NCBI GenBank assembly: GCA_050175015.1
Contig: JBFXJJ010000001.1
Coordinates: 64,001 to 128,000 of the forward strand
Direction: 5' to 3'
DNA: 64,000 nucleotides
Origin: Alphaproteobacteria bacterium
Lineage (GTDB): Bacteria; Pseudomonadota; Alphaproteobacteria; JBFXJJ01
A program made the translations under genes and the position numbers. Numbering within the stretch: position 1 is the stretch's first letter; each line of letters begins with the position of its first letter. This document shows positions 1-64,000 of the stretch, one piece after another. The notes below the pieces were generated by a model, which was given only the letters and a program-made list of their open reading frames with translations, was not told where the DNA came from and ran no database searches.

Positions 1-89
1 AGATTTTGATAGTTACGAAAATTTGATAAAAAAAGTTTCGTTACACCCGTTTTTATTTGAGAAGCTGAAGATTCTTTGAAAAAAGCCAT
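1..89 (-). CDS. recF: DNA replication/repair protein RecF, N-terminal fragment (runs off left edge; absent from ORF track)
   Basis: Reverse complement from ATG at 89 reads MAFFKESSASQIKTGVTKLFLSNFRNYQN; LxLxNFRNY is the RecF N-terminal motif; lies directly downstream of dnaN. Confidence 0.8.
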   Translation of the reverse strand, partial: MAFFKESSASQIKTGVTKLFLSNFRNYQN

Positions 90-186
90 AGGCGCATTTA
101 TACCAATTTCTTGCAAATTAAGATGATACATTATTTTTGTAAAAACCTATTGTAATCTTAAAAAAAACAACTGCTAAAAGCAGGCA

Positions 187-1302
187 TCAAACACGCATAG
201 GCATTAAAACATAAGTCGCTCTTGTATCTGCGATATTATTAATTACCGTTGGAGATGCTGAATCTGAAAAAGCAAAACGCACCGTATCTTGCCCTACTTC
301 TTGCAGAATATCTAGAAGGTAGCGATAGTTGAAACCTATTTCTAGCGCTTCACTATTATAAGAAACATCTATCTCTTCGGTTGCACTCCCAGCTTCTTGA
401 TTGGAAGAAGAAATAACAAGCGTAGAATTTTTAAGAAGTAGTTTAACGCCTTTAGTTTTTTCTGAAACGATAGAAACTCTGTCAACAGCACCCGCAAAAA
501 TCGCAACATCGGCGTCCATAATAATATTGTTATCTTTTGGAATAACTTTTTCATAATCAGGATAATTGCCATCAATAAGTTTAGATGTCAAAATAACATC
601 ATCAAAGGTGAACTTAATCATATTTTCAGAAAGAGAAACTGAAATCTCGCCAACAAACGTATCTATTAATTTTTTAACTTCTGTTATAGTTTTGCGAGGA
701 ATAATAATTCCTGGAATAGATTCTGCCCCCTTAGGAACATCTATTTCCATACAAGCAAGGCGGTGACCGTCTGTAGCTACAGAACGCATAACTTTAACAT
801 CTTCTTTTTCTGTAGTATGAAGATAAATGCCATTCAAATAAAATCTTGTTTCTTCTGTTGAAACTGCAAATTTTGTTTTATCAATCAATGCTGCCAAATC
901 TTTCGAATCAAGCAAGAAAGAATAGCCTAAATCTTCACCAGCAATAGTTGGAAAATCTTCCGCAGGAAGGCACGACAAAGAAAAGTTAGAGCGTCCAGCT
1001 TTCACCACCAAAGAACTATTATCTGCAATAAAATCAAAACTGATTTCACAACCATCAGGAAGCTTACGAACAATATCGTAGAGAGTATGAGCCGAAACTG
1101 TAGTTAAACCGCTATCCAAAACATTAGCAGCTATTGTTTCTTCAATCTCAATTTCCATATCAGTTGCTTTAAGAACGAGCTTACTGTTTATAGCTTCCAA
1201 TTTCACATTTGAAAGCACTGGAATAGTGTTTCTCTTTTCAACAACACTTTGAATATGGGTTAAAGATTTTAATAAGAGTGAACGTTCAACTGTAAATTTC
1301 AT
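187..1302 (-). CDS. dnaN: DNA polymerase III beta sliding clamp
   Basis: 371 aa; ATDMEI, STEETRFYLNG, VATDGHRL, KLIDGNYPDY and terminal VLMPMRV motifs; downstream of dnaA. Confidence 0.98.
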   Translation of the reverse strand: MKFTVERSLLLKSLTHIQSVVEKRNTIPVLSNVKLEAINSKLVLKATDMEIEIEETIAANVLDSGLTTVSAHTLYDIVRKLPDGCEISFDFIADNSSLVVKAGRSNFSLSCLPAEDFPTIAGEDLGYSFLLDSKDLAALIDKTKFAVSTEETRFYLNGIYLHTTEKEDVKVMRSVATDGHRLACMEIDVPKGAESIPGIIIPRKTITEVKKLIDTFVGEISVSLSENMIKFTFDDVILTSKLIDGNYPDYEKVIPKDNNIIMDADVAIFAGAVDRVSIVSEKTKGVKLLLKNSTLVISSSNQEAGSATEEIDVSYNSEALEIGFNYRYLLDILQEVGQDTVRFAFSDSASPTVINNIADTRATYVLMPMRV

Positions 1303-1623
1303 CGATATCTTAATACCTCTAATTTAAAAACAAAAACTTTGGTTCGAAAAGTATAACATAAACCCATTAAATCCAAAGCTGTTTTAGCGATTCGGACATA
1401 AGTTATACACGTATTTTTATTTCTTTTGGATGCCCATAAGGACTTTAGTGTGATATGGCGATAGATAAGAGCATTTTTGATTTATTTGTATTAAAAAATA
1501 AAGTTTATACTTTTGCCGTAAGATAAGATTATTGCTAAGCAAATTAAGGCTGTTTTTGAAAAAAACATTAAAAACTTTTTTATAAATGTGTTGTTTCTTA
1601 ACTGACGTTTTTATAAAAAAGTT

Positions 1624-1710
1624 TTGCTTTTACTAAAAGCAACGCCGCCACTTGGATTGCCTTAAGGTAAAATAAAGCCGGCAAATAATCACAAAGCACA
1701 CCAAACGAAT
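1624..1710 (+). ncRNA. Putative speF-leader / alpha-r45-like structured RNA element
   Basis: GC-rich patch in an AT-rich spacer: CGCCGCCACTTGG-ATTGCC...AGCCGGCAA...ACAAAGCA, with TTGCC (1657-1661) able to pair with GGCAA (1680-1684); resembles the alphaproteobacterial speF motif as recalled, not aligned. Confidence 0.45.
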
Positions 1711-1764
1711 TTAACCTTAATTTTACACTAAACGCTTACTAAATTAAGCGCTTAAGTCTTTCTA

Positions 1765-3231
1765 TTACTGACCAAGCATTCTTCTTAAAAGATCAACATC
1801 TTCGGCAAAAGCTCTATCTGAATTACAAATTTCTTCAATTTTACGGATAGCATGCATAATTGTCGTATGGTCTCTGCCAAATTTGCGGCCTATTTCAGGA
1901 AGCGAACGTGAAGTAAGCTGTTTAGCAAGATACATTGCAACCTGTCTTGGACGAGCAACAGACCTTGCTCTGCGTGCCGAATGCATTTCTCTAATAGAAA
2001 TATTAAAATGTTCCGCAACTTTTCTTTGAATCTCGTCAATAGTTACATTGCGGTCATAAGCATTAAGCAAGTCTTTCAAAACATCTTGAGCCATCAAAAG
2101 ATTAATTGTTCTGCCCACCAAAAGCTGTGAGTGTGCAACAACTCTCTGCAACGCACCTTCAAGCTCTCTAACATTTGAAGTAATCTTATGAGCTAAAAAC
2201 TCCAAAACCTGAACTGGCACTTTAACGCCGAGTTGTTCTGCTTTAGCTTGAAGAATACCAAGACGAAGCTCGTAATTTGTGGGATGAATATCTGCAACCA
2301 AACCACTGCTTAAACGGGATTTTAAACGACTCTCTATACCCATCAAATTAGTTGGTGACTTGTCAGCAGAAATAATAATCTGGCGTCCCTGCTCTATTAA
2401 TGAATTAAATGTATGGAAAAATTCTTCCTGCGTAACGTCTTTGTTGCAAATGAACTGAACATCATCAATCATTAAAACATCAACCGAACGGAACATCTCT
2501 TTAAAAGAGACCGTATCTTTATATCTGATTGACTTAACAAATTTATACATGAATTTTTCAGCAGAAAGACACAAAACTGTCCTATTAGGAGAGCGCTCTT
2601 TAATATGCCAAGCGATAGCGTGCATTAAGTGCGTTTTGCCTAAACCAACACCAGAATATAAAAACAAAGGGTTAAAAGCAATATCATCGGATTCTGCAAC
2701 TCTTCTAGCTGCGGCATAAGCAAACTCATTAGATTTGCCAATAATAAAGTTATCAAACGTAAATTTAGGATTTAAAGGAACAGAAATGCCATCATTACTG
2801 TCGTTATCATAAAAAGAATCTGGTCTATTGATAAATTTATTTTTAGCTGGATATAAATTGCTGGAATTAATTGGTTCAGGACGTGGAACCGGCATATTCC
2901 CAACCAAAGAATTTTCAATATTAGAAGAATCAAATTTTTCTTTTCTTGGTTTAGGAGCCTGTCCTGGGCGTACTAAAAATTCAATATCTTTAATTTGAGG
3001 ATTAAATTTACACCATAAAGCACGGATTCTGTCTGAGTAATGAGTTATAACCCAATTACGCATAAATCTAGTTGGCACACAAAGACTTAACTTTTCGCCG
3101 TCAAGAGAGCCCACAGTCATGGGTTTAAGCCAACTTTCGAAAGCTGCATCGCCAATTTCGGTCTTTATTTGACCGCAAACCTGCCCCCATTGATCTTGTA
3201 AAATATTTTCGTTCTTATGGCTCTCCGCCAT
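1765..3231 (-). CDS. dnaA: Chromosomal replication initiator DnaA
   Basis: YSGVGLGKTHL Walker A, LMIDDVQF Walker B, NVRELEGAL, domain IV RQVAMYL...GRDHTT. Confidence 0.99.
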   Translation of the reverse strand: MAESHKNENILQDQWGQVCGQIKTEIGDAAFESWLKPMTVGSLDGEKLSLCVPTRFMRNWVITHYSDRIRALWCKFNPQIKDIEFLVRPGQAPKPRKEKFDSSNIENSLVGNMPVPRPEPINSSNLYPAKNKFINRPDSFYDNDSNDGISVPLNPKFTFDNFIIGKSNEFAYAAARRVAESDDIAFNPLFLYSGVGLGKTHLMHAIAWHIKERSPNRTVLCLSAEKFMYKFVKSIRYKDTVSFKEMFRSVDVLMIDDVQFICNKDVTQEEFFHTFNSLIEQGRQIIISADKSPTNLMGIESRLKSRLSSGLVADIHPTNYELRLGILQAKAEQLGVKVPVQVLEFLAHKITSNVRELEGALQRVVAHSQLLVGRTINLLMAQDVLKDLLNAYDRNVTIDEIQRKVAEHFNISIREMHSARRARSVARPRQVAMYLAKQLTSRSLPEIGRKFGRDHTTIMHAIRKIEEICNSDRAFAEDVDLLRRMLGQ

Positions 3232-3660
3232 GACAAAATCCTCTTATTAATAATTTGTTAACTCTTCTTCTATTAAACTAAACTAAAAATTCTTTTTAGC
3301 CTTCGGTTAAAAGGTAATCAAAAACTTAAAAAGTTTAACATTATTTAATGTGCTAAAAGCTACAAACGCCTATTGTTTAACATTTGTTAAAGGCGCCGTT
3401 GATGCTTTGCATATTACTTATTAAAAAAACAAAAAACAATACAACATTGTACAAAAAACTAAATTAAATTTCTTGACTCAGTAGGGCAAATATATATCCC
3501 TGCGATTCTTAGCAATTTTGCAGAAAATCACTTCCGTTTTAATGCCTGCTTTAGCCCTACTCTTGGATAAAAATAAACAAAATATCCCCCAAAATATCCC
3601 CATAAAATTAAAACTAAAGATTATATTTTTTTAGCTTGATTTTTCAAATTTTTCTCCAAC

Positions 3661-3691
3661 AAAAAAGACCGTAAATTACTTTACGGTCTTT
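3661..3691 (-). terminator. Intrinsic terminator downstream of rpsT
   Basis: Hairpin AAAGACCGTAAA-ttac-TTTACGGTCTTT with an A-run on the left (U-tail on the minus strand). Confidence 0.75.
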
Positions 3692-3740
3692 ACCATTTAA
3701 GAATCGCTTTATCTAAAATTTAGATATAAGAATCCAAAAA

Positions 3741-4001
3741 CTACATAGCTTTAATATGAGCTGCAAGTCTTGAAATTTTACGACTAGCGTTTTTAACTTT
3801 GACTGCGCCAACTTTAACACCGCGCATTAATTCAGATTCGGTTGTTCTGAAAAGTTCTGCGGCTTTTTCTTTTTCACCAGCAGCGATTGCAAGTTCAACA
3901 CTCTTTACAAAGCTTCTAACTTTACTGCGGCGTGTGCTCATAAAAATATTACGTTTCAAATTGCGGCGAATTCTTTTTTTTGCCGATGCATGATTTGCCA
4001 T
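3741..4001 (-). CDS. rpsT: 30S ribosomal protein S20
   Basis: MANHASAKKRIR...KNASRKISRL; rpsT-dnaA order typical of Alphaproteobacteria. Confidence 0.97.
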   Translation of the reverse strand: MANHASAKKRIRRNLKRNIFMSTRRSKVRSFVKSVELAIAAGEKEKAAELFRTTESELMRGVKVGAVKVKNASRKISRLAAHIKAM

Positions 4002-4122
4002 ATTACTAAACCTTTAAAATCTATTTAAACCTTGAGTCTTCATAAAAACCCCTAGAGGAAAAGTTATAATCGAAAAAATACTTAAAAGTCAACTCTTCTA
4101 AGGGATTAACATTAAAAAAAAT

Positions 4123-4899
4123 TTACTTATTACCAAAAGCTGGCGGTCTTTTTTCCATAAAGGCAGCTAAACCTTCAAAATGGTCTTCGGTTCCAAAACC
4201 TGCACAAAACAGAGCTTTTTCAAAGGCTAAGCCATCACTAACTGACATTTCATCGGCTTTTTTAACCGCTTCTTTTGCCATCAAAACATTAGGACGAGAA
4301 AACAAGGCTATTTTTTCTGCTGATTTCAAAGCATCTGTCATAAGCTCTGCTAAGGGAACGATTCTGCTAATCATTCCAGCTCTTTCCGCCTCATCAGCAT
4401 CAATGCTCCTGCCGGTAAGAATCATCTCCATAGCTTTTGACTTACCAATTAATTTTGTTAACCTTTGAGTTCCGCCAAAACCTGGTATCATACCAATACT
4501 GACTTCGGGCTGTCCAAACTTAGCATTGTCGGCGGCAATAATGAAATCACAAACCAAAGCAAGTTCACAGCCTATGCCCAACGCATAGCCAGCAACCGCT
4601 GCAATTAGAGGTTTACGAAAATTGGTAATTTTATTCCAATCAGTTACCATATAATTGTCGAGATAAACTTCTGACAACCCTTTATTAATAAGCTCTGGAA
4701 TATCTGCCCCAGCAGCAAAGGCTTTATCACTTCCCGTTATGACAACTGCACCAATTTCTTCATCAAGATCAAATTCATTTAACTGCAAAGCAATTTCTTT
4801 AACCATACCCTCACAAACTGCATTTAAAGATTTAGGACGATTGAGTGTAATAACACCAACCACTCCCTGTTTTTCCGCAAGTATGAATTCATAACTCAT
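4123..4899 (-). CDS. Enoyl-CoA hydratase
   Basis: LNRPKSLNA, FAAGADI, GYALGIGCEL, FGQPE crotonase motifs; start moved to the MSYEF ATG, which has an AAAGGA RBS. Confidence 0.93.
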   Translation of the reverse strand: MSYEFILAEKQGVVGVITLNRPKSLNAVCEGMVKEIALQLNEFDLDEEIGAVVITGSDKAFAAGADIPELINKGLSEVYLDNYMVTDWNKITNFRKPLIAAVAGYALGIGCELALVCDFIIAADNAKFGQPEVSIGMIPGFGGTQRLTKLIGKSKAMEMILTGRSIDADEAERAGMISRIVPLAELMTDALKSAEKIALFSRPNVLMAKEAVKKADEMSVSDGLAFEKALFCAGFGTEDHFEGLAAFMEKRPPAFGNK

Positions 4900-4929
4900 A
4901 TTTGTTTTATCCTTTCTTTTCCTCAATCT

Positions 4930-5304
4930 TTAAAGAGCTGGTTTAGCCTCGAATCTAAACGTATTTGCTGAAGAATCTCCTAAATATTCAATAGTAAGAA
5001 TCTGTCCTTCTCTATGAAACCTTTCTGTTTTACCTTCTTTAGCATCAAAAATCCAGCCTAATTGCGGGAGCGTTTTCTGATAAAAATCAAAAACCGCACT
5101 TTGCTTTAAATCGGCAGCATCAGCATAAGCCTCAACAATGCTTCCAGAAAGCGAATCAAAAGAAATTCCAGCATCATCAATAATGGACATGCCTTCCATT
5201 AAAGGCAAATCCTCAAAACCATCAATGAATACCGATTCTTCTAAAAACGCTGTTTTAGGAAGAAGAAACAATAACAAACTTATTACTATAAATTTTAACT
5301 TCAT
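4930..5304 (-). CDS. Conserved exported hypothetical protein
   Basis: Signal-peptide-like N-terminus; DLPLM...FYQKTLPQLGW; sits in the mutM-hypothetical-hydratase run. Confidence 0.7.
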   Translation of the reverse strand: MKLKFIVISLLLFLLPKTAFLEESVFIDGFEDLPLMEGMSIIDDAGISFDSLSGSIVEAYADAADLKQSAVFDFYQKTLPQLGWIFDAKEGKTERFHREGQILTIEYLGDSSANTFRFEAKPAL

Positions 5305-5319
5305 AAAGCCTTCTTAACG

Positions 5320-6168
5320 TTAGTGCTGACAATTTGCACAATAAAATGTCGATCTGTTGTTTTGAACAATTTTTTTTATAACATTGTTTTCAGAAGATTT
5401 ACAGATGGAATTATGACATTTTTGACCTTCCCTGCCATAAACATCAAGTTTATTAGCAAAATAGCCTAAATCACCAGAAGGAGTTGCATAATCACGAATC
5501 GTTGTCCCTCCTGAAGCAATTGCCTCACTTAAGACTGACTTTACAGCTGTAATAAGCTTTGCTATTTCTTCTTTTTTCAAATCGCAGGCTGGGCGCAATG
5601 GAGAAATTCCAGCTCTAAAAAGTGCCTCACAAGCATATATGTTGCCGATACCTGCTATAATTTTCTGATTTAAAAGCGTCGTTTTAATATTCATTTTATG
5701 ATTTTTAAACGCTGTTTCAGTATAGTTTTGATTAAAATCATCAGATAGCGGTTCAACACCTATATCTTTCAGCAACTTGTTCTGTTCCAAATCTTTGGTT
5801 TCACAGATAGTAAAACAGCCAAAACGTCTAGCATCATTATATATAAAAAGCTTTTCACTATCATAAAAACTCATAACAACATGATCGTGTTTTTTTAAAG
5901 AATCTGCTTCGTCGTTATTTATGATTCTTATTTTTCCAGACATTCCTAAATGAACAATAAGCGTTTTTTCATTGCTCAATCCCAGCAAAATGTACTTAGC
6001 CCTTCTTTGAATTTTATTAATTGTCTGATTTACAGAGTTTTTTTCTAAATTTTGTGGTATCATAATACGTAAGTTACGATTTGTTATAGAAATGTCTTTT
6101 ATTTTCTTGTTTTGAAAATATTTAGAAATTCCTAAGACAACAGTTTCAACTTCAGGTAGTTCGGGCAT
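5320..6168 (-). CDS. mutM: Formamidopyrimidine-DNA glycosylase
   Basis: MPELPEVE start, RRAKY, HLGMSG, GIGNIY, C-terminal zinc finger. Confidence 0.97.
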   Translation of the reverse strand: MPELPEVETVVLGISKYFQNKKIKDISITNRNLRIMIPQNLEKNSVNQTINKIQRRAKYILLGLSNEKTLIVHLGMSGKIRIINNDEADSLKKHDHVVMSFYDSEKLFIYNDARRFGCFTICETKDLEQNKLLKDIGVEPLSDDFNQNYTETAFKNHKMNIKTTLLNQKIIAGIGNIYACEALFRAGISPLRPACDLKKEEIAKLITAVKSVLSEAIASGGTTIRDYATPSGDLGYFANKLDVYGREGQKCHNSICKSSENNVIKKIVQNNRSTFYCANCQH

Positions 6169-7498
6169 GATTTTTAACTTAAGATTATACCAATTAGCAA
6201 TTAAACTAGCTAAAAAAGGAGTTTACTCTTCTTTAGCTTACTTACCTATGAATTTTTGTCTCAAGTTCTTTTTAAAGTCAATTTCAAAAAAAACAAATTC
6301 GGTGGAATATCCTCTTATTATTGATGAACTTTGCTCTGAAAACCCTGTTCTAGCAAGGCTTTTAAGCTTCTTTTCGTGCCGTATTGATTTATTTGATAAT
6401 AATATTTTAAACAAACTGCCATCTTTTAAAAATACATCTTTATCCGAAACCAAAGAAAATCAGCTTCAAATTACAAAAAGCTTAAAAAATTTAAAAAATT
6501 TTGCTGCGGACAATGCTTTTATTTTATGGCTTTTAACCGAAAACATTAATAAAAAACCCAATAAGTTTAATCTTAGACTTCTACAAGCCACTAAATATTT
6601 TCTTGAAAAAATAGACTTTGAAACTGATTTAAGATTTGAGGCTGCAAATGCCTGCGCTATTTTTGACGATTTTTACAGCGATGACAACTTCAAAGCTTTT
6701 GACGTTGACTGGATAAAAACAGACTACAACGTGCTAGTTTATGAAAAACAAGAAGAACTAGAACCAATAAAGATAAAAGAGCTTGATATTGACCTCATAA
6801 AAACATTTTATACCATCTTTTTTAAAATGGTTTTTGCTAGGGGCTATTTTAATTTTGATTTTACTAAAAACAATATCGCTCTAACCAAAGACCATAAATT
6901 TGTTCTGCTCGATTACAGCTCTGTCATCAAAATCAACACCGATGAACGTGTGATATTAGGCGAAATCTTCCTTAAACTTCTAGATAGTGATTATGAGGGC
7001 ATTATAAAATTAATAGAGACTAAGAACTGGGGCTATTTTAAAGGTGACTCTTCTTTTATTGGCCTAATGGAAAAGAAAACTGGGCTTTTTGATAAACTTG
7101 AAACTTTATGCAAATCGTCTCTGAATTTTGATTTTTACCTTCCTAATGAAATCTTTATGGTTTGGCTGGGATTAAAAAATATCCGCAAATTATCTTCTAA
7201 ATTAAATGTTGATGAAGATGATATTTATAATCAACTCAAAGATATTCTGCTTAAAGAAAAGAAAAGTCTGTTTGCACACCAAAAAGAAAAGACAACTAAA
7301 TATCCCGAATTTAAAGATAAGATTAAAGTTGGATTGCAAAAAAAAGCTCTTTTATCTTCCGAAAAAGAGAAGAAAAAATATTTTTTTCAAACTGATGATG
7401 AACCCAAATGCCGCCCCCGTAAAAAAAGGGTTAACTCTATGCTTTTATGGGTTACAATACTTATTATTTTATATCTCTTTATAAAATTCAGGCTTTGA
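6167..7498 (+). CDS. Highly divergent UbiB/ABC1-like protein (probable pseudokinase)
   Basis: Syntenic position (divergent from mutM, upstream of dut); remnants ETDLRFEAANA, VDWIKT..VLVYE, GYFNFD, LLDYS; C-terminal TM helix; true start uncertain. Confidence 0.6.
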   Translation: MIFNLRLYQLAIKLAKKGVYSSLAYLPMNFCLKFFLKSISKKTNSVEYPLIIDELCSENPVLARLLSFFSCRIDLFDNNILNKLPSFKNTSLSETKENQLQITKSLKNLKNFAADNAFILWLLTENINKKPNKFNLRLLQATKYFLEKIDFETDLRFEAANACAIFDDFYSDDNFKAFDVDWIKTDYNVLVYEKQEELEPIKIKELDIDLIKTFYTIFFKMVFARGYFNFDFTKNNIALTKDHKFVLLDYSSVIKINTDERVILGEIFLKLLDSDYEGIIKLIETKNWGYFKGDSSFIGLMEKKTGLFDKLETLCKSSLNFDFYLPNEIFMVWLGLKNIRKLSSKLNVDEDDIYNQLKDILLKEKKSLFAHQKEKTTKYPEFKDKIKVGLQKKALLSSEKEKKKYFFQTDDEPKCRPRKKRVNSMLLWVTILIILYLFIKFRL

Positions 7499-7676
7499 TT
7501 AGAGTGCATAGCAACTAGAACTTTTTCATTCATATGACATTATGATATATGTCAAAAAAATTTGCTTTTAATGAAAGCAAAGACGTCAGCAGACACTTAC
7601 CGTCAGGCAAAATAAAAAACTTACACCATAAAAATTAGATGCAACTAAACACAAAATACCTTTAATGAAATATGCT

Positions 7677-8267
7677 CTAATACGGCGCTAAGGTCTGTTT
7701 TTGATAATCATTCATTGCCCGCCAAACTGCATTGGCATTTTTACCAGCATTCTCTACCCCGAGGTTAGCAGCAAGGCTGTAAAGCTCCCAAGCTTTATGC
7801 AAATCTTGTTTCATTCCTATGCCATTAGCGTTAAGCCACGCTAAAATTTCCACCGCATTTTTATCTTTCTCATCAGCTTTCTTGGTTATTTCTGCAATGT
7901 CAAAAGGTGATGGATTTCCTTTTTGGACTGAAACCACGATATCTTTCCAAGTTTTAATTGGCTCTGGAGCTCCATATTCCATAGCTTTTATAAGCTTTGA
8001 ATCAACTTTAGGAGCCTCAATTTTTGCATCTGGCTTTTTCACTAAAAAATCTGGGCTTTCTTTTTTACCATCAAGCTTTGTAACTTCAAATTCAGGAGCT
8101 TGGCGATTAATTACAAATTCTGGAAGTGATCCTTCATAATTTTCACTGAGCATTTTGCGATATAAATCATCTAGGCTAGAGCTAAAAGCTTCAGCTGCAG
8201 ATGTTGATAAAAACAAAAATATTCCTAAAAAAATAACAAATTTTTTCATATCAGCGTTTAAAATCAC
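7677..8267 (-). CDS. Exported Sel1-like repeat protein
   Basis: Signal peptide; LAWLNANGIGMKQDLHKAWELYSLAA Sel1 repeat. Confidence 0.75.
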   Translation of the reverse strand: MILNADMKKFVIFLGIFLFLSTSAAEAFSSSLDDLYRKMLSENYEGSLPEFVINRQAPEFEVTKLDGKKESPDFLVKKPDAKIEAPKVDSKLIKAMEYGAPEPIKTWKDIVVSVQKGNPSPFDIAEITKKADEKDKNAVEILAWLNANGIGMKQDLHKAWELYSLAANLGVENAGKNANAVWRAMNDYQKQTLAPY

Positions 8268-8445
8268 AGTTTATGGTCAAAAAATTTAACTTCAGGCTTT
8301 TTTTAAAAAAGCCTGCTCTATAAGAATCTATTTATACTATTTAAAAGTTACCTAAATATTAATTTTTTTAACTTCTTTTATATTTTATTTTTTTAATGTT
8401 AAATTAATTTTTTTTAAAACTCTTTTTTATAGGAATCTTTCCGTT

Positions 8446-8910
8446 ATGAATTCTTACCAAATACCAACTGTAACCGTTCCTATTGTTCGCTTTTCTGAAT
8501 CTGTTGATTTAGAACTGCCTCAGTATGCTACAGAATTATCATCAGGAGTCGACCTTGTAGCTGACATTAATGAAGAATTAATAATAAAGTCTGGCGCTCG
8601 AATGACCATTAGCACAGGCATAGGAATCGAACTCCCCTATGGCTTTGAAGCTCAAGTCCGCTCCCGCTCTGGACTTGCTGCCAAAAATGGAATTATGGTT
8701 TTGAACTCTCCTGGAACTATCGATGCCGATTATCGTGGTGAGATTAAAGTTATCCTTTATAATACTGATGATACTGATTTTGTCATTTCCAGAGGTATGA
8801 AAATTGCACAATTAGTCATTGCGCCTATTGCTAAACTGATATGGCAGGAAAATAAGCATATAGGTGAAACTAAACGTGGTCAGGGTGGTTTTGGCTCCAC
8901 AGGGATTTAG
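8446..8910 (+). CDS. dut: dUTP diphosphatase
   Basis: RSRSGLA, NSPGTIDADYRGE, RGQGGFGSTG motifs. Confidence 0.97.
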   Translation: MNSYQIPTVTVPIVRFSESVDLELPQYATELSSGVDLVADINEELIIKSGARMTISTGIGIELPYGFEAQVRSRSGLAAKNGIMVLNSPGTIDADYRGEIKVILYNTDDTDFVISRGMKIAQLVIAPIAKLIWQENKHIGETKRGQGGFGSTGI

Positions 8911-9002
8911 ATTTTTTATGGTCAATAACTTGCAAACATTTAGTTATTAGTGTAAAAGTTGTTTAACCATAAAGGTAATTTTATACGCAAGGGTTTGGGA
9001 TA

Positions 9003-9518
9003 ATGAAAAGACTTAAAATATATGGGTTCTTCTTAGTTTTTTTGCTAACAGCCTTTAGTATAACTATTTCTACCAGCTATGCAGAATCCATTTCTCAAAG
9101 TGGACTTCCTCTCCCTAGATTTGTTTCTCTGCGTTTTCAAAGAGTCAATTTAAGATCTGGTCCTGGTACCAGATATCCTGTTAAATGGGTCTACTTAAAA
9201 ATAGGTTTGCCTGTTGAAGTAATTACTGAATTTGATAATTGGCGGCTAGTTAGAGATTGGGAAGGAACCGAAGGTTGGATGCATCAATCAACGTTATCTG
9301 GACGCAGAATGATAAGAATTACTGGGGTTGAACGTAATTTGAGAAATTCCCCAGCAGAAGATTCCCCGTTAGTTGCAAAATTAGAAGCTGGCGTTATTGG
9401 AAAATTATTACAATGTCCTAGAGATTCTATGTTCTGTCGTGTTGAAGTTAACAATTACCACGGTTGGTTAAAGCGTGGTGAATTCTGGGGAGTGTACCCA
9501 GGTGAGCATATTGATTGA
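9003..9518 (+). CDS. Bacterial SH3 domain-containing periplasmic protein
   Basis: SGLPLPRFVSL, VNLRSGPG, LPVEVITEFDNWR; signal peptide. Confidence 0.88.
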   Translation: MKRLKIYGFFLVFLLTAFSITISTSYAESISQSGLPLPRFVSLRFQRVNLRSGPGTRYPVKWVYLKIGLPVEVITEFDNWRLVRDWEGTEGWMHQSTLSGRRMIRITGVERNLRNSPAEDSPLVAKLEAGVIGKLLQCPRDSMFCRVEVNNYHGWLKRGEFWGVYPGEHID

Positions 9519-9657
9519 TAAAAAATTAGGTATCTTGAAGCGCTAAATTTTAGATAACTTCTTTTTATTTTTCTAAAGAACAGGCTTAATTTGCAAAGTA
9601 AATAGCTAATCTTTATAAAAAGACTAGCTAATTCACTTAGAATGACATTTATAATAA

Positions 9658-21309: not shown

Positions 21310-24300
21310 TCAAACCGCAAAATATTTGGCTTTAACGTGATGCACAATAATTGCTGTCGTCGATTGCTCGGGATAAAGCTGGCTTTCATCTGACAATGAA
21401 ATTCCTATTCTTTCAGCTTTTAGCAAATCTAAAATCTTAGATTGCTGGCTTAAATCAGGACACGCAGGATAGCCAAAAGAATATCTTGAACCGTGATACC
21501 CTTGCTTGAATATTGACCTCATATCTTCAGCGTCTTCTGCTCCAAACCCAAGCTCTTCTCTGACTTTTTTATGAATATGCTCTGCCATTGTTTCTGCAAT
21601 TTCAACTGAAACCCCGTGCAAATAAAGATAGTTTTCATAATCACCGTTATTAAAGAGTTCTCGCTCTTTAATAGATGCTGTCGAACCTGCCGTAACGGCA
21701 TGGAAAGCTATAACATCTCTTTCTTTTTCATTAATATTTTTGAAAAAATCAGCAATACAAATACCACCGTCTTTCTTTTGTCTTGGAAAAGAAAATCTTG
21801 TAATTTCTTTGGCTCCAGTTTCATCAAAGATTACGATGTCTTCATTTTCTGAAGCGCATTTAAAATAACCATAAACTGCACAAGGAGTTAAAATTTTTTC
21901 AGAATCGCATTTAGCAATTATTTTATTAAGTGTGCTTTTAAGTTCTTTCTCTTCTGCTTCGCTTTTATATTTATAACCCCATTGCAACCTAAAAAGAGAC
22001 TTTTGATTAATATATGGAATTAAATTCTTAAGCGGAACACTTTCAACAACTCTTGTTCCCCAAAAAGGCGGCTCGGGAGTTTTATAATTATGAGTTATTT
22101 CACTTCGTTTTAATTTTAAATCTTCCGTTTCAGGTCTCTCACTTTTAGCCGCTTTTACTTTAGCTAAAACTTCCTGCTTCTTTTTTTCCTGTTCTTGCTT
22201 TTGTGCCTTACGTTCTGCCAATAAGTCATCAAAACTGTTATTAGCTATTTTTTCCATCATACTAAGACTGTCAAAGGCGTCTTTAGCATAAGCAACCTTG
22301 CCGCAGTCATAAGCTTCGATACATTCGTCTTCAACATAAGCTCTGGTAAGTGCTGCGCCTCCGAGAATCACAGGAATATCGAAACCCTCTTTAGTCATTT
22401 CCATTAGATTTTCTTTCATAACTAAAGTTGATTTAACTAAAAGTCCCGACATACCTACCGCATCAGCTTTTTCTTCTTTAGCCGCTTTCATAATATCGGC
22501 TATGGGTTGTTTGATTCCTAGGTTAACCACCTTATAACCATTATTAGTAAGAATAATATCAACTAAATTCTTACCAATATCGTGAACATCGCCTTTAACG
22601 GTTGCTAAAACCATTTTAGCCTTAGCTTCCTTAGAAGTTTTTTCCATAAATGGCTCTAAATAGGAAACTGATGCTTTCATTGTCTCTGCCGAACGCAAAA
22701 CAAACGGCAGCTGCATTTTGCCTGAACCAAAAAGATCGCCAACCGTTTTCATTCCCGACAGTAAAATATTGTTAATTATATCAAGCGGTTTATATTTCTT
22801 TAACGCCTCATCAAGAGCGGCTTCCAAACCTTTTCTCTCTCCGTCAACAATATGTTTTTCTAATGCTTCCTCGATTGTAAGCTGGACTTGATCTTTTTCC
22901 GATGCTTCTTCACTGCGTCCTTCAAATAATGCCATAAATCGTTCTAAAGCATTTTCATCTTTATTAAAGATTAAATCTTCGGCAGCATTTTTTTCTTGTT
23001 CTAAAATTAAATGGAGAGGTTTAATTTTGGAAACGTGCAAAATGGCAGAGGTCATACCCGCAGCCATAGCGTGATGCAAAAATACCGAGTTCAGAACGTG
23101 CCTAGCCGCAGGTTTAAGACCAAAGGAAACGTTAGAAAGACCAAGCACAATTTGGCATCGAGGAAGCTCATTATGAATAAGCTTAATAGCTTCTAATGTT
23201 TCAATAGCAAGCCCTCGGTCGTCAACATTTCCTGTACAGATTGTAAAAGTTAGAGGGTCAATAAACAAATCTTCAGGAGGAAGATGGTGCTTGATACAAG
23301 CAAATTCATAAAGCCTTTTAGCGATAGCCAGCTTGTCTTCCTTGCATCTTGCCATACCTTTTTCGTCGATAGTAAGGGCAACAACCCCTGCGCCATATTT
23401 TTTAGCAAGTTTAACTCGTTCTTCTGCTATACCTTCGCCATCTTCAAAGTTAATTGAGTTGACAATTCCTTTACCGCCATAAAGCTTAAGAGCGGTTTCA
23501 ATCGTGCTGGTATCTGTAGAGTCGATTACCAGCGGAATATTAACCGCCCCACGCAAAGCTTTGACTGCTTCCGTAATATCTCTTTTTTCGTTACGTCCCA
23601 CATATGCGACACAAATATCAAGAGCGTGAGATCCCTCTTTTTCTTGCTCTCTAGCTAATGATACGATTGACTCCCAGTCTTCGGCGTTAATTGTATCACG
23701 AAACTTTTTAGAACCATTGGCATTACATCTTTCACCGATAGCAAAAAAAGCATTTTCTTGTATCTGAGAGATACTGGAATAAAGTGAAGCCAACGCCTTT
23801 ATTGGATATATCTTACGCTTCACTGGAGCAGGTCTTTTACCATTGCCTATGCGGCGAAGCATATTGTCAACGGAGAGAATATGCTCAGGCATCGTACCAC
23901 AACACCCACCTACAATATTAACGCCATATTCCGAAATAAATTTTTCGTGCCACCTCGCAAGCTCTGCTGGAGTAAGAGGATAAAGAGTTTTGCCATCAAT
24001 GCGTTCAGGAAGTCCCGCATTAGGTTGAACCGAAATCAGAGCTGACCAATTTTCGGAAAGCCATTTGATGTGGGGAGACATTTCCAAAGGTCCTGTTGCA
24101 CAGTTAAGCCCAAAGCTGTTAACGTCTAATGACGACGCAACCGTAGCTGCAGCAGCAATATCAGCTCCTGTCAACATCGTTCCTGTGGTTTCCATAGTAA
24201 CTTGCAGCAAAATCGGAATATTCCTTTTCGCTCCCGCTATTTTTGCCGCATTAATTGCCGCCTTAAATTGCAGCATATCTTGGCAGGTTTCAATCAAATA

Positions 24301-24759
24301 AGCATCGGCTCCGCCTGCTTCCAAACCTTCACATTGCGTAATATATGATTTTTCTAGTGCATCATAAGCTATGTGGTCGAGTGATGGCAGTTTAGTTCCA
24401 GGACCTATCGAACCTAATACAAACCGTTTGCGACCATCAGAAAAAGAAGATGCCGCTTCTTTTGCAATCTCTACTGCAGTTTTATTAATTTCGAAACATC
24501 TGTCAGCCAGCCCAAACTCACCCAGCGTAATTTCAGAAGCCCCAAAAGTATTGGTTTCAACCATATCTGCCCCAGATTCATAATATCTCGTATGAATATC
24601 TCGAATGATATCTGGTCTTGATAGAACTAAGACCTCTGAGCAATTTTCCTTATTCCAAAAATCTTTTTCTAAATGCAGCGGCATCATCTGGATTAAAACA
24701 CCCATTGAGCCATCACATAATAATACTTGGTCTTGAAGACAGTTTAAAAAATCACTCAT
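21310..24759 (-). CDS. metH: Cobalamin-dependent methionine synthase
   Basis: GGCCGT homocysteine site, IGERCNANGS pterin domain, GDVHDIGKN B12 motif, RYSFGYPACP reactivation domain. Confidence 0.98.
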   Translation of the reverse strand: MSDFLNCLQDQVLLCDGSMGVLIQMMPLHLEKDFWNKENCSEVLVLSRPDIIRDIHTRYYESGADMVETNTFGASEITLGEFGLADRCFEINKTAVEIAKEAASSFSDGRKRFVLGSIGPGTKLPSLDHIAYDALEKSYITQCEGLEAGGADAYLIETCQDMLQFKAAINAAKIAGAKRNIPILLQVTMETTGTMLTGADIAAAATVASSLDVNSFGLNCATGPLEMSPHIKWLSENWSALISVQPNAGLPERIDGKTLYPLTPAELARWHEKFISEYGVNIVGGCCGTMPEHILSVDNMLRRIGNGKRPAPVKRKIYPIKALASLYSSISQIQENAFFAIGERCNANGSKKFRDTINAEDWESIVSLAREQEKEGSHALDICVAYVGRNEKRDITEAVKALRGAVNIPLVIDSTDTSTIETALKLYGGKGIVNSINFEDGEGIAEERVKLAKKYGAGVVALTIDEKGMARCKEDKLAIAKRLYEFACIKHHLPPEDLFIDPLTFTICTGNVDDRGLAIETLEAIKLIHNELPRCQIVLGLSNVSFGLKPAARHVLNSVFLHHAMAAGMTSAILHVSKIKPLHLILEQEKNAAEDLIFNKDENALERFMALFEGRSEEASEKDQVQLTIEEALEKHIVDGERKGLEAALDEALKKYKPLDIINNILLSGMKTVGDLFGSGKMQLPFVLRSAETMKASVSYLEPFMEKTSKEAKAKMVLATVKGDVHDIGKNLVDIILTNNGYKVVNLGIKQPIADIMKAAKEEKADAVGMSGLLVKSTLVMKENLMEMTKEGFDIPVILGGAALTRAYVEDECIEAYDCGKVAYAKDAFDSLSMMEKIANNSFDDLLAERKAQKQEQEKKKQEVLAKVKAAKSERPETEDLKLKRSEITHNYKTPEPPFWGTRVVESVPLKNLIPYINQKSLFRLQWGYKYKSEAEEKELKSTLNKIIAKCDSEKILTPCAVYGYFKCASENEDIVIFDETGAKEITRFSFPRQKKDGGICIADFFKNINEKERDVIAFHAVTAGSTASIKERELFNNGDYENYLYLHGVSVEIAETMAEHIHKKVREELGFGAEDAEDMRSIFKQGYHGSRYSFGYPACPDLSQQSKILDLLKAERIGISLSDESQLYPEQSTTAIIVHHVKAKYFAV

Positions 24760-24772
24760 AGTTTAATCTTTC

Positions 24773-25684
24773 TTATTTCTTTGCTCTTACGCCTAAAACA
24801 TGGCATATCGCATAAGTTAAATCAGCACGGTTAAGGGTATAAAAATGAAAATTGCGGACACCTTCAGCTTCCAATGTACGACATTGCTCAACCGCAAATG
24901 CAGCAGCAATCAATCTTCTGGTTTCGGGATCATCATCAAGTCCATCAAACAGTTCGTACATTTCTTTAGGCATCTTTACTAGGCTCTTTTTGGCAAACTC
25001 TTCGGTTCTTTTAAAATTAGTTACCGGAAGAATTCCAGGAATAATATCCGCTTTGATTCCTTTTTTTACTGCGCGGTCTCTAAACCTCAAAAACTCAGGA
25101 ATATCAAAGAAAAACTGGCTAATCGCCCGAGTTGCCCCAGCATCAATTTTGCGTTTTAAATTGTCTAAATCAAAATCTGCGCTTGGTGCTTCAGGGTGCT
25201 TTTCTGGATAGCAAGCTACGCTTATTTCAAAATCAGCTGTTTCTTTCAAAAATTTAACTAAATCAACCGCATATTTAAATCCTTGAGCGTCTAATTCCTC
25301 TCCTTCGGGAATATCTCCTCTTAGGGCAACAATATGTTTAACACCTTGGTTGTAATAATTTAGAGCTATTTCTTTGATTTCATCTTTATTTGCACTGATA
25401 CACGTTAAGTGTGCCGCAGGATTAATATTGGTTTCTTTTTTTATACGAACCACCGTTTCGTGAGTTCTTTCTCTAGTAGACCCGCCAGCTCCATAGGTAA
25501 CAGAAACAAATTTGGGAGAGAGCGGCTCCAGCCGTTTAATGGATTCCCACAAGGTTTCATTCATTTTATCTGTTTTTGGGGGGAAAAATTCAAAAGAAAC
25601 TTCTATGTTTTCAGAAGGTTTTGCCATTATCGGAAGCAAGGACAAACATTTTCTAACCTTAAAAATATTTTTTAAACAAAACAT
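24773..25684 (-). CDS. metF: 5,10-methylenetetrahydrofolate reductase
   Basis: SFEFFPPK, SVTYGAGG, ALRGD, HFYTLNR; upstream of metH; exact start uncertain. Confidence 0.97.
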   Translation of the reverse strand: MFCLKNIFKVRKCLSLLPIMAKPSENIEVSFEFFPPKTDKMNETLWESIKRLEPLSPKFVSVTYGAGGSTRERTHETVVRIKKETNINPAAHLTCISANKDEIKEIALNYYNQGVKHIVALRGDIPEGEELDAQGFKYAVDLVKFLKETADFEISVACYPEKHPEAPSADFDLDNLKRKIDAGATRAISQFFFDIPEFLRFRDRAVKKGIKADIIPGILPVTNFKRTEEFAKKSLVKMPKEMYELFDGLDDDPETRRLIAAAFAVEQCRTLEAEGVRNFHFYTLNRADLTYAICHVLGVRAKK

Positions 25685-25792
25685 CGATAACCAAAACTCC
25701 TGATATAATTAAAACATATCTTTTTTAATCATAAAAAATACTTTTAATAAAGTTTATTTATATAAAATCAAAATAAAATCTAGCTTTTAGTT

Positions 25793-27067
25793 CTAACACT
25801 CAAAAATGCCCACAACTTCCAAATGGCTGGAAAACGTAAATTGATCTAAGCAGTTTATGTTTTTAACTTCATATCCGCCATCAATGAGTTTCTTAGCATC
25901 ACGAGCAAATGTTGAGGGATTACAAGAAATCATCACAATCTTTTTAGGCTTGCACCACATATCCGCCAAAACAGCGACTTGAGCTGCCGCTCCAGCTCGA
26001 GGAGGATCGATAACTACTAAATCAACATCGGAAAATTCTTCTTCTGATAAAGGATCTTTGAAAATATCTCTCACAAAACCCTTAATATCTGACTGACTAT
26101 CTTTGAATGCTGAACGATTTAAAGATGCTACCATTTTATTATCAAGCTCAAATGCCTTAATTTTTTCTACCCCTGATTTAGCCAAAGCCATAGTAAAAAC
26201 CCCTAAGCCCGAAAAAACATCAAGCGCATACTTAGAACCGACAGCTTCGGTTATTATTTTAGAAACTAAAAAAGCTTCTCCTTCTTGAGACGGCTGCAAA
26301 AAACAATCCTGCGGTATTTCTACTTCATAACCTGAAAAATTAATCATTGGTGTCCGCCTGACTGCAACGGGCATATAATCAGGCTCCTTTAAAGACGTAT
26401 ATCCGATTGCCGCAAGGTCATATTCTTGAGCAAACGCCGAAATATTCTCCAAAGCTTCTAAATCAGGAGGATTTTTAAGTTTAAATAAAATATCAAGCCC
26501 ATTAGAACCCAAAGTTACTTTAATATCGCCTTTTTGTTTAACCTCAAAACGAGAGCAGAGTTTTTTTAACGGCTCCAAAATTTGATTAATCTCAGGTCTT
26601 AGCAGCAGACATTTTGTAATTCCCACAATGTTATGGCTTTGCTTTTGGTTAAATCCAAACATAACATTAGAATTTCCAAGATTATAAAAAACAAGCTCGG
26701 CTCTCCTACGGGATTCTGTCTTAGTGGCAAAAATATCTATGTCTTTATGATATTCAATTCCCTGCATTTTCAGAGTTTTTTCAAAAATATCTTTCTTAAA
26801 ATTAGAATAGGCATCTTCGGTTAAATGCTGCAAAGTACAGCCGCCGCATTTCCCAAAATAAGGACAAGGAGGATTTCTTCTTTCGGGAGATTTTTCCGAA
26901 ATACTTAAAACTCTAGCTCTATCACCACTTATTTCGGCTAGAACTTTTTCTCCGCTTAAAGCCAAGGGAACAAAGATTTTTTTGCCCTTAGAATAAGCAA
27001 GTCCATCACCGCTAGCGCCTAAAGAAGTTATTTCAAGTTCTGCTTGATATGTTTTGTTTTTGACCAT
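25793..27067 (-). CDS. rlmD: 23S rRNA m5U methyltransferase (RlmD/RumA family)
   Basis: TRAM-like N-terminus, CPYFGKCGGC Fe-S motif, DPPRAG, SCNPSTFARD. Confidence 0.88.
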   Translation of the reverse strand: MVKNKTYQAELEITSLGASGDGLAYSKGKKIFVPLALSGEKVLAEISGDRARVLSISEKSPERRNPPCPYFGKCGGCTLQHLTEDAYSNFKKDIFEKTLKMQGIEYHKDIDIFATKTESRRRAELVFYNLGNSNVMFGFNQKQSHNIVGITKCLLLRPEINQILEPLKKLCSRFEVKQKGDIKVTLGSNGLDILFKLKNPPDLEALENISAFAQEYDLAAIGYTSLKEPDYMPVAVRRTPMINFSGYEVEIPQDCFLQPSQEGEAFLVSKIITEAVGSKYALDVFSGLGVFTMALAKSGVEKIKAFELDNKMVASLNRSAFKDSQSDIKGFVRDIFKDPLSEEEFSDVDLVVIDPPRAGAAAQVAVLADMWCKPKKIVMISCNPSTFARDAKKLIDGGYEVKNINCLDQFTFSSHLEVVGIFEC

Positions 27068-27110
27068 AAATACCTGTGTTTATTTTTAGTTGTTTATGTA
27101 ATTATATTTT

Positions 27111-28391
27111 TTAAAGTCTCATTAAATCAGCTTCAACTAATTTATGCATTATGGGTATAATATCGGAAACGGGCTTTTTTATGATGTTGCTTATATCTAT
27201 TAAATCGTTAGAACCATCGGCATATGCAATAAAATCCATCATAGTTTCAACCGAACAGCTGGTTGCTTTTGTGCTAAAGTTAGGATAAAGACCTCTTTTG
27301 CCCAGCTGTGGTTCACAAAGGCAGTTAATTTGCGGCTTAGCATTATTTTCAATAATATTAATGCAGTCCTCAACCATATCATACCCCCCCTTAAGACCTT
27401 TTGCTGTTACCAGATTAAAGTCATCAAGTGAAGTATGGTATTCGGGGTATTCACTATATTTAGATCGGCTCAGTGCTACCAGCGGCAAATCAACTCCAGC
27501 ACTGCAATACTGCCTCTCATCGCTGCCTCTTTCCAAGAAAGAATATTTGAAAAAATTTTCATCTTTGAATTTTAAAACATTTTCTGCAACCTTATCGGCA
27601 TAAGTATTGCCATATCTTGAGGCAACATATGAATAGGCTCGTTCATCGCCAATACAGGAAAGATTAAAACCTGCAATTATATTTTTTTTCATTGCTTCCA
27701 AGTTTTTACTTAAATAAACAATAGAGCCTATCGTTTCTGGAATGAAAATAATTCTATAAGTGTATTTTCGTGGGCTTGACAACAGCCATTTTGCGATAAA
27801 GGTCGATACACAAGGACCTGACAACTCGTTATTAGCCATCGAAGGGTGGCAGACATACGTTGATAAAAAAACTTCCTTGTCGCTATCACCTTTGATAATA
27901 AGCTCACCAAAAGTTAGGTTTCCTTCTTTCAGTTCGCTGTCGATAACAATATGATATTGCCCCTCTTTTAAGGTCTGCCTTTGAGTGTGTGTTAAACAGA
28001 AACCCCAGTTTTCTTTATAATATGATGTAATATATGGTATCGCATCGGGCTGATCTGGAAGACTAAATAGATGTTTTTGTAATTCTGCAAGCGGCATAAC
28101 CTGATTAACAGGAACGGAATAACCAACAACGTGCAGATTATTATTGCTAAAATCTACAATTATGTTTTCATTCTCATCTGCAATGAATGCCTGTTTTATA
28201 TTCCATTCCTTAGGAACAACCCAGTCAAAAGCTTTAGTCCCTGTTGGAACTTCTATAATACTAAGAGGAATATGCTGCTGCAAAGCCGCCAAAGTTTCTC
28301 TCACGCCATTGCCTGTAATACTACGGCAAATGGGATATAATTCCTTAGCAAGTGAATAAATCTGCTGGCTTAGCTCTTCATCATTTAACAT
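27111..28391 (-). CDS. DUF4910-family aminopeptidase-like protein of polysaccharide loci
   Basis: PICRSITGNGVRETL, IPYITSYY, CHPSMANNELSG, GSDERQY, EYHTSLD. Confidence 0.85.
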   Translation of the reverse strand: MLNDEELSQQIYSLAKELYPICRSITGNGVRETLAALQQHIPLSIIEVPTGTKAFDWVVPKEWNIKQAFIADENENIIVDFSNNNLHVVGYSVPVNQVMPLAELQKHLFSLPDQPDAIPYITSYYKENWGFCLTHTQRQTLKEGQYHIVIDSELKEGNLTFGELIIKGDSDKEVFLSTYVCHPSMANNELSGPCVSTFIAKWLLSSPRKYTYRIIFIPETIGSIVYLSKNLEAMKKNIIAGFNLSCIGDERAYSYVASRYGNTYADKVAENVLKFKDENFFKYSFLERGSDERQYCSAGVDLPLVALSRSKYSEYPEYHTSLDDFNLVTAKGLKGGYDMVEDCINIIENNAKPQINCLCEPQLGKRGLYPNFSTKATSCSVETMMDFIAYADGSNDLIDISNIIKKPVSDIIPIMHKLVEADLMRL

Positions 28392-28394
28392 TGC

Positions 28395-29291
28395 TTACTT
28401 TTTTACAGCTTCAATAACAAAGGCTGAACACAAGAATAAACCACGCCAATTTGATGGCTCGTGCTCCAATTTAATGGCTTCTCTGCGGAACAATTCTGGG
28501 TCTTTTTCGCTCAAATATGGCATAGCAGGGTGATAGTGATACCACAGCAATTTAATATCTTTAAAATTATGCTTTTTGAATAATTCAATGACTTCAAACG
28601 GGTTATGGAACTTAGATAAAATTGCATCATAGCCAGGTTTGTCTGTCCCTTGAACCTTGTCTCTTATCTTAGGCATATCGGTTCTTAATCTTGATTTTAA
28701 GTCTTCTTCAACATACTGTTTCATCTCATCGCTAACATCGCCAAGCAAATCATTCATAATAAAGTCAACGGTGTGCCTATTTTGAGAAAACAAAGAAAAC
28801 AGCTTGTTTCTAAATTCGATAAAAACACTGCCGCCTTTTTTAACCATTGATGCCATATTTTCTAAAACCAAGTCATCATTCTGAACATGGGGCAAAACGC
28901 CCATTGCAATTAGACCATCAAAAAGACCGTCTTTAAGGCAATGAACATAACTTGTAGAATCTTGAATATCGGCAAGGAAAATATGGTCTGGATCTTGACC
29001 GCTTTTAATCATATTTTCTTGAGATTTTTTCACCATTTCTTTTGAAACATCAAAACCCCAAATATCAATTCCTGCCTTGCCTAAAGTAACCAATGGGGTA
29101 CCTTCGCCAACGCCTATTTCTACAACTTTTTTGATATTTTTAGTAACAAAGGAGTTAAGCAGCATTTGCAAACGAAAATAATTTGCTGGATATACTTTTG
29201 TTACATCATACAACATATCTCTGTCATATTGTTCGTGATAAGATGCGGCAACAGTATCATAATGATTTACTACAGTGTTTTTTTCTGACAA
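28395..29291 (-). CDS. Class I SAM-dependent methyltransferase
   Basis: VVEIGVGEG motif I; GFDVS motif II. Confidence 0.85.
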   Translation of the reverse strand: MSEKNTVVNHYDTVAASYHEQYDRDMLYDVTKVYPANYFRLQMLLNSFVTKNIKKVVEIGVGEGTPLVTLGKAGIDIWGFDVSKEMVKKSQENMIKSGQDPDHIFLADIQDSTSYVHCLKDGLFDGLIAMGVLPHVQNDDLVLENMASMVKKGGSVFIEFRNKLFSLFSQNRHTVDFIMNDLLGDVSDEMKQYVEEDLKSRLRTDMPKIRDKVQGTDKPGYDAILSKFHNPFEVIELFKKHNFKDIKLLWYHYHPAMPYLSEKDPELFRREAIKLEHEPSNWRGLFLCSAFVIEAVKK

Positions 29292-29508
29292 TTTCGTATC
29301 TCCAACTATTTAATAGATAAAGCAAATTATTCAACTTAATGAGGTATGATACCTTTAAAAAAGGACACCTTCAATAAAAACTTTAATACCTTATAAATAG
29401 CTAAAATATTATTAATTAAATGTTTTATTTTAAATAAGAGCTTTCGCCAAAGAATTTTTTTGATGCAAAAATAAACATTTTTAACTATGCTCTTTAGCAT
29501 CAAATGAT

Positions 29509-30240
29509 ATGAATTATTTAAGGCTTTATCCATTTATGTTAGAAACTTTGAAAAAAATTTATTTTTTACTTTTGGGAAAAATCTGCGGAACGCACCCTAG
29601 AGTTTATCCTTGGCACTTTCAATGGCTGGCAACAAGAGATTTACATAAGATTCTGAAAAAAGAACTCCCCAAACTTTCAGGAGATGTTTTAGACATTGGT
29701 TGTGGAGATAAACCTTACAAAATTTGGCTCAAAAACGCTCAAAAACATATCGGCATTGATATTTATGACGGCGCTTTTGTTGACTATGTTATTCAGCCCG
29801 ATGAAAAATGGGAACTGCAAGATAACAGCTTTGATGCCGTTATCAGTACTCAGGTTTTAGAGCATACTGAAAATATTTCTCATCTTTTAGATGAAGCGTT
29901 TAGGGTATTAAAGCCCAAAGGAGTTTTGATTATATCGGCACCCTTTCTCTACCACGAACACGGAACCCCTTATGATTTTTGGCGTTTTACCAAATTTGGT
30001 TTAGAAAAACTTATCAAAGAGCGGGGCAAAATTATCAGTGTTAGAGAATTCGGCAGGATTGGTTCAACTCTATCCACCTTATTTCTTTGCTGGATAATGT
30101 CATTCCACACCGTTAAAATTTTCTTTCCCTTCTTAATTCCATTGTTTTTGGTTGTAAATTTAATTGGATTAATCTGGGATAAAATCGATTTCTCACACTC
30201 TTATTATTCGGGAGTGGTTATTGTTGCAGAAAAAGATTAG
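29509..30240 (+). CDS. Class I SAM-dependent methyltransferase (Methyltransf_11-like)
   Basis: VLDIGCG, FDAVISTQVLEH, RVLKPKG, PYDFWRFT. Confidence 0.88.
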   Translation: MNYLRLYPFMLETLKKIYFLLLGKICGTHPRVYPWHFQWLATRDLHKILKKELPKLSGDVLDIGCGDKPYKIWLKNAQKHIGIDIYDGAFVDYVIQPDEKWELQDNSFDAVISTQVLEHTENISHLLDEAFRVLKPKGVLIISAPFLYHEHGTPYDFWRFTKFGLEKLIKERGKIISVREFGRIGSTLSTLFLCWIMSFHTVKIFFPFLIPLFLVVNLIGLIWDKIDFSHSYYSGVVIVAEKD

Positions 30241-31067
30241 TCCTTCTTACGAGCAATGCAGTTAATATATGGTGAAAAATAAGAATTGGCTTTGAGCTTT
30301 ATTTTAAACGTTCTCTCAAAAACCCAAGTCAAAATTGAAAAGGCAACCAAACCGTTTAAAAACAATTTTTTTAGCCACCATATGAAAGATTTTTTAACCG
30401 TAGAATTAAGATTCAGCACTAAAAAATTAGAAAACAAAAAATAACTACAATCTATCACCTCTAATCCTGCGTCCTTATGTGCAGTTTCAACTTTATTCTT
30501 ATCTAGAGGAATATGTATATCGTAAACCTTTTTATCAAATATTTTTTGCAAAAAACCAACACATTTAGTCATATTAGGAACATTGGTAAACATAATGCCT
30601 TTTGGTTTTAAAAGCTTGGATAAGGCAACAACGATTTCTTTGGTATCTGCAAAATGCTCAATAAGACCGATAGAAAGCACAACATCAAACTTACCTACCA
30701 AATCATCGGGAATATTAAAAATATCACAACAGTAAACTTTGCCCTTAACCCCATCTCTTTCTAAAATAGCACTAGCCTGTTCACAGCCGACTTTAGAGTA
30801 ATCTATGCCCGAAATATCAAAATTAAAGCTTTTAGCAAAAACAGGTAATATTTGAGATCTTGCGCAGCCAACTTCAACAAAGGCAACGTTTTCTCTGCCT
30901 TCAAACTCGGCAAAACTTTCTTTAAATTTGATAAAAAAACTGTGCTTAACATAGTCTTTTATCGCGAGAGATTCCATATCCCAAGTTTTAGGTAAGTCTT
31001 GGTTCTGCCAAACCCCGCTCCAATATTCATTTCCCGCCTTATCTTCCGTAATATTACTTTCTAACAT
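30237..31067 (-). CDS. Class I SAM-dependent methyltransferase
   Basis: FVEVGCA, GIDYS, FDVVLSIGLIEHF. Confidence 0.85.
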   Translation of the reverse strand: MLESNITEDKAGNEYWSGVWQNQDLPKTWDMESLAIKDYVKHSFFIKFKESFAEFEGRENVAFVEVGCARSQILPVFAKSFNFDISGIDYSKVGCEQASAILERDGVKGKVYCCDIFNIPDDLVGKFDVVLSIGLIEHFADTKEIVVALSKLLKPKGIMFTNVPNMTKCVGFLQKIFDKKVYDIHIPLDKNKVETAHKDAGLEVIDCSYFLFSNFLVLNLNSTVKKSFIWWLKKLFLNGLVAFSILTWVFERTFKIKLKANSYFSPYINCIARKKD

Positions 31068-32142
31068 TTAGGCTCCAATCTAGCAGTTTTTTCAAATTTT
31101 TGTTAAAATCGTAATCTCGCCAATAACGATTAAATCCGTTTTTGGCTATTTCTATTCTTTCGTTATCGTGCTGTAAATAATACTCAATTTTTTCAATCGC
31201 ATCAGGAATATTATCATAATATACTGCCTCTTTTCCTGATTCAAAAATTTCATTATGCGCATCAGCCGCCGCCTTATCGCACATAAGCATCATTCCGTGG
31301 GCAGGAACTTCATACATTCTAGCATTTCCTGTCTCATTTTTAGCGTCAGATAAATGCATATTTATTCCTATTTTACAATGACGATAAAGGTAATCTCTTT
31401 CAGCCCCTGTTAAACTTGTAACCCTATGTGGAAAAACAGGTTTGCCTAAAAGCCCTCTTAAAATGGCGCCATAACCTTTTAGTTTCCAGCGACCGTGAAC
31501 CTTAAGTCTATCTTTAAAATGCTTTTTTAACTCAACAAGGCGGTCAACTTTTGGCGAATATTGATTGCCGACATAAGATAAAGCTATTTCTCTGTCTTTA
31601 AAAAAATCTTCATCAACAATATCTGGTTTAGAAAATTTTTGAAAAACCAAAGGCCAAAAACAGTGTTTTTCAATACCCCAGCGGGAAATAGCATCTTTAT
31701 AACTTATATTATCCATATAACCAGGAGAAATATAAAAAGCGCCGTCAAATGCCCAGAAATAGGGAATCCCTCTTGTATAGGTAGAGTAAGGATCGTCAAT
31801 TAGCCCTAAAATCTTTATCGGTTTTTTTAGTTCTTTGTATATAATTTCGGGGTGAATAATATTGTAATAATACATTATTATCAGGTCAAAATCCTTGAAT
31901 TTTTCTACAAAATCATACGCCATTTTCATATATGACGGATTTTTGCTCCGATATAACTCATCTATTCCTTGAACCGTTGTTAACTTTTTTACGCTGTCAA
32001 ATCCATAAAGACCATATCTTATTAAGTCTTGGATATTGCCGAACCTGTTTTTAGAAAAATATGACCAGCAATCAAAGCTTTCAATATGATAGCCTTCTAT
32101 CTTTTCTTCTGGAACTAAATTAAACAAACAAACTTTTTTCAT
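31054..32142 (-). CDS. Glycosyltransferase (CgeB / Glyco_trans_1_2-like)
   Basis: C-terminal KIGINMH...NARMYE...KIEYYL...ERIEIA signature. Confidence 0.8.
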   Translation of the reverse strand: MKKVCLFNLVPEEKIEGYHIESFDCWSYFSKNRFGNIQDLIRYGLYGFDSVKKLTTVQGIDELYRSKNPSYMKMAYDFVEKFKDFDLIIMYYYNIIHPEIIYKELKKPIKILGLIDDPYSTYTRGIPYFWAFDGAFYISPGYMDNISYKDAISRWGIEKHCFWPLVFQKFSKPDIVDEDFFKDREIALSYVGNQYSPKVDRLVELKKHFKDRLKVHGRWKLKGYGAILRGLLGKPVFPHRVTSLTGAERDYLYRHCKIGINMHLSDAKNETGNARMYEVPAHGMMLMCDKAAADAHNEIFESGKEAVYYDNIPDAIEKIEYYLQHDNERIEIAKNGFNRYWRDYDFNKNLKKLLDWSLNVRK

Positions 32143-33478
32143 TTAATTTTCTTTTCAATGCTAAATAAACTACCGAAATTGAACATAACGCTAAAGATGC
32201 CGAGCCTATTGTAGTTGCCCACGCAATTCCCTGTCCACCTAATAATGCCCCTAACTTAAATGATAAATAAGCCTGAATGGCAACAGAAATTATTGTTAAT
32301 ATACTTATTGTACCATTCATTCGCATCGCAGCTAGAGCTTTGGTTCCCAAAATAGCAATTAGTGCAAAAGGAATCTGCATAAAATATGCCTTTTGAATTG
32401 GACTGACAATAATGCTGGCTGCGTCATCAAAAGCCCCTCTTCTATAAAAAATAAAAATTATAAAATCTGATAAAAAGAATAAGACTGATGCTAGTGCTAA
32501 ACCCGATAAAAACAAAATTACGGTTATTTTTTTAAGGCTATGCATACAATATGAAAAGTTCTTAGCTCCAATCATTGCAGAAAAATAGGGAAGAACTGTA
32601 ATTCCAACTGCTGTTACTAATATTCCATAAATTGCGGTAGGAAGCCTGTAACCATAACCTAAGGCGGCTACCGTTCCGCTTGATAGGGAGGCGGCTATCG
32701 ATCTTTCAATAAGCTGCCCTAAAGAAAAAACCACATATCCTGGTAATATCGCCAAAATCCCAATATAAATATCTTTCTTTATAACTTTGCCAAGCTTAAC
32801 CAGAGCTATCATTTTATCTTTAATCAAAATAAGATTTAAAACAACAAACTCTAATGCGGTTCCAATTACTAATGCCCATACTAAAACTTCCCAAACAGTT
32901 TTATCCATCTGGAAAAATATAATAAGTATGGCAACAATCGGCGTCGTTATAGGCAAGAGTCCATTGAGCCAGAAACGTCCCTGCGATTGCATAACGCCAT
33001 AAGCAAGCAGGTTAATTCCATTAAAGAAATAATATGGAATTAACAGGAATAAAGCCTTTTTTAATAACGTTATCTTCTCTGGGCTAAAGCCTGACGCTAA
33101 AAAAGGAAGTGTAAAATCTATTCCTGATATAAATAAAAATAAAGCAAGGGTTATAAAAATAAGACTTATTGCCAGAATAAAGCTATAGACTTCAGCCTGC
33201 ATTCTATGATTTTTAGTCGCCGATATTTGCGAAATCAAAATGGTCTGAGTCGAATTAATAATAACGCTTAAAGGAAAACCGATAATGACAAACGCTAGAA
33301 GATAAATATCTAAGTCTTCGCTTAAGCCAAAGGCATAGGCTACCACAACTTCTTTCAAAAACCCTATTATTTTAGCTAAAAGAGAGGCGTTAGCTGCAAC
33401 GATAGAGGAATAAGCAAGCGTTCTTAATGGTGATTTGCCTACAAATTTTTCTATTTTATCTTTTAAAACAGAAAGCAT
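32120..33478 (-). CDS. MurJ/MviN-like MOP-family polysaccharide flippase
   Basis: AKIIGFLKEVVVAYAFG, LGYGYRL, RRGAFD; many TM segments. Confidence 0.85.
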   Translation of the reverse strand: MLSVLKDKIEKFVGKSPLRTLAYSSIVAANASLLAKIIGFLKEVVVAYAFGLSEDLDIYLLAFVIIGFPLSVIINSTQTILISQISATKNHRMQAEVYSFILAISLIFITLALFLFISGIDFTLPFLASGFSPEKITLLKKALFLLIPYYFFNGINLLAYGVMQSQGRFWLNGLLPITTPIVAILIIFFQMDKTVWEVLVWALVIGTALEFVVLNLILIKDKMIALVKLGKVIKKDIYIGILAILPGYVVFSLGQLIERSIAASLSSGTVAALGYGYRLPTAIYGILVTAVGITVLPYFSAMIGAKNFSYCMHSLKKITVILFLSGLALASVLFFLSDFIIFIFYRRGAFDDAASIIVSPIQKAYFMQIPFALIAILGTKALAAMRMNGTISILTIISVAIQAYLSFKLGALLGGQGIAWATTIGSASLALCSISVVYLALKRKLNEKSLFV

Positions 33479-34011
33479 TACATCTTATCACATTCAACAT
33501 TAAGACTAATCAAGGTTCCGTTTTCTTTATCCATATGAGGGATATAAGCTTGGGAGTAGTCATCGACATCAGCGTGTTCGGTCTTGCGCCAGTCATAAAG
33601 ACGGACATTACCAAAACCTGCATTCTCAAGTTCTTTTTTGAGCGATTTAAAATCAAAAATGTTATAGTGGATATTATAAAGGTAATCCTGTCTGCCAAAA
33701 ATTGGTCCCATCACCATATTGATGTCGTCATACTTTGTGTAGATTTCACATAGTTTTTTAAAATCTGGAACCGCAATTCTTAGAACTCCGCCTTTTTTCA
33801 TAACACGGCGCCATTCTTCTAAAACTCTTGGCAAATCTTTTCTTTTAAAATGTTCTAAAACGTGGCAGGTATATATTAATTCTACCGTTTCATCTTGAAT
33901 AAAAGAAAGAGTGTCAATCGTTGCAACGTGATCTATATGAGGATAGTCAACCGCATCAATATGAATAAAACCCTCAATAAACCTTTTTCCGCAGCCAAGA
34001 TGCAACTTCAT
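33478..34011 (-). CDS. Small SAM-dependent methyltransferase domain protein
   Basis: KLHLGCG, HVLEHF, LRIAVPD; start reassigned to the MKLHLG ATG with GGAG RBS. Confidence 0.85.
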   Translation of the reverse strand: MKLHLGCGKRFIEGFIHIDAVDYPHIDHVATIDTLSFIQDETVELIYTCHVLEHFKRKDLPRVLEEWRRVMKKGGVLRIAVPDFKKLCEIYTKYDDINMVMGPIFGRQDYLYNIHYNIFDFKSLKKELENAGFGNVRLYDWRKTEHADVDDYSQAYIPHMDKENGTLISLNVECDKM

Positions 34012-34101
34012 TATTATATCTCCTAAATATTTAATCATAAATTTAGGAAAATATTACAAAACTAGGCTGGTAATGTAAATTGATATTTGGCAGCTTAAAA
34101 A

Positions 34102-35220
34102 TTAAATGCTCTGATAGTATTTATTATAATTATCGATACATTTTACCAATGAGTATTCATTTTTAATTCTGAGGACAGCCTTACTGCCAAAATCTGCATT
34201 TAGAGCTTTATCCGAAAGCTGCATAATTGCTTCTGCCATTTTTACGGGATCTTTAATAGGAACTGTTATTCCTGTATCTTTTACAATCTCTTTTGCATCG
34301 CCAACATCTGTGGTTACGCAAGGAACTCCACAAGCCATCGCCTCCCCAAGAACATTAGGAAAGCCTTCACCAAAAATTGATGACAAACAAAGAACGTCAA
34401 AAGCTCCATAGATTAATGACAGATCCAAACATTCTCCTAAAAGAAAGGTTTTATTCGATAGTTTAGAATTTTCTATTTCGTTTTTTAAATCTAAATTATC
34501 GTTATCGACACCTTTGCCAATAAGAACAAAAACCGCATTGGGCAGTTGTTGAGATACAATCTCACAAGCCTTAACAAAACTAAAATGGTCTTTCATAGGA
34601 TCAAAACGGGCAATATGACCAATAATAAAAGCATCATCTGCAAGTTTTAAATCTGTTTTAAGCTTGGCTTGTGCTTTTTCTCTCGTTTGATACTTTGCCA
34701 TATCAAAACCATTGGGAAAATATATCCAGTTGCTATTTTTATAGCCTATTTTCTGGTGAAATGCTTTGCCAGAATATGAATTAAAGATTATCGCTTCAGG
34801 ATAATGTGATAAAAAGACTAAAGCTTTTAAAATAATTTTAGAAATTAAGCTGTATTTGCTCATATCCATATTGGAACAACGGATATTCCATAAAATATGC
34901 TTGATACCGCATAACTTTCCGACAATAAGTCCCAAGAAATCGGCGTGATAAAGCCACGTCTGTAAAATATCAGGCTTTTCTTTCTTTAGAATTGATATAA
35001 GATTTAAAACAGGTTTCAAAGAAAGTGATTTTTTCTTCATATTAAGAGTATAAACTTTAACACCTAAATCTTCCAATTTACTGCCAAAAACACCTTTGTC
35101 CATCATACTTATAACAATATGAGTAAGCTCTTTATTATCAGAATTCGAAGCGAAATTAAAAAGAGTCTTTTCGGCTCCTCCCGTATTCAAACCCGTAATT
35201 AAATGTATTACTTTTTTCAT
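34102..35220 (-). CDS. GT4-family glycosyltransferase
   Basis: GGAEK, ARFDPMKD, EGFPNVLGEAMACG. Confidence 0.92.
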   Translation of the reverse strand: MKKVIHLITGLNTGGAEKTLFNFASNSDNKELTHIVISMMDKGVFGSKLEDLGVKVYTLNMKKKSLSLKPVLNLISILKKEKPDILQTWLYHADFLGLIVGKLCGIKHILWNIRCSNMDMSKYSLISKIILKALVFLSHYPEAIIFNSYSGKAFHQKIGYKNSNWIYFPNGFDMAKYQTREKAQAKLKTDLKLADDAFIIGHIARFDPMKDHFSFVKACEIVSQQLPNAVFVLIGKGVDNDNLDLKNEIENSKLSNKTFLLGECLDLSLIYGAFDVLCLSSIFGEGFPNVLGEAMACGVPCVTTDVGDAKEIVKDTGITVPIKDPVKMAEAIMQLSDKALNADFGSKAVLRIKNEYSLVKCIDNYNKYYQSI

Positions 35221-35456
35221 TATAAAAGTTCACAGTGAATCTAAATTGGAAAAAAAATGCTTAAATCAAATTTGAAATATATAACAAATAGAACAAATAT
35301 TAAAACAAATTTTTACTAAAATCTTATATCGCGCACATAATAGAAGCTCCTGAGCAGAAACTTATCTAAGAAGTGGGACTTTGAGCAAAGCTTTAGCCTA
35401 ACACTCTAGAGGTATATGTTTATTAACTTGTATAAATGGGAATAATTTTTTCGGTT

Positions 35457-36419
35457 TTATTTTAAAAATTGATTGATAGCTGTAATAATCGCAGGTCCTA
35501 AAATAATGATAAATAAGACAGGAAGAAAAAACAAAATCATTGGAACTGTAAGTTTTGCAGGTAGAGAACCCGCTTTTTTTTCAGCAAAAGACATTCTGCT
35601 CTCGCGGCTTTCTTGAGACACAACTCTTAAAGCCGTAGCAAGCGGAGTTCCATATTTTTCTGATTGAACAAGAGCTGTTGCTAAAGATCTTGCGGCTTGC
35701 AATCCTGTTCTTTTAAAAAGATTTTCGTAAGCCGTCCTTCTTTCTGGCAAAAAGGAAAGCTCAGCCGAAGTAAGGGCTATTTCTTCTGCTAATGCTGGTG
35801 AAGTTTCGATTAAATCATTAGATACTCTGACAAAAGATGCTTCAGCAGAAAGACCCGCCTCAACGCATATTAACAATAAATCCAAGGCATCAGGAAAAGC
35901 TCTTTTCAACTCCTGTTGTCTTTTCTGGATATTATTACTAATTAATGTCCCAGGTATATAAAAACCAATCGCCCCAGCTAGCATTAATAACAATAATTTA
36001 GGAAAAAAAGATATTTTTAAAATTATCATAAGAAAGAAAACTAATGAAAAAGGAAGAGCAATTCTTATAAACATAAAGGTAATAACTGCAGATTGATTTC
36101 TAATACCTGCTTGGACAAGTTTTTCCTTTATTTCTCTGGTAGTATTTTGATTTTGAAGTTTTAGGTAATCCAAAATATTACTCATAAAACTAACTTGGCT
36201 GCTCTTTTTTTGCCGCAAGGTTTTTTGTTCAGCTAATCGTTCTATTTGTTGTTTTTGAAGCTCTTCTCGTTTAAGGGCTACACTTTTTAACCTTGCCGAA
36301 ACTTTGTCTTTATTAAACAACGGCTCAACCAAAGCTAAAAGCGTTACTAACCCGCCTAGCAAAGCCAAAACAACCGTTAAAATGTTTAAAATTTCATTGT
36401 TCATAATCTTAAAAATCAA
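35457..36419 (-). CDS. tadC: Tad pilus inner-membrane protein TadC
   Basis: T2SSF domain FPDALDLLLICVEAG, QSEKYGTP, KLTVPMILFFLP. Confidence 0.93.
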   Translation of the reverse strand: MIFKIMNNEILNILTVVLALLGGLVTLLALVEPLFNKDKVSARLKSVALKREELQKQQIERLAEQKTLRQKKSSQVSFMSNILDYLKLQNQNTTREIKEKLVQAGIRNQSAVITFMFIRIALPFSLVFFLMIILKISFFPKLLLLMLAGAIGFYIPGTLISNNIQKRQQELKRAFPDALDLLLICVEAGLSAEASFVRVSNDLIETSPALAEEIALTSAELSFLPERRTAYENLFKRTGLQAARSLATALVQSEKYGTPLATALRVVSQESRESRMSFAEKKAGSLPAKLTVPMILFFLPVLFIIILGPAIITAINQFLK

Positions 36420-37377
36420 AATTTATCATATTTTTCATAACTAAAGTGCCGATTATCATCCAAATAGCACCACAAATCAGCATAACATGTCCTATAGTTT
36501 CTTCGAAAAGAATGCCAACATAATCAGGAGCAATTATCTTTAAAATAACTATCATAAAAAAAGGAAGAGAGCCAATTATCATTGCCGAAGCTTTAGCTTC
36601 GCTTGATAAGGCTTGGATTTTATCTTTCATCTTTTTGCGTCCACGCAAAACATCTGAGAGTTTTTCAAGCGTTTCTGCAAGATTACCACCAGTTTGTTGT
36701 TGAATAGTAATAACAACAGAGAAAAAACGAAAATCATCAGTTGGCATTCTTTCTAATGCTCTTTGCATAATTTCATTTATTGTAAGCCCTATTTTCTGCC
36801 CTTCAACAATCAATCTAAATTCCTGACCTACAGGATCTGGCATTTCCTTGCCTATCATTTTGATACATTCACCAACAGGAAGACCAGACCGAATACCTCT
36901 AACAATTATATCTATGGCATCGGCAAAATTACTGGTAAAAGCTTTTTGTCTTTTAAAACATCTTTTTTTCAAATATCTTTTTGGAAATCCGAAAGTCGAA
37001 TAGAACCATATTAAACAAGCAACAAAACTAAAACCTTTGATTGCTACCCATAAACCTGTTACTAACAGACCAAATAATATTGAAAGAAGCCAAAAATGCA
37101 AAGGGGATATTTTTAAATTCGCCTGCATCAAAAGACTTTTTATTGAATGCTTACTGTTTGGCTTTTGGGTGTCTTCTAATTGTTTTAGATTATCTTGAAT
37201 TTTTTTACGCCGATAACTATTAGTATCAAATACCTTATCATCTTTGACATTTTTTTTGCCCACTATTATTTCTAGACGTTTTTGCAAATTTTGCTGTTTA
37301 TCATATTTGTTAGCAAGCAAAAAAGTGATACCAAATATAGCAATAATCGTTATTAAAAATGTTAAAAGATAAAACAT
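36409..37377 (-). CDS. tadB: Tad pilus inner-membrane protein TadB
   Basis: DAIDIIVRGIRSGLP, QQQTGGNLAE, ALSSEAKASA. Confidence 0.93.
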   Translation of the reverse strand: MFYLLTFLITIIAIFGITFLLANKYDKQQNLQKRLEIIVGKKNVKDDKVFDTNSYRRKKIQDNLKQLEDTQKPNSKHSIKSLLMQANLKISPLHFWLLSILFGLLVTGLWVAIKGFSFVACLIWFYSTFGFPKRYLKKRCFKRQKAFTSNFADAIDIIVRGIRSGLPVGECIKMIGKEMPDPVGQEFRLIVEGQKIGLTINEIMQRALERMPTDDFRFFSVVITIQQQTGGNLAETLEKLSDVLRGRKKMKDKIQALSSEAKASAMIIGSLPFFMIVILKIIAPDYVGILFEETIGHVMLICGAIWMIIGTLVMKNMINFDF

Positions 37378-37378
37378 T

Positions 37379-38803
37379 CTATATTCCTGATTGATTAAGG
37401 GCTTCTGCTAATTTTAATTCTAGTCCAAAATACTTCGCACTATCCCAAAACTTTGGTTTGATACCTGTTGCCACATGCCTGCCAAATATTTTTCCGTTTT
37501 CATCTTCTCCTTGGATTTCATATACAAATATATCCTGCAGAACGACAACCTCACCCTCCATGCCTACGACTTCAGTTATATGAGTGATTTTTCTTGAACC
37601 GTCTCTAAGTCTAGCCGCTTGAATAATAACATTTACCGCTCCTGCTATTTGTTCACGAACAGCTTTAGTCGGCATATTAAAACCACCCATAGCAATCATA
37701 TTCTCGATACGTGAAATTGCTTCTCGTGGATTATTAGCGTGAATAGTTCCCATTGACCCATCATGACCAGTATTCATAGCTTGGAGCAAATCAAAAGCTT
37801 CTGGTCCACGAACTTCGCCCACAACAATTCTTTCTGGACGCATACGCAGACAGTTTCTTACTAAATCACGCATAGTGATTTCACCTGCTCCTTCAAGATT
37901 AGGAGGACGAGTTTCAAGCCTAACAACGTGAGGCTGTTGTAACTGGAGTTCCGCAGAATCCTCACAAGTAATGGTTCGTTCTTTGGGGTCAATAAAACTG
38001 GTTAGAGCATTTAAGAGTGTCGTTTTGCCGCTGCCTGTTCCTCCAGAAATAATAGTATTAATGCGGCTTGCCCCAATAACCTCCAAAAGAGTTGCTCCCT
38101 GCTTAGTTATTGAGCCAAACTCAACCAAATTTTTGAGTTTCAATTTGTCTTTTTTAAATTTACGAATAGTAAGTGTTGGGCCATCAATGGACAATGGCGG
38201 AGCAATAACGTTGACACGAGAACCGTCCAAAAGCCTAGCGTCACAAATAGGATTAGCTTCATCAACACGTCTTCCGACAGCACTAACAATACGTTGACAG
38301 ATGTTCATTAGCTGGGCATTGTCACGAAAGTTTATATTCGTTAATTCAATTTTGCCATTGGTTTCAATGTAAACTTTGCCCGCACCGTTAACCATAATGT
38401 CAGCAATATCATCTCTTTCTAAAAGCGGTTCTAAAGGCCCTAGGCCTAAAACATCATTACAGATATCAACAATAACCTGATTTTGTTCAGCAGCACTCAA
38501 AACAAAAGAGCGCATACTTATAATTTCAGAAACGATATCAGATATTTCTTCTCTTACCTGCTCTTGATTAAGTTTGGCAAGATCAACAAGATCAACTGAA
38601 TTTATAAGATCGGAAAAAACGCTGATTTTGATTTCACTAAGCCTATTATCTATTTTAATCTTAGAACTTTCATTATTATCGATAACAATAGATGGTTCTA
38701 CTGGGTTTTTTTCCTCTTCTAATAAGACAATATCTTTCTTTTCGTCATCAATCGGCGATATTTTTTTTACTTTCTCTGGCGCTTCTTTTCGTTTTCCGAA
38801 CAT
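37379..38803 (-). CDS. cpaF: Tad pilus assembly ATPase CpaF/TadA
   Basis: [41 protein letters not shown]. Confidence 0.96.
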
Positions 38804-38811
38804 CTTTTAAA

Positions 38812-40023
38812 TCACATTTTTTTAATAGGTGTTTTCAACCATTTTAACAAAGTATTGATTTTTGTTTCTTGTTGTTTTTCTATTTTTATATCCCAACCAG
38901 ATATTTTACTGGTAAGCTCTTTTAAAAGCAAACTAGTATCATTGTTAGGATCCATCTCGCAAATCATTTGCCCGTTATTATTGGCTTCGCCAAAGACATC
39001 AGGAACATAAGGCATTGTCATTAAGGGCTGCACACCCAAAGTTTCACTGAAATCTTTTTCTGAAAGCTGCGTCTTTCTATTAGAATCATATTGATTGAAA
39101 ACCAACTTGAAAGGTTTCTTTTCTCTAGTTTTATCAATAATATCCTTAATGTTTTTAATGTTTCTAAAACTGGTAAGATCTGGAGTTGCAACGATAACAG
39201 CTTCATCAGAATCAATTAAGGTTTGATATATCCAAGCTTCATAGTTATGGGGCAAATCAAGAATAACGATATCAGCCATCTGACGAAGCATATCAATAAT
39301 CTTATCTAAAACTTCAATACTTATCTTAACATTATTAGAAAAATTAGCTGGAGAACCTAATATCATAAGATAATCGTCGTAATGTATCATAATCTTTTCA
39401 AGCAAATCTTGATCCAGCCTATTAGGCTGCATAATAGCATCAACAATAGTTTGCTTAACATCAAGATTGAAAGCAAAGGCTGCTGTTCCAAAAAAGATGT
39501 CTGTATCAACTAAAATAACATCATCTTTTTTCTCGTGGCTTAGTATCCAAGCAACATTATGAGCAAGGCAACTGGAACCAACTCCTCCTCTTGCACCATA
39601 AAAACTGATAAGCTTACCTTTAGGCATAGAATCTGGTCTTGAAAAAACCGTTTCTATTCTATTAATTAAATCATCAAAAGAAAGAGGATACGTGAAATAT
39701 TCGGTAACACCTTCAGAAATAAGTTTACGATATAAATTTATGTCATTTAATTTGCCAACAATAATAACTTTGGTGTTGGGTGAACAAAATTCTGCAAACT
39801 TCTCAAGATAAGAAAGCATTTTGTTATCATCTTCTTCTTTTTCTTCTAAAATAACTAAATCAGGAGTTTCTTTATCTTTGTAATATTCAACCGCAGCAAT
39901 AAGCCCGCCTTTATGAAAATTAATTGTTGAATATGATAACAATTTATTTTTATGAGCTTTTTCTACTTCTAACTTTGTTTGTTCGTTCAAATAAAAAACA
40001 TCTATTTTTAATCGTAATATCAC
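38812..40023 (-). CDS. cpaE: Pilus assembly protein CpaE/TadZ
   Basis: Receiver-like N-terminus plus MinD-like domain with degenerate P-loop GARGGVGSS. Confidence 0.9.
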   Translation of the reverse strand: MILRLKIDVFYLNEQTKLEVEKAHKNKLLSYSTINFHKGGLIAAVEYYKDKETPDLVILEEKEEDDNKMLSYLEKFAEFCSPNTKVIIVGKLNDINLYRKLISEGVTEYFTYPLSFDDLINRIETVFSRPDSMPKGKLISFYGARGGVGSSCLAHNVAWILSHEKKDDVILVDTDIFFGTAAFAFNLDVKQTIVDAIMQPNRLDQDLLEKIMIHYDDYLMILGSPANFSNNVKISIEVLDKIIDMLRQMADIVILDLPHNYEAWIYQTLIDSDEAVIVATPDLTSFRNIKNIKDIIDKTREKKPFKLVFNQYDSNRKTQLSEKDFSETLGVQPLMTMPYVPDVFGEANNNGQMICEMDPNNDTSLLLKELTSKISGWDIKIEKQQETKINTLLKWLKTPIKKM

Positions 40024-40046
40024 TTTTGGTTTGTCCTGTTAAATTT

Positions 40047-40688
40047 TTAATTTATTAAAGAAGCCTCTACTTCTGACTCTGAATTAGTCTCTTCTCCTGC
40101 CTCATATTTCCTTATGATTGTCTCTCCTCTAACCGCTGAACGAGGTGAGCTTGGTCTTTGTTCAATTAAATCTTTAGGATTAGAAACCATTAAACCAATA
40201 TTGTGCTGCGTGGCACAGCCAAAATTAGGGTGCTGAAGATTAGGATTATATGATTCCCACCTTCCGCAATCAGGCAATTTGGCGTTATATATAATAAATT
40301 TAATATATGAATACTTTGTTTTTTCTAACGATTGAGATTCTACTGGCAATAAATTAAGTATTATTTTTTCTGATGTTATGCCTTGTTCTTCAAGAACTTC
40401 AGCAAGTTTAGCCGCCTTTAGATAAGCTGCGCTATCAGATTCACCTGAGACAAACGTTGTAAAAACCTCAATATTGCCATCACCTTTGGTAAGATAATCC
40501 TTAATATTGGTTTCAATTTTGGCAACCGATTGCTCGCTTATCTCTCCATTTTCGTTAATATCAATTTTGAGCGTGACTTCATTAGGCTCAACTGTGATAG
40601 GATGTTCCGTGCGATAATCATAGATATTCTTACAAGAAGCACTAAGAAAAATTATAAATATCAGCATAAATACTTTTGAGTTTTTCAT
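40047..40688 (-). CDS. cpaD: Pilus biogenesis lipoprotein CpaD
   Basis: Lipobox SASC; NFGCATQHNIGLMVSNPKDL. Confidence 0.88.
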   Translation of the reverse strand: MKNSKVFMLIFIIFLSASCKNIYDYRTEHPITVEPNEVTLKIDINENGEISEQSVAKIETNIKDYLTKGDGNIEVFTTFVSGESDSAAYLKAAKLAEVLEEQGITSEKIILNLLPVESQSLEKTKYSYIKFIIYNAKLPDCGRWESYNPNLQHPNFGCATQHNIGLMVSNPKDLIEQRPSSPRSAVRGETIIRKYEAGEETNSESEVEASLIN

Positions 40689-40699
40689 AAACAGCTCCT

Positions 40700-42262
40700 T
40701 TAACGCATACTATAACCAATAGGACCCTTTAACGCACCCTTTATCAGTTTGCTATTTTTATCGCGATAGGTCTTATATAAACCGCCAAGCAAGAGTCTGT
40801 TTAGGTCCCCGGCTGGAACAAAGCCATCTGACGGGCTGGCAAATTCATTTTCGCTTCTAGGTTCAACAATGTAACCGCTAATTGTAACAACCAATTCTGT
40901 TTCATTTTTACGGAAGGACTGCGAACGAAACAACGCTCCCAAAATAGGAATGTTCTGAATACCTGGAACTCCTCCCGAATTATTTATCGTATCATTCTGT
41001 AGAAGCCCACCTATCATTAAACTTCCGCCGCTTGGAATTTCTACGGTTGTTCCAAATCTTCTGGTATTCATAGTAGGAACCGTTGCTCCAGATATAACTT
41101 CTAAATCAGCAATAGAACTTACTTCTGTTGAAAGTTTAAGACTAATCCTGCCAGAACTTAAAATAACAGGAGTAAAAGCAAGACTTATACCATACGGTTT
41201 AAAAGTGAAGGTTACATTTCCCTCTTGATCAAAAACAGGAATTGGATACTCGCCGCCAGCTAGGAGATCTGCTTTCTCTCCAGAAACCGCCGTTAGGTTT
41301 GGTTCCGCAAGAGTTTTTATTAATCCTTGGGTTTCAAGAGCCTGCATAACGGCACTGAAACTTCCTTTGCTGAGGGTAGCACCATAAAGAGAATTAACAC
41401 CAAGTCCACCAGCAGATAAGCCTGTATTTGTTACTCCAGCCCAATTTAAAAGCCAACTATTTTTATTTTGATTAAAACTGGTATTCAAGCCAAACTCTTT
41501 AAGAACGCTTCTCTGCATCTCAGCAACACGAACTTTTAATAAAACCTGCTGTTCATCTTTAATCCCAAGCATATTAACAATTTTTTCAGTTGTAACAAAG
41601 TTATTAGCAACTTGAATAACGTTTTTAGCAATAGCGTCAGAACTTACAGAACCTGAAATTACCAAACTATCTTTGGTTGATAGAACGTCGATTTTTTCTT
41701 CAGGAAAAAGTTTTTTATAAATACCAGCTAAAGATTCAGAACTAACATTAACGCTAACATTAAATCTCGTCAGAATTTTACTGCTGCCATCAAGTAAAAT
41801 AACATTAGTATCGCCAATGCCTGTGCCATTTAAATAAGCCAGATTTTTATTAACAATTTTAATATCAGCAACAGCAGGGTTGGCAATAATAATCTCTCTA
41901 GTTTCGGGATTGATATTAATGACTTCTGAGTTACCAACGGCAATATTTAAAGCTATCGCATTCTTTGAAGAATCCTGTTGTAATTGAACTTTGCGGTTTA
42001 TTTTTTTATACGGAGCCTTCTGACTATTGAGAATAAGATTTAAGTCGCTGTCCAAAATTATACTTTTAGCATCTTGCAAAGAACCTTCTTCAATCTTAAT
42101 AGAGGGGTGAGCTTTTGGTTTAATCTTAGCTTCTTCAGATTCTTCGTTGTTTGATTTTAACTTTGAAAAAAAGCTAAAAAAACCGCCTTCTGACTCTGCA
42201 AAAGCACAGGGACTAAACAAAAAGCTTAACAACAAAGCTATTAATAAAATTTTGTTTTTCAT
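40700..42262 (-). CDS. cpaC: Tad secretin CpaC/RcpA
   Basis: QQVLLKVRVAE, LAEPNLTAVSG, GGEYPIP, IPILGALFRS. Confidence 0.95.
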   Translation of the reverse strand: MKNKILLIALLLSFLFSPCAFAESEGGFFSFFSKLKSNNEESEEAKIKPKAHPSIKIEEGSLQDAKSIILDSDLNLILNSQKAPYKKINRKVQLQQDSSKNAIALNIAVGNSEVININPETREIIIANPAVADIKIVNKNLAYLNGTGIGDTNVILLDGSSKILTRFNVSVNVSSESLAGIYKKLFPEEKIDVLSTKDSLVISGSVSSDAIAKNVIQVANNFVTTEKIVNMLGIKDEQQVLLKVRVAEMQRSVLKEFGLNTSFNQNKNSWLLNWAGVTNTGLSAGGLGVNSLYGATLSKGSFSAVMQALETQGLIKTLAEPNLTAVSGEKADLLAGGEYPIPVFDQEGNVTFTFKPYGISLAFTPVILSSGRISLKLSTEVSSIADLEVISGATVPTMNTRRFGTTVEIPSGGSLMIGGLLQNDTINNSGGVPGIQNIPILGALFRSQSFRKNETELVVTISGYIVEPRSENEFASPSDGFVPAGDLNRLLLGGLYKTYRDKNSKLIKGALKGPIGYSMR

Positions 42263-42278
42263 TATGACTCCATTGAAT

Positions 42279-43178
42279 TTATTGAGTAATAATTTCTTTA
42301 CCGCGATAAATCTTTATATTGTTATTATTAGAAACAGGAGCTTTTTTAATTTCGTTTTTTACAAAACTTCCTCTTATCATCGCACTTAGAAGATTACTTG
42401 CATCTAAATCGCCAGTAAAAGCTTTATTTTGGTAAACGTTTTCTTCCTTAACTAAAGGCCTTAAAACAAAAGTAAGATCACCCATCTTTTGAGCTACAGC
42501 CAAAATTTCAGCTTCTTGAGGTGTAACCTCAAGAGTAAGACTTTTTGCCGTAGTTTTCTTCTTATCTTTTGCGGTCTCTTCTTTTTCTTTAGTTTTTGTC
42601 ATTTTACTATCAACAGCTAAAACTTTTATACTTGTTAAAATCGTTTCGCTAAAATTCTTATAAGCTAGAGCTCCTTGCTTTTGCTGCTCAACATTTTGCC
42701 CCACTAGACGACCAACTAAAACAACATCAACCAGATCTCCTGGAGAAATAAAACCTGTCATTCCGGATTGTAAAGAAACAGGCACGCCATAAGCTCTTTT
42801 GCCAGTAGCAATCATTCCCGACATAACGCTGGATTTTTCGGGATTAAACGTTCTTTGCTTTATAATAATCTCGTTTTCAAAAAAATCTGTTTTAGCAACC
42901 CGCCCTATAAAATAATCAAATTTATCTTTTTCACCGCCAGATATAAAATCACTGCCAACACTTTTTTTAGGCCAATCCTGCCACCTGATGTCATTATCTT
43001 TTATAGTTTCTCCTGCGGCTATATTCCTATTTGCAACCAAGACTTTCTCTATAGAGCTAGAAATGGTTTTTTCTCTTGATATATCTTGGTTTTGTTTGAT
43101 TGCTTTACGAGCCATCAAAGCTGCAGCACCAGAAAAAACAATTGCTAATAAAATTAAAATAAAAGTAATAGGTCTCAT
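42279..43178 (-). CDS. cpaB: Flp pilus assembly protein CpaB
   Basis: SAF domain, GFISPGDLVDV, TLEVTPQEAE. Confidence 0.92.
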   Translation of the reverse strand: MRPITFILILLAIVFSGAAALMARKAIKQNQDISREKTISSSIEKVLVANRNIAAGETIKDNDIRWQDWPKKSVGSDFISGGEKDKFDYFIGRVAKTDFFENEIIIKQRTFNPEKSSVMSGMIATGKRAYGVPVSLQSGMTGFISPGDLVDVVLVGRLVGQNVEQQKQGALAYKNFSETILTSIKVLAVDSKMTKTKEKEETAKDKKKTTAKSLTLEVTPQEAEILAVAQKMGDLTFVLRPLVKEENVYQNKAFTGDLDASNLLSAMIRGSFVKNEIKKAPVSNNNNIKIYRGKEIITQ

Positions 43179-43232
43179 TAACTATGGTTCCTAAAATTTA
43201 AAACGAGTATGGATAATATAGTCTTTAATCAA

Positions 43233-43757
43233 TTATAGCTTATAAAAATTTTCGATCACAAAACAAATTATAGCAGAAAAACAAATTGCTACACCATAAG
43301 GAATACCGTTCTTATCATTCATAAGCTGGTTTAAGCATTGCGGGTACTTCCTGTTTTTCAAAAAAGTTCTTATGAAAATCAGGAATAAAGCGATAACTCC
43401 CCCCAAAAAAGATGTCATAACAATCATAAGCAGAATGTTTTTTAAACTAAACCATAAACCTAAAACAGCAAAAAGTTTAATATCTCCACCACCAATAAAA
43501 CCTAATTGCCAGATTATTATGCCTAAAACCAAATTAGAAATAGCAATTAGAGAGCGTTCAATTAAAAACAATAAAAATTCTTCGGGATTTTCTAAATATT
43601 TATAAAAAGCAAAAAATAAAAATAAGAATAATAAAAATAACGGTATTTTATTTGGAATAGTAAAAGTAAGAATGTCTTTAATAGATGCCCATAACATTAT
43701 AGTTAAGAAAAAAAAGAATATTAATGCTTTGAAATAAATGCCGCCTATCAAAAACAC
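43233..43757 (-). CDS. cpaA: A24 prepilin peptidase CpaA/TadV
   Basis: D..TFTIPN, GGGDIKL, IPYGVAI. Confidence 0.9.
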   Translation of the reverse strand: MFLIGGIYFKALIFFFFLTIMLWASIKDILTFTIPNKIPLFLLFLFLFFAFYKYLENPEEFLLFLIERSLIAISNLVLGIIIWQLGFIGGGDIKLFAVLGLWFSLKNILLMIVMTSFLGGVIALFLIFIRTFLKNRKYPQCLNQLMNDKNGIPYGVAICFSAIICFVIENFYKL

Positions 43758-43833
43758 ATTAACAACCCTTGTATTATTAAAATGTGCTGAGACAGTTTAA
43801 TTTCTATATCAGCACATTAACAAACAACTATCT

Positions 43834-44049
43834 CTATTCTTCGGCTGACATTTCAGCTGTTTTTTCAGCAACTTTATCAGAAATACCTGTGAATAAACCT
43901 TTAATGTTATCACCTAATGTGAAAACAATAACGATAATTGCAACAGCAACACCAGCTGCAATTAGTCCGTATTCAATGGCAGTTGCTCCTTTGATATCCT
44001 TAACAATTTTATTTTTCAATAACATTGCTTTAATATATAAACTTAACAT
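43834..44049 (-). CDS. flp: Flp family type IVb pilin
   Basis: KG|ATAIEYGLIAA Flp motif followed by a hydrophobic helix. Confidence 0.95.
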   Translation of the reverse strand: MLSLYIKAMLLKNKIVKDIKGATAIEYGLIAAGVAVAIIVIVFTLGDNIKGLFTGISDKVAEKTAEMSAEE

Positions 44050-44310
44050 TCTAATATCTCCTTATTTTTTACTAAGCTAGCCCCATGCTATCTCTTTACA
44101 TAACTTCATATGCTACATAATATATAAAGAAACATCAATACTTTAGTTGATAATTAACAGTAGCCTTAAATCAACTAGGAGTTTATATTTTATGATTAGT
44201 CAACCGGCAACGCTATGATGTGTGTCACAGATATAAATATTCAGCTGTCTTAAAATTAAGAAAGATGATAATTGCAAAAAAAACAATTATGGGGATAAGG
44301 GAAAATAAAA

Positions 44311-44847
44311 TTGCTATTACCTTCAAAAAAATATGTAGAATCCAGATTTCAAAAGTTATCTGCTGATAATAAAGGATCTGTAGCAATCGAATTTGCTTTT
44401 TGCGCCCTTCCTTTTTTGGCCTTACTTTTTGCAATAATTGAAATATCAATGGTTTTACTGTTTAGCATTATTCTTGATGGCGCTGTTCTTGATGCTGCAC
44501 GTAAAATCAGAACTGGGGAAGCTTTTGAATCGGGAGATGCAGCAGGCACATTTGCAACCAAGCTTTGTGATTCTTTATTTGGGGTGATTGATTGTGACAA
44601 GGTAAGCTATCATGTAACCGTTTTTCCCGATTTTTCATCAATTACCTTTGCCCCGATGTACGATGAAGATGGAGAACCTATTCCTAGTTATTTTGAAGAC
44701 AGCGTGGCTGGAGATATTGTTGTTGTCAGAGCTTCTTATACTTGGAACATTTTAACTCCTTTTTTAGCTCCCTTTTTAGGCAGAGATAACTTTGGATTAG
44801 TTGCAACTACCGTTTTTCGCAGTGAACCTTATCAAGGAGCAATTTGA
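44311..44847 (+). CDS. TadE-like minor pilin
   Basis: KGSVAIEFA, DAARKIRTG, FRSEPY. Confidence 0.88.
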   Translation: MLLPSKKYVESRFQKLSADNKGSVAIEFAFCALPFLALLFAIIEISMVLLFSIILDGAVLDAARKIRTGEAFESGDAAGTFATKLCDSLFGVIDCDKVSYHVTVFPDFSSITFAPMYDEDGEPIPSYFEDSVAGDIVVVRASYTWNILTPFLAPFLGRDNFGLVATTVFRSEPYQGAI

Positions 44848-45365
44848 TGCTAAAACAGTTCCAAAAAGATATCTCTGCATCAGCAGCATCTGAATTTGCT
44901 TTAGTCATACCTTTTATGCTTATCTTGCTTTTGGGTGTTGTGGAAACATCACAGATTCTAATGGTTAAAAGGAAAGTAACTGCGGTTGCTCAAAATTGTG
45001 CTGATTTAATTTCCCGTGAAACATCAATAACAAACACTGAACTTGCTGATGTGGTTAAAGCCGTTTCTATGATTTTCTACCCTCTGCCCACGCAAAATCT
45101 AGGCATAAACATAAGCAGCATTGTTTTTGATGAAAGTAACAATCCCAGCTTAGATTGGGAGTTGACAGAAAGTGAAATTACGCTGCTTGGGGATCCTGTT
45201 TTAGATGATGTCACAGGATTAGGAGAAGCAAATGGAAGTGTGATAGTTGTATCGGTTACTTATAAACATAATCTTTTGTTTCCAACTTTGTTTGGCAGCA
45301 GTTACAACTTTTTTGAAAGGTCTTATGCCAAACCTAGGCGTTCAGCAAAAGTTACAAAGGAGTAA
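44844..45365 (+). CDS. TadE/TadF-like minor pilin
   Basis: SAASEFALVIP...ADLISR; C-terminal KPR. Confidence 0.82.
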   Translation: MMLKQFQKDISASAASEFALVIPFMLILLLGVVETSQILMVKRKVTAVAQNCADLISRETSITNTELADVVKAVSMIFYPLPTQNLGINISSIVFDESNNPSLDWELTESEITLLGDPVLDDVTGLGEANGSVIVVSVTYKHNLLFPTLFGSSYNFFERSYAKPRRSAKVTKE

Positions 45366-45371
45366 GAGATA

Positions 45372-46913
45372 ATGAGTATCACTAGAAAAAATAATTTAAA
45401 TGATGAAAGAGGAGCCTTTGCTGTAATTTTAGCTGTTGCAATTATTCCATTAATGTTTGTTGTCGGTTCAGCAATAGACCTTTCCCGTGCATATGTTGCC
45501 AAATCACGTCTTTCTTTTGCTCTCGATGCCGCAGGTTTAGCTGTTGGTGCGGCTAGCACCCAAGATGAAGATGAGCTTAATGAAATTATGCAGGCTTATT
45601 TTAATAAAAATTATCCCAGTTCAGAAATTGGAGACGAAGTTGATTTAGATATGACTTTTACCAATGGAGTTGTAACTCTCAGCGCAACAAGAAGAGTTCC
45701 AACAACATTTATGGCTCTTGCTAATTATGATTATTTAGATGTTTATGCTTCAACTCAAATAATCCGTGAAACTAAAGGATTAGAAGTAGCATTGGTGCTA
45801 GATAACACAGGTTCCATGTCATCAAACGGCAAAATAGTGGCGTTAAGAACTGCCGCAACATCATTGATTAATATTTTATTTGGCAACCAAGAAGATCCTG
45901 AGAACCTTAAAGTCTCACTCGTTCCTTATGTTACAACAGTTAATATCGGTAAAAACAATAAAGCGTATGTTAATTTTTCTGGAACGTCCTTTACAGGAGA
46001 CGATGCGATCGATTTAGCAAATACGGGAACAACTTGGAAAGGCTGTGTTAAAGCAAGATCATATCCTTTTAATGTGGAAAATGAAGGGGGAGGTTTATGG
46101 CCGGCCTATATCTGGCCTAAGGAGCCGCGTTATAGAGGAACAAGCGGAACATTAACCAGCAGCTGTGCTAATGTTTCCAATTCTTCAGGAACAGCGTGGA
46201 GCTATATTAAAGAACCTAATATCATTAGCAATAGTACTGTATCATCTTCTGGTCCCAACAAAGATTGTCCTCGTGCGCTTGTCCCGCTTTCTAGTGACAA
46301 ACAGCTTTTGCTTGATGAAATTGCGGCAATGTCTCCTTGGGGAAGTAACGGAACCATGTCCCATATGGGAATTTTCTGGGGAACAGAAACTCTTACCCCC
46401 GAGGCTCCTTTTGATGAAGGCGTCGATTGGGGAGATGAAGAATGGAATAAAGCTCTCATTATTATGACCGATGGTATTAACACGCTTACTCAACAGCATT
46501 ATCAATATAATACCAGTGAAACATCATCATCACATTATTGCCGTAATCCTACAACTCAGCGCCCAGTTGCATCTTCATGGCCCAATGGCGGTCCTTGGAC
46601 TCATTTTAGCGGAGAAGGATACCCCGTTGATGATGGACTTTTGCCTCTCGGTTCAGGAACAAAAGCTCAAAAATATAATAATATGATGACATTATTAAAT
46701 ACATATACGGCAGAGACCTGCGAATATGCTAAGTCAAAGGGCATTATTGTTTATACAATTACATTTCAATTAACAAATACAACCATTCAAGATTTATATC
46801 GGAATTGCGCAACTGATCCTAGTAAATATTTCAACTCTCCAACCAGCGAATCTTTACAGCAAACTTTTAGGGCAATAGGGGCAGAATTAAGCAATCTTCG
46901 TGTTAGTAGATAA
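45372..46913 (+). CDS. TadG-like pilus protein with vWA domain
   Basis: N-terminal TadG helix (ALDAAGLA), LVLDNTGSM and IIMTDG MIDAS-like motifs. Confidence 0.88.
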   Translation: MSITRKNNLNDERGAFAVILAVAIIPLMFVVGSAIDLSRAYVAKSRLSFALDAAGLAVGAASTQDEDELNEIMQAYFNKNYPSSEIGDEVDLDMTFTNGVVTLSATRRVPTTFMALANYDYLDVYASTQIIRETKGLEVALVLDNTGSMSSNGKIVALRTAATSLINILFGNQEDPENLKVSLVPYVTTVNIGKNNKAYVNFSGTSFTGDDAIDLANTGTTWKGCVKARSYPFNVENEGGGLWPAYIWPKEPRYRGTSGTLTSSCANVSNSSGTAWSYIKEPNIISNSTVSSSGPNKDCPRALVPLSSDKQLLLDEIAAMSPWGSNGTMSHMGIFWGTETLTPEAPFDEGVDWGDEEWNKALIIMTDGINTLTQQHYQYNTSETSSSHYCRNPTTQRPVASSWPNGGPWTHFSGEGYPVDDGLLPLGSGTKAQKYNNMMTLLNTYTAETCEYAKSKGIIVYTITFQLTNTTIQDLYRNCATDPSKYFNSPTSESLQQTFRAIGAELSNLRVSR

Positions 46914-46996
46914 AAACTATGTTTGCAAGATTACATTTTACAGTTATTATATTTCTTTAATTAACTTATAAGGCATTTATTACCAACGAGTAAAGT

Positions 46997-47707
46997 ATGG
47001 CAGAAGATAATAAAAAATATACCTTATCTAATTTATCATTATTTGAAGACGTTTCAGCAGAAATTGTTGCCAAAATCGAAAACGAATGTGAGTGGCGCAA
47101 TTTAGAAAAGGACGAAATCATTTTTGATGATAAAAACGCCACAATAGATGTCTTTTTCATTGTTAAGGGAAAGGCGAGAGTTTTTATTGATTCAAAAAAT
47201 CAAATACAAGATGAAGAAAAAGAAGTCGCGCTGGCTGAACTTAAAGAAGGTGATTATTTCGGAGAAATTTCAGCAATTGATGGCCGTCCTCGAACGGCGA
47301 AGATTAAAACTACAGAGCCGACAATATTAGCCGTTTTAAAAAGAGAGCAGTTTTTATATCTTGTCGAAAGAATCCCTCAAATATCCTTTAAAATAATTAA
47401 TAAATTTGTCGGCATTATTAGAGCCCTTGATAAAAGGGTAACAGAACTTTCAGTTCTAACCGAAAGCGAAAGAATCTGTTCAGAAATAGCTAGATTGTCA
47501 ATAACAGACGTTACTAAACCAAACAGCCGGATTATTCCTATAATGCCTCGACATCAAGATATTGCAATGTGGGCAGGTGTAAGCAAAGAAATGGTTGCGA
47601 AAATAATAGGAGAGCTTGCTAGAAACAGTATTATTGAAAGACGCAGTTTATCTTTGATAATTAATGATTGGGACAAGCTTCAATCTCTTTGCCATTCAAC
47701 AGTATAA
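46997..47707 (+). CDS. Crp/Fnr family cyclic-nucleotide-binding transcriptional regulator
   Basis: FGEISAIDGRPRTA cNMP site; C-terminal HTH HQDIAMWAGVSKEMV. Confidence 0.9.
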   Translation: MAEDNKKYTLSNLSLFEDVSAEIVAKIENECEWRNLEKDEIIFDDKNATIDVFFIVKGKARVFIDSKNQIQDEEKEVALAELKEGDYFGEISAIDGRPRTAKIKTTEPTILAVLKREQFLYLVERIPQISFKIINKFVGIIRALDKRVTELSVLTESERICSEIARLSITDVTKPNSRIIPIMPRHQDIAMWAGVSKEMVAKIIGELARNSIIERRSLSLIINDWDKLQSLCHSTV

Positions 47708-47709
47708 TT

Positions 47710-48522
47710 CTAAAATTTTTTATTATATAATCCTAAATTCTCATATAACTTTTTATTGCTTTGAAAATCTTTTTCATTAAGATCTTGCCTCATTAGCTCT
47801 TCAGCTTCTTTTGTTTGACCTTTAAAAAGTTTAAGCATAGCTAGATTCTGCCTTAATTGGGGAGAAGATTTTGAGCTGTATACAAGAGGTTCAAGAAGGT
47901 TTATCGCCTCATCAAGTTTGTTGGACTTGGCTAAAGATAATGATAAATTATTGAGAACATCAATATTAGACGGTGATATTTTAAGAGCTTGATTATAATA
48001 ATCTTGAGCTTTATCAGAATCTTCCTTTACATCGTATGCAATACCAAGCGCATTTAAAACTTCAATATTCTCAGGTTCGCTTTCCAACGCTTTAAGAAGA
48101 GCTTCAAGTGCATTATCAATAGAATTATTAGCAATATTTAATTTGCCATATTCTATTAAGACTGGCGTTGAATAAGGCTCTTTTCTTAATGAGGAAATAA
48201 GATCTATTGCTTCTTGAGTTTTTCCTACATAGCGTAAATTTTTTGCTGCCCCAATTAAAAAGTCATCAGATTCTGGTTTATAATGTACAAGGCTCAAATA
48301 GTTCTCAGATGCCATTTGATATTGATTGTTTGCTTCCGCAGTAACAGCATCTTGTAGAACCGATGGTAATAAAGATTTATTCAAAGCTTTATAATCAGTA
48401 GATGGGCTGTTTGTTGAACAAGAAGCAATAAAAATACAATAAATAGTTAAAAGAAAGATTTTAATGCTTATGCGTCTTTTATAATTATCTTTTTTTATAA
48501 AAACGTTGTTTGTTCTCAGCAT
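47710..48522 (-). CDS. TPR lipoprotein, TadD-like
   Basis: Lipobox IASC; TPR repeats (LNALGIAYD, LNNLSLSL, RQNLAM). Confidence 0.8.
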   Translation of the reverse strand: MLRTNNVFIKKDNYKRRISIKIFLLTIYCIFIASCSTNSPSTDYKALNKSLLPSVLQDAVTAEANNQYQMASENYLSLVHYKPESDDFLIGAAKNLRYVGKTQEAIDLISSLRKEPYSTPVLIEYGKLNIANNSIDNALEALLKALESEPENIEVLNALGIAYDVKEDSDKAQDYYNQALKISPSNIDVLNNLSLSLAKSNKLDEAINLLEPLVYSSKSSPQLRQNLAMLKLFKGQTKEAEELMRQDLNEKDFQSNKKLYENLGLYNKKF

Positions 48523-48855
48523 TTAGAGCCTCATTTGTAAATTGGTCTTTATTGTAAGTCTGCTACTTTTTTGAAGTTATCGCCCTAACGATTATAATTT
48601 ATTTATTATTTTATAGATATGAAAAAATATCGGATATTTTTAGTAATTATTGGGGGCTATTTTGCCATCACAGCAATTCAACCTATAGTGTATTTATGCA
48701 AATAATTTGTAACAAAAAGATTATTTGTTATGGTTTTAAGATTGTTTTATTAACATTTACAATAACTAAAATATCGTTAAAAAATGTCTTTTGTTAACTT
48801 TTTGTTCTCTTTATGTTATATGTTTGTTTCTAATTTAAACAAAGGAGATAAAATT

Positions 48856-49533
48856 ATGGGTATGCTTGAAAAACTTATAGAAACGGCAATAACTGGGGCT
48901 ATAGTATATGGGGTAGCAAAACATGAAGAAAAGAGTAAAGAGCAAAAAGAAAATTTTCCGCCCAAAGATGACACTGATTCTAAAGGAGATAACGATGAAA
49001 ACTCATCAAATGAAAATGAAGATGGTTCAGAAGATAAATCCAGTAATTTTATGAACAAAAACTATTCTCAAACGTTAGCTAATATTATGCCTGAGGTTAG
49101 AAAAGAATTTTATGGTATGGTTGATAAAAGTTCTAAGATTTTATCAAAAAATCCAGTAGAAATGACTAAAGAAGAAATGATGAAAGCAAAAGCATTCGTT
49201 TATGATAATGCTTATCACCCTAAAAAAGATGCTTTGAATCAGCATTTAGAAAATTATTTTAAAGTTCGTTACCCTGGAGAGGTTGAATATGATGAAACTG
49301 GTCGTATGATAGACCCTCAATCTATTATCCCGGAACCAACAGTTAAGGCTAAATATAAAGATATAAATGGCAGATTAATTGATGATGGGCTTGATAATAT
49401 CCTTATTAAAACAGCTCTTAGTTCTAAATCTGGGAATGGGGCAAAAAATCTCCAAAAAGCTGTTAATTCATTACAAGGCTTTAATGTTTTAAAAGAAGAT
49501 AATGATGATAAATTTGATTTAAGATATATTTAA
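48856..49533 (+). CDS. Hypothetical protein, possibly truncated at a peptidoglycan-binding-like motif
   Basis: ATG at 48856 with AAAGGAG RBS; ends shortly after KNLQKAVN...LKED. Confidence 0.55.
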   Translation: MGMLEKLIETAITGAIVYGVAKHEEKSKEQKENFPPKDDTDSKGDNDENSSNENEDGSEDKSSNFMNKNYSQTLANIMPEVRKEFYGMVDKSSKILSKNPVEMTKEEMMKAKAFVYDNAYHPKKDALNQHLENYFKVRYPGEVEYDETGRMIDPQSIIPEPTVKAKYKDINGRLIDDGLDNILIKTALSSKSGNGAKNLQKAVNSLQGFNVLKEDNDDKFDLRYI

Positions 49534-49550
49534 ATAAACCTGTATTAAAG

Positions 49551-50531
49551 TTGGGGCAAGTGTTTGGAATCTTGGTGAAAATTATGTGGCAAAAAATAAA
49601 AGATAATTTTTTAACTATCGCAACTTCGGCATATTTTTTGTTTTGGGGAATCGAAATCATAGCTTTTTACATAGGTTATAAAAAATTTGAAGAAAAAAAG
49701 AATATGGATTTTATACAAGATGTATTAAATAATTCTTTAACAAATGTTATTATTTTAATAATTATATTAACAACTTTATCTTTGTTCTTAATTTTTGCAT
49801 TAATAAGAAAAAAGAAAAAAGCGTTTTTAAAAATAATATCTTATTTTTTAATTCCTCTAATATTATTTACTAATATTATTTTTTTGTTTTCTTCGTTAAA
49901 TGGATATGTAGCAAAATATTTAATCTACGGAACGAAGAATCAGATAGAGCAGTTATTTAATAGCCCTAACTCTGTTCTTATTAAATTGATACCAAAATTA
50001 AATCCTATATATGTAAGTATTATTTATAATAGAGATGAAAAAATTATTGAATTTTTAATAAACAAAACCAAGAAAGTTAATGCTATAGATTTCTTTGGAA
50101 GAACACCTCTTGTTTATGCTGTTACAGAAAGTTCTCCTGAAATTGTAGAACTCTTAGTAAAAAATGGAGCAGATGTTAACTTTCAAAATAAAAAGCTTCA
50201 TAACTATACTCCTTTGATGGAATCTATTGTTTTAAATAATAAAATAAATGATAAAGAAAAAATTGTAGAACTCCTAATAAAAGCAGGAGCTGATGTCAGT
50301 CTGCAATCTAGTGATGGTAGAAAAGTTTTAGATTATGCAACAATCTTATATAGCAAAAATAAAGATGAAATAACTTTAAGAACTATTGAATTATTATTAG
50401 AAGCTGGAGCGAACCCATTTTTAAAACCTAATGAAAAAGTCTTGTCGCCATATGAAATGGCTCGGAAATATGAAAATGCTGAGCTAATAGAACTATTTGA
50501 AAAGTATCGGGATAAAGACAAATTAAAATAG
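49551..50531 (+). CDS. Membrane-anchored ankyrin repeat protein
   Basis: About 3 N-terminal TM segments; GRTPLVYA...LLVKNGADVN, YTPLM...LLIKAGADV, LLLEAGANP. Confidence 0.85.
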   Translation: MGQVFGILVKIMWQKIKDNFLTIATSAYFLFWGIEIIAFYIGYKKFEEKKNMDFIQDVLNNSLTNVIILIIILTTLSLFLIFALIRKKKKAFLKIISYFLIPLILFTNIIFLFSSLNGYVAKYLIYGTKNQIEQLFNSPNSVLIKLIPKLNPIYVSIIYNRDEKIIEFLINKTKKVNAIDFFGRTPLVYAVTESSPEIVELLVKNGADVNFQNKKLHNYTPLMESIVLNNKINDKEKIVELLIKAGADVSLQSSDGRKVLDYATILYSKNKDEITLRTIELLLEAGANPFLKPNEKVLSPYEMARKYENAELIELFEKYRDKDKLK

Positions 50532-50748
50532 AGGTTTAATAATGGAAAATATTCTAAAATCAATAGAAGATGGTTTTAATAAAATAACAAATATAACCTG
50601 TATTATAGATTATATGAGCAAAGGTGAAAATCACAAGCCGACTAAACTAAAACCAATTTATGAAGGATAATTAAAAAAATATTTGTAATACCTTAAAAAA
50701 CTATCCGTCTTCTCTTTATGTTTTTTGATTAAAAAGGTTACCCCAAAG

Positions 50749-50784
50749 AAAAAGGGCTTTAAGGCAAAAACCTTAAAACCCTTT
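50749..50784 (-). terminator. Intrinsic terminator downstream of the tRNA 3' fragment
   Basis: Stem AAAGGGCTTTAAGG / CCTTAAAACCCTTT; the single mismatch is a G-U pair on the minus strand; U-tail on minus. Confidence 0.7.
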
Positions 50785-50791
50785 ATTTAAT

Positions 50792-50836
50792 TGGTGGGCG
50801 ATGGGGGACTCGAACCCACGGCCCGCTGATTAAGAG
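50792..50836 (-). pseudogene. 3' half of tRNA-Lys(CTT), displaced fragment / attachment site
   Basis: Reverse complement CTCTTAA-TCAGCGGGCC-GTGGGTTCGAGTCCCCC-ATCGCCC-A-CCA: anticodon loop, T-arm, acceptor 3' strand and CCA; no D-arm or 5' half beyond 50836. Confidence 0.85.
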
Positions 50837-51166
50837 ATTTTGTCAGGAAATTTAGAACTGGTCCCGAAAGACACGCTAACCCATTGAAAAGCAATGGTAA
50901 AACTTTAACTAAGCGATTAGCCCCGTGTTAAGCAATCCGTGTTCCCGCCTTATTCCCGCTTTTATCACCAAATTTCAGCTTAAAACCGATAACAGCCGTT
51001 TTTAGCATAAGCTCCTATTTTTAAACAAATTTGATGTAGGCTTAACCTGTAGAGTAATTTAATACGGAAAAAAGGAAAAAATTGATTGATAGAAGGACAC
51101 TTCAAAAGCTAGATAAATGAGCTATTTCACGCTATAATTATTCACGATGATTATCATTCTTCTTTA

Positions 51167-51201
51167 GTATTAAGTATTATGTATTATGTATTATGTATTA
51201 T
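51167..51201. repeat. Heptamer tandem repeat (GTATTAT)x4 plus one variant unit
   Basis: GTATTAA followed by four exact GTATTAT units. Confidence 0.8.
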
Positions 51202-51407
51202 TCGATAGTTAAAAAAATATCCGATAAAGCATATAGTTCAAACAAAATAAGCATTTTGAATTAACTTATTACCATCTGAATGCACCACTTCTCTTTTTTT
51301 GTCATTAGGCATTTATTTTCCTTATATATGAAAAAGAAAGAATTTAACATTAAAAAAACCATGAAACTTTCCTACTTCCCACAAAAACATATGACTAGTT
51401 GCAAATA

Positions 51408-54400
51408 TTAATATCTTGGCCACTGATTACGCACTTCAGAAAATTCATTTGTATCCTGACAAATTTGTTTCCACACGTTAATTTCTTCAGAAATATCCTG
51501 CTCACGCTCTAAAAAATAAGAATACAGAGCATAAGCAAGGCGTGCGCTATTTTGCCGAATAAGAAGTTTATCTGCTTCTTCTTTAACTGTCGTATCGTTT
51601 TGTGGGCTTGTTTCTTTAGCTAAATATTCTAAACCCTGTAAAACTAACCGCTGAGCTGATTCATTAAGCAAATCTGGCCTTATTTTAATAGCTTCTGTTA
51701 CAAAATGCATAGATGAAGACAAAGCCAATTTTCGCCTCCAACAAACAGCTTGAGCAACGAAAGAAATCAGTCCTTCTAATTTGCTTTTTGAGAAATCAAT
51801 ATTTAATTTTTTAAGTAAAACTAACCCCGCATGTAAATTAATATTTATTGTCTCTTCATCATTTGATGCAATATTATTTGTAATCTCTGTTACTATTTCT
51901 TCTTTCCATTCAGGAAAAATATTTAAAGCTGCCACCTTTAACTGAACATTATGTAGCTCGTATATTTCTAACTCTTTAATTAACTTAGAAAGAGTCCTCT
52001 TAGTTTTAGCATCTACGATTTGATCCAAGTTAGGAATTATCATATAAAACAACACACGGATCAACGCACAAAAACGTGCTTTAAATTCGTCGTAACGAGA
52101 GCCGAAGAGCATAATTTTTTTATTTTCTTCGTTTCTTAATTCTTCTTTATCAGCATCCCACCATTCAACAAGCCTATCTAAAATTCCTTTAATATCTTTT
52201 ATGCTCCAAATTTGCTTATCTCCCAAGCCGATAAGTTCATCACAAAATTCTATTTTTCCTCTTGTTCCAGTATATGATTTATTCCCATTTGTAGTTGGTA
52301 AGGGTAATTTCAGAACGTAATTTTTTACCAGATCATTTACAAAGGTTTCTTTTGGAGAAGGCAAAGTAAGAAGAACAAATTTATAAAAATCCATATTTTC
52401 AGGAAGACCGTTATTATCGACTTTTGACCAGAGAGCTTTAGCAAAATTATTGTTTTGTTCTTCCGTTAATAGACCATATTCATGCAATTTGGCAAGTGAT
52501 ATGATTGCCCATGCTCGTCCATTTGCATTTCCTGAATCTGTATATTTGATTAATTCATTTATCTGTATTTCTGCAAATTCTGATCTAGCCCAATCTTTTA
52601 GTAAATCTTTATCAAATGTTACAAAATAAAATGGATTCATAAATTCATCTTTTGCCATATCAGAAAGATTATCCAATATGGGAAAACTTAACAATTTTGG
52701 AATCCGTTTCCACAATTCATATGGATTATAAGATTCTATTAATCTACGAACCAGATTTTTAATCCCTGCATATTTATTTTTTTGGTTGGATAAATAAATG
52801 GTTTGTAAAAAATACAACAATTGATCTTTTTTCGAGAGAGAAGCTTTAGAACAAAGACGAGAAAGAATATCAGAACCAATTTGAGCAAACAAAATGCCAA
52901 AATTAGGCTTATCATAAGTATTTCCATCTCGTATTTCGGTCTGGTTTTTCTCTAAAATATCCAAAATGAATTCAATCTGTAAATCCGTTTGCTTTTGGTC
53001 AAATTGATTGAAAAAGCTACGGCTAAAAAAATCATCGATGTTTTTTCTATCTCCACAGCGGAGTTGCACTATAAAAGCTAAATAAGGATTGTATTTATAA
53101 ATTCGTTTACATACACCATTGCCTTCTCTTATAGCAAAATTAACCATCGGTACTTTAAAAGGAGAACCTATTTCTTCAATAAAACGCAAGAACTGTTTAG
53201 CAAGAATATAGTCTTTGTCACCACGAATATCCCAATGATAACTGGACTTTATCACACCAATATCAAAATCTGTTTTCTCTATTTTTTCTCTATATATTGT
53301 AGCTTCTCGAGTTAATGCTTGGCTGAACAACAAATTCTCTATTTCAGGATCTATCCCAAATATCTTAAATTGATTCCAATGATTTTCAATATTAGAGCTG
53401 TTTTTATCTCCATAATTACCTTGTTTTGCACGAACAGAAAAAGAAACCTTTCTAAATGACCATAAAATATAAGCCTCTTGAGAAACAAGAGACAAATCAT
53501 CCTTTGTAGGTTTTAAGTTTATCTTTAAACGAATAGTATTTAACGATTGTTCTAATATGGATTGAGCTTCCTCTATGCGCCCTAACTCAGCTAATACACC
53601 TGCTCTTTTTGCCTCCCAGAAGGGTAGCGTTTCATCCTTTTTCCATTTATTAAGAGTTTTTTCAATATCAGGAACTATAAAAGTAAATAAATCTTGTAGA
53701 ACGCATTCGTAGTAAAATCTAGCTCGCTGTTCTGCCGACAAATATCCTTCTATTTTTTCTATTTTATTTTTTATCTTTTTCCATTCATTGTGCTTTCCTT
53801 TTTCCCTAAAATATCGCAGCAAAGAAAATGATAAGTAAATCCATGCATTCTTAATATCATCCCATGGAAGAGATTCATATTTTTTGTCATCATAACATAC
53901 AACCACTTCTTTTTTATGGTTAAGTAATGTTTCAAAAGGCAAATATTTTTTCAAAAGCTTTTTGATAAATTCTGCTTCATAATGATGTAATGGATACAAA
54001 CATCTCTCCAAACGCCAAACTAGCTCATACATAAATTTAATATCAGTAGGAATAGGAAATTTCTTTTCATCCGAAGATATAAACCGATGAAGTTCCGTAA
54101 ACGTTAACAACTTCTCTCGCAAGTTATGTGGCAAAATACACCATCCAGGATAATTTTCTCTGTCTTTTTTCCAAAGTGGAATAAGTTCTTTAAGTTCTTC
54201 TTTTTGATGATACTCTTTAGGCCAATTATAATTATATGGTTTCTTATACTTCAATTTTTTTAAAAAATATTCTAATGCCTTATAATGAAAATTGGATACA
54301 TTGGTGTTTGTTCTCACCTGTTGAGACAAGTCGACAACAACAATATTGCGCTTTTCAAATAGCTTATATTGAGAATGTGTTGGTCTTGATGCTGTTACCA

Positions 54401-55121
54401 AATATATTTTAGGTGAATATTCTGATGTAAAATTATCTCTTAGCCAACCTATCCACTGCAAAAAATTTGGGTCATTTGCAGAAAACCCAATAAGACACAG
54501 AGTGTTTTCTAATAAAGATTGCTGAACCGTATTAACAAAGGGTTCGAATTTTTTAGGATATTTTCTATAATCTTCTTCTGTGATAATAAAAGGTCGTATT
54601 GTAGGAAAACTTCCATGTAGTTTAATAATCCTTGGGTTATCGGCATTTTGCAGATCTTCTGTCGTCGTTACTATATCGTATTTAACTTTATTCCATGGCT
54701 TTACCTTACAAGCCCTTTCTAACAGTGTGTCATAATTTGTGGTAAAAACATCAACCCATGGCAGTTCCAAAAGTTTTGAATGCAATAGGGATGGTTCGTA
54801 TTTCAAGTCGGGGATATTGTCTGTTAGAAATTGATTTAAAACTGTTCTACCAAAAACAGCTTCTACTTCTTCCGCAAGCTTTAATACATCTAAATATCTG
54901 GATTCTTCTGGTTTGTATCCATAGAGTTTTTCATAAAACTTATCGCCTAAAGCATCCCAGCTTGGAAAAGCATTTAGATCGTCTGATGCAGCATTTTTAC
55001 TAAAACCAGCTCCAATCATTACCGCAGCATGGCCCGAATAAAGCCGATCTGCTATTTCATCAATAAGTACGTTTGTCTCATCATAAAATATGCTATCCAT
55101 ATTATCCATCGCAACACTCAA
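51408..55121 (-). CDS. Defence-associated sirtuin (SIR2-domain NADase), Dsr1-like
   Basis: N-terminal SIR2 motifs GAGFS, FTTNYD, IIKLHGS, IGFSANDPNF, followed by a long helical region; 1237 aa. Confidence 0.85.
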   Translation of the reverse strand: MSVAMDNMDSIFYDETNVLIDEIADRLYSGHAAVMIGAGFSKNAASDDLNAFPSWDALGDKFYEKLYGYKPEESRYLDVLKLAEEVEAVFGRTVLNQFLTDNIPDLKYEPSLLHSKLLELPWVDVFTTNYDTLLERACKVKPWNKVKYDIVTTTEDLQNADNPRIIKLHGSFPTIRPFIITEEDYRKYPKKFEPFVNTVQQSLLENTLCLIGFSANDPNFLQWIGWLRDNFTSEYSPKIYLVTASRPTHSQYKLFEKRNIVVVDLSQQVRTNTNVSNFHYKALEYFLKKLKYKKPYNYNWPKEYHQKEELKELIPLWKKDRENYPGWCILPHNLREKLLTFTELHRFISSDEKKFPIPTDIKFMYELVWRLERCLYPLHHYEAEFIKKLLKKYLPFETLLNHKKEVVVCYDDKKYESLPWDDIKNAWIYLSFSLLRYFREKGKHNEWKKIKNKIEKIEGYLSAEQRARFYYECVLQDLFTFIVPDIEKTLNKWKKDETLPFWEAKRAGVLAELGRIEEAQSILEQSLNTIRLKINLKPTKDDLSLVSQEAYILWSFRKVSFSVRAKQGNYGDKNSSNIENHWNQFKIFGIDPEIENLLFSQALTREATIYREKIEKTDFDIGVIKSSYHWDIRGDKDYILAKQFLRFIEEIGSPFKVPMVNFAIREGNGVCKRIYKYNPYLAFIVQLRCGDRKNIDDFFSRSFFNQFDQKQTDLQIEFILDILEKNQTEIRDGNTYDKPNFGILFAQIGSDILSRLCSKASLSKKDQLLYFLQTIYLSNQKNKYAGIKNLVRRLIESYNPYELWKRIPKLLSFPILDNLSDMAKDEFMNPFYFVTFDKDLLKDWARSEFAEIQINELIKYTDSGNANGRAWAIISLAKLHEYGLLTEEQNNNFAKALWSKVDNNGLPENMDFYKFVLLTLPSPKETFVNDLVKNYVLKLPLPTTNGNKSYTGTRGKIEFCDELIGLGDKQIWSIKDIKGILDRLVEWWDADKEELRNEENKKIMLFGSRYDEFKARFCALIRVLFYMIIPNLDQIVDAKTKRTLSKLIKELEIYELHNVQLKVAALNIFPEWKEEIVTEITNNIASNDEETININLHAGLVLLKKLNIDFSKSKLEGLISFVAQAVCWRRKLALSSSMHFVTEAIKIRPDLLNESAQRLVLQGLEYLAKETSPQNDTTVKEEADKLLIRQNSARLAYALYSYFLEREQDISEEINVWKQICQDTNEFSEVRNQWPRY

Positions 55122-55631
55122 AAATCCATAGGTTAAAAAAAGTATTGTAACTCTCTGGATTGCTTATAGCAAAATGATTTGTGCCTTTTTGAACTTATTT
55201 CCTCAACACCACTTCTGATCTTTCAAAAACATCTTCCAGAAAGGAGAATTGGATGGTAATGTTGGCGGTTTGGAAGGCCTAGCGAGGATTATAGTATTGA
55301 TAACGCAAGTTTTAATTATAACTTTAAGCTTGAAGGAGGCAAAATAATCTTTATGAATACCTAGATAAAAATGTAAAGCCAAAACGTATTGAATTTTGCA
55401 AGGAAAACAAAAAAAATCTGGAAAAAAGGCAAAAAGTGTTGTCAATGTGAAGGCAAAAATCTTTAGCTTTTCCATAGCTAAGGAGACGTTTTTTATGATT
55501 AAAAATCACTGTTATTCTTTAGTATTATAATAATTACCTCTTAAACACAATTTCTAAATACTTTAATAGTACATTAAACTTTGTATCTAAAACGCTTTTA
55601 AAAGTTAGCTTAAGCTTTATATCTAAATTAG

Positions 55632-57317
55632 TTATTGCTCAATATCCTGAGTTGTATCGAAAAAGATATCTACTTCTATTTTAGGAAAAAACATAAAATC
55701 TACAAAAGATACAACCTCGTTTCCTTCCTCGTTTTCTGATATTACAAAGCCATCAAAACGGTTAAAAGTTATAGGACCAATGTGCCTTAACAATCTGCAA
55801 TATGAAAAAAAATCTTTCCCAATTTTATTAAGAAAAGTAAAATATCTTATAGAAATAATATTTTCAACGTCTTCAACAACTTTAATGTTTTCATCTTTTT
55901 CAAATTTTTCAATATCCTTCGGCGTCATTATCTTACTATTTGCCAGATATTTTTGATTTAAATCTCTAAAAAAGTCTTGGAGCCTTCTTAATAAGGTTGC
56001 ATCATTGTTTTCATAGATAGGATTTCTTCCTACTTTCTTAAAATTGTATTTGCTAATTTCTTCTGCCAATTCAGTAAATGTATATTTTTTTTCGTTGTTT
56101 TTCTCTTTTATCAAAGTTGCTATAGCTAGTATTTCTCGTAAATGCTTTTTTGTATTTAGGTTAAACACCATATTTTCTTTTTTATTTTTATCAAATACAA
56201 GAATATCTATTTCGATATTTTCTATAGGTTTTTCTTCATTGTTTTCTTTGCCATTAGGATAAATTTTAACCTCAATGTTTCCAGATATTCTTTCTATTAA
56301 CTGTTCAAAGTCTTTTTGTAATACATTAACATTCTCAAAATGATAAAATATGTTTTTTGATTCATGCAAATTATTTTTTAGATAGTCCTTAAAAGACTCA
56401 ATTTTTTCAGGGGCTTCCTCTTTTTCAAAAGGTTTTACTGAAGAAGGCCTGTTTTCAAGAATTACCTTAGAGTAACAGCTATCATAATGCGACTTTTCAT
56501 TATCTAATTTAACATAAGGAATTGTTTTAAATTTATTAAATCTACTTTTCAAAGTTGCTTCATCACCTAAAACATGAACAGAAAAACCTCTGGTATTGTC
56601 AATTTGATCTTTTATGAATTTTTTGTATGTATTATCAAGCTTTAAGCTTTGGATTGGAAAAGCGTTGTTTCCAGAGTAATCAAATACATATTTATTTCTA
56701 CCCCATAAAGAATAATTTTCCGTAAAACTAAAAATATTTTTTCTGTCATCTAACATATAAATTAACTTCCCAAGAGTAAGAAACTCCAATGACTCAAAAT
56801 CTGTTAATGTCTTTATTGAAAGCATTCTACATATTAAAATATCTACGAGTATGATTTCTTGCTGATTTTGACTCAATTTGTTGAATTCAGTTTTTGATAT
56901 TCCAATGGAGAAAAAATCATCTATAGAATACCTATCGATTTTCATATCTTTGTATAATGCTAAGAGCTCTGTTCTATTAGGAACTATAGGCCCAACCTTT
57001 TCATTTTCGTCAAAGTCTTGTGAGGTCATTTTCCCAAAACTAAGCACTTTTAAAAAATTAGCTCCAGATTGATTTTTTCGTTCCTCTTCAGGAAAATGAA
57101 CTTCATAGCGATTTAGTTCATTATATAACTCATCGATATTAGTAAAATTTTTATTAGGTGAACGTTTTAACCAAAGTCTTAATAAAATAAAAATGTTTTT
57201 TAAGCTTATTGTTTCTTCTGGATTAACAATAAACTTACTCATCTCATCAATAATATCAACCGTTGTATTTTCAGACAAATTATTAAATATCCTTCGTTTA
57301 TTCAATAATATTCGCAA
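55632..57317 (-). CDS. Hypothetical protein with possible C-terminal winged HTH
   Basis: 561-aa ORF; KKYTFTELAEEI...DATLLRRL looks like an HTH; start uncertain. Confidence 0.6.
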   Translation of the reverse strand: MRILLNKRRIFNNLSENTTVDIIDEMSKFIVNPEETISLKNIFILLRLWLKRSPNKNFTNIDELYNELNRYEVHFPEEERKNQSGANFLKVLSFGKMTSQDFDENEKVGPIVPNRTELLALYKDMKIDRYSIDDFFSIGISKTEFNKLSQNQQEIILVDILICRMLSIKTLTDFESLEFLTLGKLIYMLDDRKNIFSFTENYSLWGRNKYVFDYSGNNAFPIQSLKLDNTYKKFIKDQIDNTRGFSVHVLGDEATLKSRFNKFKTIPYVKLDNEKSHYDSCYSKVILENRPSSVKPFEKEEAPEKIESFKDYLKNNLHESKNIFYHFENVNVLQKDFEQLIERISGNIEVKIYPNGKENNEEKPIENIEIDILVFDKNKKENMVFNLNTKKHLREILAIATLIKEKNNEKKYTFTELAEEISKYNFKKVGRNPIYENNDATLLRRLQDFFRDLNQKYLANSKIMTPKDIEKFEKDENIKVVEDVENIISIRYFTFLNKIGKDFFSYCRLLRHIGPITFNRFDGFVISENEEGNEVVSFVDFMFFPKIEVDIFFDTTQDIEQ

Positions 57318-57485
57318 TAAATTTTAACCTACAGAAAACAATCTGTATAGAAAATTAAGTATCCCCCTTTTATCATTTTTTCCTAATTTATAAAGAAAAG
57401 CGAAAATGCAAAACCATTATTTTTGTGTGACAATTCAAGGTGTTGCCAATAGTGGTAGCAATAAATTTTTTAAACGAGGTTTTTA

Positions 57486-58190
57486 ATGACTGAAGCTAAA
57501 AGTAAATTTCTGGGCGAATTTCCCAACGAATACAATAAGTACGAATATAAGAGCAATTTTAGGTTATCAGACGATCGCCGTCATACAGCTATACTTTTAC
57601 AAGGGTTTGAGAGGTATATTAATAAAATCCCAGTTTATCATTTAAATACTATACCTAGTATTACAACAGCAAGCTTTCAACTAGGTATAGACTTTTCTGA
57701 ATATAACTTCAATGTCTTTTACGATAGGCGTGTTATGATTGAACCTAAGACTATTCAAGCCTTAGGAGAGAAGAGTTTTGAACTCTTGAAAAAAGAACTG
57801 ATACGATGTGAGGCAAGATTTATTGGAGAAAGTTACAATGATCCCAATCCAGTTTCTATAACTGATACGGGTGATGGCGTTGATAAGAAAAAAGTTGATT
57901 TCTTTGGCGAAAACCTAACTTGCTCTGTACCTATGATGAACGATGATAACCAACATCATGTAATTATTATTAAGGGTTTCAGAATGTTGCCCTCAGAATG
58001 CGAAGAATTTAATTATCAATTTTTAACTCCCGAAGGTAAATGGCAGGATGAATTCAGTGATTCTTGGGAAATTCTTGAGTATAGAGGAATCTCTTATATT
58101 GAGAAAATGATAAATAAAGGTCTTCAAATAAATCTGGCTTTTGATTTTAAAGATCATTTAGAAAAACTAACACTAGAACAATGTGCTTAA
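57486..58190 (+). CDS. Hypothetical protein
   Basis: 234-aa ORF with GAGG RBS; no recognisable motif. Confidence 0.7.
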   Translation: MTEAKSKFLGEFPNEYNKYEYKSNFRLSDDRRHTAILLQGFERYINKIPVYHLNTIPSITTASFQLGIDFSEYNFNVFYDRRVMIEPKTIQALGEKSFELLKKELIRCEARFIGESYNDPNPVSITDTGDGVDKKKVDFFGENLTCSVPMMNDDNQHHVIIIKGFRMLPSECEEFNYQFLTPEGKWQDEFSDSWEILEYRGISYIEKMINKGLQINLAFDFKDHLEKLTLEQCA

Positions 58191-58262
58191 TTCAATATGG
58201 CATAAATGCAGTGAGGGGATAACCCTCACCGCATAAATTTTTTTTAATAACCTAAACAAAGG

Positions 58263-58913
58263 ATGGCCATAATGGACCAAATGAACCCCTATGCCCAAAT
58301 GGCACCAAGTCCCAGCATTATTCGCAGGAATGCTGTTCGTAGAGAACAAAATCTTTATTCAAAAACTTTTAAAAAGTTACGTGGAAGATGGAAAGATCTA
58401 AGCCCTAAAGAAGAGCTCGTAATAATTTTTAATAACATTATCAATTATAGATATTTAATATTTACTCTTGTTTTATCTATAGGCTTTACCAAAAAATTAA
58501 AAGGGTTGAGCAACAAAGAAATGACAGACCTAGTCCGCCGCAGATTGAATACTAATTTTAAAAACAACCTTGGGTATCTACCAAAAATACTGTTTATTTT
58601 AGAAGGACAAGAAAGTCAATGCCTCCATTTGCATGGTGTAATTGGACCTAAATCCGATCTCATCCTTTCACAAAAGCAAAAAGAACGGATAGCTAAAATA
58701 ATGAAAAAAACAGCCTTCGGACCTGATTACAAAAATAACCCAATGTCAAAAAATATATTGCGACTAGGAGAAGTCTATGCTCCTAAGGGATGGCTACGTT
58801 ATATGGCAAAAGACTTTAAGAACACAAAAAAAGCCATCTATTCACAATTTTATATTTGCCATGATTTAAGAAGAGAGGCTAAAAAATATTATGAAAAAAC
58901 GCTCATTTGCTAA
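58263..58913 (+). CDS. Putative HUH (rolling-circle Rep-like) endonuclease
   Basis: FTL motif I candidate, ILE...LHLHG HUH motif II, WLRYMAKD YxxK motif III; basic protein. Confidence 0.6.
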   Translation: MAIMDQMNPYAQMAPSPSIIRRNAVRREQNLYSKTFKKLRGRWKDLSPKEELVIIFNNIINYRYLIFTLVLSIGFTKKLKGLSNKEMTDLVRRRLNTNFKNNLGYLPKILFILEGQESQCLHLHGVIGPKSDLILSQKQKERIAKIMKKTAFGPDYKNNPMSKNILRLGEVYAPKGWLRYMAKDFKNTKKAIYSQFYICHDLRREAKKYYEKTLIC

Positions 58914-59026
58914 GAAAATACTATGTGGTGAAACATGATGTTGTAATGGAAGACGTTGTTTTGGATCCAAATCTTAAAACAAGCGAAGAATTCTTTAATG
59001 GCCTGTAAAATAACGGCTGCTAACCA

Positions 59027-59059
59027 TGATAAAGGCAACTATTACAGTTGCCTTTATCA
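59027..59059. terminator. Perfect 14-bp hairpin (terminator-like)
   Basis: TGATAAAGGCAACT-attac-AGTTGCCTTTATCA between convergent transcription units. Confidence 0.6.
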
Positions 59060-59328
59060 CATAAAATTGTTGTTTTTTGTGTTAACTCTTTTAACTTTAC
59101 CTGAGGGACGTTTCAAATATTTTGCCATATCGGAATCACAGCAAAACACACTCACAATTAAAGGAGTGCTTTTATATATTCTCTCGGAAAGGGTTGCTAC
59201 GCCCCAGTTTTACAAGTTAAAATGTAAAACCAATTTAATTATTACTAGCTCGTTTTAAAAAAGCAAATATTTTTTACTTTTTTTGTATTTGTATTTGTTT
59301 TCAAATACATATTATTACTTTGATAAAA

Positions 59329-59727
59329 CTACTTAGGATTTTTTTCACGCCACCTTCTAAACGTATCAATATCATCTCTTACTAGTTTTAAGCACAGCAT
59401 TATAACCATAGCATCATCAGCAAGACCAATAATAGGAATAAAATCAGGAATAAGGTCAATTGGGCTAAAAACGTAAAGCAAGGCAACAACCATTGCCGCA
59501 ATTGAACTCCAAGGGATTTCTGTATAAGTATTGTCCCAGTAACAAGATACCATATCAAACATAGTCTTAACATCATCAATATATTCACTTAATAAAGATG
59601 AATCTCCGACTTTGTTAATTACTTCGTCTTTGTTTTTTAGAGCTTTCTCTAAATCTTTATTAGAAATAGATGCGGCTTGCTCTTTAATAAAGCTTTCGTT
59701 GATTTGTTCTTTATAATTTTGATTCAT
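59329..59727 (-). CDS. YkvA / DUF1232 family membrane protein
   Basis: ALLYVFSPIDLIPDFIPIIGLADD signature; start reassigned to the MNQNYK ATG with AGAGGA RBS. Confidence 0.9.
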   Translation of the reverse strand: MNQNYKEQINESFIKEQAASISNKDLEKALKNKDEVINKVGDSSLLSEYIDDVKTMFDMVSCYWDNTYTEIPWSSIAAMVVALLYVFSPIDLIPDFIPIIGLADDAMVIMLCLKLVRDDIDTFRRWREKNPK

Positions 59728-59758
59728 TTTAATATCCTCTTGTTTGATAAAACCAAAA

Positions 59759-59786
59759 GACCACCAGATATAACGATCTGGCGGTC
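59759..59786 (-). terminator. Leader terminator/attenuator upstream of the DUF1232 gene
   Basis: Minus strand GACCGCCAGAT-cgttat-ATCTGGTGGTC-TTTT, with a G-U pair only in this orientation. Confidence 0.65.
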
Positions 59787-59880
59787 GGGGTGTTAGCAAC
59801 CTATCCAAGAGAAAAGGCGATCAGATTTTGGTTACAATTCAAAGATTGTAACTTGGACATATACTGATACCACCCCGACC
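59783..59880 (-). ncRNA. c4/CI-like antisense RNA (phage immunity-type)
   Basis: Closing stem GGTCGGGGTG/CACCCCGACC, inner stems, and an unpaired segment CTCTTGGA-TA-GGTTGCTA complementary to the upstream site at 59921-59941. Confidence 0.6.
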
Positions 59881-60399
59881 ATAGATAAGGTCGAGGCGAC
59901 ATTTCTCGGCTTGTCTGCCGCTCTTGGAAAAAGGGTTGCTACGCCCTTGCTTACTTATAATTTAAGCAAGCAAAACAGATTATCTTTAAATATTGCATTT
60001 AAAGCAAGAGATTATTTCTCAATAAAACTATCATTGTAATAGAATGCGATATTCTTAACTCAAGTGTTAAGACATGCGAAGAGTTCTTTATTAGCGTATA
60101 AAATAAGTATTATATAGAATAGTAAAGAAAAATAATCAAAAAAGACAACTGTAGTAGCTTAATTTTTTTTAATCAAATTATTCATAAGCATATTAGTCAA
60201 GCAAATTGTTTATTTTAATGGTTGCATACTGTTCAATAGCTGGGATTAGTTGTTTAAAAACAAATTCATAATGTTAAATGCTTTTATACTTTCCTCATCA
60301 AAATTGTAGTTTAGCAAGATATTGCTATGAATTGTTGATTGTTATGTCATTCAATTTCAACAGCTTTCATTTATTTGTTTTCAAATTATAAGAATAGTT

Positions 60400-61251
60400 C
60401 TAACTGCCGATTATAGCAGCCTCAAATTTTTCTCTGTTTTTAATAATTACAGGAGCTTCTTTTGGGTTATCTAAAGCTTCTGCAATATCTAAACGCAGAC
60501 GTTTGCGGAAATAGTACAACAACGCACGGCGTATATTTATTCGAGAGCAGCCATCTTCCATATTGTAATCATGAGCAATAATTTTTTGCTGATTATCTCC
60601 TAACTTAGGGTTGGGAATTAGAACAACTTCAAAAGTATCATTCCACTCACTATCCTGCTGTCTTGAAACATTGGTTGCTTCTGGGTTGCGAACATCAAGG
60701 GTTCGAGAAAGAATAAAATCCTTAAATTTTTTATCGTCATGACAAAATGCTCGTGTGTGCCACCGAAGCCCATCGCTACCAAAAGCATGTGGTGTAATTC
60801 GTCGCCAAATTGGATCTGGTTTTTGATCGTTCATTGATTGATACAAGATTTCAATTGATGCTTGTTCTCTTATAGTATTTATGATTCTCTGTAAAATAGA
60901 CGAATCAATACGACGATAAGGAATAGGCATTACATCAACATAAGGAAAAACAGAAGCCTTGTTGTCTTGTTCCAAGTATAGTTGTCTTAGGTATTCGTCG
61001 GAATCTGGAGTGAAAAATTTCGGCTTAAATTCTTTTGAAGGAAAATATTTTTTTACACTCTTGTCATAACAGATGTTTTCCTGAGCCAATTCTTGATATT
61101 GGCTTAGATCTTTCGATGCCTGAGGCACTGATATATTAAAAAATTTTATAAGATCAGAGCGGTTTATTCCACCCTCCCAAAATAAACAAAACTCAATAAA
61201 TTCAAGACGTTGTTCAACACTCCAGCGAACATGTGATTTTTTGGCGACCAT
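60400..61251 (-). CDS. capW: WYL-domain transcriptional repressor, CapW-like
   Basis: wHTH RLEFIEFCLFWEGGINRSDL...SVPQASKD, WYL ITPHAF...RWHTRAFC...DFILSR; divergent from the CBASS operon. Confidence 0.88.
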   Translation of the reverse strand: MVAKKSHVRWSVEQRLEFIEFCLFWEGGINRSDLIKFFNISVPQASKDLSQYQELAQENICYDKSVKKYFPSKEFKPKFFTPDSDEYLRQLYLEQDNKASVFPYVDVMPIPYRRIDSSILQRIINTIREQASIEILYQSMNDQKPDPIWRRITPHAFGSDGLRWHTRAFCHDDKKFKDFILSRTLDVRNPEATNVSRQQDSEWNDTFEVVLIPNPKLGDNQQKIIAHDYNMEDGCSRINIRRALLYYFRKRLRLDIAEALDNPKEAPVIIKNREKFEAAIIGS

Positions 61252-61264
61252 AAAACCTCCAATG

Positions 61265-61332
61265 AGTATATAAACTATATTGACATATAAACTATATTGA
61301 CATATAAACTATTTTCATATAGTTTATATACT
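61265..61332. promoter_or_regulatory. Divergent promoter / putative CapW operator with 17-bp periodic repeats
   Basis: TATAAACTAT at 61269, 61286, 61303 and inverted ATAGTTTATA at 61319; TTGACA at 61280 and 61297. Confidence 0.65.
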
Positions 61333-61371
61333 AATAAAGACAATCAGGTCAATAGCAAATTGGAGGCAGAT

Positions 61372-61605
61372 ATGTCAAAAAATGATCGATATGTAGTAAA
61401 CCACCCAGATGGTTGGGCGGTAAAAAAGTCTGGAGCGACGCGTGCAAGTGGTGTCTACGAAACACAAAAAGAAGCCATTGGTGCTGCTAAAGAAATTGTG
61501 GGGCACGCGGGTGGCGGAGAAGTCCGTATTCAGGGAACCAATGGAAAATGGCGTGATTCTGACACGGTATCTCCTGGTAACGATCCGCATCCACCCAAGG
61601 GTTAA
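61372..61605 (+). CDS. DUF2188 domain protein
   Basis: ATG at 61372 with GGAGG RBS; YVV..H..GWAVK..GA.RAS..YETQKEAI, DPHPPKG end. Confidence 0.85.
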   Translation: MSKNDRYVVNHPDGWAVKKSGATRASGVYETQKEAIGAAKEIVGHAGGGEVRIQGTNGKWRDSDTVSPGNDPHPPKG

Positions 61606-61629
61606 TATCATAAAAAACGGAAAAGCATC

Positions 61630-61947
61630 ATGAACATTAAAGGTCTTAAGGAGTTTCAGAAGAAGCTTGAGCAATTGGAAGAAAATGCAAAATCTCTCGA
61701 TGGCCAACACAATATTGCTATTGCAGAACTGCTGACCCCAGAGTTTGTTTGCCATCACACGCAGTTTTCGTCTGTTGATGAGCTATTTGAAAACAGTGGT
61801 TTTCAGATTGAAAACTCAGATGATTTTGCCGCAATACCTGATAAAGAGTGGGATACATATATTCGTTCGGTTTCAAGTTTCAGTGATTGGCATACTATGC
61901 TTTCAAAAGCATCGGAAGAATGGGCCAAGAAAAAGCTTGGCCTTTAG
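61630..61947 (+). CDS. Small hypothetical protein in the CBASS operon
   Basis: 105-aa ORF tightly packed between DUF2188 and patatin genes. Confidence 0.8.
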   Translation: MNIKGLKEFQKKLEQLEENAKSLDGQHNIAIAELLTPEFVCHHTQFSSVDELFENSGFQIENSDDFAAIPDKEWDTYIRSVSSFSDWHTMLSKASEEWAKKKLGL

Positions 61948-61975
61948 AAATTATCCTTAAAAAAGAGATACGGAT

Positions 61976-63091
61976 ATGAGTAACAAACCTTTTCGAGTTT
62001 TAAGTTTGGATGGTGGTGGAATGAGGGGAATATATTCTGCCATTTACCTAAAAAAGCTTGCAGATTCTTGCGCAAAAAACAAGGGATTTAAGACACTTGA
62101 TATCGGCAAAGCATTTGATTTGATTGTCGGCACAAGCACCGGTGGCATCTTGGCATGTGCGCTTGCGTTTGGAGCGCCCCTTTCTAAGGTTATAGAACTG
62201 TATAGGAATGAAGGGCCTCGAATTTTTCAATCTCAACTTCCATCAGGTATTAACGTAGAACTTGGCAGGCAGCTCTTAATGCGCCCAATAGAATTAAGAA
62301 GTGGCGCGCAAGCATTAAAAAGAGCTTTGAGCCACGTTTTCTTAGGAGAAACAATGGAAAGCCTTTATGAGCGCAGGAAAATTGCTTTGGCTATTCCTTC
62401 CGTCAATATGCATACACATAGTGCGTGGGTTTTCAAAACCCCACATCTTTTAGGCAACAACGGAAGAGATAACAAATATACCCTTGTTGATGTTTGTTTG
62501 GCCACTAGTGCCGCACCGATATTCAGAAGTTTAGAAGCCATAGAAGAACCGGGTGGTTATGGAACATATCATGTCTTTACAGATGGTGGCTTGTGGGCAA
62601 ACAACCCTGTTTTAGTTGCTTTACTCGAAGCTTTGCGAATGACGGAACATGGACGTTCAATAGAAATTTTTTCTTTAGGAACATGCCCTAAACCTGTCGG
62701 TGAAAATCTGTCAAAAGAAGAAGTCAACAGAGGACTTCTTGAGTGGAAATTCGGAGGAAAAATTTCCGAGCTTTCAATAGACGCTCAGGAATTTGCATAC
62801 GATCATATGGCAAGAATGTTCGCCGGAGCAATTAATCGTCCCTGCAATATATTACGCTTTCCTACAGCAAATATTCCTCCTGATGATATAAAGTTTTTAA
62901 ACTTGGATGAAACCTCCAAAGAAGGATTAGAGGCGTTAACGCGTTTGGCTCTTCGTGATGCAGATATTGCAAATTCAAAAATTCAGGATCCAAAGAGTGA
63001 AGAAGGCGCAATGATCAAACGGTTGTTTGATGACATGCCAAAGTCAGAAAAGCCAAAGCCTTACGGCCTTGCGGTGGAATGTAATAGCTAA
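61976..63091 (+). CDS. capV: Patatin-like phospholipase, CBASS effector (CapV-like)
   Basis: DGGGMRG, GTSTG nucleophile, DGGLWANNP; directly upstream of a CD-NTase. Confidence 0.88.
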   Translation: MSNKPFRVLSLDGGGMRGIYSAIYLKKLADSCAKNKGFKTLDIGKAFDLIVGTSTGGILACALAFGAPLSKVIELYRNEGPRIFQSQLPSGINVELGRQLLMRPIELRSGAQALKRALSHVFLGETMESLYERRKIALAIPSVNMHTHSAWVFKTPHLLGNNGRDNKYTLVDVCLATSAAPIFRSLEAIEEPGGYGTYHVFTDGGLWANNPVLVALLEALRMTEHGRSIEIFSLGTCPKPVGENLSKEEVNRGLLEWKFGGKISELSIDAQEFAYDHMARMFAGAINRPCNILRFPTANIPPDDIKFLNLDETSKEGLEALTRLALRDADIANSKIQDPKSEEGAMIKRLFDDMPKSEKPKPYGLAVECNS

Positions 63092-63164
63092 AAATAATCC
63101 TATTTTCATAGGTCTTCTTGGGGGCCTATTAACAGCCTGTTTACTAGATGAAAAGGAATGCAAG

Positions 63165-64000
63165 ATGCTTGATTGTTCAAAAGAAATAAGAAAATTTCAT
63201 GACGAAGAGGTTACTCTTCAGTCTGCCCAACAGAATGAAATGAGAGAAAGACGAAATTCTAATCGTGATCGGCTAAAGAGTGGACTTAAAAACAATGGGA
63301 AACCAAGTCCTATATATTTACGCTCACAAGGCTCTTACGCCATGCGTACAATGGTTCAAGATGCAGAAAACGATTACGATATTGATGATGGTATGTATTT
63401 CAAACAGGAAGACCTAAAAACAAGTCAAGGCAATGACATGTCCGCATTATCCGTAAGGAACATGATTTGTGATATCATTCAGGATGAACGATTTAATAAC
63501 AAACCTGAAGTGAAGAACAATTGTGTAAGAGTTTACTATAATGACGGCTCTCATATTGATGTTCCTGCGTACCGTATAATAATAGAAAAGGATTTTTTGG
63601 GCAATGAAACAGAGAACTTTGAACTAGCCAGTTCCGATTGGAAAGCAAGCGATCCAAGAAAGGTGACAGACTGGCTAAGAGATACCGCAAAAGATAAAAG
63701 CCCAGATGATGATCCAGATCAATTCCGCAGAATCGTCCGCTTGTTAAAAGCTTTTTCAAAAAGTCGCTCAGGTTGGAAAACAGACAAAGGTGCAAGTGGC
63801 TTTACTATTACTAAGCTTACACAAGAAGTTTTTGTGGCTGCTTCAGGACGTGATGATGAATCTCTACATAAAACAATGAAAGCTATTAAACAACGCTTAG
63901 ACTTAAATTTAAGCGTTTACCATCCTGTTATCCATGGAGAAAAGCTCGCAAAAAATGATGATGTTAGAACACGTCGTTTTAAAGAACGGTTAGAACAAAA
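63165..64000 (+). CDS. cGAS/DncV-like nucleotidyltransferase (CD-NTase), truncated by window edge; absent from ORF track
   Basis: ATG at 63165 after AAAGGA; MLDCSKEIRKFHDEEV...RSQGSYAMRTMVQDAENDYDIDDG...HIDVPAY; GS-x-DxD plus third Asp; frame appears open to the edge. Confidence 0.9.
   Translation, partial: MLDCSKEIRKFHDEEVTLQSAQQNEMRERRNSNRDRLKSGLKNNGKPSPIYLRSQGSYAMRTMVQDAENDYDIDDGMYFKQEDLKTSQGNDMSALSVRNMICDIIQDERFNNKPEVKNNCVRVYYNDGSHIDVPAYRIIIEKDFLGNETENFELASSDWKASDPRKVTDWLRDTAKDKSPDDDPDQFRRIVRLLKAFSKSRSGWKTDKGASGFTITKLTQEVFVAASGRDDESLHKTMKAIKQRLDLNLSVYHPVIHGEKLAKNDDVRTRRFKERLEQ

Follow-up and report, generated by a model that had tools for sequence, protein, structure and literature searches.

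A terminator-coupled RNA cassette of the phage c4/sRNA-Xcc1 kind precedes a DUF1232 gene in an alphaproteobacterial defence island

The stretch of 64,000 nucleotides analysed here (hereafter the window) contains a defence island with Dsr2, a type II CBASS, PDC-S16 and an integrase, with a WYL regulator nearby. What kind of RNA is encoded ahead of the DUF1232 gene of this island, and is it tied to that gene? An initial annotation, made from the sequence alone, had proposed a c4/CI-like antisense attenuator wired to DUF1232. The minus-strand segment 59973-59749 is a conserved structured RNA of the phage c4/sRNA-Xcc1 kind, with a terminator just before the small membrane-protein gene (Table 1). 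Its link with DUF1232 is not special, because the same RNA cassette precedes many (about 25) unrelated genes.

Table 1. Coordinates of the cassette, of its solo site and of the neighbouring features
Feature	Position	Strand	Basis or remark
P0 hairpin, 11 bp, loop 5	59947..59973	-	MFE and centroid fold; directly 5' of the a/b site
a1 site (59941-59934) in small GGG...CCC clamp	59934..59946	-	pairs with a' (59801-59794)
b1 site	59921..59928	-	pairs with b' (59811-59804)
P2 hairpin, 4 bp, loop of 6	59907..59920	-	predicted fold
Alternative hairpin (59896-59889 with 59880-59873)	59873..59896	-	predicted fold; ties up the closing-stem 5' arm
Closed c4-like RNA body: closing stem, inner stem and hairpin, b', a', GCCA (59782-59779)	59779..59880	-	repeat I5, fold, sRNA-Xcc1 match
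Intrinsic terminator, 11-12 bp stem, loop 6, T-run	59749..59786	-	terminator scan and fold; hairpin 59786-59759
Shine-Dalgarno region, proposed weak second b-target	59735..59742	-	score 7.5, rank 6 of 31, shuffle fraction 0.11
DUF1232 (YkvA-type) membrane-protein gene, 132 aa	59329..59727	-	Pfam PF06803 E 4.4e-13; phrog_14750 E 1.5e-14
Solo copy: hairpin (59231-59206), then a/b site (59205-59181)	59181..59231	-	sequence and fold; no RNA body after it
Strong palindromic terminator hairpin, 14 bp	59027..59059	.	repeat I3; closes the short unit starting at the solo site

Read along the minus strand, the cassette opens with a hairpin, after which come the a/b site and a pair of small hairpins; a closed RNA with the sequence complementary to the site follows, then GCCA and finally a terminator. 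The target site, the small alternative hairpins and the terminator of the initial annotation are all present, and so is its fold closed by a perfect 10-bp stem (59880-59871 with 59792-59783), within which b' and a' are unpaired and complementary to the a/b site. Hairpin P0, the GCCA and the second hairpin with its copy of the a/b site had escaped it. Hairpins of different sequence occupy the position of P0 in P1, in P4 and in each of the four remaining copies that this genome carries, and a hairpin similar to P2 follows b1 in P1. When the leader is folded alone, a1 forms a stem-loop, and the 102-nt RNA body, which starts with GGU at 59880 and ends with GCCA, folds alone into a closed stem with a free GCCA (-36.4 kcal/mol). 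In the minimum-energy fold, the a/b site pairs in cis with b'/a'. The fold z-scores are -6.72 for 59720-59960 and -9.50 for 59750-59975, with 0/200 shuffles as good in both cases; for the latter segment, the MFE and centroid structures are the same.

As the initial annotation had noted, the closing stem and the terminator (11 pairs, followed by a T-run) have 4 nt in common: these end the closing stem and lie, together with GCCA, in the 5' arm of the terminator. A scan of the region returned 4 terminator-like sites vs 0.8 expected, and the terminator is arranged likewise after the RNA body in other window-type copies. Leader energies are -94.0 kcal/mol for the terminated fold vs -72.3 kcal/mol with the closing stem forced, and the terminated fold of the intact transcript is predicted to be favoured by 12.7-21.7 kcal/mol. 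With the closing stem formed, 8 bp of the terminator are still left in the window; in most homologues, this stem takes 3-5 of the 6-8 nt of the terminator 5' arm. The DUF1232 ATG lies 51 nt past GCCA, and the space between the terminator and this start codon is too short for a promoter. From 59946 down to 59727, the part downstream of the terminator included, no minus-strand promoter-like site was detected.

About 25 window-type copies were found, 5 of them in this 2.5-Mb genome (vs 0 in the reversed genome). DNA searches revealed homologues in 4/61 genomes, and a covariance model (R1) built from the window sequence alone gave 15 full-length matches in 40 sources and matches in 8/151 genomes of the class. 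In all 13 window-type loci compared, the RNA is followed by a gene on the same strand whose start lies 34-75 nt away; in most further loci this distance is 37-54 nt. These cargo genes are varied and encode outer-membrane barrels, Cache sensors, a type ISP restriction enzyme, a hydrogenase-like protein, a PD-(D/E)XK nuclease or DUF1232. Locus L188 (genome G040, unpublished) provides one row of the homologue comparisons and alignments; no claim depends solely on it. Pattern searches yielded mostly candidates that were rejected. The closing-stem pattern gave 120 stretches in genome contigs, nearly all due to chance in GC-rich genomes (only L123 looked genuine), and 30 chance-like stretches in viral contigs (4 inspected); with a stricter pattern of three parts, the viral contigs yielded 0 stretches and the metagenomes 2, each of them GC-rich and without leader parts.

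The helices between site and loop are kept via different sequences in each copy. In a 15-row alignment fitted to the tested structure, 97.4% of the cells are paired and 36 of the 41 pairs changed on both sides; 0/500 shuffles reach these values and slid controls are 38.5-45.6% paired. In the helices between loop and target, 14/16 pairs changed on both sides, with 6/8 in a1:a' (98.3% of cells paired) and 8/8 in b1:b' (100% paired). Both sides also changed in 3/4 pairs of P2 and in 7/8 pairs of the alternative hairpin (96.3% paired). Compensatory change is thus seen in a1:a' and b1:b', in P2, in the alternative hairpin and in the inner helices. An alignment-free matrix of b1 against b' has a diagonal mean of 8.2 vs 4.7 off the diagonal, and the diagonal is the strict row maximum in 8/12 rows. 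For the closing stem, alignment A7, which was fitted to the other fold, is 85.9% paired with only 2 pairs changed on both sides, a level that 118/500 shuffles reach. The MAFFT alignments A2-A5, in which variable helices are shifted by 1-2 columns, were excluded from the pair counts.

Searches with the Rfam models C4, c4-a1b1 and sRNA-Xcc1 gave no match at cut-off, leaving formal membership unsupported. For C4 (RF01695, cut-off 45 bits), nothing reached the gathering score in the window and nothing appeared at E 10 in 58900-60450 or in the whole genome, whereas the positive controls P1 and P4 score 68.8 and 74.9 bits. The c4-a1b1 model (RF03163, cut-off 46.7 bits) has no window match at E 10 and gives 51 bits for P1 and 44.1 bits for P4. 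The best Rfam match of the closed body is sRNA-Xcc1 (RF02221; 27.2 bits, E 0.042 over 59775-59880), which lies below the 53-bit cut-off. Scores for this model are graded from the window (27.2) through the homologues L006 (30.0) and L123 (43.3) to true members (53-70.3 bits). No riboswitch family matched the window.

The c4/CI-like layout itself is borne out by the same order of parts as in P1 and P4, by the sub-threshold sRNA-Xcc1 match and by the full c4 layout of sRNA-Xcc1 loci. The segment 59880-59779 has the structure of C4, i.e. a closed stem with two hairpins, b' in the second loop, a' before the 3' arm and RCC(A), and it is preceded, as in c4 modules, by a1/b1 complementary to a'/b'. 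Two properties of such modules are lacking, namely a downstream a2/b2 with b2 over the RBS and an antirepressor or kil/icd cargo in a prophage immunity region (here, the cargo is DUF1232, flanked by defence genes and a WYL regulator).

The c4 of P1/P7 (annotated in P1 as a1, b1, c4, a2 and b2) shares with the window a hairpin, a1 in a small G/C-clamped loop, b1, a hairpin, a strand able to sequester the 5' arm and a closed RNA with RCC(A); in both, the RNA starts with GGU, b' is in the second hairpin loop and a' immediately precedes the 3' arm. In c4, specificity is determined by the a and b sequences, according to PMC5320573. The window differs from P1/P7 by its inner domain, by the intrinsic terminator directly after the RNA, by the lack of above-chance a2/b2 and by a cargo that is not icd/ant. 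The P4 CI region (seqA, seqC) has a very similar G/C-clamped a-site stem-loop followed by a b-site and a hairpin. However, in P4 a hairpin plus U-run stands before the RNA and an a2/b2 site covers the RBS of the next gene, whereas the terminator of the window follows the RNA. Pairing of P4 CI with seqA reportedly enhances termination at an intrinsic terminator. Like the window, true sRNA-Xcc1 loci have a closed body within a full c4 layout and are multi-copy in mobile contexts; unlike it, they mostly lack a terminator, have b2 over the Shine-Dalgarno sequence and carry a different inner hairpin motif. In Acinetobacter baumannii, many chromosomal C4-derived RNAs per genome have been described as 'Group 1' sRNAs (Weiss et al. 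2016, PMC5320573); they differ in their specificity loops and arise by processing of longer precursors at GGW. Unlike the window, they match Rfam C4, and a terminator-coupled leader role is not described for them in the available excerpt of that report (PMC5320573). Three-hairpin attenuators of the trp-leader type resemble the window by three mutually exclusive pairings (1:2, 2:3, 3:4) and by an intrinsic terminator before the gene, a likeness in mode of working and not in family membership. The window, unlike these attenuators, has no leader peptide, and its deciding signal is probably RNA-RNA pairing or processing. The leader form is uncatalogued in Rfam at its cut-offs, and each copy has a locus-specific pairing code.

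The second, weaker target that the initial annotation had placed over the RBS of DUF1232 did not withstand comparison with controls: 8 contiguous pairs with the loop (one of them G-U) do exist at 59742-59735 but are at chance level, as they rank 6 of 31 against non-cognate loops and are equalled by 11% of shuffled loops. Such a target ranks 3 or better in only 1/13 window-type loci, and in 7/18 sRNA-Xcc1-type loci. RNAduplex ranking of loops against whole flanks and ranking of contiguous stretches over 170 nt had been tried and were too noisy; the test restricted to the RBS was used instead.

Taken as a whole, these data suggest that 59973-59749 is probably a divergent chromosomal antisense cassette of the c4/P4 CI/sRNA-Xcc1 class, whose RNA would combine with the terminator and with a1b1, a copy of the RNA's own target, into a self-addressed leader of DUF1232 that gates read-through. 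Its functioning could be viewed as follows. In the intact transcript, a1b1 would pair with b'a', the alternative hairpin would hold the closing stem by its 5' arm, and the 3' arm, thereby set free, would form the terminator together with GCCA; transcription would therefore stop by default, leaving DUF1232 off. If the closing stem forms instead, it would take part of the 5' arm of the terminator and allow read-through. The closed body ending with GCCA would probably be excised at its GGU start, as RNase P does for c4, and could then act in trans on sites bearing its own 'barcode', i.e. its own leader and the solo site. Since these are the sites addressed, the cassette would set its own read-through. 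The textbook phage c4/CI immunity device would thus be extended to leaders in which an intrinsic terminator gates bacterial genes, both ordinary and accessory.

The solo site, in which one base of b differs while a G-U pair with b' is kept, is, apart from the a/b site of the cassette, the genome's sole strict a+b site: the a/b 17-mer occurs twice in the window (0.10 expected) and nowhere else in this genome. It heads a short terminated unit (fold z -4.7). A genome-wide search permitting G-U pairs showed no enrichment of a/b sites (167 matches vs 202 in the reversed genome).

Extended to all copies, the favoured reading leads to a more speculative proposal, for which we have limited confidence: terminator-coupled c4-like leaders may be mutually orthogonal 'barcoded' switches, each RNA feeding back only on leaders with matching a/b, with the solo site as a second address or a sponge and DUF1232 as a membrane-active cargo kept off by default. 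If so, mobile islands could insulate and dose each cargo gene independently, with five barcodes in this 2.5-Mb genome. The cassettes would then amount to orthogonal expression switches made of RNA only, of natural origin and disseminated by mobile elements, and such feedback would account for many 'orphan' structured RNAs adjoining defence and surface-protein genes.

The terminator directly after the RNA could also be that of a stand-alone trans-acting sRNA gene with targets elsewhere, such as the solo site and its terminated unit; DUF1232 would be merely adjacent in a mobile cassette and a1b1 would serve for self-masking only. Northern blot and RACE data describing sRNA-Xcc1 as a separate RNA of 88 nt (PMC2996969) are in keeping with this alternative. 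It is nevertheless unlikely, as the same-strand gene follows so closely in 13/13 window-type loci and in most further ones that no room is left for a promoter between RNA and gene, and no promoter-like site precedes DUF1232.

A protein- or ligand-sensing leader that has no trans antisense action is quite unlikely. The a1b1:b'a' pairing would be the closing helix of a sensor domain, and a factor bound to the inner loops would pick the alternative hairpin, the closing stem or the terminator. The three-way mutually exclusive pairing is of the classical attenuator type, distant genomes share the inner single-stranded motifs but not the helix sequences, and some of the cargo is ordinary and chromosomal (Cache sensors, hydrogenase-like protein), all of which agree with such a sensor. 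By contrast, the downstream genes are functionally incoherent, unlike riboswitch regulons; the layout is homologous to those of two established antisense RNAs, P1 c4 and P4 CI; hairpin loops expose the a-site and b', in the manner of kissing antisense pairs; and the solo a/b site has no sensor domain.

The RNA at this locus tells little of the role of DUF1232. DUF1232 homologues occur in 67/401 genomes of the class. An Rfam search of 20 DUF1232 loci found nothing but is insensitive for an RNA of the window type; a motif-plus-stem detector, which recovered 11 of 13 positive controls, was therefore added and found the RNA in 0/29 other DUF1232 loci. A DUF1232 paralogue 15 kb away, which forms a second WYL-DUF1232 pair in the same island, also lacks the RNA. 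The special wiring initially proposed is unsupported. That DUF1232 is a toxin or abortive-infection effector silenced by the RNA and firing upon its depletion or titration during phage infection would fit the defence island with its two WYL-DUF1232 pairs, the icd gene (annotated as inhibitor of cell division) directly after c4 in P1 and the Xanthomonas integron cassettes in which sRNA-Xcc1 precedes the toxin gene symE (bioRxiv 10.1101/2025.06.18.660453), but is improbable given that the protein has no PADLOC match, that its homologues at the scanned loci lack the RNA, that most genes found behind this RNA do not resemble toxins and that a literature search returned no paper containing both 'DUF1232' and 'phage'.

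A blastn search against 50,697 phage records gave no match. Contigs with natural variants came from 4 DNA runs, which yielded presence and variants only. One contig from another metagenome, roughly 90% identical, retains the RNA and the gene start, with no change listed in a1b1, b'a' or the closing arms.

The initial annotation described the anatomy of the element correctly (table), because the 226-nt transcript folds strongly (-95.1 kcal/mol, z-score -9.50, 0 of 200 shuffles as good) and its a/b site, the target complementary to a' and b' in the RNA body, pairs in cis with b'a' in this fold. The weaker second target claimed over the RBS of the downstream gene (132-aa DUF1232 protein, Pfam E 4.4e-13) does not hold up: the stretch 59742-59735 is present, yet it ranks 6 of 31 when loops from elsewhere are compared with it, and 11% of shuffled ones equal it. 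The 5' hairpin, the GCCA and the second hairpin with a/b site (59231-59181) had gone unnoticed in that annotation.

Features of the element, its flanks, the surrounding island and the own-genome copies (C1, C12, C19 and C45, own-genome contigs; L162, a locus)
Feature	Position	Strand	Basis or remark
5' hairpin, 11 bp	59973-59947	minus	predicted fold
a-site within short G/C clamp	59946-59934	minus	sequence and fold
b-site	59928-59921	minus	sequence
4-bp hairpin after b-site	59920-59907	minus	predicted fold
Alternative-hairpin strand	59896-59889	minus	predicted fold; pairs with 59880-59873
RNA body, perfect 10-bp closing stem	59880-59871 with 59792-59783	minus	
Inner stem and hairpin		minus	inside closed body, 5' of b'
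b', then a'	59811-59804, 59801-59794	minus	inside closed body
GCCA	59782-59779	minus	after closing stem
Terminator, 11-12 bp, T-run	59786-59749	minus	reuses last 4 nt of closing stem
Shine-Dalgarno, then ATG of DUF1232 gene	ATG 59727	minus	~20 nt past terminator
Solo hairpin and a/b site	59231-59181	minus	
Solo palindromic terminator, 14 bp	59059-59027		
73-nt repeat	60034-60106 / 58941-59013		74% identity
Further repeat pairs	60372-60386/59292-59306, 60279-60293/59167-59181, 60141-60157/59039-59055		
Island spans	51408-55121, 61297-63998, L162:207-5345	minus, plus, 	together Dsr2 (PADLOC, 1235 bits), DUF2188/PDC-S16 and type II CBASS
ORFs between Dsr2 and cassette	55632-57317, 57486-58190, 58263-58913	minus, plus, plus	561, 234 and 216 aa
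WYL regulator	60400-61251		divergent from CBASS operon
DUF1232 paralogue	L162:10634-11008	minus	38% identity
WYL (+WCX) regulator	L162:9538-10485	plus	with paralogue, C1:137538-139008
Own-genome copy	C1:281050-281224	plus	cargo Cache/HAMP sensor
Own-genome copy	C12:36141-36310	minus	cargo iron-hydrogenase-like protein
Own-genome copy	C19:20420-20590	minus	cargo Cache sensor
Own-genome copy	C45:2286-2477	minus	cargo type ISP restriction enzyme

The element had been read as c4/CI-like. An Rfam scan of the window gave no family at its cut-off, the covariance-model search against C4 and c4-a1b1 proposed as a check found no match even at E 10 over 58900-60450, nor did isrK, and RF01695 retrieved nothing from the whole genome. 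The best Rfam match, over 59775-59880, is sRNA-Xcc1 (RF02221; 27.2 bits, cut-off 53), on which the inner domains of homologues score 30.0 and 43.3 bits. In true sRNA-Xcc1 loci, as in the window, the loop is complementary to an a/b site upstream; these loci have another a/b site downstream, with its b part lying over the Shine-Dalgarno sequence. This is the order annotated in P1 (a1, b1, c4, a2, b2, icd) and the layout of P4, whose CI RNA reaches 74.9 bits on RF01695. The clamped a-site stem-loop of the P4 leader closely resembles that of the window, and in P1, as in the window, b1 is followed by a hairpin and there is a strand that can base-pair with the c4 5' arm. As this layout is common to sRNA-Xcc1, P1 and P4 loci, the window RNA matches that class in layout and probably represents a divergent relative, although all formal covariance-model membership tests failed; the earlier reading thus stands for the order of parts but not for formal membership.

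A DNA search of 61 class genomes gave matches in four, the own genome included, and one other genome (G002) carries three full copies. RF02221 at E 0.001 matched 25 of 151 class genomes (6 over cut-off), the copies often being several or tandem. One locus (G014:C1:749745-751817) holds three tandem sRNA-Xcc1 copies ~994 nt apart; in the two examined, a near-identical 104-aa gene follows each, the b-codes differ and the b2 over the RBS matches.

R1, a covariance model for which the window sequence was the only input, yielded 15 full-length matches in 40 sources and hits in 8 of 151 class genomes, at most six copies per genome; a motif-plus-stem detector found five copies in the own genome vs none in its reversed sequence. 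One row of the window-type counts is a locus from an unpublished genome (L188, G040), on which alone no claim is based. The four further own-genome copies are full and each has its own a/b code, that on C19 sharing b' with the window copy and differing in a. In the 15-row alignment, 97.4% of cells are paired (38.5-45.6% in slid controls), with changes on both sides at 36 of 41 pairs and at 8/8 pairs of the b helix; none of 500 shuffles reached the observed values. Since the fold under test had been used to fit this alignment, an alignment-free test of b1 against b' was added (fixed windows, 12 copies): cognate pairs average 8.2 vs 4.7 for non-cognate ones and 8 of 12 rows have their strict maximum on the diagonal, the two rule-breaking copies both being from the own genome, with identical b' and different a. 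The loop-target covariation sought in homologues is present. The closing stem is 85.9% paired with little covariation in an alignment fitted to the alternative fold, and copies with other closing-stem sequences were found. All window-type copies differ from classical sRNA-Xcc1 loci by another inner motif and by an intrinsic terminator directly after the RNA, whose 5' arm includes the closing-stem end plus RCC(A). Nor is an RBS target conserved in them (rank 3 or better in 1/13, vs 7/18 classical loci).

A same-strand gene starts 34-75 nt past the RNA in 13/13 window-type loci, and mostly 37-54 nt past it in further loci. These cargo genes are unrelated to each other: besides those of the own genome, which include both Cache-domain sensors, they encode three outer-membrane beta-barrels, a PD-(D/E)XK nuclease, a small-protein family in G002 and several proteins whose N-termini resemble signal or lipoprotein sequences. 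Envelope proteins make up ~13 of 25, a count made partly by eye. Classical loci lie upstream of, among others, genes for Rha-like antirepressors, HTH regulators, a nuclease and a DNA methylase. DUF1232 homologues occur in 67 of 401 class genomes; the RNA was found at 0 of 29 homologue loci by a detector recovering 11/13 positive controls, Rfam found nothing at 20 of these, and no c4-like leader precedes a paralogue 15 kb away. A special wiring of the RNA to DUF1232 is not supported, given its presence before unrelated genes and absence from these 29 loci: the link is incidental, the RNA feature itself real.

The hairpin and a/b site recur 740 nt downstream, past the DUF1232 gene, without the RNA body. 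A 17-mer shared by leader and solo site occurs twice in the window (0.10 expected), and a 15-mer contained in it is absent from the rest of the 2.5-Mb genome. A single base change distinguishes the solo b, and a G-U pair with b' is retained; ~120 nt after the a/b site comes a terminator, and a z-score of -4.7 was obtained for the fold of this unit. It might serve as another target or as a sponge, or be what is left of a lost cassette. An intergenic unit of ~370 nt is repeated on either side of the RNA-DUF1232 cassette, and both copies of its 73-nt repeat resemble, on the plus strand, a protein C-terminal end followed by a stop codon, which suggests insertion of the cassette into a gene end, or its duplication together with one. 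In a ~90% identical contig from another metagenome, none of the changes listed falls in the a/b site, b'a' or the closing arms; this contig keeps RNA and gene start together and diverges beyond 60008, which fits a small mobile cassette.

In predicted folds, the alternative hairpin, closing stem and terminator are successive, mutually exclusive pairings, as in an attenuator. The intact transcript favours the fold combining a/b:b'a', alternative hairpin and terminator, at -94.0 kcal/mol, vs -72.3 for the closing-stem fold; the excised 102-nt body has a closed stem and free GCCA (-36.4 kcal/mol). The best reading, held with moderate confidence, is as follows. The leader would terminate by default, leaving DUF1232 off; the closed body would be released at its GGU start, and would then pair in trans with sites matching its code, in its own leader and at the solo site, modulating read-through. 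For c4 such release has been shown, and for Acinetobacter C4-like RNAs it has been proposed (PMC5320573). A stand-alone trans-acting sRNA is an unlikely alternative to this reading, and a factor-sensing leader, in which the a/b helix would be structural only, is somewhat less likely again.

c4-type RNAs are already in print, as are their multi-copy chromosomal relatives (PMC5320573) and sRNA-Xcc1 in mobile cassettes (PMC2996969, PMC12189769, bioRxiv 10.1101/2025.06.18.660453). Literature searches on sRNA-Xcc1, c4 antisense RNA/RNase P and c4-a1b1 yielded no description of a terminator-coupled, self-addressed leader, which is apparently an undescribed form of c4-type RNA.

That DUF1232 is a toxin or abortive-infection effector, an idea compatible with the other readings, is improbable: it has precedents in icd, the annotated inhibitor of cell division after c4 in P1, and in sRNA-Xcc1 upstream of symE (bioRxiv 10.1101/2025.06.18.660453), but no direct support in this analysis. 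DUF1232 has no PADLOC match, and a literature search found no paper joining it with phage. The defence-island setting is borne out, with Dsr2, PDC-S16, WYL regulators and type II CBASS (patatin effector, CD-NTase, E1/E2 fusion and JAB), the last followed by DUF2958 and a tyrosine integrase, around the cassette. The three ORFs between Dsr2 and the cassette belong to no Pfam, PHROG or PADLOC family, their sole match being a weak, sub-threshold one of the 216-aa ORF to the replication-protein family PF23343 (E 0.003). The DUF1232 paralogue, also in this island, adjoins a second WYL regulator and has a zinc phospholipase C gene nearby, so that the WYL-DUF1232 pairing occurs twice.
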